From a virus (taxonomy: Duplodnaviria; Caudoviricetes), in IMG/VR virus record IMGVR_UViG_645044602_000001, positions 1 through 64,000 of that record: DNA of 64,000 nucleotides; one strand, given 5' to 3'. A model generated the notes under the pieces. The model was given only the letters and a program-made list of their open reading frames with translations, ran no database searches and was not told the origin of the DNA. The position numbers and the translations under genes are program-made. Below, one piece after another: positions 1-64,000 of this stretch. The stretch's first letter is position 1. The number at the start of each line of letters is the position of its first letter.

Positions 1-89
1 CACCCCCCCGTCTTAATTACACACGATTACACATGCCCCCCCATATTTATTACACTCTCCACACCCAGCCATTACACTGCATACTAGGG

Positions 90-108
90 AGCCTCCGGCT
101 GTCTTGGA
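90..108 (+). promoter_or_regulatory. N4-type virion RNAP hairpin promoter (Pe1)
   Basis: AGCC-TCC-GGCT followed by GTCTTGGA. The template strand gives a hairpin with a C-GGA-G loop, matching N4 vRNAP promoter architecture. Lies upstream of the first gene. Confidence 0.8.
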
Positions 109-138
109 TTATTCACCCACAGCACAGGAGCACACACC

Positions 139-393
139 ATGGGTATCTTCCGTTCGGCTTCCAATGCCATCACCTCCATCTTCGACACTGTTACCGATGT
201 GGGCCAACACCGCAGGAGAAAGCGTCTCCATGGCCACCACCTATTCCACAACAGAGCGGTGAGTCAGAAGCTCACTGACAAACAAGAAGTCATGGTCTCC
301 ACTGCCGAGACACTGGCTGCACTCCAAGCACGACTGGACTCCGACGAGAAACTGGCAGCGATCTACGCCTCTCTCGAAAAGGAATTCGCCTGA
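139..393 (+). CDS. First early protein (N4-like gp1 position); probable compensating indels at ~202-245
   Basis: AGGAG RBS and ATG directly after the hairpin promoter, followed by a terminator hairpin. Confidence 0.7.
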   Translation: MGIFRSASNAITSIFDTVTDVGQHRRRKRLHGHHLFHNRAVSQKLTDKQEVMVSTAETLAALQARLDSDEKLAAIYASLEKEFA

Positions 394-398
394 ACTAC

Positions 399-429
399 CG
401 TCTCCTCACTCACACCGAGTGGGGAGACG
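399..429 (+). terminator. Stem-loop after first early gene
   Basis: CGTCTCCTCACTC...GAGTGGGGAGACG inverted repeat; weak U tract; followed by CAGACAGACAGA. Confidence 0.55.
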
Positions 430-529
430 CAACCGTTTCCCAGACAGACAGATAGAACTTGACGATATCCAACCGAGAGTCTGTCTCAGCAACTGTTGCA
501 CAACCTCACATCAACTCTGGAGAACTCCA

Positions 530-778
530 ATGGGAACTTATGACCCTAAACTCGACCGCTATGATACCGAGATTACTCTCGATGATCATCGCTACCGCAT
601 CTCTTTCCTTCCCATCCTCCAAGTGATCGTGTTCACCAACATGGACACGAACTTTGGAGGTCAGTTCAACGTCGCTCATGGATGGATCGGCTCAAAGAAA
701 CCTGCCGATTTCCTCCTTGAAAATGAACTGAAACACCATCTCACAAACCCTGAACCAAAGGTTGAAAACCATGCTTGA
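530..778 (+). CDS. Early hypothetical protein
   Basis: GGAG RBS before ATG 530, within ORF 419..778. Confidence 0.6.
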   Translation: MGTYDPKLDRYDTEITLDDHRYRISFLPILQVIVFTNMDTNFGGQFNVAHGWIGSKKPADFLLENELKHHLTNPEPKVENHA

Positions 779-1094
779 ACTCATCTTCTACATCCTCATG
801 GCTGCACCATCTGCTACCGATGATCACGTCATGAACTATGCAATTCCTTTGGGATCCTATCCCGAAGCAGAATACTGCATGGACGCGAAGAACTGGATTG
901 ACGAACACCAAGGCAACTTGCCTCGTCATCTCTGGTGTATGCCTGTGAAAATCACCATTAGAGTGGTGAGCAAATCTAACGATGAAGGGAAGCTGCTATC
1001 CACAGCTACTCTTTTCCTTCGGTCATCTGTGGTGACTGAAGTCGGAGAATCGCCTCCGGCGATCTTGGGAATGTTCCCACAACATCCATCATGA
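771..1094 (+). CDS. Early hypothetical protein with hydrophobic N-terminus (3' end uncertain)
   Basis: ATG overlaps the previous stop. The ORF runs over the Pe2 promoter, so the true end may be earlier. Confidence 0.45.
   Translation: MLELIFYILMAAPSATDDHVMNYAIPLGSYPEAEYCMDAKNWIDEHQGNLPRHLWCMPVKITIRVVSKSNDEGKLLSTATLFLRSSVVTEVGESPPAILGMFPQHPS
1049..1070 (+). promoter_or_regulatory. N4-type virion RNAP hairpin promoter (Pe2)
   Basis: ATCGCC-TCC-GGCGAT followed by CTTGGGA; same loop as Pe1; upstream of the gp2 homolog. Confidence 0.85.
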
Positions 1095-1106
1095 AGGAGA
1101 AATCAG

Positions 1107-1516
1107 ATGGCTTTCAAACTTGCAACGAAGCGTACCAACCAGACCACTCGTCAGACCGCTGCTCAGGCAGATGAGGACGAATACGCTGGTCTGTGGATCA
1201 ACGTCGGTCTCGTCACCGAGGTTGAGGGCGAAGGTGATTCGTCCATGAAGTTCAACCGCTTGCCGCGTGGTGTGGCAGTGTCGGATCTGGTGCCTCACCG
1301 GATCTACGCGAACTCGCACGAACGGAATCCCGATTGGGCCGAGGAGGCTATCCTCGTCAACGCTCTGATCGAGAAGATCCGTGAGCACGGCTCGAAACTG
1401 GCCGAAGGCGAGTCGATGCCGCTGCAACTCAGCGTGCAACTCTACCGTCGTCAGGAGCAGGTTGCTCCGTCGATGCACCGAAGGTGGATGTCGATCTCGA
1501 CTCGCTGTTCGGCTGA
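1107..1516 (+). CDS. N4 gp2-like ssDNA-binding activator of middle transcription (apparent frameshift near 1468; ORF track reads to 1625)
   Basis: Motifs LWINVG, KFNRLPRGV and EGESMPLQLSVQLYRR resemble N4 gp2 (WLNIG, KFISLPTGI, GEEGIINLQVQLRR). The shifted frame ends ...DLDSLFG* at 1516, just before a terminator. Confidence 0.8.
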
Positions 1517-1527
1517 TCTGACTGAAT

Positions 1528-1569
1528 CTCTGGCCTCTCAGCTTATGCTGGGAGGTCAGGGACTTCTTA
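1528..1569 (+). terminator. Early terminator hairpin
   Basis: CTCTGGCCTCTCAGC-TTAT-GCTGGGAGGTCAGGG; near-identical to the hairpin at 2021. Confidence 0.7.
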
Positions 1570-1599
1570 CCAAAAACAGACAGACAGACATGAAACTAT

Positions 1600-1686
1600 G
1601 GCCAGTGCAGGTAGCCGAATGTTGAGCGCACATCTCAACAACATCTGTGCAAACGTAGCTTGGTTCGAATCCAAGACTGGTCTTCA
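1600..1686 (+). ncRNA. tRNA-like element (canonical acceptor stem and T arm, non-canonical D/anticodon region)
   Basis: GGCCAGT/ACTGGTC 7-bp acceptor stem; CTTGG-TTCGAAT-CCAAG T arm; ends TTCA. Confidence 0.6.
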
Positions 1687-1733
1687 AACTCTTCATGTGA
1701 ACCAACCACAAACATCTCAGAAGGAACTTTCCA

Positions 1734-1994
1734 ATGCCTGATGGTCTCTCGAAAGCCAATGCTCGCCAGTCCTCCAAGTGGCAGCGTTCGAGCAAGAGCC
1801 GCCGTGCTGCGAACATGCCTGCCAAGGCTGGTCGTCGCAAACTGCCTGCCGCCAAGAAAGGCAAACACATCACCACTCACGAAGAACGTCAGCGTGGGAT
1901 GTTCCTCGCTCAGTTCGGTCTGAAGCCCTTCGTCAACCCGTGGATCAATCGGAAAGGACCGAAAGAATCCGTGGGTGAAGATGAGTTCGCCTGA
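1734..1994 (+). CDS. Small, highly basic early protein
   Basis: AAGGA RBS; K/R-rich 86 aa; followed by a terminator. Confidence 0.75.
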   Translation: MPDGLSKANARQSSKWQRSSKSRRAANMPAKAGRRKLPAAKKGKHITTHEERQRGMFLAQFGLKPFVNPWINRKGPKESVGEDEFA

Positions 1995-2020
1995 CCTGAA
2001 CTGAAGTTCAACTGACTAAA

Positions 2021-2064
2021 CTCTGGCCTCTCAACAAAAGTTGAGGGGTCAGAGCTTATTTTTT
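2021..2064 (+). terminator. Early terminator hairpin
   Basis: CTCTGGCCTCTCAAC-AAAA-GTTGAGGGGTCAGAG followed by CTTATTTTTT. Confidence 0.8.
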
Positions 2065-2096
2065 CTGAGAACAGACAGACCGGAGATCTGATTCTC

Positions 2097-2116
2097 CCAC
2101 CTCCGGTGGTCTCGCG
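2097..2116 (+). promoter_or_regulatory. N4-type virion RNAP hairpin promoter (Pe3)
   Basis: CCACC-TCC-GGTGG hairpin with the same loop, upstream of RNAP II subunit 1. Confidence 0.75.
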
Positions 2117-2233
2117 TTGCTCGATAACCTCTATCCAAGCAAGCCAACTCGGGTTCCAACACCTAAAACCTAAAAGTTCAGGAATTGACCCGTTTTGACT
2201 AAACGAAGATAAACCCTAACCAAAGGAAAACCC

Positions 2234-3016
2234 ATGACAAACATGGTATCAACTCAGCTTAACCTCGAAGAACTCTACAACAGAAATCAGTTGATGGATG
2301 TGCTTCGTGATCAGTTCAGTCCACTGACTGATGATCCTTTCAAGCTCGACTGTGTGGTACAGATCTATCTGCACAAGCAAGCTGATGTGCCTACCATGGT
2401 TGGACTGTTCTCCCCCAAATGGGGTGAACCTCAAGACGTGGCAGAGATGCTCAAAGAAGTCGTTGAAGATGACCTCGTTGACTTCGATATGGACTCCATG
2501 AAGTTCATCATGAAGTACGAGATCTCTCGTGGTGTCGAAGAACTTCTTGAACTGTATCAGTTCCCATTGCCCATGGTTGTTCAGCCCAACAAAGTGGTAA
2601 ACAATCACATGGGGTCCGGATACTACGACAAGAAAGGTCGTATTGTCCTCAATGGATCTGATGTCTTCGACAATGAAGATGTCTGTCTCGACCATATCAA
2701 TCGAGCCAACAGCGTAGGACTCACATTAAATCTAGATGTGATCGCATCTGCTGAAGGCATGATGATCCTTCCCAAGAGAAAGTCTGGTGAAGCCTTTGAC
2801 GATTTTCAGAAGCGTCAGAAGCAAGCCAAAGTCTTCTATGAAACCTCTTATGAGGTAATGCAGGGACTGCTGACTCTGGGCAATGAGTTCTGGCTGACAT
2901 GGAAATATGATAGACGTGGAAGGTCATACTGTGTAGGATACCACGTAAATGCTCAAGGAACAGAATATAACAAAGCAGTTCTTGAGCTTTCTCGAAAAGA
3001 GGTGATCCAAGGATGA
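2234..3016 (+). CDS. RNA polymerase II subunit 1 (N4 gp15-like)
   Basis: YQFPLPMVVQP and the T7-family DxRGR motif (WKYDRRGRSYCVGYHVNAQG); size and position match N4 RNAP1. Confidence 0.92.
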   Translation: MTNMVSTQLNLEELYNRNQLMDVLRDQFSPLTDDPFKLDCVVQIYLHKQADVPTMVGLFSPKWGEPQDVAEMLKEVVEDDLVDFDMDSMKFIMKYEISRGVEELLELYQFPLPMVVQPNKVVNNHMGSGYYDKKGRIVLNGSDVFDNEDVCLDHINRANSVGLTLNLDVIASAEGMMILPKRKSGEAFDDFQKRQKQAKVFYETSYEVMQGLLTLGNEFWLTWKYDRRGRSYCVGYHVNAQGTEYNKAVLELSRKEVIQG

Positions 3017-3540
3017 AAACCAAACCACTTCCATCACGCGAAACGCTGTTGAAACTCTTACAATATGATCCAAAGACAGGATCACTTTATTGGAAAGAAC
3101 GATCTGAAGAGTTTTCAGATCACATTCGCTTCAATAAGAGATATGCAGGCAAACCAGCTTTCACTTGTATATCCAGAGGGTATCAAACAGGAACCATTGA
3201 AGGTGTCCATTACAAAGCTGTTCGTGTGATTTGGAAAATGGTTCATGGCTATGATCCTGAAGTCATAGATCACATTGATGGAAACAAACTGAATAATCGT
3301 ATCAGTAATATTCGTAATGTGACTCAAGTAGAGAATACCAAAAACCGTGCCAACTATAAAAACAACACATCCGGTTATCCGGGTGTGAATTGGATTGCTC
3401 GCCTTCAAAAATGGCAAGTTACAACTGGTGGAGCAAAACATCGAAAATACCATGGTACTTATGCTTCTCTTGAAGAAGCTATCTCAGTGAAAAAACAAAT
3501 GGAGAAAGATTATGGCTACCACCAAAACCATGGTCGCTGA
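3013..3540 (+). CDS. Free-standing HNH homing endonuclease with AP2-like C-terminus
   Basis: IDHIDGNKLNNRISNIR HNH motif; NNTSGYPGVNW...KWQV AP2-like tail; AT-richer than neighbours. Confidence 0.9.
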   Translation: MKTKPLPSRETLLKLLQYDPKTGSLYWKERSEEFSDHIRFNKRYAGKPAFTCISRGYQTGTIEGVHYKAVRVIWKMVHGYDPEVIDHIDGNKLNNRISNIRNVTQVENTKNRANYKNNTSGYPGVNWIARLQKWQVTTGGAKHRKYHGTYASLEEAISVKKQMEKDYGYHQNHGR

Positions 3541-3592
3541 CTACAACAAAGCAGTGCTTGAACTCTCCAGAAAGGAAGTGATCAATGGCTGA
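3536..3592 (+). repeat. Recoded duplicate of the RNAP1 3' end (ADYNKAVLELSRKEVING*)
   Basis: Matches 2960-3016 (TEYNKAVLELSRKEVIQG*) at protein level with many synonymous differences. Confidence 0.9.
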
Positions 3593-3648
3593 CTCTAAAC
3601 ACACCACACTCGATGAACTCAGCGATGGAAACATCGAAAGGAAAACCA

Positions 3649-3888
3649 ATGGCTAAATGGGATCTCACCCAACTCCACAAAGAGAACAATGCAAAAGGCA
3701 ACAATTCGCCTTTTGATCTCTCTCACCATGGAGATGAGGTCATCTGTTACACCAAAGATGACCGGATTCATGTTGCTGTGAAAGTTCAGACTGGACTCGA
3801 TGAGTTCAGATCGACTCTTCTCACCTTCGAAACTCAAACGCAGATGGAACGCCTGTTCCCTGCAATCATGAAAGGATTGCCAAGATGA
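3649..3888 (+). CDS. Hypothetical protein
   Basis: AAGGA RBS before ATG 3649. Confidence 0.65.
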   Translation: MAKWDLTQLHKENNAKGNNSPFDLSHHGDEVICYTKDDRIHVAVKVQTGLDEFRSTLLTFETQTQMERLFPAIMKGLPR

Positions 3889-4040
3889 ACTGGTGGAAGT
3901 TTCTTGTTGCAGTTGCAGCCATCATCCAAATCATTTTGGTAATCTTGGCTGAAGCTCAAGAAGAATACATCAAAGCATCCTATGAAATGCTGTGGTTGTT
4001 CTTCTTCATGTATCTCTATCACATGGAGGACAAGAAGTGA
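3885..4040 (+). CDS. Small membrane protein (51 aa, not in ORF track)
   Basis: MNWWKFLVAVAAIIQIILVILAEAQEEYIKASYEMLWLFFFMYLYHMEDKK; ATGA overlap with upstream stop; two hydrophobic segments. Confidence 0.55.
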   Translation: MNWWKFLVAVAAIIQIILVILAEAQEEYIKASYEMLWLFFFMYLYHMEDKK

Positions 4041-4153
4041 TCTTCATGAAACAAAATGCTTCTGGTCTACGATCCCAATCCAGACCAGATCAAATATACC
4101 AAATTCGCACAACAAGTCTTGATCTTGAATGCTCAATTCAGAGGAGAAATTCC

Positions 4154-4399
4154 GTGATCACTGGTGAAGACATCGACCGCTGCATCGAAGAGAAGCAGGG
4201 TCTCAAACTCGTCGTCGTGGATACTGGCCAATTCTTCGAATTCGAAATCCCTGTGGGACAAGATGCAGAAGAGTTCGTCAATTCTGCTGAATGCCGTGCT
4301 GAATGTGCAGCCCGGATTCTCAATCAAACAACTGATCTCATCATCGACCGTGAATGCACACAATTTGATGAGACCAATGGATATTGGATGGACCCATGA
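4154..4399 (+). CDS. Hypothetical protein
   Basis: GAGGAG RBS before GTG 4154, in frame with ORF 3992..4399. Confidence 0.6.
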   Translation: MITGEDIDRCIEEKQGLKLVVVDTGQFFEFEIPVGQDAEEFVNSAECRAECAARILNQTTDLIIDRECTQFDETNGYWMDP

Positions 4400-4554
4400 A
4401 ACGCTTCCCTGAACTCAAATCTCAAGAAGAGCTTGATCGTGAGATCTTCTGGCCTCTTCGCTGGTGGAAAGCCTATTTCGCAGGCTCTCTGATCCTCACC
4501 ATCACATTCTATGTGGTGGTCATTGCTGCACTTCTGAAGTGGATCTTCTCATGA
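4396..4554 (+). CDS. Small membrane protein (52 aa, not in ORF track)
   Basis: MKRFPELKSQ...WWKAYFAGSLILTITFYVVVIAALLKWIFS; ATGA coupling; C-terminal TM helix. Confidence 0.55.
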   Translation: MKRFPELKSQEELDREIFWPLRWWKAYFAGSLILTITFYVVVIAALLKWIFS

Positions 4555-4632
4555 TCCCGATGAATGCACTGATTTATGACTTCCTGAAAGACTCAGGATG
4601 GCCATGGCTGTTCTTCTACTATCGGTATTCCG

Positions 4633-4833
4633 ATGTCAGATACTGAAGCACCCACAACTGCTGTTCAGGATCGCAACTATCTCCGGATGTCTATCCCGGA
4701 ATATAGGAGCTTTGCAGAGGCTGTCTCAACCTTCTGTTACATTGACAGAGAAGGCAACCACTGCAAGCTCAAGAATGCCAAAACCAAGAAGCTGAAGAAT
4801 CTCAGACATGGGATTCGTAAGAGTGACTTCTGA
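4633..4833 (+). CDS. Hypothetical protein
   Basis: ORF in the small-gene run between the RNAP subunits. Confidence 0.4.
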   Translation: MSDTEAPTTAVQDRNYLRMSIPEYRSFAEAVSTFCYIDREGNHCKLKNAKTKKLKNLRHGIRKSDF

Positions 4834-4918
4834 TGAAATCTCTCATCTGGAAAGAACAACTCAGACTCTTGGAAGTAGAACTGAACAAGCGTCAGCGTGC
4901 TTCAAGAGGGGATTATTC

Positions 4919-5107
4919 ATGAATAATCGAAAATCATACCTCTTCAGAAGACAAGCTCAAGGCATGATCAAATATCTCGTTCCGACATATGCAAGTCGGT
5001 GCGAGATCCACAAAGATGAAGAAGGCTACTGGCTCAATGTCTGGTGGCATTGTGGTGTAATCGCACCACTGACTCACAATGAAGAAGCTCAAGCATTAGG
5101 AGAATGA
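4919..5107 (+). CDS. Hypothetical protein
   Basis: GAGGGG RBS before ATG 4919; stop overlaps the RNAP2 start. Confidence 0.5.
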   Translation: MNNRKSYLFRRQAQGMIKYLVPTYASRCEIHKDEEGYWLNVWWHCGVIAPLTHNEEAQALGE

Positions 5108-6309
5108 AAATGCTGAAGGTCCAAGAGTTCCGTGAACTGACTGGCAAAGAATACCTGATGGCTGACATCGCGTGCAAACACGACAAAGCCTACGAGAAAC
5201 TTAGCTGGGATCAGCGGATCTTCCATTTCTCGGAAATCGACTTCAAAGACCCGAAGACGTTCAAAGAAGCCAGCAACCCTGTTGGGTTGAGGGCAGCCTA
5301 TGTCGCAATGGAACACACTGCAATGGGCAAACCCAGTGGTTACATGATCAGTCTGGATGCAGCATCCTCTGGTCTCCAACTGCTGAGTCTGTTGGTATCC
5401 TGTCCTGTAAGCTGGAAGCTCTGTGGTGGTGACGAAAACATTCTCGACGCCTATGCAGAAGTCTTCCTTCACATGAACACTGGCCTGAACATCGACCGCA
5501 AAGATGTGAAGCAAAGCATCATGACTGCTCTCTATGGTTCAACAGCGACACCCAAAGCCGTATTCGGTGAGGATGTGGATGTGTTCTATGAAACCATGGA
5601 GAAAATGGCACCCGGTGCTTGGGATCTCAATCTTGGAATCCAAGAACTCTGGGATGAAGTCGAAGGTACAACCTACGACTGGACCATGCCTGACAACTTC
5701 TATGCCTGCATCGAAACTCACGACAAAGACGTGATCAAGTTCAAGTTCTTGGATGAAGAATTCCAAGTTGTCCAAAAGGTGAATGAACGTCCTCGGTTCC
5801 ATAAAGGATTGGGACCGAATCTCATTCACTCTGTGGATGGTATGATCGTCCGTGAGATGTATCGTCGCTGTCAGTACGACATCAACACCATGCAGCGTGT
5901 CCTTGGACTTATCGCTGGTGGTGTCACAGGTGGAACCACTGGTAAATCTGCTAACATGGTTCAGACCCTTTGGGATCTGTATCAGGAAAGTGGATTCCTC
6001 AGTGTTCGTATCCTCGATTATCTCTATGAGGATACTTGTGGATTGGTTGACATGCAGATCATCCAAGATCTCATCATCACCATGCCTCATGTTCCCTTCC
6101 AACTCGTCACAGTGCATGACTGCTTCCGTTGTCATCCCAACTATGGCAATGACCTTCGCCGTCAGTACAACACGATTCTGTGCCAAATCAAAAACAGTGA
6201 ACTTCTCAGGTTCATCGCGTCACAAGTCGCAAACCAAAATATCAAAGTCAGTAAAGTTGGAAACATTCCTGACGAAGTGATCTTGAATGCAAATTATACA
6301 CTTAGTTAA
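5104..6309 (+). CDS. RNA polymerase II subunit 2 (N4 gp16-like)
   Basis: T7-type motifs: A (LDAASSGLQ), B (RKDVKQSIMTALYG), NLIHSVDG and C (VHDCF). Confidence 0.95.
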   Translation: MKMLKVQEFRELTGKEYLMADIACKHDKAYEKLSWDQRIFHFSEIDFKDPKTFKEASNPVGLRAAYVAMEHTAMGKPSGYMISLDAASSGLQLLSLLVSCPVSWKLCGGDENILDAYAEVFLHMNTGLNIDRKDVKQSIMTALYGSTATPKAVFGEDVDVFYETMEKMAPGAWDLNLGIQELWDEVEGTTYDWTMPDNFYACIETHDKDVIKFKFLDEEFQVVQKVNERPRFHKGLGPNLIHSVDGMIVREMYRRCQYDINTMQRVLGLIAGGVTGGTTGKSANMVQTLWDLYQESGFLSVRILDYLYEDTCGLVDMQIIQDLIITMPHVPFQLVTVHDCFRCHPNYGNDLRRQYNTILCQIKNSELLRFIASQVANQNIKVSKVGNIPDEVILNANYTLS

Positions 6310-6347
6310 TCTAAGATATCTTAGATCTTGATGGTGTGACCTCTCGT

Positions 6348-6397
6348 AAAAAGACCCCTATCTGCCATTCTCATGGTAGATAGGGGTTCATTTTTTG
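6348..6397 (+). terminator. Rho-independent terminator
   Basis: ACCCCTATCTGCCA...TGGTAGATAGGGGT followed by a T tract. Confidence 0.75.
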
Positions 6398-6429
6398 ACC
6401 AACGCAAGAACGCAAGAAGGACAGGAATC

Positions 6430-6633
6430 ATGACGACGACGCAGGACTACAGATACTATTACATGGATGACCACACAAGAACAATTTTCTACTCTGATAC
6501 TGATGTCAGTGAAGAAAGACCTGATCTTGTTTTTGTGGGTATGAGCCAAAACCCAAATCCCAAAATGGCTGTTGCTGTCTTCACACAGAAAGACTTACTA
6601 CCAGTTGGATACAAGATCAAACCCTTGGTTTGA
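6430..6633 (+). CDS. Hypothetical protein
   Basis: AGGA RBS before ATG 6430. Confidence 0.6.
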   Translation: MTTTQDYRYYYMDDHTRTIFYSDTDVSEERPDLVFVGMSQNPNPKMAVAVFTQKDLLPVGYKIKPLV

Positions 6634-6921
6634 TTCTTCTTTTTTGGTTTTCAATCAACATCAACAGAAGGAGTAACACGATGTGATCTACTTTCTTCTG
6701 ACCGTTTTGATCATCTTCCTTGTATGGGAATGGATGATCTACCCTCATATCCTTGTCTTATCTCACAAGGATGATGTCCACTCTAGTTCGATGAACTGTA
6801 AACCGCACGGGCCGGGACCGTGTAGGGATCCAGATAATTGAAAAGAGACAAAATAGAGACTGACCTGAGCATGTCGTAAAAAGACTCAATCAATCCCAAC
6901 ATAGCTACAAGGAAGCATTCA

Positions 6922-8118
6922 ATGTCTAACGACGTTTTGAAGCTCTCACCTTCTGAGGTGTATGAGTTCGTGACTGCCGCGCTCAGTCTCAAGCAAGTCC
7001 CTTACATCGCTGGCCCGCCTGCCATCGGTAAGTCGCAAGTGGTACATCAAGTCGCTCAAGATGCGAATGCTTTGATGATCGACCTTCGTCTGAGCCAAAT
7101 GCTCAGTGAAGACATGACTGGTCTTCCAGAGCGTGATGAGAAACGCGGCAAAGCTGTGTATCTCCCCTTCGAACAATTCCCTCTTGAGGGTGATCCCATT
7201 CCTGATGGTTACAGCGGTTGGCTGCTGTTTCTTGATGAGCTTTCTTCAGCCACTGAAGAAGTGCTTGCTGCTGCATACAGCCTGATCCTTGATCGGACTG
7301 TTGGTGGCAAGAAACTCCACAACAAGTGTCTGGTTGTGGCTGCTGGCAACCGTGCCAGTGACTCTGCAATTGCACGAGAACTGCCTGACACCCTGATCAC
7401 CCGTATGCTACCCTGTGAAATGAAGGTGAGCAGCAAAGACTGGCTGTACTGGGCTTCCCAACAGGGAACCAAAGCCAATGATGCAGTCGTGGACTTTATC
7501 AAAAAAGACCCTAAGATGCTGTATGCTCCGACCAAAGCCAAGGAACGTGCTGAACTGGAAACCTATCCCACTCCTCGTGGATGGGAAAAGGTCTTCGCTC
7601 ATGTGAACATGCATGAGAAGATGACCAAGAAACAACAGGAAGGCGTAGACTCTGCTGGTGTCCCTACAGGTCAGATGGTCATGTCTGGACAGCCCATCTC
7701 TGCCATGTGCTTCAATCTCATGGCTGCTGCTGTTGGTCCGATGGCTGCACGCTCGTTCAAGGAAACCTATGACGAGAACATCCAGCTTCCCTATCCGTGG
7801 GAGATTGCTCAATCTCCTGCAAGCTCTCGTGTTCCCAGTGCAGGTGTCGCCAAAGCTCGACTGATGAACGATCTGGCCAAATACTTCATGGAATCTGACT
7901 CTCAGACCCGTGACAATGTGCTGATCTACGTCAATCGTGTTGGCGGTGAGTACAGCGAACTGTTCTTGTCTGAGATCAAAGGCAAGCTGAAAGAGACTCC
8001 CAGCGACAAACGTCTGCTGCAAGAGATCTCTGAACGACTGAACATTGACCCTCTTCTTGGGGCGTCTGGTTCTGTCAAGAAAGGGGGATCGGGCAACGAC
8101 CCGAGTTCACCCTTTTAA
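6922..8118 (+). CDS. MoxR-like AAA+ ATPase (N4 gp24-like)
   Basis: Walker A GPPAIGKS, Walker B LLFLDE, AAGN, and PTPRGWE. Confidence 0.9.
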   Translation: MSNDVLKLSPSEVYEFVTAALSLKQVPYIAGPPAIGKSQVVHQVAQDANALMIDLRLSQMLSEDMTGLPERDEKRGKAVYLPFEQFPLEGDPIPDGYSGWLLFLDELSSATEEVLAAAYSLILDRTVGGKKLHNKCLVVAAGNRASDSAIARELPDTLITRMLPCEMKVSSKDWLYWASQQGTKANDAVVDFIKKDPKMLYAPTKAKERAELETYPTPRGWEKVFAHVNMHEKMTKKQQEGVDSAGVPTGQMVMSGQPISAMCFNLMAAAVGPMAARSFKETYDENIQLPYPWEIAQSPASSRVPSAGVAKARLMNDLAKYFMESDSQTRDNVLIYVNRVGGEYSELFLSEIKGKLKETPSDKRLLQEISERLNIDPLLGASGSVKKGGSGNDPSSPF

Positions 8119-8209
8119 GGCTCCCGCTCAAAACCAAAAAGAACACCAACCCATTGAATGGAAAAGGAAAGTCTTATGGAAAGCACGTTGAAGATGGTTT
8201 GGGGCAAAT

Positions 8210-9499
8210 TTGTCCAACCCGTCAAGTCAGACGAAGACCAATTCCTTGACGACCTCTTTGCCATCAACCACCTTGGGCGTTGGTGAACTTCTCAGTGCTG
8301 ACAATACGCTGAAAAGCTATGTGGAAGAGATGATCATCACAGATAACCGATTCAAAGGTATGAGTCGGTATATCTACGACATCAACTTCTACTGGACGAC
8401 AGCAATTGCTACAGCCTGTGCTGGTCATGGATTCATCTTCTTCAACCCTACGTGGTGGGATAAGATGGTCCATGAAGAGCGGAAGACTGTCATTGCCCAT
8501 GAGATCTGGCATCTGATCTCGAACCACCTCGAAAGAGGTAGGGACAAGGATCCTGAATCCTACAACATTGCAGGGGACTATGTGATCAACCTCACCTGTC
8601 ATGATGAAGGATTCATTTCGACTCTGAACAATCAACTCAAACCCAACACCGACTTTGGTGGTGCTGGAATGCTCATTGATGAGAAGTTCAGAGGCAAAGG
8701 CACTGATGCAATCTATGCCATTGTTCACGCTGATCGAAAGAAGAACCCCAGTTCTCATGGTTCATCTGGTGCTCCTTCAGTCGATCAAATCGAAGAGCTT
8801 GTACAGCAAGCTCTTGAAGGCACTGGCAAAGATCTTCAGCAACAAGCTGAAGAGCATGAGCAAGATCGCCAGAAAGCCGTAGAAGCAGGCATGGGGGCTG
8901 GAACCAATCAAGACATCCTCCGTACCGAAGGTCTGAGGATCTTCATCCAGAAAGCCACCTATGAAGAGATCTTTGAGGAATACCTCACTGATCCTCTGAC
9001 TGGTGGTAAACGCACCTACATGCGTCCATCTCGTCGTCAGGCTAAAGATGGACTCAGGCTCAAAGGCAAGTACCCCAAACGTGGACGCAAGAACCGTTTG
9101 ACTCACCTTGTATATGCTCTGGATGTGTCTGGTTCAATCACGGCTCATCAGAAGAAACAGTTTTTGGCTTCTGCCAAAACACTGAAAGAAAAGCTCAATC
9201 CTCAATTGATGACTGTCATTCTCTGGGATGACGGGATTCGATTCGAGAAGACTTTTCGTGAAGATGAACTCCTCGACAACATCCATGTGATGTCTGGAGG
9301 AGGTACAGATCTTCGTCCTGTCTACAAGCGTGTGCAACAACTCATGCCTGAAGCACTGGTGATCTTCACTGACCTTGCTGTGAACATTCCTCCCAAGCCT
9401 GATTGGGAAACCATCTGGTTTGTTCCCACAATGGGAATCGGGGATTACTACCTGAAAGCAGTCACTTACGGTGACATCTACCTGATTCCGGAGAAGTGA
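8210..9499 (+). CDS. Metallopeptidase-like plus vWA domain protein (N4 gp25-like); start uncertain
   Basis: HEIWH, NIAGDYVIN, MIDAS motif DVSGS, GGGTD and FTD; adjacent to the MoxR ATPase. Confidence 0.88.
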   Translation: MSNPSSQTKTNSLTTSLPSTTLGVGELLSADNTLKSYVEEMIITDNRFKGMSRYIYDINFYWTTAIATACAGHGFIFFNPTWWDKMVHEERKTVIAHEIWHLISNHLERGRDKDPESYNIAGDYVINLTCHDEGFISTLNNQLKPNTDFGGAGMLIDEKFRGKGTDAIYAIVHADRKKNPSSHGSSGAPSVDQIEELVQQALEGTGKDLQQQAEEHEQDRQKAVEAGMGAGTNQDILRTEGLRIFIQKATYEEIFEEYLTDPLTGGKRTYMRPSRRQAKDGLRLKGKYPKRGRKNRLTHLVYALDVSGSITAHQKKQFLASAKTLKEKLNPQLMTVILWDDGIRFEKTFREDELLDNIHVMSGGGTDLRPVYKRVQQLMPEALVIFTDLAVNIPPKPDWETIWFVPTMGIGDYYLKAVTYGDIYLIPEK

Positions 9500-9500
9500 T

Positions 9501-9779
9501 ATGCTGGTTCTCAAGCTCGAACTTCACAGTGCTCGGACTGGAGAAATCACTGAGATCGGACGTACCATCATCGCCAATGTTGGTGGTACGTCTGAACTTG
9601 GAAATTATCTCTGCAAGGTTGCTCGCAAACAGCCTGATGGCTCTGAGTATTCCAACACCAAAACATGGAAGAGTCCTCTTCGGACAGGAACTATCACCAA
9701 TTATCCACGACTTCGATACAATGTCTGGAGGTTGGTGATTCGTTCTCTTCTTGCTGCTTTCCCGGAGGAACGCAAATGA
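9501..9779 (+). CDS. Hypothetical protein
   Basis: Tightly packed ORF with RBS. Confidence 0.65.
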   Translation: MLVLKLELHSARTGEITEIGRTIIANVGGTSELGNYLCKVARKQPDGSEYSNTKTWKSPLRTGTITNYPRLRYNVWRLVIRSLLAAFPEERK

Positions 9780-10240
9780 ACTGGACTGAAGCAAATCTTC
9801 AAGGAGACGAAGAAGCTCGTCTTCTTACTGCCTTGGAAGATGAACTGTACCGACCCACACCAGAAGAAGAACGTGATTACTGGTGTGGTGAAGGTCATTT
9901 GATCTTCCATGTGCTCTCATATGACCCAACCAGCAAATACTGTCCGTATGAAATCGACTATGATGATTACTCTGGTTGTGTTGGTGGTCTCAATGAATCT
10001 CTTGGAATTGATTATGCAGTGAATGAAGGCATCCTCGATGTAGGAAAACTTCAAATCGGCATGACCTATGAAGTCCGAGGAATCACTGCACACTTCACCC
10101 GAGGAGATGGTTGGACGACTGATGATGACGTAGATTACTACGTCGAATCAGTCACCAAAAAGCTCTATCTCTCTCGATTCATCAACGCATGGTGGTGGAA
10201 TCTCATTGGCCACCGAATCAGAAACTGGAGAAAGTCATGA
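9776..10240 (+). CDS. Hypothetical acidic protein
   Basis: GGAGG RBS before ATG 9776. Confidence 0.7.
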   Translation: MNWTEANLQGDEEARLLTALEDELYRPTPEEERDYWCGEGHLIFHVLSYDPTSKYCPYEIDYDDYSGCVGGLNESLGIDYAVNEGILDVGKLQIGMTYEVRGITAHFTRGDGWTTDDDVDYYVESVTKKLYLSRFINAWWWNLIGHRIRNWRKS

Positions 10241-10716
10241 CCAAAACCACTGCAAAACTAACTAAAGTCATCACGACTGAAGAATCCCCCAGCTACAAGC
10301 GTCAACGTATGCTGGAAGTCCGTCAGATCGTCGCAAACGCTGTGAATAACAACCAGCGTGTCGATCAACTGGGCTTCACTGGGACTGACATCGCTCGTTC
10401 TCAGATTGCCCTGCAAGATCTGCTGGACAAAGAACGTCAGAAGCATTCCCGTGCTCGTCACCACATCCTGAATCTGAAGGATGACACCATCTTCCTGTCT
10501 GATGTCATGCAAATGACCCAGACTGGTATGATGATGATCATCTCTGATCTGTCAGCCAAAGTGCTGCATCAGGACAAGATACTGAACGCTGCTCACGATG
10601 AATGTCATCGTCTGGCTTCCGGCTGGCAAGATGCCATGAAGAGTCAATATCAGACGCAGACTGAAAATGCTGCTCTGAAGACCACTCTGAAGGCAGCTAT
10701 GCGAGATGCAGGATGA
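10237..10716 (+). CDS. Hypothetical helical/coiled-coil protein
   Basis: GGAG RBS; ATGA coupling. Confidence 0.7.
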   Translation: MTKTTAKLTKVITTEESPSYKRQRMLEVRQIVANAVNNNQRVDQLGFTGTDIARSQIALQDLLDKERQKHSRARHHILNLKDDTIFLSDVMQMTQTGMMMIISDLSAKVLHQDKILNAAHDECHRLASGWQDAMKSQYQTQTENAALKTTLKAAMRDAG

Positions 10717-11000
10717 GACAACGCTTATTCTGCGTCTGGAGGGTCGATGGAGAGTTCTCCATCACAGACATTGATGTGTCGTTCCGAGACAAAGACTTCA
10801 ATACCATTGTCGCTGAAGCTATTCGTAAGGATGCTGATGACATGGGGATGTCTGCCTTCTTGAACCAAGAAGACAAAGAACAACACATCAAAAGCCTCAT
10901 CGCCACAGCAACTGACCCCGACGATCCGTCGTTCATTGGTTATGAAATGCCAATGGTCATTGTTGCTGATCCTGACAACATTGAATTCATTGGAGCTTGA
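10713..11000 (+). CDS. Hypothetical protein
   Basis: ATGA coupling, gene-dense context. Confidence 0.65.
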   Translation: MRQRLFCVWRVDGEFSITDIDVSFRDKDFNTIVAEAIRKDADDMGMSAFLNQEDKEQHIKSLIATATDPDDPSFIGYEMPMVIVADPDNIEFIGA

Positions 11001-11001
11001 T

Positions 11002-11430
11002 ATGAGACCCGGATTCGACCAATGGGCTTTGGGACTGGCTGAAGCCGTCTCCAAACGCTCTCGTGACCCCTCTACGAAAGTAGGGGCGGTCATCATTCGT
11101 CCTGACAAGACGATTGCTTCAATGGGCTACAATGGCTTTCCTCGAACCATGGAAGACAAAGAAGAGTGGTGGTCTGATCGGCCACAGAAATACTCTCGTG
11201 TCATCCATGGGGAGATGAATGCTCTTCTCAACGCCAAAGAACCCGTGCTAGCAATGACGCTCTATTGCACTCATCCGTGCTGTGAGCACTGTGCAAAGCA
11301 CATCATTGCTGCGGGTATCTCTCGTGTTGTCTTTGGCACCAGTGAGGAAATCCGTCAGCGTTTCGACATCGCAAAGTCTCTCGAACTCTTTGAAGACTGT
11401 GGTGTTGAAGTCATCGAACTGGAGATCTGA
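11002..11430 (+). CDS. dCMP deaminase
   Basis: RSRDPSTKVGA, GYNG, HGEMNA and PCCEHC zinc deaminase motifs. Confidence 0.92.
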   Translation: MRPGFDQWALGLAEAVSKRSRDPSTKVGAVIIRPDKTIASMGYNGFPRTMEDKEEWWSDRPQKYSRVIHGEMNALLNAKEPVLAMTLYCTHPCCEHCAKHIIAAGISRVVFGTSEEIRQRFDIAKSLELFEDCGVEVIELEI

Positions 11431-11862
11431 ATGACACAAATCGGACAAATAGCTTCGGGAGCAAAACGTGAATCCATTGGAACCAAGATTGATACTGATC
11501 TGGTTCCATTTGAACTGATCGCAGCGGCTGCTGTCGGTCTGGGATTGGGTGAACACAAGTATGCTGCTCGAAATTTTGAGAAAGGATTGAGCTATCGGTC
11601 CTTGATCAACTCATTGGAACGACACTGCAAAGCATTGAAAGATGGGGAAGAACTGGATGCTGATACTGGCATTCCTCATTACATGCTCATTGCATCCTCA
11701 ACTGCTATGTTGGTTCACAACATCATGCAGGGAGTCATCATTGATGACCGTGCTCCTCCAAAAGACTACAAACTCGACATCGCAGAGGTTGCAAAAGTCG
11801 CTCAGACTGAACTGACTAAAGCAATCGAGTTCTGGGAGGCAAAGAAGAATGCAAACAAGTAA
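11431..11862 (+). CDS. dATP/dGTP diphosphohydrolase-like (DUF5664) protein
   Basis: GAKRE...DLVP...GEHKYAARNFEKG...SLERH...D.DTG.PH pattern. Confidence 0.75.
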   Translation: MTQIGQIASGAKRESIGTKIDTDLVPFELIAAAAVGLGLGEHKYAARNFEKGLSYRSLINSLERHCKALKDGEELDADTGIPHYMLIASSTAMLVHNIMQGVIIDDRAPPKDYKLDIAEVAKVAQTELTKAIEFWEAKKNANK

Positions 11863-12772
11863 TCTTGTCTACAGTCATCCCGGTCAGCCTCAAATGCAAG
11901 TTGAAGTCATTTTGGCTTCAGCTACCAATACAGGCTCTCCTCCCATCTACAGCATTCGAATGAGATATCCTCGTCCCATTCATGGTGAGATCATGACTCA
12001 TCGAGTCTTTGGGCGAAATGCTCGATCTTCTCGTGCAGTCCCTGTCCAAACCATGCTGAATGAGGTTCGGACTATTCCCTATGTGCCTTGGCACTGGGGC
12101 AAGAACCAGAAAGGTATGCAGGCTTCTGAAGAATGTAACCAAGCTCTGATCTTCAAAGACTTTGAGAATCAAGACTTGATCCTCTCTCGTGAAGAAGCAT
12201 GGTTGGCTGCCCGTGATGCGGCTGTGATGTATGCTGAAGCATTCATGACGGCTGGTTATCACAAACAGAACCCCAATCGACTGCTTGAACCTTTCTCTTG
12301 GATCGATACTCTCATCACAGCTACCCAATGGCAGAACTTTTTGTGGCTTCGTCAGCATCATGCTGCTGAACCACATCTTCAAGATCTTGCCAATTTGGTT
12401 GCTGAAGCAATGCAATACTGCACTGTTCAACATCTGGAACACGGTGAATGGCATCTGCCATACATCAGTGAAGAAGAGAAACGACTCTACCATACAGACG
12501 TGCTCAAAAAACTCTCTGCTGCCCGGTGTGCTCGAATCTCGTACAAACCGTTCAATGGTGAGGCTTCAATCGAAGCTGAACTAGATCGGTACAATCTTCT
12601 GGTGACAGATGAACGAGTCCATGCTTCTCCTCTGGAGCATCAGGCAACACCTGATGACTGGATCCCGACTATCCCAATTTCTGGGAAATGGGAAGCTCCC
12701 GACCTCCATGGAAATCTTACCCAATGGATTCAGCACAGAAAGCTGATTCCAAATGAAGTTTACCATGGCTAA
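11849..12772 (+). CDS. thyX: FAD-dependent thymidylate synthase
   Basis: EIMTHRVFGRNARSSRA, HKQNPNRLLEPF, SAARCARISY and HASPLEHQA, typical of phage ThyX. Confidence 0.9.
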   Translation: MQTSNLVYSHPGQPQMQVEVILASATNTGSPPIYSIRMRYPRPIHGEIMTHRVFGRNARSSRAVPVQTMLNEVRTIPYVPWHWGKNQKGMQASEECNQALIFKDFENQDLILSREEAWLAARDAAVMYAEAFMTAGYHKQNPNRLLEPFSWIDTLITATQWQNFLWLRQHHAAEPHLQDLANLVAEAMQYCTVQHLEHGEWHLPYISEEEKRLYHTDVLKKLSAARCARISYKPFNGEASIEAELDRYNLLVTDERVHASPLEHQATPDDWIPTIPISGKWEAPDLHGNLTQWIQHRKLIPNEVYHG

Positions 12773-12821
12773 GACTCATGCTAAAGGGAGTCCCTGACCC
12801 TCAAGGGAAAGGACTCCCCCC

Positions 12822-13973
12822 ATGAGCAAGTATCATGATTACTGGGTCCAAAATGGGAAACCATCTTATACAGATGTAGCTCTCCATTTTGGTGTCAACG
12901 AATCCACAGCCCGAAAATCCATTACTACCAAAGAAAAAAGGCTCAATTCCCGTGATCTTGCTGAACAAGCAGTGATTGATGGGATGGATGCTCTAGGCTT
13001 TGACGGTGTACCTGACGGGGGTTGGGTCAAATCCCAAACTCCAGACAAACACGGTCGGACCTATTCTTTCCGGTTCTCCAAAGAGAAAGAAGATGAAGAA
13101 AACAAGATTCAGCGTATTGCTGCTATGTTCTCTTCCACCTCTCCAGTCCTTTTCACACCACCTCCTCTACTCCTCACCAAACGTGTGAAGAAAGCCTTCA
13201 TTTCCATCAACGATCTGCATTCTGGTGCTCTCGCTTGGGGGAAAGAAACAGGCTACGGAGACTGGGATCTTGAGATCGCAATGTCCCGTCTTCATCAGTG
13301 GCTCTGCCGTCTCTTCGCTCATGTCGAAAAAGAAGGCGTTCAAGAGATCATCCTCTACTACAACGGTGATGTTCTCCACGCCAACGGCCAAGTCCCAATG
13401 ACTGCCACTCACGGCTCAGATCACATCCTTGATGTCGATTCTCGGCACTTCAAAGTCGTTGATGTCACTGGTGAACAAATCATCCATACTACTGATATCG
13501 CTGCACAAATCGCTGATGTACGTCTCGTCATCAAGCGAGGGAACCATGACGGAGATAGTTATCTGGCTCTGCTTCAGGGTGCCAAGTGGCGATACTTCAA
13601 CCAACCAAACGTCACTGTTGAGATGGATCCCAATGCCTATTGGGCGCACATCTTCGGTAAAGTGGCTCTCTTTGGTCATCATGGTGACAAGATCAAACCT
13701 GATCGTCTCATCATGCAGTTCCTGCAACGCTATCGTAAAGATATTGCTGACGTAGAGCACATCACTGTCTGGACAGGAGACAAGCATCACCGTAAGGTCG
13801 AGCAGTTCCCCGGTGTGATGTGGGAACAAGCCTCCAACTGGTCAGAACCTGATCTCTATGGTTCAGCTTTTGGAGAAACTGCGATGGCTCAAGCAGTCAT
13901 CTATGATGAACTCGAAGGTGAGGTATCACGGTTTACAGTGAAAGCCTCCCAAGTATTTGGAGACGACCAATGA
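12822..13973 (+). CDS. Calcineurin-like metallophosphoesterase with N-terminal HTH-like region
   Basis: DLH, GD, GNHD, HHGD and GDKHH metal motifs. Confidence 0.85.
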   Translation: MSKYHDYWVQNGKPSYTDVALHFGVNESTARKSITTKEKRLNSRDLAEQAVIDGMDALGFDGVPDGGWVKSQTPDKHGRTYSFRFSKEKEDEENKIQRIAAMFSSTSPVLFTPPPLLLTKRVKKAFISINDLHSGALAWGKETGYGDWDLEIAMSRLHQWLCRLFAHVEKEGVQEIILYYNGDVLHANGQVPMTATHGSDHILDVDSRHFKVVDVTGEQIIHTTDIAAQIADVRLVIKRGNHDGDSYLALLQGAKWRYFNQPNVTVEMDPNAYWAHIFGKVALFGHHGDKIKPDRLIMQFLQRYRKDIADVEHITVWTGDKHHRKVEQFPGVMWEQASNWSEPDLYGSAFGETAMAQAVIYDELEGEVSRFTVKASQVFGDDQ

Positions 13974-14191
13974 TGGACAAAGCCAAAATTGAAAGCCTGT
14001 TTCGATATGCTCATCTTCCTGAGCATCTTCAGGCTGTGAGCAAACCATTCCATGATCTTGCTCTCACTCTCGTTGCTGAACTGCCTCAGTCAGCAGAACT
14101 GACACTGGCTATTCGTAGCTTGTGGGAAGCGAAGAATCTCGCAGTCTTCGCAAAAGTGGAAGCCAAAGATAAGGAGGTGGCAAATGTTTGA
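13970..14191 (+). CDS. Small helical-hairpin protein, Acb2/Tad1-like family candidate
   Basis: F.Y.HLP..LQ.VS.PF..LA..L...LP.S.E..LA.R.L.EAK..AV pattern, recognised by eye. Confidence 0.6.
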   Translation: MMDKAKIESLFRYAHLPEHLQAVSKPFHDLALTLVAELPQSAELTLAIRSLWEAKNLAVFAKVEAKDKEVANV

Positions 14192-14297
14192 GTTCGTAAT
14201 CGGAATGGGGGTGGGCCTTGTGCTGGGCTGGAATCTCATTCCTCAGCCCGCATGGGTACGCAACCTCTATTCCCGCTGGTTCGTAGAAGGGAGGTGA
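14184..14297 (+). CDS. 37-aa membrane peptide (not in ORF track)
   Basis: AAGGAGGT RBS; MFEFVIGMGVGLVLGWNLIPQPAWVRNLYSRWFVEGR. Confidence 0.65.
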   Translation: MFEFVIGMGVGLVLGWNLIPQPAWVRNLYSRWFVEGR

Positions 14298-14340
14298 TCC
14301 CATATCTCCCTGTGATCCTACGGATCCAGCGGTAACAATG

Positions 14341-14376
14341 AAGCCCCCCTGCCATTAGGTAGGGGGGTTTTTTTAT
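14341..14376 (+). terminator. Rho-independent terminator
   Basis: AAGCCCCCCTGCC-ATTA-GGTAGGGGGG followed by T7. Confidence 0.85.
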
Positions 14377-14451
14377 TGACTTTCAGTTTAATATGGTCAT
14401 GCAAACCTGCACATGATAAAGCAAGCTAAACCAATCGCATGAGGGTATGAC

Positions 14452-14784
14452 ATGGCAGACGAAGTTCGATATGAATTCACCCGAGGTGATGATTTCAAAA
14501 TCCCGATGACTCTCACAGACCCTGCCAACAACGGGGTTCCTGTCGATATCACCGGATGGACAATTGCTTCTCAGGTTCGATACGCTCGCAAACTGATTTC
14601 TGAACTCGACGTAACCATTACCAATGGTCCTCTGGGTCAGTTCACCATCAGTCTTCCTCATGCTCAAACGGCTCTCTGGCCTGTTCGTGTTCTCAAATGC
14701 GACATTCAGTTTGATCGTCCAGTTGAAGGACGTGTCTCCTCACGTACCTTCCTGATTGACTGCATGGAGGATCAAACCCAATGA
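14452..14784 (+). CDS. Virion structural protein, BppU-N/Ig-like fold candidate
   Basis: RGDDF...PVDITGWTIASQVR...DIQF pattern, common upstream of fibre genes. Confidence 0.65.
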   Translation: MADEVRYEFTRGDDFKIPMTLTDPANNGVPVDITGWTIASQVRYARKLISELDVTITNGPLGQFTISLPHAQTALWPVRVLKCDIQFDRPVEGRVSSRTFLIDCMEDQTQ

Positions 14785-15281
14785 GCGATCTAACCCTCAA
14801 TGCAGTCTTTGGTCCTCAGTATGAGATTGTCATCACCAACGATACTGTTGGTGTATCGGACAATTTTGACCTCACTCTTGAGGTATCTGAACCACTGAGA
14901 ATCGCTGTTGGGACTGGATACAACATCAATCAGACTTCCACAGGTACTTTGGATGTCCGAATCATCGCACTGGAGCCTGTAGGGGCTTATCGTGCTGTTG
15001 GTTACGATGGAATGTATACCCAACCTGACGTAGACAGTCTGGCAGCCTATGCCGGAGTCACACGGATGGCCACAGTTGCTGGCGATCCTATCAATGTGGT
15101 CCGGTCGGGCCTCATGACTGAAGGTGCGTGGAACTGGACATCAAATGCTCCAATCTTTATTGCAGCAAATGGTGTTCTCACGCAAACTCAACCTACTGCT
15201 GGGAACCCCGTCCGAAGGATCGGTTGGGCAATTTCTGCGACAGAACTCAACCTCGATCCTTATCCCATCATAGGAGTATAA
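14781..15281 (+). CDS. Putative head decoration/fibre-associated protein
   Basis: beta-rich; G.MT...WNWT...PIFI..NG.LTQT.P......IG.A pattern. Confidence 0.6.
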   Translation: MSDLTLNAVFGPQYEIVITNDTVGVSDNFDLTLEVSEPLRIAVGTGYNINQTSTGTLDVRIIALEPVGAYRAVGYDGMYTQPDVDSLAAYAGVTRMATVAGDPINVVRSGLMTEGAWNWTSNAPIFIAANGVLTQTQPTAGNPVRRIGWAISATELNLDPYPIIGV

Positions 15282-15284
15282 CAG

Positions 15285-15791
15285 ATGCCTGATAAGTACC
15301 TCCAACACGATGCCGCTGGCGGTTTCCGCGAAGTGGAAGCTGTAGCGACTGGTGGAGCGGGACAGGCCAACAAGATCCCTGCCTTGGACTTGTCCGGTCG
15401 TCTCGATTCTACCATGATGCCTACGGGTATTGGTGCTGAAACCAGTATCGTACCTGCATTCGGTGCTCTTGCAGCAGGTGATCTCGTCAACGTCTACAAT
15501 AACGTTGGTGTAATGCGTGCTCGTAAAGCAGACGCCTCAAACGGTACTGCCCCTGCCAATGGCTTTGTTCTGGCTGCTGTTGCAGACGGAGCCAACGCCA
15601 CTGTCTACTGGGGTGGTATCAACGGTCAGCGTACAGGTATGACCCCCGGTCAGCATTACCTGTCTACCACTGCTGGGCTTTCCAACCACGTTGCTCCATC
15701 TACGGCAGGCAACGTCGTACAGAAAGTTGGTATTGCAGTGAGTTCCACTACGCTGATTTTCAACCCACAAGTTCCCATCTTGCTGGCCTAA
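15285..15791 (+). CDS. Putative capsid decoration/head fibre base protein
   Basis: KIPALDLSGRLDSTMMP, LAAGDLVNV, RKADA, ANGFV and TPGQHYLS; Gly/Ala-rich. Confidence 0.65.
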   Translation: MPDKYLQHDAAGGFREVEAVATGGAGQANKIPALDLSGRLDSTMMPTGIGAETSIVPAFGALAAGDLVNVYNNVGVMRARKADASNGTAPANGFVLAAVADGANATVYWGGINGQRTGMTPGQHYLSTTAGLSNHVAPSTAGNVVQKVGIAVSSTTLIFNPQVPILLA

Positions 15792-15809
15792 GCGAAAAAG
15801 GGTGTCCCC

Positions 15810-16214
15810 ATGGCTGAACAACGTGCTCTTGTCCTTATTGATGGACAGATCCAAGAACTTCCGATTGGGGACACTCTTGCTGGAGTCGTAGGAAGTCCTT
15901 CTTCCATGGTTCAGACAGAAATCACAGCAACTGCTTATTCAACAATGAATGATGATTTTGCAGGTAATGTAGTTCGTCGTATGAATAACTCTACAACTCA
16001 AACCATTACAGTTGAACCAAGTATGACAGGAGGTCAGCCTGTTACTTTTATTCGTGTTGGTACAGGTGTAGTGACTTTTGCCGCAGGCTCTGGAGTCACC
16101 ATTCTAAGCGCAGGAAGCCATCTTTCCATTGCTTCTCGTTATGGTTCTGCAACCCTTATTCCTGATGCTACAACCGCTAATACCTATTATCTAGTTGGAC
16201 ACTTGAACACATGA
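15810..16214 (+). CDS. Fibre-like structural protein
   Basis: LVLIDGQIQELP.GDTL N-terminus; G.G.VTFAAGSGVTI...Y....L........Y.L.G.L C-terminal module. Confidence 0.65.
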   Translation: MAEQRALVLIDGQIQELPIGDTLAGVVGSPSSMVQTEITATAYSTMNDDFAGNVVRRMNNSTTQTITVEPSMTGGQPVTFIRVGTGVVTFAAGSGVTILSAGSHLSIASRYGSATLIPDATTANTYYLVGHLNT

Positions 16215-16927
16215 TGAATCTTCTTCTTGGATCAATCGCATCTTCTTACAATCCACCAGCACCATCTTTATTGATGGTTTTACCTGCTGGTGTTCCGGAT
16301 CCTATTATTAGGTATTCTCCAGAGTTTGTGACTTTAGATGTAAACAATCTTGTAAATGTTATTCTAAATCAAGGAACAGGTGGTGCTTCTTTTGATCTTC
16401 ACCCACGTACTGCTAATAAACTCAACATTTCTGTTGAAGCGACATGGGGAGGAAAAAAAGTATTCAACACAACTACTCATACTTCTGGTGGTTATCAAAT
16501 CACTGGAGGTACAAACTGGCTTACTAATGCCAAAACCTTCATGACCACTTCTACGTATCAAAATGGTGCTGCAAACTTTACCAATTTTGATGCAATTGTT
16601 TCTGGTCGTGCTTCAGGTGCAGGTAATGAATTTGAAATGGTTGGTAATAACGGCTCAAACCGTTTGTTTGGTAAACTTGATGTTGTTTATCGAAATGGTG
16701 TAGCTCTTGCGACCCCAACTTCAAATGGATTCCTACCACTGTTAAAAACTACCATTGGTGGTTCTGAGTTTTCCAATAACTTTGAAGTTGGAACTGTTTT
16801 CTATGATAACTTTGCCACTTCTCGTTACTGGAGAGGTCTTACAGGTGAGCTTATGATCTGGAATACAGAACTAAACGCAACTCAAGTAGCAGATCTTCAT
16901 ACAGCTATGGTAGCTTTCTACAGTTGA
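16211..16927 (+). CDS. LamG/concanavalin-like putative receptor- or carbohydrate-binding protein
   Basis: C-terminal W.G..GELMIWNTEL...QV; N/T/G-rich; AT-rich DNA. Confidence 0.55.
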   Translation: MMNLLLGSIASSYNPPAPSLLMVLPAGVPDPIIRYSPEFVTLDVNNLVNVILNQGTGGASFDLHPRTANKLNISVEATWGGKKVFNTTTHTSGGYQITGGTNWLTNAKTFMTTSTYQNGAANFTNFDAIVSGRASGAGNEFEMVGNNGSNRLFGKLDVVYRNGVALATPTSNGFLPLLKTTIGGSEFSNNFEVGTVFYDNFATSRYWRGLTGELMIWNTELNATQVADLHTAMVAFYS

Positions 16928-16933
16928 GGAAAA

Positions 16934-17164
16934 ATGAAATCCATATTATCCATCAAACCAATCACAAAACTGGACCGCATCCTTCCGAGTGATCTTTACT
17001 ATGCTGTAGATACTCAACAGCACCCCTTGAGATATCTTCATCTCTGTGGCACCAAGCTAACTCACGACAAGAACTATGCTTGGTATGGAACCAAGAGACA
17101 GTTCAGAAACCTCTGTCGTGAGCATGAATGGGATGTACTCTCACTCATCAATCGTCCAAAGTGA
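16934..17164 (+). CDS. Hypothetical protein
   Basis: GAGGA RBS, ATG. Confidence 0.6.
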   Translation: MKSILSIKPITKLDRILPSDLYYAVDTQQHPLRYLHLCGTKLTHDKNYAWYGTKRQFRNLCREHEWDVLSLINRPK

Positions 17165-17217
17165 GAATGCCCTGACTTTCTTTCGTTGGGTGTGTCTCCA
17201 ATCAGAAAGGAACAGAT

Positions 17218-17766
17218 ATGTTTACCCAACAACTCCCCGCTGAAGTCTTCCGTCTTCAACGGGAATTTATCAAGGCAATGGGTGGCAAGCTCGACTTTGC
17301 TTGGGCTGCTGAAACTCTCGTTGCTGAAGAAATCAAAGAACTTCGTGAAGCCTTCCAGAAGCCTGAACTCTCGGACGAAAACATCGGTGAGATCTTCAAA
17401 GAACTCTCTGATGTGATCTATGTCGTGGCTCACTTTTACAACGTGATGCCTATTTACGCTCCAGAAATCATCTCTGATGAGAGGAACCAGAAGATCCAGT
17501 CCATCCTTGATGAAGCTGCTATTCTGGTCTCCGAGGTGTGTCAGAAACTCCGTATCCCTCTCCCGCTGCTGCTGGCAGCCTATGAGCGTGTCCATGCCTC
17601 GAACATGAGCAAGCTGGGTGAAGACGGCAAGCCTGTCTACCGTGAAGATGGGAAGGTCACAAAAGGACCGAACTACACCAAACCGGACATGGCTCCGTGG
17701 TGGATGCTTGGAAGCAATTCCAACGCAATGAAGCAGAAGCGAACCAAGGAGCAGAATAAATGCTGA
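17218..17766 (+). CDS. MazG/PRA-PH-like NTP pyrophosphohydrolase (C-terminal indel likely; true stop ~17759)
   Basis: EEIKEL...KELSDVIYV and VHASNMSKLGEDGKPVYREDGKV.KGPNY.KPD. Confidence 0.88.
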   Translation: MFTQQLPAEVFRLQREFIKAMGGKLDFAWAAETLVAEEIKELREAFQKPELSDENIGEIFKELSDVIYVVAHFYNVMPIYAPEIISDERNQKIQSILDEAAILVSEVCQKLRIPLPLLLAAYERVHASNMSKLGEDGKPVYREDGKVTKGPNYTKPDMAPWWMLGSNSNAMKQKRTKEQNKC

Positions 17767-18077
17767 GATCGTTGAGTGATTCTGATTTCCAACTCGAAGT
17801 CAGACAACATCCTGACCCTATCATCATCATGTTTACGGGTTCATGGTGTCAGCCATGCCAAAGAATGAAACCAACCTTTGAAGAGATGGCCTCTCAAATG
17901 GAAGGTGACATTCGATTCGCATACATGGATGCTGAAGATGCCACAAATACTATGGCTGAACTCAACATCCGCACTCTGCCTTCTTTGACTTTGTTCGTGG
18001 ATGGAATGATTCGAGAAGTCTATTCTGGAACCATGAACAAATCGGATCTGCGTTTCTGGATCAACAACAACATCTGA
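17760..18077 (+). CDS. trxA: Thioredoxin
   Basis: WCQPC active site; IRTLP cis-Pro loop; 105 aa. Confidence 0.92.
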   Translation: MLRSLSDSDFQLEVRQHPDPIIIMFTGSWCQPCQRMKPTFEEMASQMEGDIRFAYMDAEDATNTMAELNIRTLPSLTLFVDGMIREVYSGTMNKSDLRFWINNNI

Positions 18078-18078
18078 G

Positions 18079-18190
18079 ATTCGGCTCTCAGGCTGGATGG
18101 ACCCCCGTGTGAGGTGACTGCTGAAGTAGAGAGTAACTACCTCGAAACTGCTGAAGCCAAGAGATACCGGGGCAGCCTGAGATGTCCGGA
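18079..18190 (+). ncRNA. Candidate structured non-coding RNA
   Basis: Nested stems TCTCAGGCTG/CAGCCTGAGA, CCCCG/CGGGG and GAGGT/ACCTC; two ACTGCTGAAG copies; immediately followed by a terminator. Confidence 0.5.
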
Positions 18191-18191
18191 T

Positions 18192-18229
18192 AAAAGCCCC
18201 CTACTGGTAGTTCGGTAGGGGGCTTTTTT
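18192..18229 (+). terminator. Rho-independent (possibly bidirectional) terminator
   Basis: AAAAGCCCCCTAC...GTAGGGGGCTTTTTT. Confidence 0.88.
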
Positions 18230-18255
18230 CATCCCTCAAACTAAGGAACAAAACC

Positions 18256-18483
18256 ATGAAGAACCCTTTCGTCACTTCCCGTAAGACCGTAGATGGTGTG
18301 ATGGCTGCTTTCACGCAGACGATTAATGACCTCGACAAGATTGCCAATCAGAACATGGCTGATGTCCATGCCCTGACTGAGCAACAAAAGCAGATTCAGC
18401 TTCAAATCGAGGCAGCCAATGCTGAATCGACTCGTGCTGACAACATTAGTGCTTCGCTCCGCAATCTGATCGGCGCAAACTGA
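18256..18483 (+). CDS. Small coiled-coil protein upstream of rIIA
   Basis: AAGGA RBS; heptad pattern. Confidence 0.75.
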   Translation: MKNPFVTSRKTVDGVMAAFTQTINDLDKIANQNMADVHALTEQQKQIQLQIEAANAESTRADNISASLRNLIGAN

Positions 18484-18508
18484 TCTCTCACCAACAGGAG
18501 ACTATCCA

Positions 18509-21091
18509 ATGCAAGTTCTTAACGGTGGTGATTTCGACCAGAAAAATGTGCTGATCGGAGGGACCGGAAAGACCGAGAGCTTCGGGGTTACAAATGACCC
18601 CGTGCTCATGGGTATGTTGTCCACTGGCCTCTATCAGAAGCCTCTTCGGACCATGATTCAAGAAACGATGTTCAACGCTTGGGATGCTCACCGCATGGGC
18701 AACTGCCAAGACAAGTGCATCGACATCTACATCAATGATACTTCGGGCCTTATCATTCGTGACTATGGTCCGGGTATCCACAAAAATGAGATCCATCCCA
18801 TTTACTGCATCTATGGGAACTCAACCAAACGCAACAATGATGAACTGACAGGTGGCTTTGGGCTTGGTTCCAAATCTCCCTATGCCTATGCAGACAGCTT
18901 TACAGTGACATCTCACCATGATGGCTTCAAAGGCATGTACATCATGAATCGTGTCTCTGAAGAAAACCAAGGTGGACCGGGACGATCTATCATCTTTGAG
19001 GACATCCCTACTCCTGAATCTGGTCTTGTCGTGACCATTCCTCTGAAGAACGATAACGACATGTTTCGTGCCTACGAGTGCATCAAAGACATTCTCTATC
19101 TGTCTGGAATCAAAGCAAGAATCCATATGAAGGATGAACCTCCTGAAGAGATTTTTGCTGACACTGTGCCTCCCGGTGAATGGATTGTGGACGAAGATAA
19201 GCAAAAAGGTCAGCTTTTTGCTGTCTATGGTGGGGTTCGTTATGAGATCATCAATGATGATGCTTACGATGACGAGTTTCGATTTGTCCGAAAAATGTCA
19301 AACTTGCTGGGCAATATGTACATCGGTTTCAAGGCTTCGACTTTGACTCCTCTTCCCAGTCGTGAAGGTCTGAACCTGAACGAACGTACTGTGGCAACCA
19401 TCAAGAATCAGCTTGAAGTGATGGAAGAAAACTTCCGACAGATGCTGAATCCGGTAGCTCGTGTCATGATCAACGAGTCTTTCAAGTCTCTTTGTGAGTC
19501 TGGTATTGAACCCAAATTCCTTGTGGAAGCATGGGTCAAAGTAGGTGATCAAAAGCATCTTTCAGATATGGTTGATTCATCACACCCCATCATGGATGCT
19601 GCTAAGGAACAATGCCCCTCAAGCATGAATCAATCCATGTGGAACAGTCTGTGTGATTTGTCCTATCGACGTACTCAAGACGTGTTCAAGATGATTGGTG
19701 GCGATAAATTCAACACCATGAAATATATCGTCTGGGCTAAACGATTCCCTCAGTACAGGCACTACAAAGATTATCTGTTAGGACGAATTTCGACCCGTAA
19801 GAAAGAGTACAAGAATGTTTTCTCATATGAATGTCCTCTTTCTATGGCAGATCTTATCACTGCCAAACAGATCTGCGATGCAGCCTCAAATCAAGACACT
19901 GATATTCGTGTGGCTCGTCGTGACAACTGGGAACCAGTTGAAAACATTCGTCGTGCCGGGAAGCTGAAGGATCTGTCCTACAAAAAATTGGCTATTGCCA
20001 ATGCTCTTCTCAAAGAGAAGAAACTGAAGCTACCTGATACTCGGTATCCAGATCGTCTATGGTTCCTTAAAGACGGTGAAGAACTGAATGATGTCTATCT
20101 GACAAAAACCGTAATTCTGGCCAAAACCATTACGGCTCTGAAAGAGACTTCATTCAAATACCAAGCCATGTTCACTTCTAAATATCCGGAAGTCAGCAAC
20201 TACCATAACTTCCATCGTTCTAACTTTGGAACAGGATATTATTACAGTCACAATCATCCTGTAGCAGCCATTGTTGTTCACCAACGAAATGGAGGCTATG
20301 ACAACGCACTGAAAGCGTTGAAACAGGCTGGTTACACTGTCTATGAGGCTGATAAACCTGAAGTTCGTACACGGACTGTAAAGCCTGTTGCTGCTGATGG
20401 AACAACAGTTGCCAAAGAAGTGATCACCTATCCTTTGCTCAGTACCTCTTTTGTAAACTGGGCAGATTGGAACAACTCAGTTGAAAATCCGACGTGCTAT
20501 GTATGTGTAACTGAACACAAAGTCCGTCATGGATATTCTTCTGATAAACCAAGTACCAGACTCCTTAATTGGGTGTCTGCCAATACTCCTCGATTCGTGA
20601 TTCTGCACAACAAAAATCGTGCAGGTCGTCTCAAAAAGAAGGGAATCCCTTCGTTTGAGGAAAAACTCGATCATCTGGTCGATAAAATCCTTGCAGACCA
20701 AGAGCGAGTCAACAAACTCGTTCTACATAGCATTTTCATGGAACACTCAGATCTCCCAACAGAGCTTCGTGATCTTCCTGAAGTGCAAAAGTTCTTCAAG
20801 GTTCCCTATTTCAGAAACAGTCAAAAGGAAGCCTTTGCTCGTGATATGAATGTTCTCGTTGAAATTGAGAACATGCGTTCAAATGAGTGGGTCAGCCGAG
20901 ACATCATCAAGAAAGTCAAAGACTCGATGGATGTGGCTCGTAAAACTGACTCTGTTCTTTTGGTTCGTTCGATGGCCAATAAGACCAAGCTCTTCAACGA
21001 GTATCAACTGAGGGATTACCTCATAGGTCTGAAACCCGGTGAAGTGAAATGCTTCTCCGAAAAACTTCTACGCTTCTTGCGAACTGTTTGA
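18509..21091 (+). CDS. rIIA: RIIA-like protein
   Basis: GHKL ATPase N-terminus (E...NAWDAH, IRDYGPGI, STKR, GGFGLGSKSP); PLPSREGL; paired with rIIB. Confidence 0.92.
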   Translation: MQVLNGGDFDQKNVLIGGTGKTESFGVTNDPVLMGMLSTGLYQKPLRTMIQETMFNAWDAHRMGNCQDKCIDIYINDTSGLIIRDYGPGIHKNEIHPIYCIYGNSTKRNNDELTGGFGLGSKSPYAYADSFTVTSHHDGFKGMYIMNRVSEENQGGPGRSIIFEDIPTPESGLVVTIPLKNDNDMFRAYECIKDILYLSGIKARIHMKDEPPEEIFADTVPPGEWIVDEDKQKGQLFAVYGGVRYEIINDDAYDDEFRFVRKMSNLLGNMYIGFKASTLTPLPSREGLNLNERTVATIKNQLEVMEENFRQMLNPVARVMINESFKSLCESGIEPKFLVEAWVKVGDQKHLSDMVDSSHPIMDAAKEQCPSSMNQSMWNSLCDLSYRRTQDVFKMIGGDKFNTMKYIVWAKRFPQYRHYKDYLLGRISTRKKEYKNVFSYECPLSMADLITAKQICDAASNQDTDIRVARRDNWEPVENIRRAGKLKDLSYKKLAIANALLKEKKLKLPDTRYPDRLWFLKDGEELNDVYLTKTVILAKTITALKETSFKYQAMFTSKYPEVSNYHNFHRSNFGTGYYYSHNHPVAAIVVHQRNGGYDNALKALKQAGYTVYEADKPEVRTRTVKPVAADGTTVAKEVITYPLLSTSFVNWADWNNSVENPTCYVCVTEHKVRHGYSSDKPSTRLLNWVSANTPRFVILHNKNRAGRLKKKGIPSFEEKLDHLVDKILADQERVNKLVLHSIFMEHSDLPTELRDLPEVQKFFKVPYFRNSQKEAFARDMNVLVEIENMRSNEWVSRDIIKKVKDSMDVARKTDSVLLVRSMANKTKLFNEYQLRDYLIGLKPGEVKCFSEKLLRFLRTV

Positions 21092-21110
21092 TCAAACGAA
21101 AGGACGAAGC

Positions 21111-22541
21111 ATGTCTTCAAACACGAAAAACATCGTGTCAATGTTGGCTTCCGAAGAGAAAATCATGCTGATCACTGCCGAAGGGCAAGTGCTCGACATG
21201 AAGAACAACGGACCCTACAACACGACAGCAATCGCGGAGTATCTTACTCCCAAACTTGATGGAAAGAGCGTGGTTCCCCTCGATCTCTCCAACTACATGA
21301 CTATCCATAAGGCCATCGTGCCTGAAGGATATGAGGGCAGCGGTATCGTTGTCACTCACATGATTGACGGCAAAGAGGTTCAAGGGATCTTCTATCCCCA
21401 AAAAGTCTCTGTGGCTGTTCAACATGAAGGACGCGAAGTCGTTATTCCCAACGTGGAAAATCTGGAAAAGCACGCTCATCGTGCTGCAACAGAAAACTCC
21501 CCTGCGGTGCGTAATTTCCTTCGTCGTCTTGCCCCAGTGGTCGAAAGTCGCCTCCACAGTGCAGAAGATCTGATGCAATTCATCAAACGGTCTGAGCTTC
21601 CGCTCACCAACGATGGTCTGATCATCGGCTACAAAAAGGTGAACCAGAAAGCCAATGGGATGTTCGTTGATGTCCACTCCGGACAGATCGAACAACAGGT
21701 CGGGAGTCACGTCTGGATGGACGTGGACGCAGTGGATCCTTCCCGGAACCGTAGCTGCTCTCACGGCCTGCATGTGGCCAATCTTGGCTATCTGAGTGGG
21801 TTCGGTGGTTCCCATACCCTGATCGTCTTGGTGGATCCTGCAAACTTCATTGCAGTCCCTCATGGCGAGACTGACAAGTGCCGTGTGTGTGCTTACGACG
21901 TGATCGGTGTGATGACCGCTCAAGCACACAAGATGGTTGATTCTGGTTCATTCGTCACGAGTGAACAAACCTTCAAATCAGTTATCGCTGATGCAGTTGC
22001 AGGACGTGCTATCAAGCCGTTCGAGGCTGTGAAGGTTGGAACCAAAACAGTCTTGGAACGAGTTCCCCTCAAAGGGAATGAAATTCCGTCTGTGGTATTG
22101 GAAGCTGCTCGACCTGACGTTCAACCCTCTGGTGAAAGTCTGAATACAGACATTGTTCCAGAACAAGAGAAGAAGGACATCGTTAAGATGGCAAAAGCGA
22201 CCAAAGCCGCAACTTCCGGCCAAATGCCTTGGGATACTGCTCCCAAGGAAGTCATCGCAGTCTTCGAAGATCTCCGTCTGGAGAAAGGTTCGAAAGCTGC
22301 AATCGCTGCTCTTCACAACACCTCAACCCGTACTCTGGGTCGGTGGGCTGAAAAGTATGACTACGACGGATATGTGAAGTCCAAAGAGACGACCATGACC
22401 GTTGGTCAGCGTGCTCGTATGCTGTTCCAGCAAGGCGCATTCGAAGCTCTGGCTTCGTTCAAGCGCACTGCAAAGAAGAGCTACTCTGCTCTGGGCTTCA
22501 ATAGCCAAGAGATCAGCAAGATTAAGAAGGCTCTGGCCTAA
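21111..22541 (+). CDS. rIIB: RIIB-like protein
   Basis: LTNDGLIIGYKKV, VD......CSHGLHV and VDPANFIAVP....K.RVC.Y. Confidence 0.92.
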   Translation: MSSNTKNIVSMLASEEKIMLITAEGQVLDMKNNGPYNTTAIAEYLTPKLDGKSVVPLDLSNYMTIHKAIVPEGYEGSGIVVTHMIDGKEVQGIFYPQKVSVAVQHEGREVVIPNVENLEKHAHRAATENSPAVRNFLRRLAPVVESRLHSAEDLMQFIKRSELPLTNDGLIIGYKKVNQKANGMFVDVHSGQIEQQVGSHVWMDVDAVDPSRNRSCSHGLHVANLGYLSGFGGSHTLIVLVDPANFIAVPHGETDKCRVCAYDVIGVMTAQAHKMVDSGSFVTSEQTFKSVIADAVAGRAIKPFEAVKVGTKTVLERVPLKGNEIPSVVLEAARPDVQPSGESLNTDIVPEQEKKDIVKMAKATKAATSGQMPWDTAPKEVIAVFEDLRLEKGSKAAIAALHNTSTRTLGRWAEKYDYDGYVKSKETTMTVGQRARMLFQQGAFEALASFKRTAKKSYSALGFNSQEISKIKKALA

Positions 22542-22556
22542 TCATCTGTTACTGGA

Positions 22557-22623
22557 AGCAGTAGTGCCAAAATCAGGCTTAATTCCCGAGGTTTTAAGAC
22601 TAAAAGAGGCACTACTGCTTTTG
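22557..22623 (+). terminator. Long hairpin/terminator after rIIB
   Basis: AAGCAGTAGTGCC...GGCACTACTGCTT 13-bp stem with T tail. Confidence 0.7.
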
Positions 22624-22632
22624 CTAACTCAT

Positions 22633-22647
22633 GTTCACTTTTTGTTC
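22633..22647. promoter_or_regulatory. Alphaproteobacterial LexA (SOS) box
   Basis: GTTC-ACTTTTT-GTTC matches GTTC-N7-GTTC; intergenic, 50 nt upstream of the HNH gene; near-match GAAC-N7-GAAG at 22671-22685. Confidence 0.65.
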
Positions 22648-22697
22648 TACATGACGCAAGTTCCGCCGCAGAACAGAAATCGAAGGAGATTTACCCA

Positions 22698-23006
22698 ATG
22701 TGTCGCCGCTCTGAAATCGAATCCAAAATATATGCCAACGTCGCTGTCATAGATCTGGGGTACGAGTCAGCGTGTCACATTTGGCAAGGCTCTGATTCCG
22801 GCACAGGAAGAGGTGGGGGCTATCCTCGAATGTGTCTCAACGGACAGACAGTAGCTGTCCATCGTGTTATGTATGTGAACCAAAATGGATACGTTCCGGG
22901 TAAGAAACAGATTGACCACAAGTGTCGGAATCGAATGTGTGTCAATCCTGACCACCTTGAAATGGTTACTCATAAAGAGAACCAAAGGAGAAGAGACAAT
23001 GCGTAA
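22698..23006 (+). CDS. HNH endonuclease
   Basis: CHIWQG...GYP...VHRV...IDHKCRNRMCVNPDHLE; AAGGAG RBS. Confidence 0.9.
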   Translation: MCRRSEIESKIYANVAVIDLGYESACHIWQGSDSGTGRGGGYPRMCLNGQTVAVHRVMYVNQNGYVPGKKQIDHKCRNRMCVNPDHLEMVTHKENQRRRDNA

Positions 23007-23499
23007 ACTGTTTTTCATGGCTCCTCTGCTGCTTGCAGCTTGTGCGAGTCCTGCTGAACTCTGTGACCGTGAGGCACAGGAATGGAACAAATTCAACACT
23101 GAAGAGGACCAATGTGATGGACCAAGCAATCATGTCTACAGCCGTAGTGCTGATTGGACTTACGATGGTGGGGCTGCTGATTCAAATCCTGAATCAAGTA
23201 CGCCTGATGCGCCTTCTGAACCGAGTCCTGACAATGGAGGACCGGATTCTGGCACACCTTCTGATGGTGGATCAGATGGAGATAACGATGGCGGGGACTC
23301 CGGTGACAATGGAGGATCTAATCCTCCGGGATCTGGAGGAAGCGATGTCGGGGGCGACAAAAACAATGGAAACAATGGACATGGGAACGATGATGACGGA
23401 CATGACTCATCCAATCCCGGAAAAGGACATGGTGGCCCCAATGGAAACCCAGACGGAACCGACCAAGATGGCTCGCCGGGTAAAGGGAAAGGTCACTGA
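22999..23499 (+). CDS. Lipoprotein with Gly/Asp/Asn/Ser-rich low-complexity tail
   Basis: MRKLFFMAPLLLAA-C lipobox; NNGHGNDDDGHDSSNPGKG motif; AAGGAG RBS. Confidence 0.8.
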   Translation: MRKLFFMAPLLLAACASPAELCDREAQEWNKFNTEEDQCDGPSNHVYSRSADWTYDGGAADSNPESSTPDAPSEPSPDNGGPDSGTPSDGGSDGDNDGGDSGDNGGSNPPGSGGSDVGGDKNNGNNGHGNDDDGHDSSNPGKGHGGPNGNPDGTDQDGSPGKGKGH

Positions 23500-23889
23500 A
23501 TGATCTTCGTATTTGGTTCCAACAAATCTGGCATCCATGGTGCTGGTGCAGCCCGTGTTGCATTTAAGCAACATGGTGCCAAGTGGGGAATCGGAGAGGG
23601 CATAGTTGGAAATAGCTATGCCCTTCCCACCAAGGGATTCCACATCGAAGAACTTCCACTGCTAGAGATTCAATATTCAGTCAATCGTTTCATTGAAACT
23701 GCTGAATACTGGAAAGACAGAGGTGCAGAGTTCCAAGTCACTCGTGTTGGGTGCGGTCTTGGTGGTCACAAAGATCATGACATCGCTCCTATGTTCAGGA
23801 ATGCTCCTGACAACTGTCTCTTCGATGAGTATTGGAAGCCTTGGCTGGATACTCACAAAACCAAACGGAGATATTGGGGAACCTTCTGA
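23500..23889 (+). CDS. Macro-like (IFVFGSN family) protein
   Basis: IFVFGSN..G.HG.GAA..A, SYALPT and VTRVGCGLGG glycine loops. Confidence 0.75.
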   Translation: MIFVFGSNKSGIHGAGAARVAFKQHGAKWGIGEGIVGNSYALPTKGFHIEELPLLEIQYSVNRFIETAEYWKDRGAEFQVTRVGCGLGGHKDHDIAPMFRNAPDNCLFDEYWKPWLDTHKTKRRYWGTF

Positions 23890-24437
23890 TGACCAAAATC
23901 TTCTATGCAGGGATTGGTAGCCGTGAAACACCCGAAGACGTATGCAGAAAAATGTTTGCAGCAGGCAGGACAATGGCCAAACTCGGATTCATCCTACGAT
24001 CCGGAGGGGCTGCTGGGGCAGATGAAGCCTTCGAACTTGGCGTGGCAGATGCAGCTTCTGAACTCAATGTCTCAATCAGGGAAATTGCAGAAATCTACCT
24101 CCCATGGAAGGGGTTCAGGAAAAACCAATCTCCTCTCTATGGTTCGTGCAAACGCTCTCGACTACTTGTCAAAGAGTTTCACCCTAACTGGGCGAATGTC
24201 TCGCCAGCCGGACGTGATTTTCATGGACGAAATTGTTACCAGATTCTCGGAAAAGAACTGGACAGCCCATCAGCATTCGTCCTCTGTTGGACAAAAGATG
24301 GAGCTATCACCGGAGGTACAGGCCAAGCTCTCCGAGTGGCTCAAGAATACGGTATACCCATCCTCAATTTTGCATGTCATGATGACGAGTACATCAGTGA
24401 TTTTATTCTCGAACAAGCAGAAAGGATGCGAGGATGA
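23889..24437 (+). CDS. SLOG-superfamily (DprA/YpsA-like) nucleotide-binding protein
   Basis: YAGIGSRETP, LRSGGA.GAD.AFE, RN.YQILG and GGTGQA. Confidence 0.8.
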   Translation: MTKIFYAGIGSRETPEDVCRKMFAAGRTMAKLGFILRSGGAAGADEAFELGVADAASELNVSIREIAEIYLPWKGFRKNQSPLYGSCKRSRLLVKEFHPNWANVSPAGRDFHGRNCYQILGKELDSPSAFVLCWTKDGAITGGTGQALRVAQEYGIPILNFACHDDEYISDFILEQAERMRG

Positions 24438-24784
24438 GCGAACACAACAAGAGCGGACTTCGGTGGTGGATCTTCAACAGATTCGGACCCCCGGAAGTCC
24501 AAAACCTGATCGACCACATCGACAATATGACACAGGACGGTTCGGACATTGTGATCTACCAGTCTGGGGAGTTCAGCTTCAGTGTGAAAACTTCCAACAA
24601 TCAAGATTTGGATCCCTTGATCTTTCCAACTCCTCAAGAAAGAGCCTCTTTCCAAGCAGGACTGAGCTACGGAGTTGGGCTAATGGGTGGGACGACAGCT
24701 ATGCTTACCAAGGATGACTTTGAAATCATTGAACAAATGTCAAAGAAATCCACACATGGTGGTGGTGGACACCACAACAACTAA
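24434..24784 (+). CDS. Hypothetical protein
   Basis: ATGA coupling. Confidence 0.7.
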   Translation: MSEHNKSGLRWWIFNRFGPPEVQNLIDHIDNMTQDGSDIVIYQSGEFSFSVKTSNNQDLDPLIFPTPQERASFQAGLSYGVGLMGGTTAMLTKDDFEIIEQMSKKSTHGGGGHHNN

Positions 24785-24856
24785 ATGTGCTTGCTCCACT
24801 GGAGAACCACTGGTACATCACAAGACCCATTTCAAAGAAAAACCAAGAGGTCAGCC

Positions 24857-27187
24857 ATGAGTCAAGCTCATTTCCCTCAACCTATTTCAGAGCAGATCTG
24901 GAACCAAAAGTACCGCTTCAAAACGGAACGTGATGGCTTCGTGTCTGACGAGAATGTGGTTGATACTTGGGGTCGGATTGCATCTGCATGTTCCAACCTT
25001 CCCCATCTTCACAACAATCATACAGAGCGTGATGCTTTGGAAGCTCGCTTCTACAATGCCCTGTATGATTTCAAGTTCCTACGTGCTGGTAGGATCAACT
25101 CCGGTGCAGGAACAGGCCGGAATGTGACTCTCTTCAACTGCTACGTCATGGGAACTATCCCTGACAGCCTTGATGGTATCTTTGATATGCTCAAGGAAGC
25201 TGCACTCACCATGCAGCAAGGCGGTGGAATTGGTTATGACTTCTCTACCCTTCGTCCCAAAGGTGCTCTTGTACGAGGCGTGGAGAGCTTCTCCAGCGGT
25301 CCTCTCACCTTCATGGATGTCTGGGACTCCATGTGCAAAACTATCATGTCTGCTGGCTCACGACGTGGAGCTATGATGGCCACAATGCGTTGTGATCATC
25401 CTGACATCATGGACTTTGTTACTGCCAAGCAAGATCCTCTGCGACTTCGGAACTTCAACGTGTCAGTTCTCTGTACCGATGAGTTCATGGAAGCAGTTTC
25501 TGCTGACAGTGATTGGGATCTCGTATTTGATGGCAAGGTCTATCAGACCATCAAAGCCAAAGAACTCTGGGATGCCATTCTGTGGAACACTTACAACTAC
25601 GCTGAACCCGGTGTAATCTTCATTGATCGCATCAACAAGGAAAACAACCTTTGGTTTCTTGAAACCATTGCAGCAACGAATCCCTGTGGTGAGCAGCCTT
25701 TGCCTCCATATGGAGCTTGCCTTCTTGGTTCAGTCAATCTGGCAAAGCATGTCGTCTTCCCGTTTGTCAAAGGACAAGCTGAGATCGACATGGGTATGCT
25801 AGAACAGACTGTCCGAACTGGTGTTCGAATTCTTGACAGTGTGGTTGAAACCAGTCTCTTCCCTCTGGAAGCTCAACGAGATGAAGCACGTTTCAAACGT
25901 CGCCAAGGTCTTGGTGTGACTGGTTTGGCTGATGCTCTCTTCATGACAGGTCATAAATACGGCAGCGAACAAGCTGTTGATTTCACTGACACAATCATGA
26001 TGAACATCGCTATCTGGGCTTACGAAGAGTCCATCAAGATGGCCAAAGAAATGGGTCCAGCACCTTGTCTGGTCTCAAAAGAAGCTCGTGAAAAGTTCAT
26101 TCAATCTGGCTTCATGCAACGTATGCCTCAGTACATCAAGGTTGGTATCCTTGAGTGGGGTATCCGTAACTCTCACCTGCTGTCTGTGGCTCCTACTGGA
26201 ACCATCAGTATGTATGCAGGTAATGTGAGTTCAGGTGGTGAACCTATCTTCGCTCCAAAGTATCAGCGTAAGGTAACAAACGATGATGGAACCAAACGCA
26301 CAGAAACAGTCTATGACTATGCTGTGCTGAAGTTCGAAGAGCACTTTGGAGAAAACGACAATCCCGAAGCTATCTGGTGGTGGGAAAACTACATGGCAAC
26401 AGCACAGGATCTTACTCCGGCTGATCACATTGTCATGCAGGCTGTGATTCAGAAATGGGTGGACTCATCTATTTCTAAGACTGTGAATCTTCCTGAAGAC
26501 ATCAGCTTTGATGACTTCAAAGCAGTCTATGATCACGCCTACACAACTGGCTGTAAAGGTTGCACAACCTATCGGCCAAATGACGTGACAGGCTCTGTCT
26601 TGTCCGTTGAAACCAAAGAAGAAAAGCCAATCGAAATTGAGACTTCAGTTCCTCAATACGATGGAGACATGCGTGTTATGTCACGGCCTTCTGTCATTGA
26701 TGGCACTACCTACAAGTGTCGTTGGGGACAGGACAGCTACTATGTGACCTTCAACAATGTCATGGATCCTGATCATGATTGGTTCATGCCTTTCGAGATC
26801 TTCATCAACAGCAAGAATGTGGAACACCATCAGTGGACTGCTGCCTTGACTCGAATGATCTCGGCAGTCTTCCAACGAGGAGGTGATGTCCGATTCGTTG
26901 CAGAAGAACTGAAACAGATCCACGACCCCAAAGGTGGTCAATGGATCGAAGGCCGTTACTGTTCTTCTTTGGTTGCTCTCGTCGGCCAAAAGCTGAGTGA
27001 GCATCTCGACACGATTGGGTATCAATCGACCCCTGAAACAGTGCCTCTTGCTCCAGAGGAAGAAACCCCAACGCAACAGCCCGATCAGTCAGTCCCTGAT
27101 CAATGCCCGAGTTGTAAAGGTTTCAATCTGATCACTGCTTCTGGATGTCCAACGTGTCAGGACTGTGGCTACAGTAAATGTGGCTAA
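24857..27187 (+). CDS. nrdJ: Class II (adenosylcobalamin-dependent) ribonucleotide reductase with C-terminal TSCPD-like domain and Zn ribbon
   Basis: NCYV, QQGGGIG, RRGA.M, TNPCGEQ, APTGTIS, DSSISKT, KGCTTYR and terminal CxxC..CxxC..SKC; no NrdB nearby. Confidence 0.93.
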   Translation: MSQAHFPQPISEQIWNQKYRFKTERDGFVSDENVVDTWGRIASACSNLPHLHNNHTERDALEARFYNALYDFKFLRAGRINSGAGTGRNVTLFNCYVMGTIPDSLDGIFDMLKEAALTMQQGGGIGYDFSTLRPKGALVRGVESFSSGPLTFMDVWDSMCKTIMSAGSRRGAMMATMRCDHPDIMDFVTAKQDPLRLRNFNVSVLCTDEFMEAVSADSDWDLVFDGKVYQTIKAKELWDAILWNTYNYAEPGVIFIDRINKENNLWFLETIAATNPCGEQPLPPYGACLLGSVNLAKHVVFPFVKGQAEIDMGMLEQTVRTGVRILDSVVETSLFPLEAQRDEARFKRRQGLGVTGLADALFMTGHKYGSEQAVDFTDTIMMNIAIWAYEESIKMAKEMGPAPCLVSKEAREKFIQSGFMQRMPQYIKVGILEWGIRNSHLLSVAPTGTISMYAGNVSSGGEPIFAPKYQRKVTNDDGTKRTETVYDYAVLKFEEHFGENDNPEAIWWWENYMATAQDLTPADHIVMQAVIQKWVDSSISKTVNLPEDISFDDFKAVYDHAYTTGCKGCTTYRPNDVTGSVLSVETKEEKPIEIETSVPQYDGDMRVMSRPSVIDGTTYKCRWGQDSYYVTFNNVMDPDHDWFMPFEIFINSKNVEHHQWTAALTRMISAVFQRGGDVRFVAEELKQIHDPKGGQWIEGRYCSSLVALVGQKLSEHLDTIGYQSTPETVPLAPEEETPTQQPDQSVPDQCPSCKGFNLITASGCPTCQDCGYSKCG

Positions 27188-27214
27188 TCCACTGAGACCA
27201 TCAATCTCGAAACG

Positions 27215-27247
27215 TCCCCCCATCAGTAATGGTGGGGGGATTTTTTC
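27215..27247 (+). terminator. Rho-independent terminator
   Basis: C-rich/G-rich hairpin followed by T6. Confidence 0.8.
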
Positions 27248-27259
27248 ACCGAGGATACC

Positions 27260-27589
27260 ATGATCGAAATTTCCTATGAGAACGTAAAAAATGGTCTGGA
27301 AAAACAGATCAGCATGACTTGCTTATGCACTACTCAGCAGGAGACTGATCGTGTGTTTCGCAATGCCTTGGTTTTATGGGGCGATCTCCCTACAACAAGA
27401 CCTCATCTCAATGAGAGACTGATTGATTTTGTTGATGAATCAGGCAAAATGTTTTGTCTTATATTCAAAGATTTGAAGCCTATGCTTCAAGTAATTGGAA
27501 AGGATTCAGAGGCATTTTTATGCTTCATCCTTCCATCAACCCACAAGAAATACTGCCACGAATGTACGAGCACTACAAAGAGATGGTAG
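27260..27589 (+). CDS. Hypothetical protein
   Basis: GAGGA RBS. Confidence 0.6.
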   Translation: MIEISYENVKNGLEKQISMTCLCTTQQETDRVFRNALVLWGDLPTTRPHLNERLIDFVDESGKMFCLIFKDLKPMLQVIGKDSEAFLCFILPSTHKKYCHECTSTTKRW

Positions 27590-27614
27590 CCCACAATGAA
27601 AGGTATCTTGAGCA

Positions 27615-28892
27615 ATGGCGAGCCTGAACCAAGAACAACGAGACGCATTTCAGGATGTCCTTGCATTCATCAACGATCCTGATCGAAAATTCCACAGGGT
27701 TTCTGGTGGAGCAGGTACTGGAAAGAGTTTCTTCATTTCCAAAGTCACCGATGACATCCTGAAACACAAAGGGCCAAACTGCCCTCTCATGTCTGTAGCA
27801 GTTACTGCTACCACCAACAAAGCAGCAGCAGTTCTCAAAGCTGCAATGCAACATCGTCGTGGAGACATCCAGACGATTTATTCATTCATGAATCTCAGAG
27901 TCCACAACGACTTCACCTCTGGTGATAAGCGAGTGGTTCCTACTGCCAAGTGGGAGGTCCATGACCGGACTCTGATCATTGTCGATGAAGCCTCAATGGT
28001 CAATAAGACCCTGTATGACTACATCGACAAGGGAACCACCAAGAACTGCAAAATCCTGTTCGTAGGTGACAGAAACCAGCTTGCTCCTGTCAAAGAAAAC
28101 ATCTCTCCTGTTTACTCGAAGAACAAAACTGAGAGTTTTCTTATCTCTCCAGTTCGACAACAGAACCAAAAAGCTCTCATGGAGCTTGCAGAAATGGCCA
28201 AGGACACTGTTCTGACAGGTGTGTTTCATCCCATCAAAGAAGTTCCCGGTGTGATTGACTTCGTTTCAGGAAACCAACTCAAAGGGATTCTGGAACGAGA
28301 GTATCACAAAGAAGATCCTCACAAGAGAATCCTCTGCTATACCAATGAGAGGGTGATCAATTACAACCTCTATGTTCGTCAGCTTCGTGGCTACACGCAG
28401 AACTATGAGGTTGGAGAAATGCTCACCAACAACTCATCAGCAGAACTTGTGGACAAGACTCGTCTTTACACTGACCAAGTGGTAGAGGTAATTCAACGAG
28501 GCCAAGCCTATGAGAACGATCAAATTGTACCCGGAGCTATCATTGACATGGTAGATCTCGTGGTTCGGGATCCAGAGACTTTTGCAATCTACAATGTGAC
28601 AGTTACTGAAGACCCAAATGATCGTGAAGAAGTCCTCAAGTATTGGAAGTCACGAAAGAAGTGGGATCGGTTCTTCAAGTTCCAAGACAACCATCCAGAT
28701 CTTCGCTCTGTGGCAGCCAGTACCACACACAAAGCTCAAGGCTCGACCTATGACGAAGTGATCGTAGATCTTGCTGACATCGGAAAGTGTACACAGAACG
28801 ATATGGCAGCACGTCTTCAGTATGTCGCTCTGACTCGTCCCAAGAATAGACTTTACATTCGTGGTGAGCTACCAGAGCGATTCTTCAAATGA
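27615..28892 (+). CDS. Dda/RecD-like SF1 DNA helicase (N4 gp37-like)
   Basis: GGAGTGKS, VDEASM, GD.NQL.PV, T.HKAQGSTYD and YVALTR. Confidence 0.93.
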   Translation: MASLNQEQRDAFQDVLAFINDPDRKFHRVSGGAGTGKSFFISKVTDDILKHKGPNCPLMSVAVTATTNKAAAVLKAAMQHRRGDIQTIYSFMNLRVHNDFTSGDKRVVPTAKWEVHDRTLIIVDEASMVNKTLYDYIDKGTTKNCKILFVGDRNQLAPVKENISPVYSKNKTESFLISPVRQQNQKALMELAEMAKDTVLTGVFHPIKEVPGVIDFVSGNQLKGILEREYHKEDPHKRILCYTNERVINYNLYVRQLRGYTQNYEVGEMLTNNSSAELVDKTRLYTDQVVEVIQRGQAYENDQIVPGAIIDMVDLVVRDPETFAIYNVTVTEDPNDREEVLKYWKSRKKWDRFFKFQDNHPDLRSVAASTTHKAQGSTYDEVIVDLADIGKCTQNDMAARLQYVALTRPKNRLYIRGELPERFFK

Positions 28893-28902
28893 GGTAATCC
28901 CT

Positions 28903-31533
28903 ATGCACTATGAAATCATTGGCAAAGGCCGTCCTGCAAGGATAGCCATTCTTGTTCCCCGGATCCAAAAGACTGAGGTGATCAAACACTACATGCCAGT
29001 GCTTTCCCAGTTGAACGAAGAGGTCATGATCTGTGATATCTATTTGAATCGTAAGAAGAAAAAGACATCACACACTGAGATCAAAGAGTATCTGGATGAC
29101 CTCCTTCCAAACATCATCAACGCTGGTATTGAGTTTCTGGTTGTCGCTCAACCAGATTACTTCAAGGTACTGACAAAACAGGGGAAGACCGATGCGAACA
29201 TTGGTGACATTTTTGACACAGTGGGTGGTCTCAAGACTACATACATCCCCCACTACTCCCGTGTTTTCTACGATCCGGACAAAACCAAAGCCAAAATTGA
29301 CCAAGGACTTCAATCCGTCTTGTCTTACCTTGGATCCGGAACCTACCAAAAACTCGGATCGAATATCATCCATTCCGCAACGTATCCATCTTCGCTGAAG
29401 GAAAAGCTCGATTGGCTAGACAAGCTGATCGAGATGGATGTTGATCTGACCTGTGACATCGAAGGCTTTTCTCTGAAGCATTATGATGCAGGGATCGGAA
29501 CCATCACCTTCTGCTGGGATCAGCACAACGGCATTGCCTTTGAAGTGGATAACACCCAAACAAAGGCAGAGGATCACGTCCTTCGCCAAGCTCTGAAGAC
29601 CTTCTTCTATAGGTATCGAGCCACTGGCCGACGTACGATCTACCATAACATCTGTTATGATGCTTATGTGCTGATCTACCAATTGTTCATGGACCATATC
29701 CTAGACCAAGAAGGTCTCTTGGAAGGTTTGGACGTGATGCTTGAAAACTGGGAATGCACCCAGTTGATCACCTATCTGGCTACCAATAGCTGTGCTGGCA
29801 ATGAGCTAGGTCTCAAAGCTCAAGCACAAGAGTTTGCTGGGAACTATGCTGTCGAGGATATCCAAGACATCACTCAGATCGAACTAGCAAAGCTCTTGGA
29901 ATACAACCTCGTAGATGGTCTTTCCACTTGGTATGTCTACAACAAGCATTACCAGACAATGATCAATGATCAGCAGTATGAGATCTATACAGGTCTCTTC
30001 AAAGATGCTGTGAAAGACATCATTCAGATGCAGTTGACTGGTCTTCCGGTCAACATGGATAAAGTCATCAAACTGAACAATCAGCTTGGTGCTGAATCTG
30101 AGCACAATGTCTGGAAGATGATGCAGACCAAAATCGTTCAAGGTTTTGTTTATCAGCTTGAAGAAGATGCTCTGAAAAAGAAGAACGAAAAGCTGAAAAC
30201 CAAGGTCGTCACTCGTGCTGATCTTGGTTCAACTCAAGATTTGATGGTTGCTTTCAACCCCGGATCTGCTCCACAGCTTCAACGGCTTCTATATTCAGAT
30301 GAGTTCCTTGGACTTCCTGTTCTGGATCTCACAGACTCTGGGCTACCAAGCACAGGTGCTGACACTCTGGAGAAACTACTGAACCAAAACATCTCTGAGG
30401 AAACCAAAGAGTTCTTGAACATCCTTCTGGAATACAAGGCTTCTGCAATCATCCTCAGCACTTTCCTACCGGCTTTCCTGAAGGCATGTCCCGGCCCTGA
30501 CGGCTGGCACTACCTCTTTGGTAACTTCAGGCTAGGTGGGACTCTGAGTGGTCGGTTGTCATCAAACAACCCAAACCTTCAGAACATCCCATCATCTGCT
30601 GGTGGACCGTTGAAGTCGAGACTTGCAAAGCTCATCAAAGAATGCTTTGAAGCTCCTCCCGGATGGCTCTTTGTAGGTCTAGACTTTGACTCACTTGAAG
30701 ACAGAATCTCTGCACTCCAGACAAAAGATCCCGAAAAACTGAAGGTTTATACCGATGGTTACGATGGTCACTCTCTACGGGCCTATGGTTACTTTGGTGA
30801 TCAGATGCCAGATATCGACCCTTCTTCTGTGGATTCGATCAACTCCATTGCGAAGAAGTACAAACCTCTGAGACAGGAAAGCAAGGCTCCAACCTTTGCT
30901 CTCACCTATCAGGGTACATTCCATACTCTCATGGTCAACTGTGGTTTCTCGAAAGAGAAAGCCCAAGACATCGAGAACAAGTACAAGAAAATGTACAAGG
31001 TCTCGATTGAGTTTGTGGAAAAGAAGCTCGAACAAGCTACTCGTGATGGCTACATCACTGTAGCATTCGGTCTCCGTGTTCGAACTCCCTTACTTGCACA
31101 GACTATCCTTGGAACCAACAAGACACCCAAGGAAGCAGCAGCAGAAGGTAGAACAGCAGGGAATGCTATGGGTCAGTCATACTGTATGCTGAACTCCAGA
31201 GCAGCTTCTGAGTTCATGAAAAAGGTCAGAGTGTCCAAGCATAAGCTAGACATCAAACCATGTGCTCATATCCATGATGCTCAATACTATCTGGTTCGTG
31301 ACGGTGCATATGAAGCTCTGATGTTCCTAAATGAACACCTGCCTAAAGCAGTTGCTTGGCAGGATGATCCTGAGATCTGGCATGATCAAGTCAAGCTCTC
31401 TGGTTCAGTGGAGATCTTCTATCCAAACTGGAACCATGGGTTTGATATTCCCAACGCAGCCAATGAGAACACGATCAAAGATCGTATCAAAGCTCACTTG
31501 GCTGAACTCAAAGAAAAAGGAATCGCAGCATGA
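28903..31533 (+). CDS. Family A DNA polymerase (N4 gp39-like)
   Basis: 3'-5' exonuclease DIEG/HN..YD/YN..D; SGRLSS.NPNLQN; DFDSLE; RQESKAPTFALTY; HIHDA. Confidence 0.95.
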   Translation: MHYEIIGKGRPARIAILVPRIQKTEVIKHYMPVLSQLNEEVMICDIYLNRKKKKTSHTEIKEYLDDLLPNIINAGIEFLVVAQPDYFKVLTKQGKTDANIGDIFDTVGGLKTTYIPHYSRVFYDPDKTKAKIDQGLQSVLSYLGSGTYQKLGSNIIHSATYPSSLKEKLDWLDKLIEMDVDLTCDIEGFSLKHYDAGIGTITFCWDQHNGIAFEVDNTQTKAEDHVLRQALKTFFYRYRATGRRTIYHNICYDAYVLIYQLFMDHILDQEGLLEGLDVMLENWECTQLITYLATNSCAGNELGLKAQAQEFAGNYAVEDIQDITQIELAKLLEYNLVDGLSTWYVYNKHYQTMINDQQYEIYTGLFKDAVKDIIQMQLTGLPVNMDKVIKLNNQLGAESEHNVWKMMQTKIVQGFVYQLEEDALKKKNEKLKTKVVTRADLGSTQDLMVAFNPGSAPQLQRLLYSDEFLGLPVLDLTDSGLPSTGADTLEKLLNQNISEETKEFLNILLEYKASAIILSTFLPAFLKACPGPDGWHYLFGNFRLGGTLSGRLSSNNPNLQNIPSSAGGPLKSRLAKLIKECFEAPPGWLFVGLDFDSLEDRISALQTKDPEKLKVYTDGYDGHSLRAYGYFGDQMPDIDPSSVDSINSIAKKYKPLRQESKAPTFALTYQGTFHTLMVNCGFSKEKAQDIENKYKKMYKVSIEFVEKKLEQATRDGYITVAFGLRVRTPLLAQTILGTNKTPKEAAAEGRTAGNAMGQSYCMLNSRAASEFMKKVRVSKHKLDIKPCAHIHDAQYYLVRDGAYEALMFLNEHLPKAVAWQDDPEIWHDQVKLSGSVEIFYPNWNHGFDIPNAANENTIKDRIKAHLAELKEKGIAA

Positions 31534-31724
31534 GTCTTCGTACTGCTTATCTCACAATGACTCCCGACTATCCGGGAGAAAAATTGCAAGAAGTTTCCGG
31601 ATATACTGAAATGCGAATGACAGGGAAATTTATCCTCTTCATCATTGATGGAGAGAATACTGAACACCTGTACTTCAAACGTAAGTACGTCCTAGAACTT
31701 GTCACTGTTAAAGGAAAAATGTAA
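31530..31724 (+). CDS. Hypothetical protein
   Basis: AAGGA RBS, coupled at both ends. Confidence 0.55.
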   Translation: MSLRTAYLTMTPDYPGEKLQEVSGYTEMRMTGKFILFIIDGENTEHLYFKRKYVLELVTVKGKM

Positions 31725-32731
31725 TGAAAAAACTGACCAACCAACATCAGATCGACCTGCCTATTGCGGTATGGCTTCTTCAAAATGGCTACTACAGCGG
31801 GGCTGATGTCGCTCCTGAAGGTGAGTTGATCAGTTTCTCTACCCTGATGAAACCGACTCGTCGGTTGATTCTGGAACGTCAAGTAGATCAGTCACAAGAG
31901 ACAATCGACGTGTCTGATCTCATTGCATCCCGCGTGGGTCATGGTCTTCATGATTCCATTGAGCGGGCATGGACAGAGGGCGACTGGAAGGGGGCGATGC
32001 GGCGTCTCCATTATCCCCAGTCAGTGATTGATCGTGTGAAAATCAATCCAGATCCTTCTGAGGTCAGTGGGAACGATATTCCCATCTTCTTGGAGCAGCG
32101 GCGATTCAAGGAGATAGGGGGTGTCGTTCTCACTGGCCAGTTGGATTTCGCCATCAATGGTGCATACCGTGATGTAAAGACCACTTCGACTTTCAGCTAC
32201 ACCAGTGGCAAGAAAGACAAGGACTATATCCTTCAAGGTTCGATGTATCGTTACATCATGCCAGAGCTTATCTGGCAGGACACTATGAGGATTGAGTTCA
32301 TCTTCACTGACTGGCAGAAGTATCGGGCCAAGAGTGATCCGAACTATCCCCAAGCCAAGGTAGCTCACAAAGAGTTTCCTCTCATGAGTGAAGCTGACAC
32401 TGAGCGTTGGATCCTTGACAAGCTGGCCGATATCAAGAAGAACGCTCGTCTGGCTATGAACCAAGACAAGCTCGTTCGCTGTACTGACGACGAACTCTGG
32501 AAGCAGCCTGATACTTTCAAGTATTATGCCAACCCAGAAACCGCCGCTTCTGGTGGACGTGCTCAAAAGAGCTTCGAAAAGCTCGCAGATGCAGAGCTAC
32601 ACAAGAAAGAAAAAGGGAAAGGCGTGATCGTCTCCGTTCCGGGAGAAGTCAAAGCCTGCACCTACTGTCCAGCTTTCAGTGCCTGTGAACAGAGAAAGGA
32701 ATATTTTGATGACAATCAAAATCCTCTCTGA
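31724..32731 (+). CDS. PD-(D/E)xK exonuclease (N4 gp42-like)
   Basis: G.GLH, LTGQLD...DVKTTS, Q...Y and C-terminal C.YC....C. Confidence 0.85.
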   Translation: MKKLTNQHQIDLPIAVWLLQNGYYSGADVAPEGELISFSTLMKPTRRLILERQVDQSQETIDVSDLIASRVGHGLHDSIERAWTEGDWKGAMRRLHYPQSVIDRVKINPDPSEVSGNDIPIFLEQRRFKEIGGVVLTGQLDFAINGAYRDVKTTSTFSYTSGKKDKDYILQGSMYRYIMPELIWQDTMRIEFIFTDWQKYRAKSDPNYPQAKVAHKEFPLMSEADTERWILDKLADIKKNARLAMNQDKLVRCTDDELWKQPDTFKYYANPETAASGGRAQKSFEKLADAELHKKEKGKGVIVSVPGEVKACTYCPAFSACEQRKEYFDDNQNPL

Positions 32732-33185
32732 GCACTTGGAATACTACCCCACTACGGGAGAGTTGTTCTGGAAAAAGTCACCCGGTCAACGGGTGGCTGT
32801 TGGAACACAAGCTGGATCCCTTGATTCCAGTGGTCAGCGACAAATCAAATTCAAAGGGAAGACCTATCAAGCTTCTCATGTGATCTGGTTCATTGTCCAT
32901 GGGTATCAGCCTCAAGAGGTAGATCACCGTGATCGAAATCCAGATAACAATTGTTTGGAGAATCTTCGTGAAGTGACTCATTGCCAGAATTGTCACAACA
33001 GAAAACGAAAAAATCTCTCTGGTTTTACCGGTGTCTCGAAGAAGAACAGTCGATGGCAAGCTCGCATTACCATTGACGGAAAAACTCAACATCTTGGAAT
33101 GTTTGATACACCCGAACTCGCTCACGCTGCCTATCAAGCAGCAGCAGAACAATCACACATGAAGGAGTATTTCCCCGATGTCTAA
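32709..33185 (+). CDS. HNH-AP2 homing endonuclease
   Basis: VDHRDRNPDNNCLENLR; SGFTGV...RWQARITIDGK..HLG.FDT.E.A..AY. Confidence 0.92.
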   Translation: MTIKILSEHLEYYPTTGELFWKKSPGQRVAVGTQAGSLDSSGQRQIKFKGKTYQASHVIWFIVHGYQPQEVDHRDRNPDNNCLENLREVTHCQNCHNRKRKNLSGFTGVSKKNSRWQARITIDGKTQHLGMFDTPELAHAAYQAAAEQSHMKEYFPDV

Positions 33186-35370
33186 TTTCTATGATCTCTC
33201 TGTCATAGAAAACACACCGCATAACCCTGCAATGCAAGAACTGGTTGATCTCCTGTGCCATCGTACAGGTAACGTCAATCGTGACTTCTTTCAGGCTGAA
33301 GTGGCGTATTTTCTTGGCCTGATTCCATCCACCATGAGGTGTAAGATCCGTTCACCTGAACGTGGTCTGCTGCCTGTGAACATCTATTCTATTGCTCTGG
33401 CTACGTCAGGCTTTGGTAAAGGTCACTCTGTGAACCTACTCGAAGATGTTCTCATGGGTTTCCGTGAAGCCTTCATGAAAGGCACCTTCAAAAAATGGGT
33501 GAAACCAATCTCTTCAATATGGCAGTATATTGATGCTGCCAAAGGTGGTGATGAAGCTAAGGAGCTTGAGCTTCTGCAGAGTGATTTCAAAAAACAGGGT
33601 CATGCTCCATTCATCTTCGACTCAGGCACTGGTCCTGCTGTGAAACAGCTTCGCTACAAGCTCTTGCTTGCAGGTGCAGGCTCCATCAATTTCCAAATGG
33701 ATGAGATGGGTTCTAACTTGTTGGGAAACAACGAAGTTCTCAACACTCTGCTTGAGCTTTACGATCTCGGAAAGATCAAGGCAAAGCTGGTGAAGAACAC
33801 TCCAGACAATGAACGTGGTCTGGATATCTCTGGTTCAACTCCAGCCAACGTGCTGATGTTCGGAACCAACTCCAAACTGTTCGACGGTTCGAAGATTGAG
33901 GAAGAGTTCTACTCATTCCTTGCAACGGGTTATGCCCGACGCTGCTTCTTTGGTATGGGTCGAAGCGAAACCAAATTCGCAACGATCAATCCGGAAGATG
34001 TCTACCGTGGTCTAGTGTCAAAAAACCAATCTCAGACACTGACCCGGTGGCAGACTTTCCTTGCCAAGTTTGCAGACCCTCGTTTTCACAACATCGAACT
34101 CGATGTGCCTGACGACGTAGGTATCGAACTGATCAGCTATCGACTTCAGTCGGAAGCTATGGCTAATGATATGCCTGAGCATGAGGAAATCCGGAAAGCA
34201 GAACTCTCTCATCGCTACTTCAAATCTCTGAAGCTGGCTGGAGTCTATGCGTTCTTGGATGAATCTCCTGAGATCCAGATCTCACACCTCAGACAAGCTA
34301 TCAAGGTTGCTGAAGAGTCTGGTGCATCTTTCCAAAAGCTCCTGAAGCGTGAACGAAACTTCGTTCGTCTGGCAAAGTACATTGCAACCAGTCCTGACAA
34401 CCTGACCCATGCTGATCTGGTTGAAGATCTGCCCTACTATCCAACCTCGACTGTCGCTCGTAAAGAGATGATGGACTTGGCTATGGCATGGGGTGTCAGC
34501 AACCATGTGGTCATCACTAAGAATGTGATCCAACAAGTCGAATTCTTCTCTGGCTCAATGCTCGAAGAGACTGACTTTAACAACCTCATCTTCTCAATGA
34601 GTGATCACTTCGCTTACGACTATGAACCACAAAAGAGATCTCTGGAAGATCTGGAGAAGCTCTTCAAAGCTCCGAACTATCACTGGGCTAACCATGCCTT
34701 TGAAGATGAACATCGTAGTGAAGACAAGGTTATTCCCGGCTTCAATATGGTGGTCATCGACATTGATGGTCATGAGCGTGACAAAGAAGGGAACATCATT
34801 CGCAAGGGTCCAACAATTGAGCATGTTCATGCACTGCTTCAAGACTATACCTTTGCGACATACACGACCAAGAGCCATACAGACGATGAGCATCGCTTCC
34901 GTCTGGTCATTCCAACCAATTATGTTCTTCATCTTGAGAAGGACGATTACAAGGAATTTATGGCTTCGTTTGCAATGTGGCTTCCCTTCCATTCAGACAC
35001 TGCTGCAAACCAGCGTAGTCGAAAGTGGAGGACCAATCCTCTTGCAAAAGTCCACATCAATCGTGGTCCGCAAGTGCTTGATGTTCTTCCATTTATCCCG
35101 AAAACCAAATCGAATAGCGAGTATGGTTCACAGATCGTTGATCTAGGTAATCTGGATAACCTTGAGCGTTGGTTCTTGAACCACATGGACGTAGGAGGTA
35201 GGAACAACAACCTGCATAACTACGCCAAAATGCTGATGGATGCAGGTGCTGACTACGACCAAATCGAAAAGAAAGTCCTGAAGCTCAATCAGGATTCTGG
35301 AACTCCTCTGAAAAAAGAAGAAGTCTATTCGACTATTCTCAAATCAGTGGCTTCCAAGATGTCGAAGTAA
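33178..35370 (+). CDS. DNA primase (N4 gp43-like)
   Basis: ATSGFGKG, IDID, YTTKSH....HRFR and C-terminal GGRNN primase domain. Confidence 0.88.
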   Translation: MSNFYDLSVIENTPHNPAMQELVDLLCHRTGNVNRDFFQAEVAYFLGLIPSTMRCKIRSPERGLLPVNIYSIALATSGFGKGHSVNLLEDVLMGFREAFMKGTFKKWVKPISSIWQYIDAAKGGDEAKELELLQSDFKKQGHAPFIFDSGTGPAVKQLRYKLLLAGAGSINFQMDEMGSNLLGNNEVLNTLLELYDLGKIKAKLVKNTPDNERGLDISGSTPANVLMFGTNSKLFDGSKIEEEFYSFLATGYARRCFFGMGRSETKFATINPEDVYRGLVSKNQSQTLTRWQTFLAKFADPRFHNIELDVPDDVGIELISYRLQSEAMANDMPEHEEIRKAELSHRYFKSLKLAGVYAFLDESPEIQISHLRQAIKVAEESGASFQKLLKRERNFVRLAKYIATSPDNLTHADLVEDLPYYPTSTVARKEMMDLAMAWGVSNHVVITKNVIQQVEFFSGSMLEETDFNNLIFSMSDHFAYDYEPQKRSLEDLEKLFKAPNYHWANHAFEDEHRSEDKVIPGFNMVVIDIDGHERDKEGNIIRKGPTIEHVHALLQDYTFATYTTKSHTDDEHRFRLVIPTNYVLHLEKDDYKEFMASFAMWLPFHSDTAANQRSRKWRTNPLAKVHINRGPQVLDVLPFIPKTKSNSEYGSQIVDLGNLDNLERWFLNHMDVGGRNNNLHNYAKMLMDAGADYDQIEKKVLKLNQDSGTPLKKEEVYSTILKSVASKMSK

Positions 35371-35379
35371 GGAGACACC

Positions 35380-36114
35380 ATGTCCGACAACAATCCACAC
35401 AGTATTCTGATCTGTGGCGAATCTGGTGCAGGGAAATCAATGTCCCTGTACGAGATGCGTGATCGGTCAGATGTACTGTATCTCAACTGCGAAGGCGGTA
35501 AGCCTTTGCCATTCAAGAACAAATTCAAGAATCGTGTGGTCACTGATCCTCTCGATATCTTGGATTGGCTTGAACAACTGGAAGAGATGGGGGAATCCAA
35601 TCCCTTCAATTTCGTGGTAATCGACACCATCAGTTTCATGATGGATATGTTCGAGACTATCCACGTCATTAACTCTTCCAACTCTCAGAAGATGTGGGGT
35701 GAATATGCTCAGTTTTTCAAACGACTGATCAACCAATCCTCGAAGGTCAATGCCTTCTTCATCTTCATTGGTCACTTGGATCGAGTCCTTGATGAAGAAG
35801 AAGGTATCTTCCGAACCGCAGTGCCTGTAAAGGGTGCTTTGGCAAAGAAAGGTCTGGAAGCCTACTTCACGACTGTCGTGAATGTAAGCAAACAGCCAAT
35901 CAAGGAACTGGTCAAAAGCCCCAACAGCCTTCTGACAATCTCAGAAGAAGATGAGGAAATTGGCTTCAAGCACGTCTTCCAGACTCGAACCACAAAGAAA
36001 ACTCTGGGTGATCGAATCCGTTCACCTATGGGCATGTGGGACCGGAGCGAACTGTACATCAACAATGACCTCGCTCCTGTCATCAAACGACTGCTCAAAT
36101 ATTACGAAGACTGA
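35380..36114 (+). CDS. Sak4-like AAA ATPase (N4 gp44-like)
   Basis: GESGAGKS, VIDT and IRSPMG. Confidence 0.85.
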   Translation: MSDNNPHSILICGESGAGKSMSLYEMRDRSDVLYLNCEGGKPLPFKNKFKNRVVTDPLDILDWLEQLEEMGESNPFNFVVIDTISFMMDMFETIHVINSSNSQKMWGEYAQFFKRLINQSSKVNAFFIFIGHLDRVLDEEEGIFRTAVPVKGALAKKGLEAYFTTVVNVSKQPIKELVKSPNSLLTISEEDEEIGFKHVFQTRTTKKTLGDRIRSPMGMWDRSELYINNDLAPVIKRLLKYYED

Positions 36115-36170
36115 CTCTGCTTCGTTGGTTTGACCAAACCAAGTCCTCATGAAACAAGAAGGAAATCCTC

Positions 36171-37004
36171 ATGAGTAACATTTTCGCCAAGAAGAAACCC
36201 GCTGCCAAAGCTGAAGTCGAAGACGATTACGTTGGTGGTGGTGGTACGCTTGAGACGGATATCTATCCGGCTGAAATCAAGTACGCCTACATCGGCAAAG
36301 CTGCCAACAGCGATGCTCGCAACCTGACTCTGTGTCTCAAGGTCAACGGCCTTGATATCACTCGTCAGATCTGGATGACCAACCGTGATGGTGAAGTCAC
36401 CTATCAGGACAAGAAGACCAAGGAAGTGAAAAACCTTCCGGGCTTCAATCAGGTCAATGGCCTGTGCATGTTGCTGGTTTCGAAAGAAGTCGGAAACATG
36501 GATGTCGAAGAGAAGACTCTGAGTCTCTATGACTATGAGTCGAAAAAAGAAGTTCCGCAGGCAGTGGACTGCTTCGTGGAACTGCATGGTCAAAAACTTC
36601 AGGTGGCTATCCAGAAACAAACCGTGGACAAGACTGAGAAGAACGAATCGACTGGTGAGTATGAACCTACTGGTGAGACTCGTGACACCAACGAATTCAT
36701 CAAGTTCTTCCCGGAAGATCGTCTTGTTACGATCAGTGAAGTGGCTCACTTCATCAAGAGCCTCGGTGGGGACTTCGAAGATGTCCTGAACGACGGTGAT
36801 CTTGGTAAAGCCATCTCCAAGATGACTGAAGACGGGGACTATGCCACGAAATGGCTGGAGAAAAACCGTGGTGAAACATGGGATCGTTCGACTGGCAAAA
36901 AAGAAGGCAAAGCCTTCGATGGTGGCAAGTCCAGCGGTTCGAAGTCTTCGGGTGGTGGATCCACCGAGAAATCCAAAGCGAAGTCGAGCCTGTTTGACGA
37001 TTGA
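36171..37004 (+). CDS. Single-stranded DNA-binding protein (N4 gp45-like)
   Basis: Position; LPGFNQVN; flexible tail ending SSLFDD. Confidence 0.85.
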   Translation: MSNIFAKKKPAAKAEVEDDYVGGGGTLETDIYPAEIKYAYIGKAANSDARNLTLCLKVNGLDITRQIWMTNRDGEVTYQDKKTKEVKNLPGFNQVNGLCMLLVSKEVGNMDVEEKTLSLYDYESKKEVPQAVDCFVELHGQKLQVAIQKQTVDKTEKNESTGEYEPTGETRDTNEFIKFFPEDRLVTISEVAHFIKSLGGDFEDVLNDGDLGKAISKMTEDGDYATKWLEKNRGETWDRSTGKKEGKAFDGGKSSGSKSSGGGSTEKSKAKSSLFDD

Positions 37005-37939
37005 GGCAGGAAGACTTCATAGAGCTTTTCGGTGAGGTAGTGGACTCGTACTCAGTGCGAGTCCCTACTTACGTTCATGTGAGCAAGAAAAACAATCAAG
37101 CAGTCAACCTGAACATTTACCGGAATCTTCATCACCATCATCTTGACACACAAAAGAAAAACTTCGCGGATGAGGTGAAGCCGTTACTGAGGGACAAGCC
37201 CCGAGCAGAGAGGATCTGGATCCACTATACGATCTTCGCCTCAAGTAACAAACGACTCGACACGATGAATGTCGGTTCAATCACTGACAAGTATTTCAGT
37301 GATACGATGGTGGCAGCCGGAAAAATTCCTGATGACAATTACCAACACATTGTTCTCTCGACTTTTTCCTTTGGTGGTGTGGTCTCAATTGGAGGTCATG
37401 CCATAGCAACGGTTCATATACTAAAACCAAAACAAGAGAAGGAGCCTGAAAAGATGCGTATCTTGCTCGATCAAGATGACATTCAGAATGCACTCAACGC
37501 CTATGTGAAAACTCTTCAGTTTCCCAATGCGGACAAAGCTGAAGTCGAGCTTTCCATCGAAGACGATGAGATCGTTGCTGAAGTCATCATAGGGGAAGCC
37601 CCTGTGAAAAACCGTGGTGGTCGTCCTCGGAAACTTACCCGAACCACGACCTCTGCAAAGAAGACTGAGGTGACTGAGGATGCTGTTGAAACTGATTCTG
37701 AAGGAGGTTGCGATAGCACTGCTTCAGGAGGCAGTAACGCAGCAGAGACAGACGCTGAAGAAGGAGAGGCAGAAGCTCCTGTACAGCCCGCCAAAAAGGA
37801 AACCCCCTCGGGAAACCTTTTTGGGGACGAGGGAGACCAATCCTCGGACTCCACAGCGGAAGCTGAAGATAGTCCCCCCAAAGGGAAAACGACTATTGTG
37901 AAGCCTGCCAAGAAGTCGAGCATCTTCGATGTTGACTAA
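37001..37939 (+). CDS. RusA-like Holliday junction resolvase fused in frame to an acidic protein (internal start at 37454)
   Basis: LD..N......K...D.MV..G.IPDDN motif; AAGGAG RBS before the in-frame ATG at 37454. Confidence 0.7.
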   Translation: MRQEDFIELFGEVVDSYSVRVPTYVHVSKKNNQAVNLNIYRNLHHHHLDTQKKNFADEVKPLLRDKPRAERIWIHYTIFASSNKRLDTMNVGSITDKYFSDTMVAAGKIPDDNYQHIVLSTFSFGGVVSIGGHAIATVHILKPKQEKEPEKMRILLDQDDIQNALNAYVKTLQFPNADKAEVELSIEDDEIVAEVIIGEAPVKNRGGRPRKLTRTTTSAKKTEVTEDAVETDSEGGCDSTASGGSNAAETDAEEGEAEAPVQPAKKETPSGNLFGDEGDQSSDSTAEAEDSPPKGKTTIVKPAKKSSIFDVD

Positions 37940-38120
37940 GATCAGGCAGACCATCACAGCGATAGCAGGGGTGTTCATCACCCTTGCTTCTCTCTTCATC
38001 ATTGCCCTTCTGGGAGCAATGGTGATGTTCGTGGGTTACTTCCTGATCTGGGGATTGATAGGGATTGCGGTTATCTCCTTCATCGTATTCCTTGTCTGGG
38101 CTTGGATCACAGACCCATGA
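37929..38120 (+). CDS. Small two-TM membrane protein
   Basis: Almost entirely hydrophobic 63 aa. Confidence 0.7.
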   Translation: MLTKIRQTITAIAGVFITLASLFIIALLGAMVMFVGYFLIWGLIGIAVISFIVFLVWAWITDP

Positions 38121-38254
38121 ACACCAATACCTACGGGCTATTAGCTCACTCGTGAGAGAGAGGAACTGCTCTCAAGAATCGGGACAAGTCGGCTCAACCT
38201 GTAGGTATCTCCCCTTCCTCGATTGGATTTCTCCAGAGGAGGAAGGGGTTCTAA

Positions 38255-38335
38255 CTGGGAGCTAAATAGATAGTGAGGTCCGTTGATCGCGGACATGATC
38301 AACTCAGCAGCGTGCAAGTCCTGCCTCCCGGTCCT
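38255..38335 (+). tRNA. Atypical/pseudo tRNA, anticodon GAT (Ile)
   Basis: CTGGGAG/CTCCCGG acceptor; GTCCG-TTGATCG-CGGAC anticodon arm; GCAG(C)G-TGCAAGT-CCTGC T arm; degenerate D arm; ends TCCT. Confidence 0.5.
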
Positions 38336-38336
38336 A

Positions 38337-41300
38337 TCACTGACCCCCATTCATCAGGTTGATCCACGGGTTCAACTCAGGTGCATCAAAGAGCATCTCA
38401 TACCCCGTAGCATAGTCCAGATTACCAGCAGCCATCACAGCCAAGATGTTATCACTGATTGGGCTGTTCATATCTGTCATTGCGTTCAGAGCCAGTGAAC
38501 GAACCGGATTATCTCGCATCTGCTTTGCAGCAATCTTGAGAATACGGATCTTAAAGGCCATGAACCAAGTAAGACCATTCGACTCCAGACCGGAGCGAAC
38601 ACGACCCGGAAGCACAGAGAAGTTAACGAACTCTTCGTTGACCATCGCTGATGCTACCTCAGCACTAAGTCCCTGAGAAATCAGGTGGTCGTAATAAATA
38701 GACTTAGCGATGAAGTCACCATACTGGGTTGCTCGATTGAGCACCTGATACAGTTTCGTAGACTTCGAAACCAACCCCACCTTAGCAATATCAGCAGCAC
38801 GCTCTGGGAGCTTCTCAGACAGCTTCTCGATGTAATCACCAATACGACCTGACGAGATGTCTACATCGAGATCAGTGATACCTTCAGACAACTGCTTGAA
38901 CTGACCAGCAGCAATCATCGGAGCAATCGACATCTGTTTGTTCAGATCTTCGAGAACCTGAATACGGTCATCAATGATTTGACGCTGATTGTCATTACGA
39001 GCAATGATTCGCTTCTGTTGAAGATCAATGATCTTGGTTCGATTGTGAATGAACTCCTCAGCTTCAGCCAGCTTTGAACGATAACCCTTCGTGATCTGTT
39101 TCAGAGGTACACCAGCATTGGCCAACTGCATAGCGTTAGCTTGGATGTTAGCCACTGGAACTACTAGAGACCGAACCACGATGATGTCTTTGGCCGTGGA
39201 TACGGTCCCTTGCAGAGCCTCTTCACCAGCAGCAAGCATCCTCATGGCCTTACGACCCATGAAGGCTTCTGTAGCCCCTACAACGACAGCACGCATGGGC
39301 TTAGGCATACGAGACTTACCAGACCACATATCAGTGATCGAAGGCTCACGATAACCCACAGCCAAGTTCACCATTGAACGAGGCACCATAAAGGCTCCAT
39401 CGAACTTCGATTCGATATAGGACTTCGTGGACTGAGGAATCAGTTTCCATGACTCCTGATAGATCTTATCCGTAGACCGTTTCATGTCTTCAAATTCAGC
39501 ATCAGACCCATTCTCACGATTCTCCCAGATCTTATGAAGCTCATCCACCAGTTGCTTGTTGTATTGATCAGCAAGGCTTTCTTCCACCTGACGACCAGCC
39601 CAAGCACCCAACATCACAGCAAGGTTCTCTTCACGACCCAAGTGAAGTTCTTGAATCTCATTCGAGATCGACCGTTCAAAACCAAGAACAGAACCATCAC
39701 CAGCAAACACTGGCATCAATGCTTCCTGTTCATTTTCCAGAACAGTGTTTGGGTTCAGTTGGTCTTGAACAATACGATCTACCGAAGAGTCACCAGTAAT
39801 CAGACCAGCCACAGAATTCCCTACAGTCATGCCAGTATTGGTATCCACACCCCGATAGGTCATGGCTACGTTCTGTATCACACCTTGAGAATAGGCACCC
39901 TGACGACGAACAGTCGAGACATAATAAGACCGTGGATAGATGGAATCTGTTTCACCCTGATAAGGGATATCCAGTTTCACATAACCCATCCGTTCACGAG
40001 CATCTTTGTTGCTATCCAAGTCAACAACGATCTGAGTATTCTTCCGACCTTCATTCGGAATGTACCCTTTGTAACCATTCAAACGAGCCTGTTCAGTGAT
40101 ACCCGGCTTGGCTTCTTCTGCTTCATTCAGACTTTGAATGTATGCCACAATTGAAGTCACACCATTCGGATCAGTCTGCCACAGTTGCACAACCTCTTCA
40201 CGAGTTTGAGCATCCATACGATCAATGGCATAGACTGACACCAGACGATCAATCTTGGACACCATGTCAGGAGTACCTTCACCATCAAGATTATTGACGA
40301 TGGCATAAGCATTCCGAACCAGCAACTTACCTACAGCCTGACCATTCATGAAGTCAGCCAATTGCTTCGACTTGGCAATCACATCTGCCATTGCAGAACC
40401 AGACAGAGACTGAGCCAGATCTTGTTCAAGACGCTGGATCTCATTCCGACGAGTCGCACTTTCTTCAAGGAACTTCATGGTTTGACGCATGTTGTCCAGA
40501 TCGACCAGTACTGAAAAATCAGTCTTGGCCAGAGTGTTGAACATGGCTTTCCATTGTTCTTTCGTGGGCGGGATTACAAACTCACGCTCCAGAATACCGG
40601 GAAGATCTTCACGATAAGCCTGACGCATACCAGATACAGCAGCATTTACCTTGTTCAAAAGATCCACAACCACGGAGTTCTGCTTATCCGTACCCACGAT
40701 TTCTGAAACCATTTCCCGAATAGGAACAATGGACAGAATAGGAAGACCCATGTGAGTGATCTTTTTGGCTCCTTGTGCAGTCAGATCAGTGTTCTTCTTG
40801 TCCAGCAAGTTCGTTGCCAAAGTGACAGAAGACATCAGGAAAGGAATTACCTTTCCACGAGACTGAGCTTGAATCTCCTGATCCTTACGCAGCATCCAAT
40901 CTGACGTAGACGACAGAGCACCAGACACCATGTTGTCAGCAGCCGTAAGGGATTCCGTCACACGCTTCAGCAGACGGAACTCTTTCTCCTTGTCATGGTC
41001 AATGATGACTTGAGCGACAGCATCCAGCACTTCTTGAGGAGCGTTGTTCTCGTTCAGAGACCCCATCAGTTTCTTCATAGAGAATGAGGCAGCCCGAGTC
41101 ATGAAGTCCACCAGAGAGCCTTCCACGGCAGCCTGTGCTTCAGGTGCAGGGATCTGTTCTAGAACAGCCCGAAACTTCTTCGAAGTCTGGCTGAGAGCAA
41201 ACAGAACCGCAGCAGCATCAGACGTTCCTTCGTTCTCAATTGAGCCAAAGGAATTCAGAACAGCCGAATAAGTCTGACGATCTTCAGGGTTCGAACCAAA

Positions 41301-44300
41301 CATCTCAGGAGTCATGTTCTCAACAATGTGCTGGAATACACGGGTCAGAGCAATCCGAGCCGTAGCATCCAGTTTCATGTTGGACAGCATGATACCGTAA
41401 ATGGCTTTGAAGGTTGAACGATCCTTCGAATTTGCCAGCAAACCACCCTGACGAAGATCATTGATAACTTTCTCAGCATTGTAGATGTCACGGCCAGTCT
41501 TCTGTTTTGCAGAAGTATCCGTCACAAAGCTACGCATGTAGGCTTTGAGGTTTTCAATCCAGTAATCAGAATGGTTTTCAAACGGATCAGAAGTCTCATC
41601 ACCCGGTTCATCCGGAGGAGGGGTATTCCCATTACCACCATCATCCACATTCGGTTCGTTTAGAACACGAGTGTTGAATACCACATGATCATAAAGTGAA
41701 GTTGGCATTCCACCCAGCATCCGACGCAGCAAGGCAATAACCTTGCTTCCGAAGTCTGCAATGACAGAGACTTGCTTTGCAGTAGACCGAACACGACTGT
41801 TCGTCAGGACATAGGCCATGAATTCATTCACAGCAGCAGCCTGATTGATCGGATCGTTACGAGCCATACGACGAGCAATAGCAGCTTGTGCTTCATTCAT
41901 GGCTTTACCATCCGATTGGATGTCCATGAATTCACCCATCAGGATCTCAAGACGAGCCACAGCATCATTCTTCACACCCTGATAGTGTTGCAAAACTGCA
42001 CCATAGGTTGCAGCATGAACCATTTCATGAAGCACAGCTTCATTCGTATCAATGCTCATGAACATGACATTGTTCTTGAAGTCATAGTTCGAAGGAGCTT
42101 TCAGCACTGCACCATCATCAGGGAAGTTCTGTTGACGATATTCATTCAACTGATCCAGAGTACCGAAGATCACACGAACATCTCCCATCAAAGGCTTGAG
42201 GATTTCCACAGCCTTTTTCTGATCAGGAGTCAGGTTACGCATGTTATCCAGTAGAGCCTTTGCAATGGTAAACTCCACAGGTTTCTTCACATCCTTTGGT
42301 TTCGTGTCATTGTTGATCTCTTTCTCAATCCGATGGTTCACTTCAGAAAGAGTCCACGACTCACCATCACGAGTGAAACCAACATCTGAACCGCCCATCT
42401 GATCGACAGATACAGCCATCTGCCGGAAGACTTTCTTTCGAGCACGATTCTCTTTCAGTCGCTTGGTCATTTCAGCTTGCAAATCTTCCGGACCTTGGAA
42501 GAATTGCAAGGACTCTTTTTTGTTGTCCGTCATCAGTTCAGCCCAGACATCATTCAGGATGTCAGCTTCCAAATTGTTGGACATAAAACCTTCGAAGTTC
42601 TGTACAGCCATGCCCAGAACATCTCGATCCCAAGACTTCAATACAGCCTCATTGATCTGAGGAGCATACTGTTTGATCTTGGAAACCGGAACGTCGATAC
42701 CATCGAACACCGGAAGAACATCATTCGGTGCATTATCAGCACCAAAGATGAGGTTCATCATCATGGCATCCCCAGTACCAATCACTGCAAATGGTAGAGC
42801 ACGAACTCCAACGTCATCAGGACGACGCATACGAGCAGGAGTAACCAGCTTTTCATCAAAGTTTGAAGACAGACGAAGATCAGTAAGTTTCTTATCGAAA
42901 CCACCCACAGCCAAAGTCTGTTCATCAGACACGAAGATTGCTCCCATCTGACTCAGACGGTCTTCCAATTCCTTGAAGTATTTCCGAGGAATCTCTCCTT
43001 TGTTGGGTTCACCTTTTTTGTTCCGTTTGATCACACCTTCACGAGCCAGCTTTTCAGCCAGAGCATTGATCTCACGATCAAACAGTTTCTGAAGATACTC
43101 GGACTGAATGTTTGTAGACAGAACCAGCATATCATTCAGTTGTTCAATTCGATGGCCTAGAACCTGACGAGTAGCATTCGTCAGAACCTTACCAACTGTA
43201 AACTGAATGGCTTTCCGGAATGCTTCCACTTGATCATTCGAGAACACAAAATTCTTGTCAAAGCTGTTAGGCAGCTTCAGACCAAGAGTTTCCATGTCTT
43301 TCACAACACCCGGATAGTAATAGGTATCCCAGTCAGCATTTTCTGGTATAGTCTGGAGTTTCTCATAGAACTCCAACAGCATGTCATCAGCCACACCAAT
43401 AGCCACGCCTTGAACACCAGAACCATAGTTCACTTTGGTCATAGGATTCTTAGCAGTGTTACGGGTCATCTTGAAATCACCATTCGGCAGCATTTCAAAG
43501 TTACCAAAGGCTGAGGCCAGACGACCAGCAGCTTTCCGTTGCTCTTGTTGCCAAGGCTTCAGGAACTTCAGATCACCAGTCATCATCTGATCACCCAATT
43601 GGGAGACCATCTCATAAAGGTCTTTTTCCTTATTCTTGAAGAACTTGTTCACGGTCATTGCCGTGGTTCCAAGGAAGTAACCCACACGTTTGAAGTTGCC
43701 CCAGTCTTCAGGAGTCATCAAACCATGACCAAAGTTGATCATCATGTTGGCAGCACCATTGGTTAGACCATCAAGCTCAAAGCTCAGAGCAGTCTCAAAG
43801 GTTGCTTCACCATTGGCCACAGCCAGTTCAAAACCAGCAATCGCTTCAATAGCAGCCAGCACAGCAGGTTCCACCTGACCCACTTCAGTCAAGAAAGCAT
43901 CTGAGTCGAACTCACCAGTGGTCATCAGATTTTTGACCATCTGAACCGCAGGACCATACTTGTCTGCAAAGGCTTCTTGAGCAGCACGGAAATCATCTTC
44001 CCGGTCTTTCTTCTCAGCTTTGTACATATCAGCTTGCTGAAGAACACCAAGCCACAGAGCCTGAATATCATCAGCATCAGTCGTAGACAGCACAGACCGC
44101 TGAGGTGCCACCACATACCGCATCAGCTTGTTGTTCTGAGGGTTCGGACCTTGCATCTGATGACGACCAACTTTGGTCACACCGACAGGGAAGAAAACTT
44201 CAGAGGCTTGTTGTTCCATCATCCCATTGATCAGATCAGTCACTTCAATCAGATCACGACGAACAGAAGCATTCTTACCCAGAACTGAACGCTTTAGCAC

Positions 44301-47300
44301 AGGATGAGTCACAGACGCAGGATCACGATATCCAAGCATCGTAGCAAGGTTATCTTCACCAATTGCTTCCAGCAGCCTTGCACGGCCCATCTGAAGACGA
44401 TGAGGGATATCCTGCATACGACGAACAGCCATACGCTCCAGAGCCGACATAATCCCTGTGCCACGTCCTTTACGGACTGACACGGTAGGGATCTTTGAAC
44501 CAATGCTATAAGACTCACGAGATTCATTGAAGATTGTTTCCCGAACAGTGTTCGAGATACCTTCACCTTTGGCTCCAGCAATACGCTTCTGATAGTCTGA
44601 CATCTTTTCAGTGTTTACCAGAATGGTAGCAGCATCTTGTTGATTTGCTTCACTGGTAAGTTTCACCGTGTCGATGTCGATGATGTCCATCTCAGCAAGA
44701 ACCGTCAGGATCTCTTTGGCGAAACCATGAGTTACACCTTCCAGATCATCAACGCTTGCTTCTTCATTCTCTTTGATGTGCCACAGACGCTTCAAATCAT
44801 CAGCAATTGTGTCAGATAGCTGACTTGGCGGAATACCAAACAGGATCTTGTTCATACCTTCTTCGGTCAGATCCAGTTTGTTCAGCCCCATTTTCTCCAG
44901 AGTATCATCCAGTTTCCGAGGATCAGACGCAGCAGCAGTCGAGATAAAATCCATCACTGCCAGAACCGCAAGGTTCAGCATGTCAGGATCATATTGTTCA
45001 GTTTCCGGATTCATCAAAGCACCAGCTTTGAACTTTCGAAACTCAACACGACCATCTTTAATGTGCTGTGCAATGGTCTTCGTAATCTGACCATCTTTCA
45101 CACGCATTTTCAGACGAGCATTCATCCGCTGTACAAAGTCAGGCAGAATTTCATTCATGATCGTCAGGTACTCACGGTTCATTTTGAACTCAGAACCAAA
45201 CTTCTGCATGAGATCATCCAGACTGGTAATCACAGGATCACCATTTCGAGGTACAAAACTCTTGTTGAAAAGAGCCGTTACCTTCCGAGAGGATCCGGAT
45301 ACGGAGGCGGTGTCTGCTCCCTGAGATCCTCCGGAGTTTCGCTCTCCGTCGGATGATTGAGTTTCTTCGCTGGATACTTCAGTGGTAGTTCCAGTTGTTT
45401 CGGTTCGGATGAGATCGCCATAAACTTCCTCCATAAAGGCAGCAGTGTTTCCAAGATCTCCACTGAATTCTTCAGTAGAGAAAGCCATTTCCGTAGCCAC
45501 TGCGAAGAGTTCAGAAGCAATCTTTTCAGGAGTGTTCCGAGTAAAAGCATACTCCAACCGATTGTTAAAGAACCCACTCATCTTACCACGCAGAGCATTC
45601 ATTTCATTGTAGATTTTCCCACTTTTGTAGAACATCCGAGCAGATGAGTAGGGACGACCAACAGGATTGGCATGATTATCAACCAAATGGCCAGTCTCAT
45701 GTACGAGGATAGCTTTCCCCAGAGCATTGAGAGTCCCATCAGGATTGAACCCATCTTCTCGAATGTGAATGGTTTGGTCTGCAAAGAAAGCATGACCAAG
45801 CCCAGCAACCCGAATCGGAACAATACGGATTTGCTTCACATACTTGTTCATCGTAGGCATCGTTGCCTTGATGAATGAACGAGCATTACCCAGACGTTCA
45901 CGGACAGTTTCCCGCATACGAGCTTTTTCAGCTTCCGTCATCTGAGCAACAATATCATCCCATTTGGTTCCTGAAGGGATAGGCTCATCGGAAACTATTT
46001 CCTCATTCGTCTCGGTCTCAGAAGTCGCTTGCGCTCTTTCTTCGTCCGTTCCTCTTTCGGAATTACTTTCCTCTTCGACAGCCGTTGGAGAGGTATCTGA
46101 TTTTGTATTCCTCAGAATCAAACGTCCATCGACAAGATCAAAGATGATTTCCACACCTTCGCTTTGATCAGAAGCACGAGCACCTGATTGGCGAAAACCA
46201 GCCACACCAACTGCATTTGGAAACTCTTTAAGAATTTTTCCCGCAAGAAACCTCATTTGTTTCATGCCGACATTATTTGGTCCTTTTTCAGAAGTAACAA
46301 CAAAATTATCAATAAAGTTTTCATACTCATTGTATTCGAAAGTTCCTGCAATTCTTTTCCCAGAAGCAGTTACATATCCAAATTCAAACATACCAGCATT
46401 TGGAGACACTTCCCGAACAATAAATCCACCCTCTTTAATAGTATCAAAGATACTAAGAAACAGTCCGATACCATTCCAATAAACCATGGACTCATTTGTT
46501 TTTGTCTCATCGGTTTCTGCTGGCGCAGAAACCTCCTCGACAACCGTTGGACGAGCATCAATATTCTGGTTCACGATAGCAATCTGATCACCATTGAACA
46601 CGATCACAATCGCATCTGTCCCATCAGACAGAATGATCGCATCATGATTACCAGCTTTGTAATCCATCTCCAGTTGACCACGTTTCGTCAGCCATTGGTT
46701 TTGAGGATCATCAGTCTCAACCAGCAGAGGATTGGTGGCACGAACATTCACAGACATTAGTCGTGGATTCGATTTACCAATAGCATACTCACGTCCCTGA
46801 CCTTTACGAGTAGTCAGGAAGATCCCATCACGAGAATCAGCAAACTGATCAAACTCAACCCCACCAGTCCCATGATAGAAGACCATCACATTATCCTGTT
46901 CATCAGTGATGAACCCGGTATCAGTGCTGATATTCAGGTCTTCTTCTGTAGTCTGGTTCTGCTCCTCGGTTTCTGACGAAACCTCGTCGTCAGCCGTTGG
47001 GGTTTGAGTTTCTTGGTTTGTCTGTTGGTTCTGCTCGTCAGAAGTTTCTGGCGAAACTTCCTCCTCGATACCCGTTGGTTGGGTATCAGGCTTCGCCAAC
47101 ACAACCTTCTCCATTTTCGGGAATGAACCAAAGACTTCAGGGAATTCTTCACGCAGCGTGTTGAAAGCATCGACCACAGCATTCTGGTCTTCAGCAACCT
47201 GTTGTGCGAATGCAACACTATTGGGATTGCTCGGTGAATACCGAACACCCTCACGACGTACACCACGAATAGGACTGTCAAAGTTCTTCAGACGACCGCC

Positions 47301-49694
47301 ACGTTTCCCATCTGGAGATGTGTAACCATCAGCAAGAGACTCATTCAGAGCCTGCACCTTGTTCACCATGTGCTGTGCAAAGTTCTGCATGTCTTTCATG
47401 ACATCAGTGACAGACTGGACTCGTCCTTGTTGGTTGATGACGGTCCCTTCAGGGGACTGGATACCAGTGAAAATCTCTCGGACAAAATCGTTGATTGACC
47501 GCAGTTTCTTACCACCCTCAGATACCATGCCATCAGCATAGATCTGACGGGAAACATCGGTGATGGTTTTCTCCTTCCCAGCCGGTCGGCCAGAAGCAGT
47601 AAGATTGACGTTTTCTGTTCGAGAAATTTGAACCTTGGCTTCCACATTCCGGTTCACAATACGAGCCAGTTTCGAAGCAGCTTTCATCAGCTTCGTATCT
47701 TCAGGTGAAATCTGTTCACCTGATTGCTCAAGAATGAGATCAGTAGCGTCAGGATTTACAGCCGTAGGATTGACCTTCGCAACATTACGAACAGTCTGGA
47801 TATCCGTAGGAGCACCTTCTTTGTTCAGATCCAGAGTTGTAGCTTTGGTCACTACATTCTGAACCATCTTCGAAGACAGCACCTTTCCAAATTCCTTTTG
47901 AGCCTCTTTAGGCAGACTTGTAATCATACCCTGAAGTTTCTGAAACTGAGCAGCAGCATACGCAATGTCTGCATCAGTAGCTTTGAACCCTTTCGATCCC
48001 ATCTTGGCAACGATACCAGTTACGTTGTCAAAGACGTTGCGTGAACCACCAGCAACATCTGCCAGACCTTCAGATGGGACTTCCACATCAGGAGTATCGA
48101 AAGCAATTTGAATGTTATCACGCAGTTGCCCTTTGGCAGCCACATCACGAAGAGATTCCGAAGCATTCACAGTGGCTTGTACAGACTCCACCACTTCCTT
48201 GTCAGTTGGACGATTTGTGTATTCCACAATCTCTTGTCCCACTCGACCAGCAAGATTGGCAGCTTGAGTCGCACCAGCAGATACAGCAGTTGCAGCGGCT
48301 TCACGAACAGGACGAGTTACATCGGCTACAGTCTGAGCAGCACGAGAAGCCACAGAACCACCCATGATATCCTGACGCAGAGAATCGTTATAGGTTGTCT
48401 CTGAGAACAGAGCATTAGCAGCCTCAACCGCAGTCTGGGCTGAACCACGCACAGAAGCAGGAGTAGCCATCACACCAGCCACACCCATACCTGCAATGGC
48501 ACCCAAAGCAGCTTCTTCGCCCACTCCTTCAAGAGCACCACGACCAATTTGAGCATACTCTTCAACCGACATATTTCGATTGATGGTTCCAGATGCACCT
48601 TGGCCAGCTTCTTCGATACCTTCACCAGCAATCGACAGAAGACCTTTGGTCACGCCAACTCCACGGAAACTTCCGATAGGCATCGCTTCAAAGCGAGATG
48701 TGATGAAACCAAGAGCAAGAGAAGGTGCAATCTGACGAATAGCAGCAGTTTCAGCAGCCATGCCAGCAAGCTGAAGACGAGCATTCTCAGGAGTGAACCC
48801 TTCACTCAAAAGCTCATTGTAGAGGCTGGAAGTTACACCCAGACGTTCCAGAGGAATCGACATCACGTCATTGACGGTCTCAGCATAGACACCAGCAACT
48901 TCCGTAGTCGCTGCACCAGCAGAAATACCAGCAGCCTGTGCTGCACGTTGAGCCACAGTATTACGGACCAGAGCAGTCGTAGCACCTTTGGCAATAAGAC
49001 CACCTGCACCAGCCAGAGGCACTGACAGAGCCAGATCACCAATACCTTCAGAGATGATCTGTCCAGTCACATCAGGACTGTTCCATGCTCGTTCAGCAGA
49101 CTCGACAGCGTTACGTCCTTCACGACGAAGACCAGCCATAAAAGGATCAGCACCTTCTTGAACTTCACGTTCATAGACGGCTTGATTATCCATCTTGTCC
49201 AGTTCACCTTCAATCTGGAACAGACGAGTACGATCTTGAAGCTGAGTAGTCAGGTTGTTTTGAAGAAAACCTTCCACATTCCGATTATGCTCACTCAGGA
49301 TATCAGCAGTGGCTTGCTCACGAGGAATAGCCCCATCAGTCATCCAATCGACCATGTAACCAGCACCAATACCAGCAAGGTTGCCAAAGGTACGATAAGC
49401 AGCACCAGCCGCTCCTGTAGCACTGTCAGAAATAATCTCACCAGTTGAGCGTTCACCACGATCAATACGGTCAATCCGAGCACTTCCTTCACCCATCCGC
49501 ATGGCAGCACGATATGCAGGATCACCGTACTTTGCACGGATCTCCACATCATTCATATTGGCCATATCTTGGATGAGTTCGTCACTGAAACCAGTGTTTC
49601 GAGTCCGAGCGACAGCAGCGGTATCCTGAAAGTTAGGATCACGGAGACGGGCAGCAATCATTTCAGATGCAAGGAGTTCGTCGCGTTCAGACAT
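38337..49694 (-). CDS. Virion-encapsidated RNA polymerase (N4 gp50-like), 3785 aa, with extra inserted domains
   Basis: TKVGRHQM, FELDGLTNG (motif A), RNTAKNPMTKVNYGSG (motif B) and PVFDG (motif C); giant size; no Cys seen by eye. Confidence 0.97.
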   Translation of the reverse strand: MSERDELLASEMIAARLRDPNFQDTAAVARTRNTGFSDELIQDMANMNDVEIRAKYGDPAYRAAMRMGEGSARIDRIDRGERSTGEIISDSATGAAGAAYRTFGNLAGIGAGYMVDWMTDGAIPREQATADILSEHNRNVEGFLQNNLTTQLQDRTRLFQIEGELDKMDNQAVYEREVQEGADPFMAGLRREGRNAVESAERAWNSPDVTGQIISEGIGDLALSVPLAGAGGLIAKGATTALVRNTVAQRAAQAAGISAGAATTEVAGVYAETVNDVMSIPLERLGVTSSLYNELLSEGFTPENARLQLAGMAAETAAIRQIAPSLALGFITSRFEAMPIGSFRGVGVTKGLLSIAGEGIEEAGQGASGTINRNMSVEEYAQIGRGALEGVGEEAALGAIAGMGVAGVMATPASVRGSAQTAVEAANALFSETTYNDSLRQDIMGGSVASRAAQTVADVTRPVREAAATAVSAGATQAANLAGRVGQEIVEYTNRPTDKEVVESVQATVNASESLRDVAAKGQLRDNIQIAFDTPDVEVPSEGLADVAGGSRNVFDNVTGIVAKMGSKGFKATDADIAYAAAQFQKLQGMITSLPKEAQKEFGKVLSSKMVQNVVTKATTLDLNKEGAPTDIQTVRNVAKVNPTAVNPDATDLILEQSGEQISPEDTKLMKAASKLARIVNRNVEAKVQISRTENVNLTASGRPAGKEKTITDVSRQIYADGMVSEGGKKLRSINDFVREIFTGIQSPEGTVINQQGRVQSVTDVMKDMQNFAQHMVNKVQALNESLADGYTSPDGKRGGRLKNFDSPIRGVRREGVRYSPSNPNSVAFAQQVAEDQNAVVDAFNTLREEFPEVFGSFPKMEKVVLAKPDTQPTGIEEEVSPETSDEQNQQTNQETQTPTADDEVSSETEEQNQTTEEDLNISTDTGFITDEQDNVMVFYHGTGGVEFDQFADSRDGIFLTTRKGQGREYAIGKSNPRLMSVNVRATNPLLVETDDPQNQWLTKRGQLEMDYKAGNHDAIILSDGTDAIVIVFNGDQIAIVNQNIDARPTVVEEVSAPAETDETKTNESMVYWNGIGLFLSIFDTIKEGGFIVREVSPNAGMFEFGYVTASGKRIAGTFEYNEYENFIDNFVVTSEKGPNNVGMKQMRFLAGKILKEFPNAVGVAGFRQSGARASDQSEGVEIIFDLVDGRLILRNTKSDTSPTAVEEESNSERGTDEERAQATSETETNEEIVSDEPIPSGTKWDDIVAQMTEAEKARMRETVRERLGNARSFIKATMPTMNKYVKQIRIVPIRVAGLGHAFFADQTIHIREDGFNPDGTLNALGKAILVHETGHLVDNHANPVGRPYSSARMFYKSGKIYNEMNALRGKMSGFFNNRLEYAFTRNTPEKIASELFAVATEMAFSTEEFSGDLGNTAAFMEEVYGDLIRTETTGTTTEVSSEETQSSDGERNSGGSQGADTASVSGSSRKVTALFNKSFVPRNGDPVITSLDDLMQKFGSEFKMNREYLTIMNEILPDFVQRMNARLKMRVKDGQITKTIAQHIKDGRVEFRKFKAGALMNPETEQYDPDMLNLAVLAVMDFISTAAASDPRKLDDTLEKMGLNKLDLTEEGMNKILFGIPPSQLSDTIADDLKRLWHIKENEEASVDDLEGVTHGFAKEILTVLAEMDIIDIDTVKLTSEANQQDAATILVNTEKMSDYQKRIAGAKGEGISNTVRETIFNESRESYSIGSKIPTVSVRKGRGTGIMSALERMAVRRMQDIPHRLQMGRARLLEAIGEDNLATMLGYRDPASVTHPVLKRSVLGKNASVRRDLIEVTDLINGMMEQQASEVFFPVGVTKVGRHQMQGPNPQNNKLMRYVVAPQRSVLSTTDADDIQALWLGVLQQADMYKAEKKDREDDFRAAQEAFADKYGPAVQMVKNLMTTGEFDSDAFLTEVGQVEPAVLAAIEAIAGFELAVANGEATFETALSFELDGLTNGAANMMINFGHGLMTPEDWGNFKRVGYFLGTTAMTVNKFFKNKEKDLYEMVSQLGDQMMTGDLKFLKPWQQEQRKAAGRLASAFGNFEMLPNGDFKMTRNTAKNPMTKVNYGSGVQGVAIGVADDMLLEFYEKLQTIPENADWDTYYYPGVVKDMETLGLKLPNSFDKNFVFSNDQVEAFRKAIQFTVGKVLTNATRQVLGHRIEQLNDMLVLSTNIQSEYLQKLFDREINALAEKLAREGVIKRNKKGEPNKGEIPRKYFKELEDRLSQMGAIFVSDEQTLAVGGFDKKLTDLRLSSNFDEKLVTPARMRRPDDVGVRALPFAVIGTGDAMMMNLIFGADNAPNDVLPVFDGIDVPVSKIKQYAPQINEAVLKSWDRDVLGMAVQNFEGFMSNNLEADILNDVWAELMTDNKKESLQFFQGPEDLQAEMTKRLKENRARKKVFRQMAVSVDQMGGSDVGFTRDGESWTLSEVNHRIEKEINNDTKPKDVKKPVEFTIAKALLDNMRNLTPDQKKAVEILKPLMGDVRVIFGTLDQLNEYRQQNFPDDGAVLKAPSNYDFKNNVMFMSIDTNEAVLHEMVHAATYGAVLQHYQGVKNDAVARLEILMGEFMDIQSDGKAMNEAQAAIARRMARNDPINQAAAVNEFMAYVLTNSRVRSTAKQVSVIADFGSKVIALLRRMLGGMPTSLYDHVVFNTRVLNEPNVDDGGNGNTPPPDEPGDETSDPFENHSDYWIENLKAYMRSFVTDTSAKQKTGRDIYNAEKVINDLRQGGLLANSKDRSTFKAIYGIMLSNMKLDATARIALTRVFQHIVENMTPEMFGSNPEDRQTYSAVLNSFGSIENEGTSDAAAVLFALSQTSKKFRAVLEQIPAPEAQAAVEGSLVDFMTRAASFSMKKLMGSLNENNAPQEVLDAVAQVIIDHDKEKEFRLLKRVTESLTAADNMVSGALSSTSDWMLRKDQEIQAQSRGKVIPFLMSSVTLATNLLDKKNTDLTAQGAKKITHMGLPILSIVPIREMVSEIVGTDKQNSVVVDLLNKVNAAVSGMRQAYREDLPGILEREFVIPPTKEQWKAMFNTLAKTDFSVLVDLDNMRQTMKFLEESATRRNEIQRLEQDLAQSLSGSAMADVIAKSKQLADFMNGQAVGKLLVRNAYAIVNNLDGEGTPDMVSKIDRLVSVYAIDRMDAQTREEVVQLWQTDPNGVTSIVAYIQSLNEAEEAKPGITEQARLNGYKGYIPNEGRKNTQIVVDLDSNKDARERMGYVKLDIPYQGETDSIYPRSYYVSTVRRQGAYSQGVIQNVAMTYRGVDTNTGMTVGNSVAGLITGDSSVDRIVQDQLNPNTVLENEQEALMPVFAGDGSVLGFERSISNEIQELHLGREENLAVMLGAWAGRQVEESLADQYNKQLVDELHKIWENRENGSDAEFEDMKRSTDKIYQESWKLIPQSTKSYIESKFDGAFMVPRSMVNLAVGYREPSITDMWSGKSRMPKPMRAVVVGATEAFMGRKAMRMLAAGEEALQGTVSTAKDIIVVRSLVVPVANIQANAMQLANAGVPLKQITKGYRSKLAEAEEFIHNRTKIIDLQQKRIIARNDNQRQIIDDRIQVLEDLNKQMSIAPMIAAGQFKQLSEGITDLDVDISSGRIGDYIEKLSEKLPERAADIAKVGLVSKSTKLYQVLNRATQYGDFIAKSIYYDHLISQGLSAEVASAMVNEEFVNFSVLPGRVRSGLESNGLTWFMAFKIRILKIAAKQMRDNPVRSLALNAMTDMNSPISDNILAVMAAGNLDYATGYEMLFDAPELNPWINLMNGGQ

Positions 49695-49741
49695 TATGAC
49701 ACCTCGGAAGGATTTGTGAGTACATCCTTAGTGTCATAATG
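49692..49741 (-). promoter_or_regulatory. Hairpin sequestering the vRNAP start codon and part of the RBS
   Basis: CATTATGACAC/GTGTCATAATG 11-bp perfect stem plus AAGGAT/ATCCTT inner stem. Confidence 0.65.
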
Positions 49742-49761
49742 CCTGTTGACGATCAAGAGGT

Positions 49762-51780
49762 TTAGCGACCCTCAGTCGTACTTTGACGAGAAAGATCAGA
49801 CGCAGCCTGTTCCAGTTGTTGTAGGCGAGTCAGAAGCTGTTCCCGTTGACGTTCATCATTAGGATCATTTGGATTCAGCTTATTCAGACGAGACAGGATC
49901 TGACGCTGTTGACCAGCATTCTGTTCAAGCTGTGATTCAATAATACTCAGATCCGCCTGACCACGATCAAACTCTCGACGACGTTCAGGAGTAAGTTGTT
50001 GGATGGTTTGGGCAATGATGTCCTGATTAAAGCGATTTTCAATCGTATTTCGAGTCAAGTCAACATTCCACCACCGACCATTATCACCCGGATCTCGAAT
50101 GAAGGCATCACGCATTGCCACTGCCATCACAGCAGGTTCGACATTATACTGATCAGCCAATGTGTTGATGTAGTTTCGAAGAGTATTCGAATCATAATCA
50201 CCACGACTTTCAGGATCAGTCGGAAGACCCAGATCTGTTTCCAGATTGGTAGTTGGGTCTTCAGCATACCGACCAATATCGTTCAGAGCACGATACTGAT
50301 CTTGACCACGGAATTGACGATTAGCATCAGCCACAGTATTTGCAGCAGCCGCTTCAATGGCTCCTGTAATTCCTGCATCCAATGCACCACCAGTCAGATC
50401 TGAAGTAAGACCTTCAGATTGACCAATCATTTCAGCACCACGACGTGCAGCAGCAAGAGCTTCAGCTTGGCTGAATTCACCAGTTTCGATGAGCATTTCA
50501 CGAATCAGGTTTTCAGCTTCTGCACCACTGATTGCATCAGGTGAGTTCACAACGCTTTCAGTGATACCTGCCAGCATGTCATTCTGAAGCTGAGTACGTT
50601 CACCAGCAATGAGTTCATCACCACGAGTACCTGCATCCCGAAGAGGAGCAACTCGACCCAGAACCTCATCAGGACGGAACAGACCTGAAGCTGCCATTTG
50701 AGAAGCCCAAGCATCACCACCAAAACCTGTTTGTGTGGTTTGGCGTGGACCACCTTGTGGTGCTTGTGCTGGACCTTGAGGTGCTGAACCAGAAGCAGCA
50801 GCAAGAATGGTATCTCGATTCACTGGAGGCATAGAACGGATTTCATCAATCATGACATCCAGTTCTGCATCAGAGACGTTCTTGAAACCTTCCCATTCAG
50901 CACGAAGACCAGCACGTTGAGCGTCCCGAGTCCGAGGACCAAGGACACGCTGTTGAGCCAGATACAGACCAAGTTGTTCCTGTACAGCCGGAGAGAATGG
51001 TACATCATCAGGAAGGCCCAGATCTTCTTGAAGACCACGAAGAGTAGAACCAACAATCTGAAACTTACCCATTGGTGTAGCAACTCGACCAATCTCAGAA
51101 TTCACAGACTGACCATATTCACCACTTGGAGAAGCAAAGCGACCAGCTTCACCAATAGTCATAGATGAGACTCGTACACCATTCTGTCGGTTACGATGAC
51201 CAAAAAGAGTATCATATTGGTCAGCACCACCACCACTTTCAGTGCGGTCAATGTGAGCAGAGAACGCAGTGCCTCCAGTAAGAGCACCTCGTTCAGCATC
51301 CAAAAATCCACCAGCATTGTTACGAAGCCAAGCATCTTGAGCTTGTCCATGACCCCATTTAGTAGCCACACGAGCTTCACCAGCATTTGCCCGAGAGTTT
51401 GCATCATTGCCCCAACCAATTGAAGCAACAGTACGATCAGCATTTGCATTGGTACTCCGAGTACCTGCACGAGTGCTGTCAAAACCAACAACATCACCCT
51501 GACGACCCATCAGGCTTTGAAGCATGGCATCAGAAACTGGACGACCAGCAAGACCACCATTGGCAAAGTAAGCGTCGATCTCTTCCTGCGTATCCAGAGC
51601 AGCAAGTTCGTTTGCAACTTCAGCATCAGCTTTTCGAGTTGGACCTTCAGCGTATTGGCCAAGAATACCTTGAGCCGCTTCAGCAGCATCATTGATACCG
51701 CCACGAGCTTCTGCCAGTAGACCAGACACATTGGGAGTAGCAACTGATAGTTGCCGCCATGCAAGACGAGGATCAGCCAT
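49762..51780 (-). CDS. Internal virion/ejection protein (N4 gp51-like) with lysozyme-like domain
   Basis: Position; I...ESGG....Y.TL.G and TPMGKFQIV..TL, F....QE.L; no Cys seen. Confidence 0.8.
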   Translation of the reverse strand: MADPRLAWRQLSVATPNVSGLLAEARGGINDAAEAAQGILGQYAEGPTRKADAEVANELAALDTQEEIDAYFANGGLAGRPVSDAMLQSLMGRQGDVVGFDSTRAGTRSTNANADRTVASIGWGNDANSRANAGEARVATKWGHGQAQDAWLRNNAGGFLDAERGALTGGTAFSAHIDRTESGGGADQYDTLFGHRNRQNGVRVSSMTIGEAGRFASPSGEYGQSVNSEIGRVATPMGKFQIVGSTLRGLQEDLGLPDDVPFSPAVQEQLGLYLAQQRVLGPRTRDAQRAGLRAEWEGFKNVSDAELDVMIDEIRSMPPVNRDTILAAASGSAPQGPAQAPQGGPRQTTQTGFGGDAWASQMAASGLFRPDEVLGRVAPLRDAGTRGDELIAGERTQLQNDMLAGITESVVNSPDAISGAEAENLIREMLIETGEFSQAEALAAARRGAEMIGQSEGLTSDLTGGALDAGITGAIEAAAANTVADANRQFRGQDQYRALNDIGRYAEDPTTNLETDLGLPTDPESRGDYDSNTLRNYINTLADQYNVEPAVMAVAMRDAFIRDPGDNGRWWNVDLTRNTIENRFNQDIIAQTIQQLTPERRREFDRGQADLSIIESQLEQNAGQQRQILSRLNKLNPNDPNDERQREQLLTRLQQLEQAASDLSRQSTTEGR

Positions 51781-51794
51781 ATCAGGTTACTCCC

Positions 51795-52253
51795 TCAGAG
51801 TGAGTGTTCAGAAAGGTAAGCATCAGTTTCACCTGAGCCTTTGCCTTCAGTAAAGTGACGAGATCGAATTCGATCTTCGAGAGCGGTATTGTAGGTTTGG
51901 GTTTGGTTGGCAAGGTTGGTATCCCATTGCTCACGAGCAAAGGACATTTGTTCTTTGGCCATCTTGTGAGCTTGATAAATATACCACAGGTTTCCAAGAA
52001 CCTGCACACCACCCAGAACCAAACCAGCCCCACCATCCTTTGACCAGAAGCCCGGACCACTACCCTGTTGAGCACCAACACCAGTTGTACCCGGAACAGT
52101 GGGTGATTGAACAGTGACACTTGAGACACCAGTCCCAGTTCCACCAGTCGGAGTTCCAATCGAATAATCAAGCGCACCACTTCCCATGGCACTCATTTGA
52201 GAGCCGTTTACGGTGGCATCGCCAAGCGTATTTCCCCAAGATAGTGCTGTCAT
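51795..52253 (-). CDS. Small ejection/structural protein (N4 gp52-like)
   Basis: Gly-rich with a hydrophobic segment; YNTALEDRIRSR. Confidence 0.8.
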   Translation of the reverse strand: MTALSWGNTLGDATVNGSQMSAMGSGALDYSIGTPTGGTGTGVSSVTVQSPTVPGTTGVGAQQGSGPGFWSKDGGAGLVLGGVQVLGNLWYIYQAHKMAKEQMSFAREQWDTNLANQTQTYNTALEDRIRSRHFTEGKGSGETDAYLSEHSL

Positions 52254-52255
52254 GT

Positions 52256-54994
52256 TTAGTTCCTCGGCAATGTTTTGGCTACATCCACATAGTCGTATAC
52301 CATTGAATGGGTCAATTCCACAATGTCACTTCCAGTCATTGTGGTCCTGCGGATGTACTCGTCAGCAGTTTCAGGCATATAGCCTCTACTGCCACCTCGT
52401 GCATTGCCTCGTCCCCATTCTGTAAGGAAAAGCGGATTGAAATTCAAATCGTTTCCGCCCAACCCATCAATAAGATCCTGAATATACTTCATACGCTCTT
52501 CGTAAGCGTTGCCGTCTTCTTCAAGATCTCCCTTCATTTCATTGATATCGCCTTGCACCCAGCCAGCATAACCATTGGCAAGAGCATTACCCAGACCCAA
52601 AAGACCTTCAGCACTGAAGATCTTGACCCCAGACATAGCTGCACCAAAAGCAAAACCTGCAATAGCAGCAAACAAAGCACCCCACTTTTCACCAAAGAGA
52701 GCCGTACCAACAACCTTCAGAATCTCTGAGATAATGATGGATGCGATATAGTTAGCCACCACTCCAGCAACCAAGGCAGCCGTACCTGTTAAACCTAGTG
52801 CAGCCCCTACTGCTAGGTATTGACCAAGAACACCACCACCTGCTGCAAAAGCACCGGGAAAGATAATGACTGCAATCACAATAACCAGAGTGACCAGCAG
52901 GATTTTGAAAATACCCCTTTGATACCAACGTTGTTTGGTGACAGTGTAGCTGTTGAAAAGAATGTGAGCATTGGCTGTCGCCATCTGTGTATAATCCACG
53001 ATGTTCATTTCAGACATCGTTGGGTAATGCAGAGGAATCAGAAAACCCGACTCTTCATTATCTGCCAGAGCTTCGGATGACGTGATCTTTACGGCTTTAC
53101 CACCATAGATGTAATTTTTAGAAACCAATCCCCAAACCGTTATACGACGATAGGAATTGGCTGATACCTGCCAATAGATGTACATCGACGGAATTGAGTT
53201 ACTCACCATGTTGGCAAACTGTTCCCCATCATAGATGTTGAACCCTTCACGAACACTCCAAGAAAAACTTGGACCATTCGCAAGCATCACATCATCTACT
53301 TTAGGAGCCTGAGTTCCAGCAGTATTAGGGTCAGTATCGTAAGTCCCAGCAAATTGCTCGATCTCGATATGGACCCAAGACACTCTATAATCAAAACCAA
53401 AGGTACTATCCCTCAGACGAATTGTATTCGTAGGAGGAGGAGAAATCGTTGGTAGTTCAGGACGGGGCGGAATGGTCTGCCACGTATAGACATTCTGCTG
53501 TTCCCAATTTGTGTTCTCCCAATCTTCAAGTTTCTGAAGAGCCGCATTGTAGGCAGCCACTTCAGCTTGAAAATTGGTCATCACATTTCCAGAACCACCA
53601 CTCTGAAATGGAATCATCTTCTCCAAGAAATTGAAGATATACTTCTTACAGGCATTCTCTTTCACATTGAGAGAAGCTCCAAAACATAGATAGGCATAGT
53701 CGATGTCATTAATTGAAGGATTCTCTTCAACTGAGGTAATCAGATTGTCGAAGTTCTTGCCTTGGTATGCTCGACGATATGCCTTCTTTGTAGCGTTGTA
53801 CGCATCTTCATACTGTGGTTCCGTGATCGAAACGTTGTTGATCCGGATAGGCATGAAGGGAAAAAACTCTTGGAAACCAGAAGCATCAGCTTCTGAAACC
53901 AAGGCATCAAGAACAGCATTTCCAGTCCCCACCTCATAGATGAAGATCTGTTCAGGACCATACTGCTCACCATAGAAAAGATCCTGTGTGTCGTATCGTG
54001 TCGTCCACGACGACAGGACTCTTTCTCCTGTGGTGGTTGCTGTTTCAGTTCGAATGACACCTCCACCCAGATCAGTCTGAGTCACCACGACATTCACATA
54101 GTCATTGGCAATCGTATCAGTTCCAGTCAGATTCCAAATCTGCCTTTCACCCTGAAGGGTAATTCCATTTTGTTGGACAATCACTTCACGAGACCAGACT
54201 TCTTGGGCTGTACTCAATTGCCCAGCAACATCTGCATCTACAGCATTTTCAATTGTTTGATCTGGATCACCATTGTTATAGCGCCACACCGTAGTACGAG
54301 TACGTTGCAGAGTAACTGGGGTAAATGTCCCAGTGTTGGAATCTTGAGTGAAACTAGTGAGATCAGGAATTACCAGAACATTCGTTGTCGGAGTTCCTTC
54401 CACCACAGCAGATTCAGAATTGTCCAGATACTCAATGTATTTGGCAATGACATACCTTTTGGTAGACGAAAAAACAGGACCAAATGTCCCGTCATTGAGC
54501 CAAGAAAAGAAATCGTTATTGGGGAATTCCACCGAGAATGTATTCGTCACAGGATCATATTCACCCAACCAGCTTTCACTATTGCGAATTGGATGGTTCA
54601 TCAGAACCCATTTCTCAATCCAAGGCTGAAAGTCTCCATCAGAAATTTCTGAACTGAAGACAGTCAGATTGAGTCCAGCAGGTGCTGGAGGAACTGGAGA
54701 AGGAGGAATCTGTCCACCAACAACCAAAGCATCCAAAGAGACGTTGTTGACAATGGATGTAGTGACCATTCCCGGAATATTGTTTCGATCAGCATACCGA
54801 AAAAACTGACGTTGTTTCATCCCCGGTCCCTCAAAGAGAGACGTGCGAATATCGTCAGCTAGGCTCGGGTTATTGGAAATAACCGAACCAAACAAAGTAC
54901 CTTTGATGAAGTCTGGACGATCATTTTCGTCTCCAGCCATGTTATACAATGTGCTGGAGACGTTGATGATCTTCTTAGATGAGAAGAGGCCCAT
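52256..54994 (-). CDS. Virion structural protein (N4 gp53-like)
   Basis: MGLFSSKKII.VSS..YNMAGD start; KQRWYQ.G.FK followed by long hydrophobic helices. Confidence 0.85.
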   Translation of the reverse strand: MGLFSSKKIINVSSTLYNMAGDENDRPDFIKGTLFGSVISNNPSLADDIRTSLFEGPGMKQRQFFRYADRNNIPGMVTTSIVNNVSLDALVVGGQIPPSPVPPAPAGLNLTVFSSEISDGDFQPWIEKWVLMNHPIRNSESWLGEYDPVTNTFSVEFPNNDFFSWLNDGTFGPVFSSTKRYVIAKYIEYLDNSESAVVEGTPTTNVLVIPDLTSFTQDSNTGTFTPVTLQRTRTTVWRYNNGDPDQTIENAVDADVAGQLSTAQEVWSREVIVQQNGITLQGERQIWNLTGTDTIANDYVNVVVTQTDLGGGVIRTETATTTGERVLSSWTTRYDTQDLFYGEQYGPEQIFIYEVGTGNAVLDALVSEADASGFQEFFPFMPIRINNVSITEPQYEDAYNATKKAYRRAYQGKNFDNLITSVEENPSINDIDYAYLCFGASLNVKENACKKYIFNFLEKMIPFQSGGSGNVMTNFQAEVAAYNAALQKLEDWENTNWEQQNVYTWQTIPPRPELPTISPPPTNTIRLRDSTFGFDYRVSWVHIEIEQFAGTYDTDPNTAGTQAPKVDDVMLANGPSFSWSVREGFNIYDGEQFANMVSNSIPSMYIYWQVSANSYRRITVWGLVSKNYIYGGKAVKITSSEALADNEESGFLIPLHYPTMSEMNIVDYTQMATANAHILFNSYTVTKQRWYQRGIFKILLVTLVIVIAVIIFPGAFAAGGGVLGQYLAVGAALGLTGTAALVAGVVANYIASIIISEILKVVGTALFGEKWGALFAAIAGFAFGAAMSGVKIFSAEGLLGLGNALANGYAGWVQGDINEMKGDLEEDGNAYEERMKYIQDLIDGLGGNDLNFNPLFLTEWGRGNARGGSRGYMPETADEYIRRTTMTGSDIVELTHSMVYDYVDVAKTLPRN

Positions 54995-54996
54995 AC

Positions 54997-56355
54997 TTAG
55001 CTTCCAAGGCTATTGTTCTGACGCACTGCCAGAAGGACTTCGTTGATCTCATTGTTGGTGAACTGACTTGGAGCAATAAGCCCTTCATCCAGAGTTTTCT
55101 GAGTGACCCAAGCATCAGAGAACATCTTTGCCACTTTGTGCTGTGCATCCTTGATGAAGCTGTCGATCTGCTGATCGTACAGGTCTTTCTGTTTTCCAAC
55201 CGAACCTTCAACAGTCGAACCATCTGAACGAGTATCGAGAGTTTTCGACCGTTCAGCTTCTGACTGTTCAATGGTCAGAGTAATCTGTTCACCCAGCAAC
55301 TGAAGCTGACGAGGCAGAGTGTTGTTGAGGTTGTAGTCTTTGATGTTGGCATCAGACGTAAGGTTACGCTTCTGAAGACCAACCACACCAGAAACTGGAG
55401 TGAGACCATCACGACGAGTATCCAGAGTGTTTGCACGCTGAGTTTCGATCTGCTCTCGAATAAGGTCAGTTTCAGCAGGTTGACGCTGGTTCAGAATGTG
55501 CTGCTGCTGTGCCAGTTCAACTGGTTGCAGCATATCACGCTTGAAATCTTCCATGTCAGCCTGAGTCGGAATAATCCGATCACGTTGCAGCTTCTGGATA
55601 TCTTCTTCCAGAGGCTGAAGAACACGGTTCTGGAACTCAGCAATAGCTGCTTGAGCAGGAAGGATACGATCCACCTGCACATTGTTCATAGCCACCGTAG
55701 ACGGCATCACAGCAGTACGTTCGTAATGCGTGATAGCCAGATCAGCAGGTTGCTGATAATTCCGCTGGAACTGCTTGATAGCGACATCAGCAGTAACTGC
55801 ATCATGGTTTGCCTCTTCTGTCGCAATTTGCATCTTTGTAAGAGCATATTGAGCAGCCGTGAGATTCAATTGGAAGTTGGCATTCGCAGCTTCAATCTTG
55901 GTTTGCTCAAGACGAATCAGAGCTTCAGTTGCCTGAATCTCAGCAATACGAGCCTGCATCTGTGCAGTGATAGCCTGCCAACGAGCTTGGTCTTTTTGAA
56001 GAGTGAAACCAACAGCTTGAGCCATGACTTGATTGGCTACAGCAGTATAGACTTCAGCATACTGAGAACCAGTAATTCGATTCCCTTTGAATTCGCGCTC
56101 AAGGTGCTTGTCCATGGCAGTCATGAACACGTCAAATGCACCTGTACCTCCAAGGGTTTTATCCCCTAGAGTCACTTCAGCAATCGTAGCACCAATGACA
56201 TTCTGATACAGAGCAGAGGTGGTATCCGGGGTGAAGTTGTACTTCGGATCAGTAAAGTCAGGAGACGGGGGAATATTCACCCCCGTCGTAAGAGCAGTGA
56301 ACAGACTGTTCGCCAATCCAGACGAATTGTCAGAGTTTACGAATTCATTGGACAT
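54997..56355 (-). CDS. Virion structural protein (N4 gp54-like)
   Basis: G.G.FD..M......L..EF...RITG..YA and GSVGKQKDLY.QQI.SF...DAW.TQKT.DEG. Confidence 0.85.
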   Translation of the reverse strand: MSNEFVNSDNSSGLANSLFTALTTGVNIPPSPDFTDPKYNFTPDTTSALYQNVIGATIAEVTLGDKTLGGTGAFDVFMTAMDKHLEREFKGNRITGSQYAEVYTAVANQVMAQAVGFTLQKDQARWQAITAQMQARIAEIQATEALIRLEQTKIEAANANFQLNLTAAQYALTKMQIATEEANHDAVTADVAIKQFQRNYQQPADLAITHYERTAVMPSTVAMNNVQVDRILPAQAAIAEFQNRVLQPLEEDIQKLQRDRIIPTQADMEDFKRDMLQPVELAQQQHILNQRQPAETDLIREQIETQRANTLDTRRDGLTPVSGVVGLQKRNLTSDANIKDYNLNNTLPRQLQLLGEQITLTIEQSEAERSKTLDTRSDGSTVEGSVGKQKDLYDQQIDSFIKDAQHKVAKMFSDAWVTQKTLDEGLIAPSQFTNNEINEVLLAVRQNNSLGS

Positions 56356-56392
56356 TGCTCTCTCCTTTTTACTTCACCCCGGTATAGACCAA

Positions 56393-57142
56393 TTACTCGT
56401 GAGCGTCGATAGCCCCACGAGCCTTCTGATCTTGAGCAAGACCTGCAATCTCTTCTTTCGTCAGAGGAGGCAGCATCTCGATGTTGAACTTGGGCATGAG
56501 AACAGTTTTGTATTGCTTCACACCAAAACTCGATACTTGTCCACGTTGCTTCACTTCTTTCCGCATCGTGTACTTCTCTTCACGAAGAGCATTCAGCAGG
56601 ATCTCAGGAATATGGTAGCCATATTCATTCTCTTCACCATACGGAATGTACTTCGACACCTTGCCACAATACTTGTTGTACACGGTCTTGATAGCACCGG
56701 GAACAGCAGAGTCTTGAGGATCAAGATTGTGAACTCGAACACGATGCAGTCGCATTGCCTTTGCACGAACGATAGCACGCTTTTCAACTTCAGTCAGACC
56801 GGGAGTTGAAGGATTCAGTTCTGCTTGTGCAGTACGAGGAAGATCCAGCACAGACTTCTTCGTTTTCGAAGGTTCTGTTTTTGGTTCACTCTGCTTGGCA
56901 GCCAGTGCAGCCATCAGAATTGGATCCGTTTGTTCGTCGTCTTCATCGGGATCAGTCGTAGGTTGATTATCAACCTTTTCCAGCAGAATCGGAATCAGCT
57001 TCTCTTTCAGAGTGCCGACACCAGTATTACCGGAGAATGGAACTTCCAGTTCATTGGCCACAAACCGAAGCACTTCTTTGTCTTCAGTCGATTCAACAAG
57101 AGCCAGCAGTTCTTCGGGGGTTTTTTTGGTGACATCATCCAT
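56393..57142 (-). CDS. N4 gp55-like protein
   Basis: A.RL.RVR..N.DP, N.Y.G.V.KYIP and LPPLT..E...LA..Q; synteny. Confidence 0.8.
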   Translation of the reverse strand: MDDVTKKTPEELLALVESTEDKEVLRFVANELEVPFSGNTGVGTLKEKLIPILLEKVDNQPTTDPDEDDEQTDPILMAALAAKQSEPKTEPSKTKKSVLDLPRTAQAELNPSTPGLTEVEKRAIVRAKAMRLHRVRVHNLDPQDSAVPGAIKTVYNKYCGKVSKYIPYGEENEYGYHIPEILLNALREEKYTMRKEVKQRGQVSSFGVKQYKTVLMPKFNIEMLPPLTKEEIAGLAQDQKARGAIDAHE

Positions 57143-57210
57143 TGGGTTTATCCTTTTGAGTTACCATGGTGTTGTTCGCTTAACACAGCCTAAAAACCAA
57201 CACAAGAAAT

Positions 57211-57236
57211 GAAAAGGGAGGCCGAAGCCCCCCTCT
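57211..57236 (-). terminator. Terminator after major capsid gene
   Basis: Minus strand GAGGGGGGCTTCGGCCTCCCTTTT. Confidence 0.8.
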
Positions 57237-57256
57237 CCTTACTTATTGTCCTGAGA

Positions 57257-58705
57257 TCACTCAGGGATGGGGCTGTAAGCCACGGCCATACGTTCCCCAC
57301 GCAGCTTGATAAAGCCGTAGAAGAACTTGATCGAGGAGAACCCGATCTTGCCGTATGGGTCAGTCCGGTCAGCAGTGGACTCACCCGGCTTCTTCACGAT
57401 GATACGGAACTTCGCTTTGCCCGTACCAGTCATGCCTTGCAGACCAATCGTAGCAAACGCTTCGTTACCGATGACCAGAAGCGGAGCAACGTCATAGCGA
57501 CCACCAGTTGCCTGATAACCACCATTGGTGCCTTCAGGAGCACCAACACCCTGCCAACGCATCATCTGCGGAACTACAACGATCCGGAGGTGAGCAGTCG
57601 GGATAGCACCGATCTCACCATTCATGATGGTTGCAGCATCCGCATACTTCTCAACTGGCACGAAATCAGCCCAGTCACTGATCATGATCTGGAGTTCCGA
57701 ACCAATGTAAGCGATACGCGAAGCCGAGATCACACGAGTATCCGTCATGCGGCTACCCTTGATGATCGTGGTCTTCTTGGGCGTCCGGTTGTCATCAAGG
57801 ATGACCGACAGACGCTTCAGATCGCCAACATCCAGAGCCGTGACTGCACCAGAAGCACCCGAGATAGTGGCGATAGAAGTAGCCACACCCGGATAGATCT
57901 TCACGTCAGCCGCGTTCAGAAGGTCAGCCTGAAGCAGATCCTCATAGATCTCGTTCGCACCACGCAGCATTTCACGAGACAGATGCCCGTAAAGCTCCGA
58001 GTCCGTATCGAACATCAGCGAGTCTTCAGTCCACTCCATGAAGAAGCCGTGCTCTTGGATTTCACCCTTCCGTTCCAGACGGGTAAAGCCCACACGGTTC
58101 ACACGACCACCTTGCTCAGTGAGCGTCGGCATCTTGCCCAGAATCGTACCAACGTCACGCGAACCACCATACAGCGAACCGTTGTTCTCCTGCTTCACAC
58201 CTGCACCAGCAGCAGTGATAGCAGCATTAGCATCGGCTTCGTTGGCATAGTGAACCACACTGTCAGTCAGCGTAATCAGAGCCAGACCCGTACCACCTGA
58301 ACCATCAGCACCAGCAGTTGCCACAACTTCAGCCGTACCCGTTGCCGAGTTGACGTTATTGTTAATGGCAGCAACCGCAGCAGCTTTCGAAACGTTCGCA
58401 ACACGAACACCCGTCACAGGATAGGTGACAGTGAAAGTACCGGGGACACGAGCCACACCATTGGCGTCGATACCTTGGTCGTTCACGTTCAGATCATCCA
58501 GCAGCGGGACGTAGTAGAACACTTTCAGTTCCTTACCGAAGTTTTTCGGCATGGACTTGGCGTCAGCCAGCGGAGAGAAATACATCTCTTCGGCAGCATC
58601 CATCAGGGACTTTCGATCCCAGTAATGGGTATTGAACTGGGGACCAATCGAAGATTGGCCTGAACCCGGATCACCCACTTTCGGTGCATTGTAAATCTGA
58701 GTCAT
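57257..58705 (-). CDS. Major capsid protein (N4 gp56 family)
   Basis: MPKNFGK.LK...YVPLLDD.N.NDQGIDA.G, GGRVNRVGF.R and DPYG..GFSSIK. Confidence 0.96.
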   Translation of the reverse strand: MTQIYNAPKVGDPGSGQSSIGPQFNTHYWDRKSLMDAAEEMYFSPLADAKSMPKNFGKELKVFYYVPLLDDLNVNDQGIDANGVARVPGTFTVTYPVTGVRVANVSKAAAVAAINNNVNSATGTAEVVATAGADGSGGTGLALITLTDSVVHYANEADANAAITAAGAGVKQENNGSLYGGSRDVGTILGKMPTLTEQGGRVNRVGFTRLERKGEIQEHGFFMEWTEDSLMFDTDSELYGHLSREMLRGANEIYEDLLQADLLNAADVKIYPGVATSIATISGASGAVTALDVGDLKRLSVILDDNRTPKKTTIIKGSRMTDTRVISASRIAYIGSELQIMISDWADFVPVEKYADAATIMNGEIGAIPTAHLRIVVVPQMMRWQGVGAPEGTNGGYQATGGRYDVAPLLVIGNEAFATIGLQGMTGTGKAKFRIIVKKPGESTADRTDPYGKIGFSSIKFFYGFIKLRGERMAVAYSPIPE

Positions 58706-58736
58706 GGTTTTTTCCTTTCAGTCTCAGAGTTTCTCA

Positions 58737-60068
58737 TCATTCGGGAGGAGGGAGTTTTGCAAAGTCCTCATCCGACAATTTATCGAAATCAACGGCAGGT
58801 TTTCCTGTGTTACCCGTTTGTTTCGAAGGAGGAGTCGAAGAAAGATGTGGATTGGCAGCAGGTTTCTTCGTTGCCTGCGGCTTCCTCGCTCCCGATGCAA
58901 GCGGTTCACTCTGAGGTTGGACACCACGAATGGGGGCCATCTGAGTTCCACCTTTAGCGGGATTCACAGAATTGAAAACACCAGCGTTTTTCATCGCCTC
59001 ACCAACCTGATCAAATGCCTGAAGGAAGGGGACTCCTTGCAAGTATCCAAGAGATTGTTGGTATCTCAATTCTTCAACTACCTTATCGTACACCCCACTC
59101 GCCTTGAAGCCTTGAAGAGTGCCGATAAGACTCGGATCTTCGCGGAGACGGGCTTTGGACTTTGGATCCCAGTCACGATGAATGTGGCTGACCAGCGCCT
59201 GTCCCTCAGGAGTAGTCAATGCCATGTCCAACGCATCCCGGAAGTCATTATCCTGTGGGTTGCCCTGATAGTTCTTTGCCTGATAACCCGAATCTTTTTC
59301 GATATCAAGATCCATTGGGTCAATTTTGTGACTTTTTAGCAACTGGGTAATTGCACCTTTGTCACCTTTCGAAAGATCAATGAGAAAGTTCAGTTGATCT
59401 GCTTTGTCCAAACCATGATCCTGAAGCATTCGATTCAGTTGCTTCATTGGTTTGATCTCTTGCATTCGACGTGAATAATTCACGCCTTGTTGCATGAGTC
59501 GAATCGCATCTTCAGGTGAACGAACATGGAAATCTTTTCCATCAGCCTTAAAAGGCGTGGTAACACGTTTGAAGAAACCAATGGCTTCATCAACTTGTGC
59601 AGTCTCCATTCCATCCGGAAGTTTGTAGTACCCAGCTTTGGCAGGTGTTTCCTTACCTTTGGTTACTCCATCGTCTCCGGTTTTGGCTTTGTCGTCAGCC
59701 TTCCCTTCTTCTTCGGCGTTTGCAACGGGCTGCTTATCACCTTTCGAGGTATCATCTTCGGTTGCTGATTTGCCTTCACCACCCATGGGGTTTTGACCTT
59801 CAGCACCTTCTTCTTCTTCCTCGACAGTGGTGCCGGAAACAGGATCATCGTCGGACTCATCAGACTCACCACCGTCAGGAGGTGTGTCAGAACCGTCAGT
59901 GCTTTGGGGAACAGAGTCATGATTCGAGACTTGGACTGCTTCATCGAGAACTCCATTGGTGAGGGTTGATTGACCAGCAGGTGCATCACCTGAAAAATCA
60001 GACTCATCCAACTTCAGAAAGTCTTCATCACTCATGTTGTCAAAATCGACTTTGGTTTTCGGTGCCAT
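58737..60068 (-). CDS. N4 gp57-like protein (often annotated tape measure/scaffold)
   Basis: Acidic N-terminus; PFKADG....LMQ.G.NY; DFD.(M/L)SDEDF at both termini; GGAG RBS before ATG 60068. Confidence 0.85.
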   Translation of the reverse strand: MAPKTKVDFDNMSDEDFLKLDESDFSGDAPAGQSTLTNGVLDEAVQVSNHDSVPQSTDGSDTPPDGGESDESDDDPVSGTTVEEEEEGAEGQNPMGGEGKSATEDDTSKGDKQPVANAEEEGKADDKAKTGDDGVTKGKETPAKAGYYKLPDGMETAQVDEAIGFFKRVTTPFKADGKDFHVRSPEDAIRLMQQGVNYSRRMQEIKPMKQLNRMLQDHGLDKADQLNFLIDLSKGDKGAITQLLKSHKIDPMDLDIEKDSGYQAKNYQGNPQDNDFRDALDMALTTPEGQALVSHIHRDWDPKSKARLREDPSLIGTLQGFKASGVYDKVVEELRYQQSLGYLQGVPFLQAFDQVGEAMKNAGVFNSVNPAKGGTQMAPIRGVQPQSEPLASGARKPQATKKPAANPHLSSTPPSKQTGNTGKPAVDFDKLSDEDFAKLPPPE

Positions 60069-60102
60069 GATATTCTCCATCATTGGGCTACAGTAGATGT
60101 GG

Positions 60103-60130
60103 CAAAAGCCGGGAATTATTCCCCGGCTTC
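60103..60130 (-). terminator. Terminator-like hairpin at end of gp58-like gene
   Basis: Minus strand AAGCCGGGGAATAATTCCCGGCTTTT. Confidence 0.6.
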
Positions 60131-60499
60131 AGCTTTGATTGCAAGATCACGAGCTTCTTCCAGACTCAGAAGTTCATCTTTGGCCATATTGCCTTGTTCG
60201 ATGATGTTCTTCATGTAGTTCCGGAATTCAGCAACAGCCCCAATGCTTTTGGCACAATCATTGAAAGTCTTTTCAGTGACACGACCAGAAGCCATCAGTT
60301 CAGCATATCGCTGAGGTTCGTCAACAAAGTAACCAGTCATCACCAGCAACTTGAAATCATCATTCTCAGCCAGACGCTTTGCAGCTTCATACTTCGAAAT
60401 GATGTCAGCGAAATGAAGTTTCGCTTCTTCATATTGCTCATGAGTCAGTTCAATGAACTCAGGTTCTTCGGTTCCCATAGACGCATTGTACAGATCCAT
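60116..60499 (-). CDS. N4 gp58-like protein
   Basis: A..RL..N.DFK.LV..GYF.DE; synteny between portal and gp57. Confidence 0.8.
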   Translation of the reverse strand: MDLYNASMGTEEPEFIELTHEQYEEAKLHFADIISKYEAAKRLAENDDFKLLVMTGYFVDEPQRYAELMASGRVTEKTFNDCAKSIGAVAEFRNYMKNIIEQGNMAKDELLSLEEARDLAIKAEAGE

Positions 60500-60552
60500 T
60501 TGGTTCCTCTCAGCAATTGACTAGGAGCCTGACTTTCAGGCTCCCTTCAGTC

Positions 60553-62964
60553 TTACTGAGTGCTCAATGGACCAATTGGAAGTCTTTGTCCAGAGAGTTG
60601 TGGTGGAACCATCGAAGGATCAGAGAAACCAGAACCCAAAGCAGGAGCACCTTGAGGACCAGTTCCCGGAGCAGCACCCGTTGCAATTGGCTTAGGCATA
60701 TTCACAGGAGCCATGGTCTGACGGTTATTCTCCATGTCTGTCAGCTTGTTATAGCCAACAGCAGCTTCGATGTTTTGAGGAGGAGTTTCTCCAGCCAGCA
60801 GAGCCTTGGTAACTTCCAGACTCCGGTTGCCAGCAGCTTGAGCACCCATCTTCTCAACTTCGCGTTCATGCTTCATGCCAGACATCATTTCATCAGTTTC
60901 TTCCAGCAGTTTAGCCGCACGAGCACGAGCTTCTTCAGCACGAGCCTGATTGAGTTCAATCTCGGTTTGAGCTTTCTGAAGTTCAGCTTCTTTCAGAGCA
61001 ACTTCCAGCGGATCAGGCTGAGGCTGGTACGAACGGATTTGTTCAGCCAGATCAGGCATACGCTTGAGGTCTGCGATTTTACCCAGCACGATCTTACGCA
61101 GGTTCGGATCCATATCCGGACCAACAGTTTGCAGAACCATACCAAGATCATTGGCTTTCTGTTCGTCAACTGAAGCAGTCGAAATATCAACTTTGAGATC
61201 GAAGTTTCCTTCCAGTTCTGCACGAGAAACTTCCACAAACTCACGGTTTGTGACTCGGATGATTTCCTTTTCGCTCAAGAACTTACCGTTCATGGCAATC
61301 ATTTTCATTCCGATGTCTTGAATACCTTTCGCCAAACGACGAAGGATACTCATTTCACGTTGAGCAGCAGAATCCAAAGCACCACGAATACCTGTAGCCA
61401 CACGACCATAAGCATCTCCAGTGATACCCCCAGAGAACGACTTCACACCAGTCAGTGCTTCAGCTTCAGCATTCTGCCATTGAATCGTTTCATGAGCAGA
61501 ACGAGGAATCTCAGGGTATTCCATCTGACGGATGTTAGCTTTTGGATCACCATTTGGGTTGAACTCAAAGTCTTCACCATTGGTGAATCGACGCTTGTTC
61601 ACAGGATCAAGGAAACCTTTAGCATAACCAGTCTGTGCGTTTGCAGATCGACCCATGAGATCAATTACACCACGAGTCACAGCACCAATGATACGCTGAT
61701 TGTCTTGAAGCAGCGAAGCATCAGCTTCACCAAAAACTGACTTCAAAATCGGCATATATGGAACGATGACAAATGGAGGACGCTTGTCAGGGAAAGGGTT
61801 TTCCCGCATTTCAATAATGGTTTCACCAACCCAAGTCACAACGATGGGAACCATGACACCATTATTGTAGATGTCATAGAGACCCCAGTATTCATAGACC
61901 AGTACCTTCTGCTTATCAGCAGAACCAGTACCTGAAGTACGCATGTCATTGTTTGGCGTTTTGCTTTCATGATCTGGGTTGCCATGGTTCGATTGAATCT
62001 TTGCAGATTCCCAATTCACCTGATCCAGATTTTGGTAATAGTCTTTCTTCGCCTTCAATTCAGAAGGCGTAGCTTCGTAAGTGTAGATCATATACTGGGC
62101 TTTTTCCCATTCACCTTCACATGAAGGATCCACAAATAGGTTTGCCACATTGATGATTCGAACCGATGGGCAATTTTTCACCATACGTTCTTCAATGGTT
62201 TCAATCACACCATCAGGTTCAGCTTTCACAAGCTGTTGCATCTCTACTGACATTTCAGCAGAGGCTTTCAGACTTTCAGGAAGTGATTCCCAATCAGCAA
62301 CTTCAGCCTGCATCATCTGCATGGCTGATTGAATCATTTGAGCTTCTTGCTCATCTTGAACCGGGAAATAATTGAAGTTCGTAGTCTCAACTTTTTCAGT
62401 TCGATACTCTTGTTCCCAACCAACACGAACCACCACAGAACCTTTATCGACAGCAGTACGAACGTACCGATCAATAAAGTCCACCTTGTTGATCTTCGTA
62501 TCCCACTGCCAGTTCAGGACAACTTGGTTCTGTTCAGCCTTCGGACCATCTTCATGAGTCCGAGGGAGAACTTGGAACATACGATCTGTATTCAGAAAAG
62601 GCTCTGTCAGAGCAGGGTAACGCCATTCATTGTGCTTCCGAATAAGTTTCGGCTGCACAGCAGATCGTCCTGCTTTGGCTTTCTTTGGTGCTTCTGCACC
62701 AGTAGCATTTCGCAGATCGAGCCAACCACTGACGTTTGATTTTTGGTCATCAGTTTCTTGACGAGCAAATTCCAGATCCTGACGAAGATCTTCCAGAGTC
62801 GGTTCTTTTTCCCATTCAGTCAGCTTGTTACCAACGACTTCTTCTTTCTGGGTTTCTTCCAATACTTCATCAAGGTTGTCTGGATCGACACCCTTGTTGG
62901 AAGCACTCTCGTTACGGTTATCCGACTGGATTTTATATTCGTCATTCATTTGCATCGGGATCAC
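60553..62964 (-). CDS. Portal protein (N4 gp59 family; start may be ATG 62955)
   Basis: LT.W..EP, QPKLIRK..EWRY..L.EPFL, ENPFPD...PFV and EAE.LTGVK.F.GG. Confidence 0.95.
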   Translation of the reverse strand: MIPMQMNDEYKIQSDNRNESASNKGVDPDNLDEVLEETQKEEVVGNKLTEWEKEPTLEDLRQDLEFARQETDDQKSNVSGWLDLRNATGAEAPKKAKAGRSAVQPKLIRKHNEWRYPALTEPFLNTDRMFQVLPRTHEDGPKAEQNQVVLNWQWDTKINKVDFIDRYVRTAVDKGSVVVRVGWEQEYRTEKVETTNFNYFPVQDEQEAQMIQSAMQMMQAEVADWESLPESLKASAEMSVEMQQLVKAEPDGVIETIEERMVKNCPSVRIINVANLFVDPSCEGEWEKAQYMIYTYEATPSELKAKKDYYQNLDQVNWESAKIQSNHGNPDHESKTPNNDMRTSGTGSADKQKVLVYEYWGLYDIYNNGVMVPIVVTWVGETIIEMRENPFPDKRPPFVIVPYMPILKSVFGEADASLLQDNQRIIGAVTRGVIDLMGRSANAQTGYAKGFLDPVNKRRFTNGEDFEFNPNGDPKANIRQMEYPEIPRSAHETIQWQNAEAEALTGVKSFSGGITGDAYGRVATGIRGALDSAAQREMSILRRLAKGIQDIGMKMIAMNGKFLSEKEIIRVTNREFVEVSRAELEGNFDLKVDISTASVDEQKANDLGMVLQTVGPDMDPNLRKIVLGKIADLKRMPDLAEQIRSYQPQPDPLEVALKEAELQKAQTEIELNQARAEEARARAAKLLEETDEMMSGMKHEREVEKMGAQAAGNRSLEVTKALLAGETPPQNIEAAVGYNKLTDMENNRQTMAPVNMPKPIATGAAPGTGPQGAPALGSGFSDPSMVPPQLSGQRLPIGPLSTQ

Positions 62965-63251
62965 CTCAAGATTTTCGAGAGTTGTTCATAACCCTGTACA
63001 GCAATATCTTTTTCTTGACCACACTCAATCAGAGCATCGCCAAGACGACCCATACGGATTTCATCTGAACCAACAGAAGTACCATTCACGCCTCGAATGA
63101 CATCTGAAGGATGAGGACAAGGTGCTGAGACATTCTCAGGGAGAGGTTGTACTCGGACCCCATCTGCGCTCCAGCCGCTGCAACCCACCAGTAGTAGCAA
63201 CACCGGGGCCAGCAGAACCTTCGGCAGTAAGTGCTTGGTTCTCAAGTTCAT
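62961..63251 (-). CDS. o-spanin (Rz1-like lipoprotein)
   Basis: LLLLVG-C lipobox; Pro-rich; two further Cys; overlaps the i-spanin frame. Confidence 0.75.
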   Translation of the reverse strand: MNLRTKHLLPKVLLAPVLLLLVGCSGWSADGVRVQPLPENVSAPCPHPSDVIRGVNGTSVGSDEIRMGRLGDALIECGQEKDIAVQGYEQLSKILR

Positions 63252-63463
63252 TGATCAAACCCTCTTTTTCACGATTCAGTCTCAAGGATCTCGGCGTTCC
63301 TTACGCTAAGAGATTCATTCAAATCAAGAAGTTCATTCTGAAGTTCCAGACGATCTTCTTCATATTTCTCAATCTGATTGACCGTACCTTTGTGATACCC
63401 ATAAGCAAAAGCCCCCCCAAGGAGGGCTACTGTTGCTGCAAGAATGATTAGATTACGCTGCAT
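63136..63463 (-). CDS. i-spanin (Rz-like), apparent frameshift near 63285
   Basis: N-terminal TM plus coiled coil; continues in the shifted frame as LNREKEGLINELENQALTAEG...GPSTTSP*. Confidence 0.7.
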
Positions 63464-63995
63464 GTCGATTCACCATTCGATTACGAAGCTCATCCCCAAC
63501 CTTTCGTGCATCACGAGCACGAGTGTCACCGGGAAGAACTTTGTAGTCCCATTTGAAACGCTGACGAACACCAAGAGTCTGTTCTACTTCAGCATGACTC
63601 AGAGTCGTCCATGGTGATACTGGAATGTCATATTCCTTGCAGAGATCCATAGTCCAATCGAGCATGGCATCAATGCCTTCCCAAGTGAGAGGATTGGTTC
63701 CCCAATTCAAAGGTGATTCAATAGCTCCAGCCATAGCATCGACAGACAAACCAAGCCAACCAGTATTCATAGACTTGGTATGTGACGCACCCACTCCGGA
63801 ACGTACATCGTAATTGACCTGATCCTGTACTGAGTGATTGCCATCGTATACATTACCCATACGGTCAAACAGCCAATTGTAGTGATCACGTTCAAGGTCA
63901 ATAATGCCATGAGCACCAGCAGTCCAATGCCACACAATCCCACGAACTCCCCGAGTGAACAGTTGCTTTGCATCTCGAACTCCCTTGATTTTCAT
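63453..63995 (-). CDS. Endolysin, N-acetylmuramoyl-L-alanine amidase (Amidase_2 type)
   Basis: WHWTAG, HY...D..G, HT...N...LG.S, SHAEV and KWD; upstream of the spanins. Confidence 0.88.
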   Translation of the reverse strand: MKIKGVRDAKQLFTRGVRGIVWHWTAGAHGIIDLERDHYNWLFDRMGNVYDGNHSVQDQVNYDVRSGVGASHTKSMNTGWLGLSVDAMAGAIESPLNWGTNPLTWEGIDAMLDWTMDLCKEYDIPVSPWTTLSHAEVEQTLGVRQRFKWDYKVLPGDTRARDARKVGDELRNRMVNRHAA

Positions 63996-64000
63996 GGCTT

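Follow-up and report, generated by a model that had tools for sequence, protein, structure and literature searches.

The closest described counterpart of the domain analysed here lies in the virion RNA polymerase (vRNAP) of Roseovarius Plymouth podovirus 1 (CBX87992.1), the protein on which Iyer et al. 2017 prototyped the ART-PolyVal / Tox-ART-HYD2-like ADP-ribosyltransferases (ARTs) and for which they proposed an Alt-like role (PMC5512222). According to this published description, CBX87992.1 is likewise an N4-like vRNAP with metallopeptidase modules, from a phage that is by its name also a roseophage, and is predicted to be an injected modifier, and the fusion of an ART to a vRNAP has been known from comparative genomics since then. 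The same source reports that N4-like RNA polymerases are always fused with metallopeptidase domains, and gives the active site of the family as H, Y and D, with the Asp located in strand 5. A 2022 survey names an "N4-like" ART family and writes the clade as HY-[EDQ] (PMC9503650). The characterised ART examples in that survey, namely Alt, ModA, ModB and the PARPs, come from other families, and our literature search found no biochemical test for any ART-PolyVal family member. T4 Alt is a virion-packaged ART that is injected with the DNA and acts on several proteins, the RNA polymerase of the host among them (PMC5512222); its use as a precedent in an earlier note on this DNA agrees with the analogy drawn by the describers of the family. 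Unlike the domain studied here, which is part of a polymerase, Alt is a separate protein of the R-S-E clade (Alt/VIP2), outside which the describers place the ART-PolyVal family (PMC5512222). Phage N4 ejects its vRNAP, a protein built of flexibly linked subdomains, into the cell, and a conserved HExxH motif is present in subdomain C1 of N4 gp50 (PMC13434306).

The window analysed here, a stretch of 64,000 nucleotides, derives from an N4-like marine roseophage whose DNA is approximately 88% identical to that of DSS3phi2. Its vRNAP gene (38337..49694, on the minus strand like every feature located below), delineated from the ORF list and its translation, encodes a protein of 3785 aa that shares 90% aa identity with DSS3phi2 gp60, annotated as 'virion RNA polymerase', and the neighbouring genes are N4 gp52-55-like and arranged in the same order as in DSS3phi2. 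Pfam locates vRNAP_dom at aa 2297-2434 (158.4 bits), vRNAP_dom_2 at aa 1754-1860 and N4_RNAP_helical at aa 2064-2120. Additionally, a motif scan places HETGH at aa 1332 (45687..45701), in the first zincin-like metallopeptidase module, where Pfam returns no match, and HEMVH at aa 2556 (42015..42029), in a second HExxH module that is C-terminal to the polymerase. The ART domain is thus embedded in a polyvalent protein of 3785 aa that combines two HExxH modules with an N4-type polymerase. In DSS3phi2 gp60 and the vRNAPs of vB_RpoP-V12/V14/V17/V21 (Aorunvirus), the ART is found at the same position, aa 928-1042, without the 154-aa insert that follows it in the phage here; the public records of the DSS3phi2-type proteins annotate 'virion RNA polymerase' only.

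The ART-PolyVal (N4-like ART) domain occupies aa 931-1044 (46563..46904, minus strand). Pfam PF18760, the curated gathering cut-off of which is 31.2 bits, reaches 38.4 bits (E 2.6e-9) with the whole vRNAP and 45.2 bits (E 2.1e-11) with the excised domain, and the match extends over positions 1-136 of the 140 in the profile. When the phage's own record is searched with PF18760 in six frames, a single match appears, at 46563-46904 on the minus strand, with 43.6 bits, and the same search of 14 control genomes yields no match. Against Pfam at E≤10, the excised domain retrieves only ART-PolyVal and one chance-level match; its best E value against PHROGs is 0.08, and a profile search of PDB sequences gives one chance-level match only (E 0.76). 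The residues aa 931-1044 belong to the ART-PolyVal (PF18760) or 'N4-like ART' family of the HY-[EDQ] clade; the earlier note had proposed the ART-PolyVal type from a set of motifs at 46565-46890, mentioning neither the strand nor the earlier publication of the fusion. These motifs are real: the plus-strand reading of this interval is riddled with stops, and a script finds all of them on the minus strand within the vRNAP ORF, at aa 935-1044. Specifically, FYHGT begins at aa 939 (46866-46880), FDQF at 948, GIFLT at 957, EYA at 969, MSV at 980, NPL at 988, GNHDAII at 1015 (46632-46652), VIVF at 1030 (46596-46607) and DQI at 1036. The Roseovarius prototype, which belongs to the same Pfam family and is absent from the matches in our phage-collection searches, has a published H-Y-D triad (PMC5512222), whereas the copy here reads H-F-D. 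No Alt/VIP2 Pfam match is obtained at E≤10, and the motif is H-G-T rather than R/S-x-S. As an annotation, the domain is ordinary; the fusion was published in 2017 and Pfam flags the domain on the same vRNAP, where ART-PolyVal is already precomputed in the protein collection.

We consider it somewhat probable that the ART bead of the vRNAP is ejected early, binds NAD+ and mono-ADP-ribosylates a host macromolecule, most likely a protein. In this reading the vRNAP is a beads-on-a-string polyprotein, whose ART bead, bounded by acidic low-complexity linkers, follows the N-terminal ejection region and precedes both the zincin-like peptidase module and the polymerase. Packed in the capsid, the vRNAP would enter the cell together with the first DNA, ahead of any phage gene expression. 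NAD+ would be bound via His941-Gly-Thr together with the aromatic residues Phe959 and Tyr970, and Asp1027 and/or Asp1018 would serve as the acidic catalytic residue, such that one ADP-ribose is passed to the host macromolecule. The most likely target would be a protein, for example the RNA polymerase of the host, a defence factor or another factor that acts early. If the ART is active, it would represent an injected modifier physically joined to the enzyme with which phage transcription begins. Counting against this explanation, no Macro, ADP-ribosylglycohydrolase or NUDIX match, that is, no eraser, is found in the phage's own record, and the description of the N-terminal domain of N4 vRNAP as 'likely membrane-spanning' (PMC13434306) bears on whether the ART bead would reach the cytoplasm, the compartment in which NAD+ is found.

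The AF2 model of the ART domain, built from an 18-sequence alignment, reaches a pLDDT of 90.2 and a pTM of 0.84, and the predicted fold is that of an ADP-ribosyltransferase, nearest to diphtheria toxin and the tankyrase/PARP catalytic domains. A Foldseek search of the PDB gives three matches at E≤0.001, all of them diphtheria toxin, followed by tankyrase, MbcT, exotoxin A and an anti-CRISPR entry; the top query TM-score among the PDB matches listed, 0.54, belongs to MbcT (6fkg_A). In BFVD, 57 fold matches are obtained at E≤0.001, the best being the RD-1410W1-01 vRNAP (TMq 0.85), and 14 of the best 50 of these 57 are named ART-PolyVal or PolyVal ADP-ribosyltransferase. In common with the H-Y-E enzymes diphtheria toxin, exotoxin A and PARP/tankyrase, the domain has H-G-[ST] on strand 1 and an aromatic residue on strand 2, and its penultimate strand is preceded by an acidic residue. 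On the other hand, it carries Phe for Tyr and Asp for Glu, shares only ~13-15% identity with diphtheria toxin, exotoxin A and PARP, comprises ~115 aa against ~190 aa or more, and is without the extra PARP subdomains. No PARP or Diphtheria_C Pfam match is found at E≤10, and the likeness is one of fold only. The anti-CRISPR of PDB 6kyf, a small phage ART-fold protein, is a weak Foldseek match (rank 44, E 0.012, TMq 0.39). We take it to be AcrIF11, an ART of phage origin that is aimed at host defence and modifies a Cas protein by ADP-ribosylation; unlike the ART here, it is a free early protein and is not delivered by the virion. Chain 9k3a_B of the cyanophage A4 pre-ejectosome was set aside as a weak Foldseek match only (rank 16, rmsd 11.5); the main text of the A4 paper contains 'ADP-ribos' and 'transferase' 0 times.

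Tethered to a DNA-bound polymerase at the place where the genome enters, the ART could instead modify nucleic acid (host or phage DNA or RNA) in a DarT-like manner, thereby blocking host replication or transcription or marking the entering genome. The substrates of ARTs include nucleic acids in addition to proteins (PMC5512222), and action on nucleic acid has been raised for another HY-[EDQ] family (PMC9503650). Yet no DarT-type sequence or fold match occurs among the matches listed, and the family was placed by its describers among ARTs that modify proteins (PMC5512222); we consider such a target improbable.

The candidate active-site residues were counted in 27 aligned domain copies and in a subset of 14 single-copy copies, mostly from vRNAP-length proteins. 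His941 of Y-H-G-T (46872..46874), the predicted NAD+-binding His on strand 1 (model strand 20-24), is H in 26/27 copies, and the adjacent Gly942 is G in 27/27; relative P0014 has Val at the His941 position. Phe959 of GIFLT (46818..46820), on strand 2 (model strand 39-42), lies at the presumed site of the published Tyr, and its column contains F in 18, W in 4, Y in 4 and H in 1 of the 27 copies, with F in all 14 single-copy copies. Tyr970 sits in the helix following strand 2. Asp1018 of GNHDAII (46641..46643), located where the fifth main strand begins, directly before model strand 100-104, is D in 27/27 copies and in 18/18 sequences of alignment A1. Asp1027 of TDAIVIVF (46614..46616) directly precedes the penultimate strand (model strand 109-113; the last strand is 119-123), and its column contains E in 14, D in 7 and other residues in 6 of the 27 copies, and E in 10 and D in 4 of the 14 single-copy copies. 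This is the position at which H-Y-E ARTs carry their catalytic Glu, and Glu-to-Asp replacement at the catalytic position lowers activity in well-studied H-Y-E enzymes. Asp1018 and Asp1027 are both candidates for the published strand-5 Asp. The His, the Gly, Asp1018 and the acidic 1027 column are kept although the overall identity of the copies is only 22-47%.

These counts correct the earlier note, which had found the usual catalytic Glu before the final strand not obvious in TDAIVIVF and had raised the possibility of an NAD+ binder or NADase. Since D1027 lies at an acidic column and the clade is HY-[EDQ], the sequence gives no special reason to prefer NAD+ binding or NADase activity only. Such an ART would bind NAD+, or hydrolyse it as an NADase or NAD+ phosphorylase, with no transfer to a macromolecule, and might lower host NAD+ locally or sense or shield it against NAD+-depleting defences. 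The Asp for Glu and Phe for Tyr replacements fit this proposal, as do the NAD+-degrading members of the ART fold, in view of the TM-score of MbcT, but its premise of an absent acidic residue is wrong, with both D1027 and D1018 present and conserved. vRNAP is carried in few copies per virion, and few virion-borne enzyme copies would be unlikely to shift the cellular NAD+ pool. NADases and NAD+ phosphorylases do occur among ART clades (PMC9503650). The H-G-T motif and the HY-[EDQ] placement, however, put the domain on the side of the transferases (PMC5512222, PMC9503650), and we regard action on NAD+ without transfer as unlikely. For mono-ADP-ribosylation of a host macromolecule as well, Phe for Tyr and Asp for Glu count as points against, together with the dispensability of the domain in related phages.

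The distribution of the domain bears on this last point. At E≤0.001, 17 relatives of the ART domain are found among 1.84 billion representatives, 11 of which are 3131-4371 aa long; in the five relatives that were scanned, vRNAP_dom is present in three, and ART-PolyVal is listed in all five and above the cut-off in three. A tblastn search with the ART at E≤0.001 matches 14 of 50,697 phage records, against 197 for the polymerase core, and a single-domain search of IMG/VR retrieves one near-identical contig. None of five other Schitoviridae records contains PF18760 (0/5), including V13, which infects the same host, and the ART module is accessory. Over 131 aa, the ART region shares 96.2% protein identity with DSS3phi2 gp60 and the vB_RpoP-V12/V14/V17/V21 vRNAPs, and its dN/dS against DSS3phi2 is 0.074, against 0.111 for the polymerase core; the ART domain is under purifying selection. 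The ART-bearing phages (DSS3phi2-type and the phage here) and the ART-less V13 share the laboratory host Ruegeria pomeroyi DSS-3, which provides a clean natural test.

An ART that is covalently part of the vRNAP might also act in cis, by auto-ADP-ribosylating the vRNAP or co-ejected proteins and so regulating ejection, envelope release or polymerase activity. Many ARTs auto-modify, which speaks for such a role. The vRNAP of N4 is, moreover, subject to allosteric auto-regulation, exerted by a different domain of the same protein (PMC13434306). Yet the ART is missing from the other Schitoviridae records and from most phage records that match the polymerase core; most vRNAPs function without it, a core regulatory role is therefore unlikely, and we judge action in cis to be very improbable. 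Equally doubtful is the view that the domain has lost catalysis and is kept as a structural bead, a remnant serving as a spacer or packaging element. Phe for Tyr, Asp for Glu, the Val for His in P0014 and the dispensability in related phages would suit a dead bead, whereas purifying selection at least as strong as that on the polymerase core, and the retention of the His, the Gly, Asp1018 and the acidic 1027 column in otherwise divergent copies, argue against it.

The newer point at this locus is not the ART but the 154-aa orphan domain beside it, with its flanking linker repeats. The N-terminal region is joined to the ART by an acidic E/T/Q-rich linker, read from the translation, at aa 871-930 (46905..47084), which contains the motifs PTGIEE (aa 873) and PTADDE (aa 899). 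Directly C-terminal to the ART, global alignment blocks delimit an insert at aa 1049-1202 (46089..46550) that is absent from DSS3phi2; its GC content drops to 0.33, and repeated PT-x-V-E-E linker sequences are found on both sides of it. The insert matches no protein family. No relative of it appears in a tblastn search of the phage collection, and word-seeded protein searches return none among proteins of 73-233 aa or 234-2000 aa and only the vRNAP itself among those of 2081-6624 aa. Pattern scans of IMG/VR and metagenomes give no confirmed relative, and in the protein atlas the clusters that score 0.90 against it are unrelated. The start of the insert (MVYWNGIG) and its last two strands look slightly ART-like, but the idea that it is a degenerate second copy of the ART was rejected, with an hhalign probability of 0.16% (E 0.36) against the ART alignment and a BLASTP E value of 0.42 over 8 residues.

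The insert, together with the linker repeats, gives a hint of the way in which polyproteins of this kind acquire new beads. We tentatively propose, as a possible but doubtful model, that the stretch from the N-terminal ejection region to the first metallopeptidase of roseophage vRNAPs is a cassette slot, in which injected effector beads are gained and lost through recombination between P-T-[AG]-[VI]-E-E linker repeats; the ART would be one cassette, and the 154-aa insert a second, captured here as a new injected effector or anti-defence factor. Instead or additionally, the P-T-[AG]-[VI]-E-E motif could mark a site at which cleavage releases the beads once they have been ejected.

On the plus strand, the reading of 46565-46890 is broken by many stops. 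All motifs that the earlier note had listed are carried by a minus-strand ORF at 38337..49694 (3785 aa), along which scripted placement finds them in order: FYHGT (aa 939), FDQF (aa 948), GIFLT (aa 957), EYA (aa 969), MSV (aa 980), NPL (aa 988), GNHDAII (aa 1015), VIVF (aa 1030) and DQI (aa 1036). The domain therefore corresponds to aa 935-1044. This ORF encodes the virion RNA polymerase (vRNAP), with Pfam vRNAP_dom at 158.4 bits together with N4_RNAP_helical and vRNAP_dom_2, which bears out the earlier placement of the domain inside vRNAP. The 5' 5.7 kb of the gene shares 87.8% DNA identity with the DSS3phi2 and vB_RpoP-V12 group (Schitoviridae, Rhodovirinae, Aorunvirus; host Ruegeria pomeroyi DSS-3), and the source of the window is an N4-like roseophage, whose viral record comprises 73,325 bases with an estimated completeness of 98%. 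Along vRNAP, an N-terminal region of approximately 870 aa is followed by the ADP-ribosyltransferase-type domain (ART), which is bounded by acidic linkers; beyond it come a peptidase module with the HETGH motif, then the polymerase, and finally another HExxH module.

The assignment to ART-PolyVal (PF18760), proposed earlier from the motif pattern, was borne out by profile searches and structure prediction. Specifically, against a curated cut-off of 31.2 bits, PF18760 reaches 38.4 bits at aa 931-1044 of the whole vRNAP and 45.2 bits when the domain is cut out and searched alone. A six-frame search of the viral record gives 43.6 bits, and the same search of 14 control genomes yielded zero matches. 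Judged by profile score, the vRNAP domain is thus placed in ART-PolyVal by the family's own threshold. An AlphaFold2 model, built from an alignment of the window copy and one copy from each of 17 relatives among 1.84 billion representative proteins, adopts an ART-like fold with high confidence (pLDDT 90.2, pTM 0.84). In a Foldseek search of the PDB with this model, the diphtheria toxin catalytic domain ranks on top (3 matches at E<=0.001), followed by tankyrases, MbcT and exotoxin A. Additionally, 57 predicted viral structures match at E<=0.001. Roseophage RD-1410W1-01 supplies the best of them with its vRNAP (TMq 0.85), and ART-PolyVal names appear on 14 of the best 50 of these 57. A weak match to the cyanophage A4 pre-ejectosome (9k3a_B; E 0.0037, rmsd 11.5) is probably due to chance, and the main text of the A4 pre-ejectosome paper does not mention ADP-ribosylation. 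Taken together, the observation is confirmed and its interpretation as an ART domain is supported.

In the AlphaFold2 model, a strand carrying His941 (model residues 20-24) and a strand carrying Phe959 (39-42) precede a helix containing Tyr970 (45-52), a β-hairpin (59-66 and 70-74), a long helix (78-95), two strands with Asp1018 (100-104) and Asp1027 (109-113) located just before them, respectively, and the last strand (119-123). Conservation was counted over 27 aligned ART copies, 14 from single-copy proteins, most of which are of vRNAP length, and 13 from multi-copy polyvalent proteins. Column 941 is H in 26/27 copies (13/14 single-copy), G942 is invariant (27/27), D1018 is likewise invariant (27/27; 14/14 single-copy) and Q1037 is retained in 25/27. 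The earlier note had found no obvious catalytic Glu in TDAIVIVF. In H-Y-E ARTs, this Glu lies directly before the penultimate strand, which is the position of Asp1027. Column 1027 is mostly E (E in 14, D in 7 and other residues in 6 of the 27 copies; E in 10 and D in 4 of the 14 single-copy ones), and therefore the D of TDAIVIVF occupies the position of Glu in most relatives. Because an Asp stands at the Glu position, and an acidic residue does so in 14/14 single-copy copies, the doubt over the catalytic residue is resolved.

The published ART-PolyVal active site comprises His in strand 1, Tyr in strand 2 and Asp in strand 5 (PMC5512222), and the signature of the clade is given as HY-[EDQ] in a subsequent survey (PMC9503650). 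Asp1018 and Asp1027 are both present in the window ART, giving two candidates for the strand-5 Asp, whereas Phe959, at the probable position of the strand-2 Tyr, is the sole apparent deviation. Column 959 contains F in 18, W in 4, Y in 4 and H in 1 of the 27 copies, and F in 14/14 single-copy ones. The Phe-for-Tyr and Asp-for-Glu changes may lower or alter activity. Among the relatives, the profile built here detects tandem ART copies in three large proteins, P0012 (8 copies), P0015 (10) and P0019 (5), echoing the 12-copy Pseudomonas protein reported by Iyer et al. (PMC5512222). In multi-copy ARTs, the acidic residue at column 1027 is often lost, while Asp1018 is invariant. Within the single-copy set, Val replaces the strand-1 His (LYVGT) in the ART of P0014 (3468 aa; ART at aa 1241-1370), which is likely an inactive variant.

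A tblastn search of 50,697 phage records matched 197 of them when the polymerase core was the query and 14 (E<=0.001) when the ART was, the latter from roseophages only; extending the ART search to E 5 added just 2 rows at chance level. Single-sequence tblastn is insensitive, so these 14 represent close relatives only, and Foldseek against predicted viral structures returns numerous further, more distantly related ART-PolyVal proteins from other phages. With the window's own record as positive control, PF18760 at E<=0.01 was found in 0/5 other Schitoviridae records (V13, DFL12phi1, Bp4, RHph_N38 and Axy11); in V13 and DFL12phi1, an acidic linker directly connects the N-terminal block with the peptidase block. 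The ART of DSS3phi2 gp60 is 96.2% identical to the window copy. In this one pairwise comparison, dN/dS is 0.074 for the ART (7.5 non-synonymous and 23.5 synonymous changes over 114 codons), against 0.111 for the polymerase core and 0.09-0.16 for other segments. The patchy presence and dN/dS therefore indicate an accessory module that is yet maintained where present.

N4 vRNAP is expelled into the cell, and its subdomains, joined by flexible links, are likened to "beads on a string" that can pass a channel of ~35 Å (PMC13434306); the window ART is one such bead between acidic linkers. The ART bead would be inside the cell with vRNAP before any phage gene expression, and is predicted to mono-ADP-ribosylate a host macromolecule, most likely a protein, with NAD+ as donor. 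As a caveat on where the bead resides after ejection, the N-terminal domain of N4 vRNAP is termed "likely membrane-spanning" (PMC13434306). Macro, ARH and NUDIX searches gave no match in the phage's own record. An ART in N4-like vRNAP is an already published, sequence-based prediction: Iyer et al. (2017; PMC5512222) took a roseophage vRNAP as the prototype of the family, a 2022 survey counts the "N4-like" ARTs with the commonest ART families of viruses (PMC9503650), and PF18760 is already annotated on exactly the window vRNAP in the protein collection. The main text of the 2026 N4 structure paper contains zero occurrences of 'ADP-ribos', and the literature searched, with most subscription journals outside it, yielded no experimental test of any ART-PolyVal member.

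New to us are an orphan insert and the linker repeats around it. Global alignment with DSS3phi2 vRNAP reveals one clean insertion directly after the ART, aa 1049-1202 (46089-46550, minus strand; 462 nt), which is in frame, adds 154 aa and is absent from DSS3phi2. Its GC content falls as low as 0.33, versus 0.43-0.53 in the surroundings. No Pfam or PHROG family matches it, and no relative was found in any collection searched; a second ART was ruled out by comparison with the ART, and its single-sequence structure model is too poor in quality for naming a fold. Recent capture of an orphan effector bead may account for the insert. Its two flanks, at 46066-46088 and 46528-46550, carry an imperfect direct repeat that reads CCAACGGnTGTCGAnGAGG along the coding strand, with further copies upstream of the ART at 46978-47000 and 47056-47078. 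These repeats encode a P-T-[AGV]-[VID]-[ED]-E linker motif. Scanned with a somewhat looser pattern, the motif occurs 4 times in the window vRNAP and 2 times each in those of DSS3phi2, V13, DFL12phi1 and R7L, far above the shuffled-sequence expectation (~0.1 per protein, maximum 1 or 2), and was not found in the vRNAPs of RD-1410W1-01 and DS-1410Ws-06. Wherever it occurs, it is confined to the junction linker zone. In V13 and DFL12phi1, two motifs lie 26-28 residues apart with linker alone between them. This pattern would fit module gain and loss via recombination between linker repeats, and the motif could equally be a cleavage site.

On either side of the polymerase core, the window vRNAP carries zincin-type HExxH motifs, HETGH (aa 1332; 45687-45701) and HEMVH (aa 2556; 42015-42029), as in reported N4-like vRNAPs; neither region reached any Pfam model. 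The RD-1410W1-01 vRNAP possesses the ART and lacks the first HExxH.
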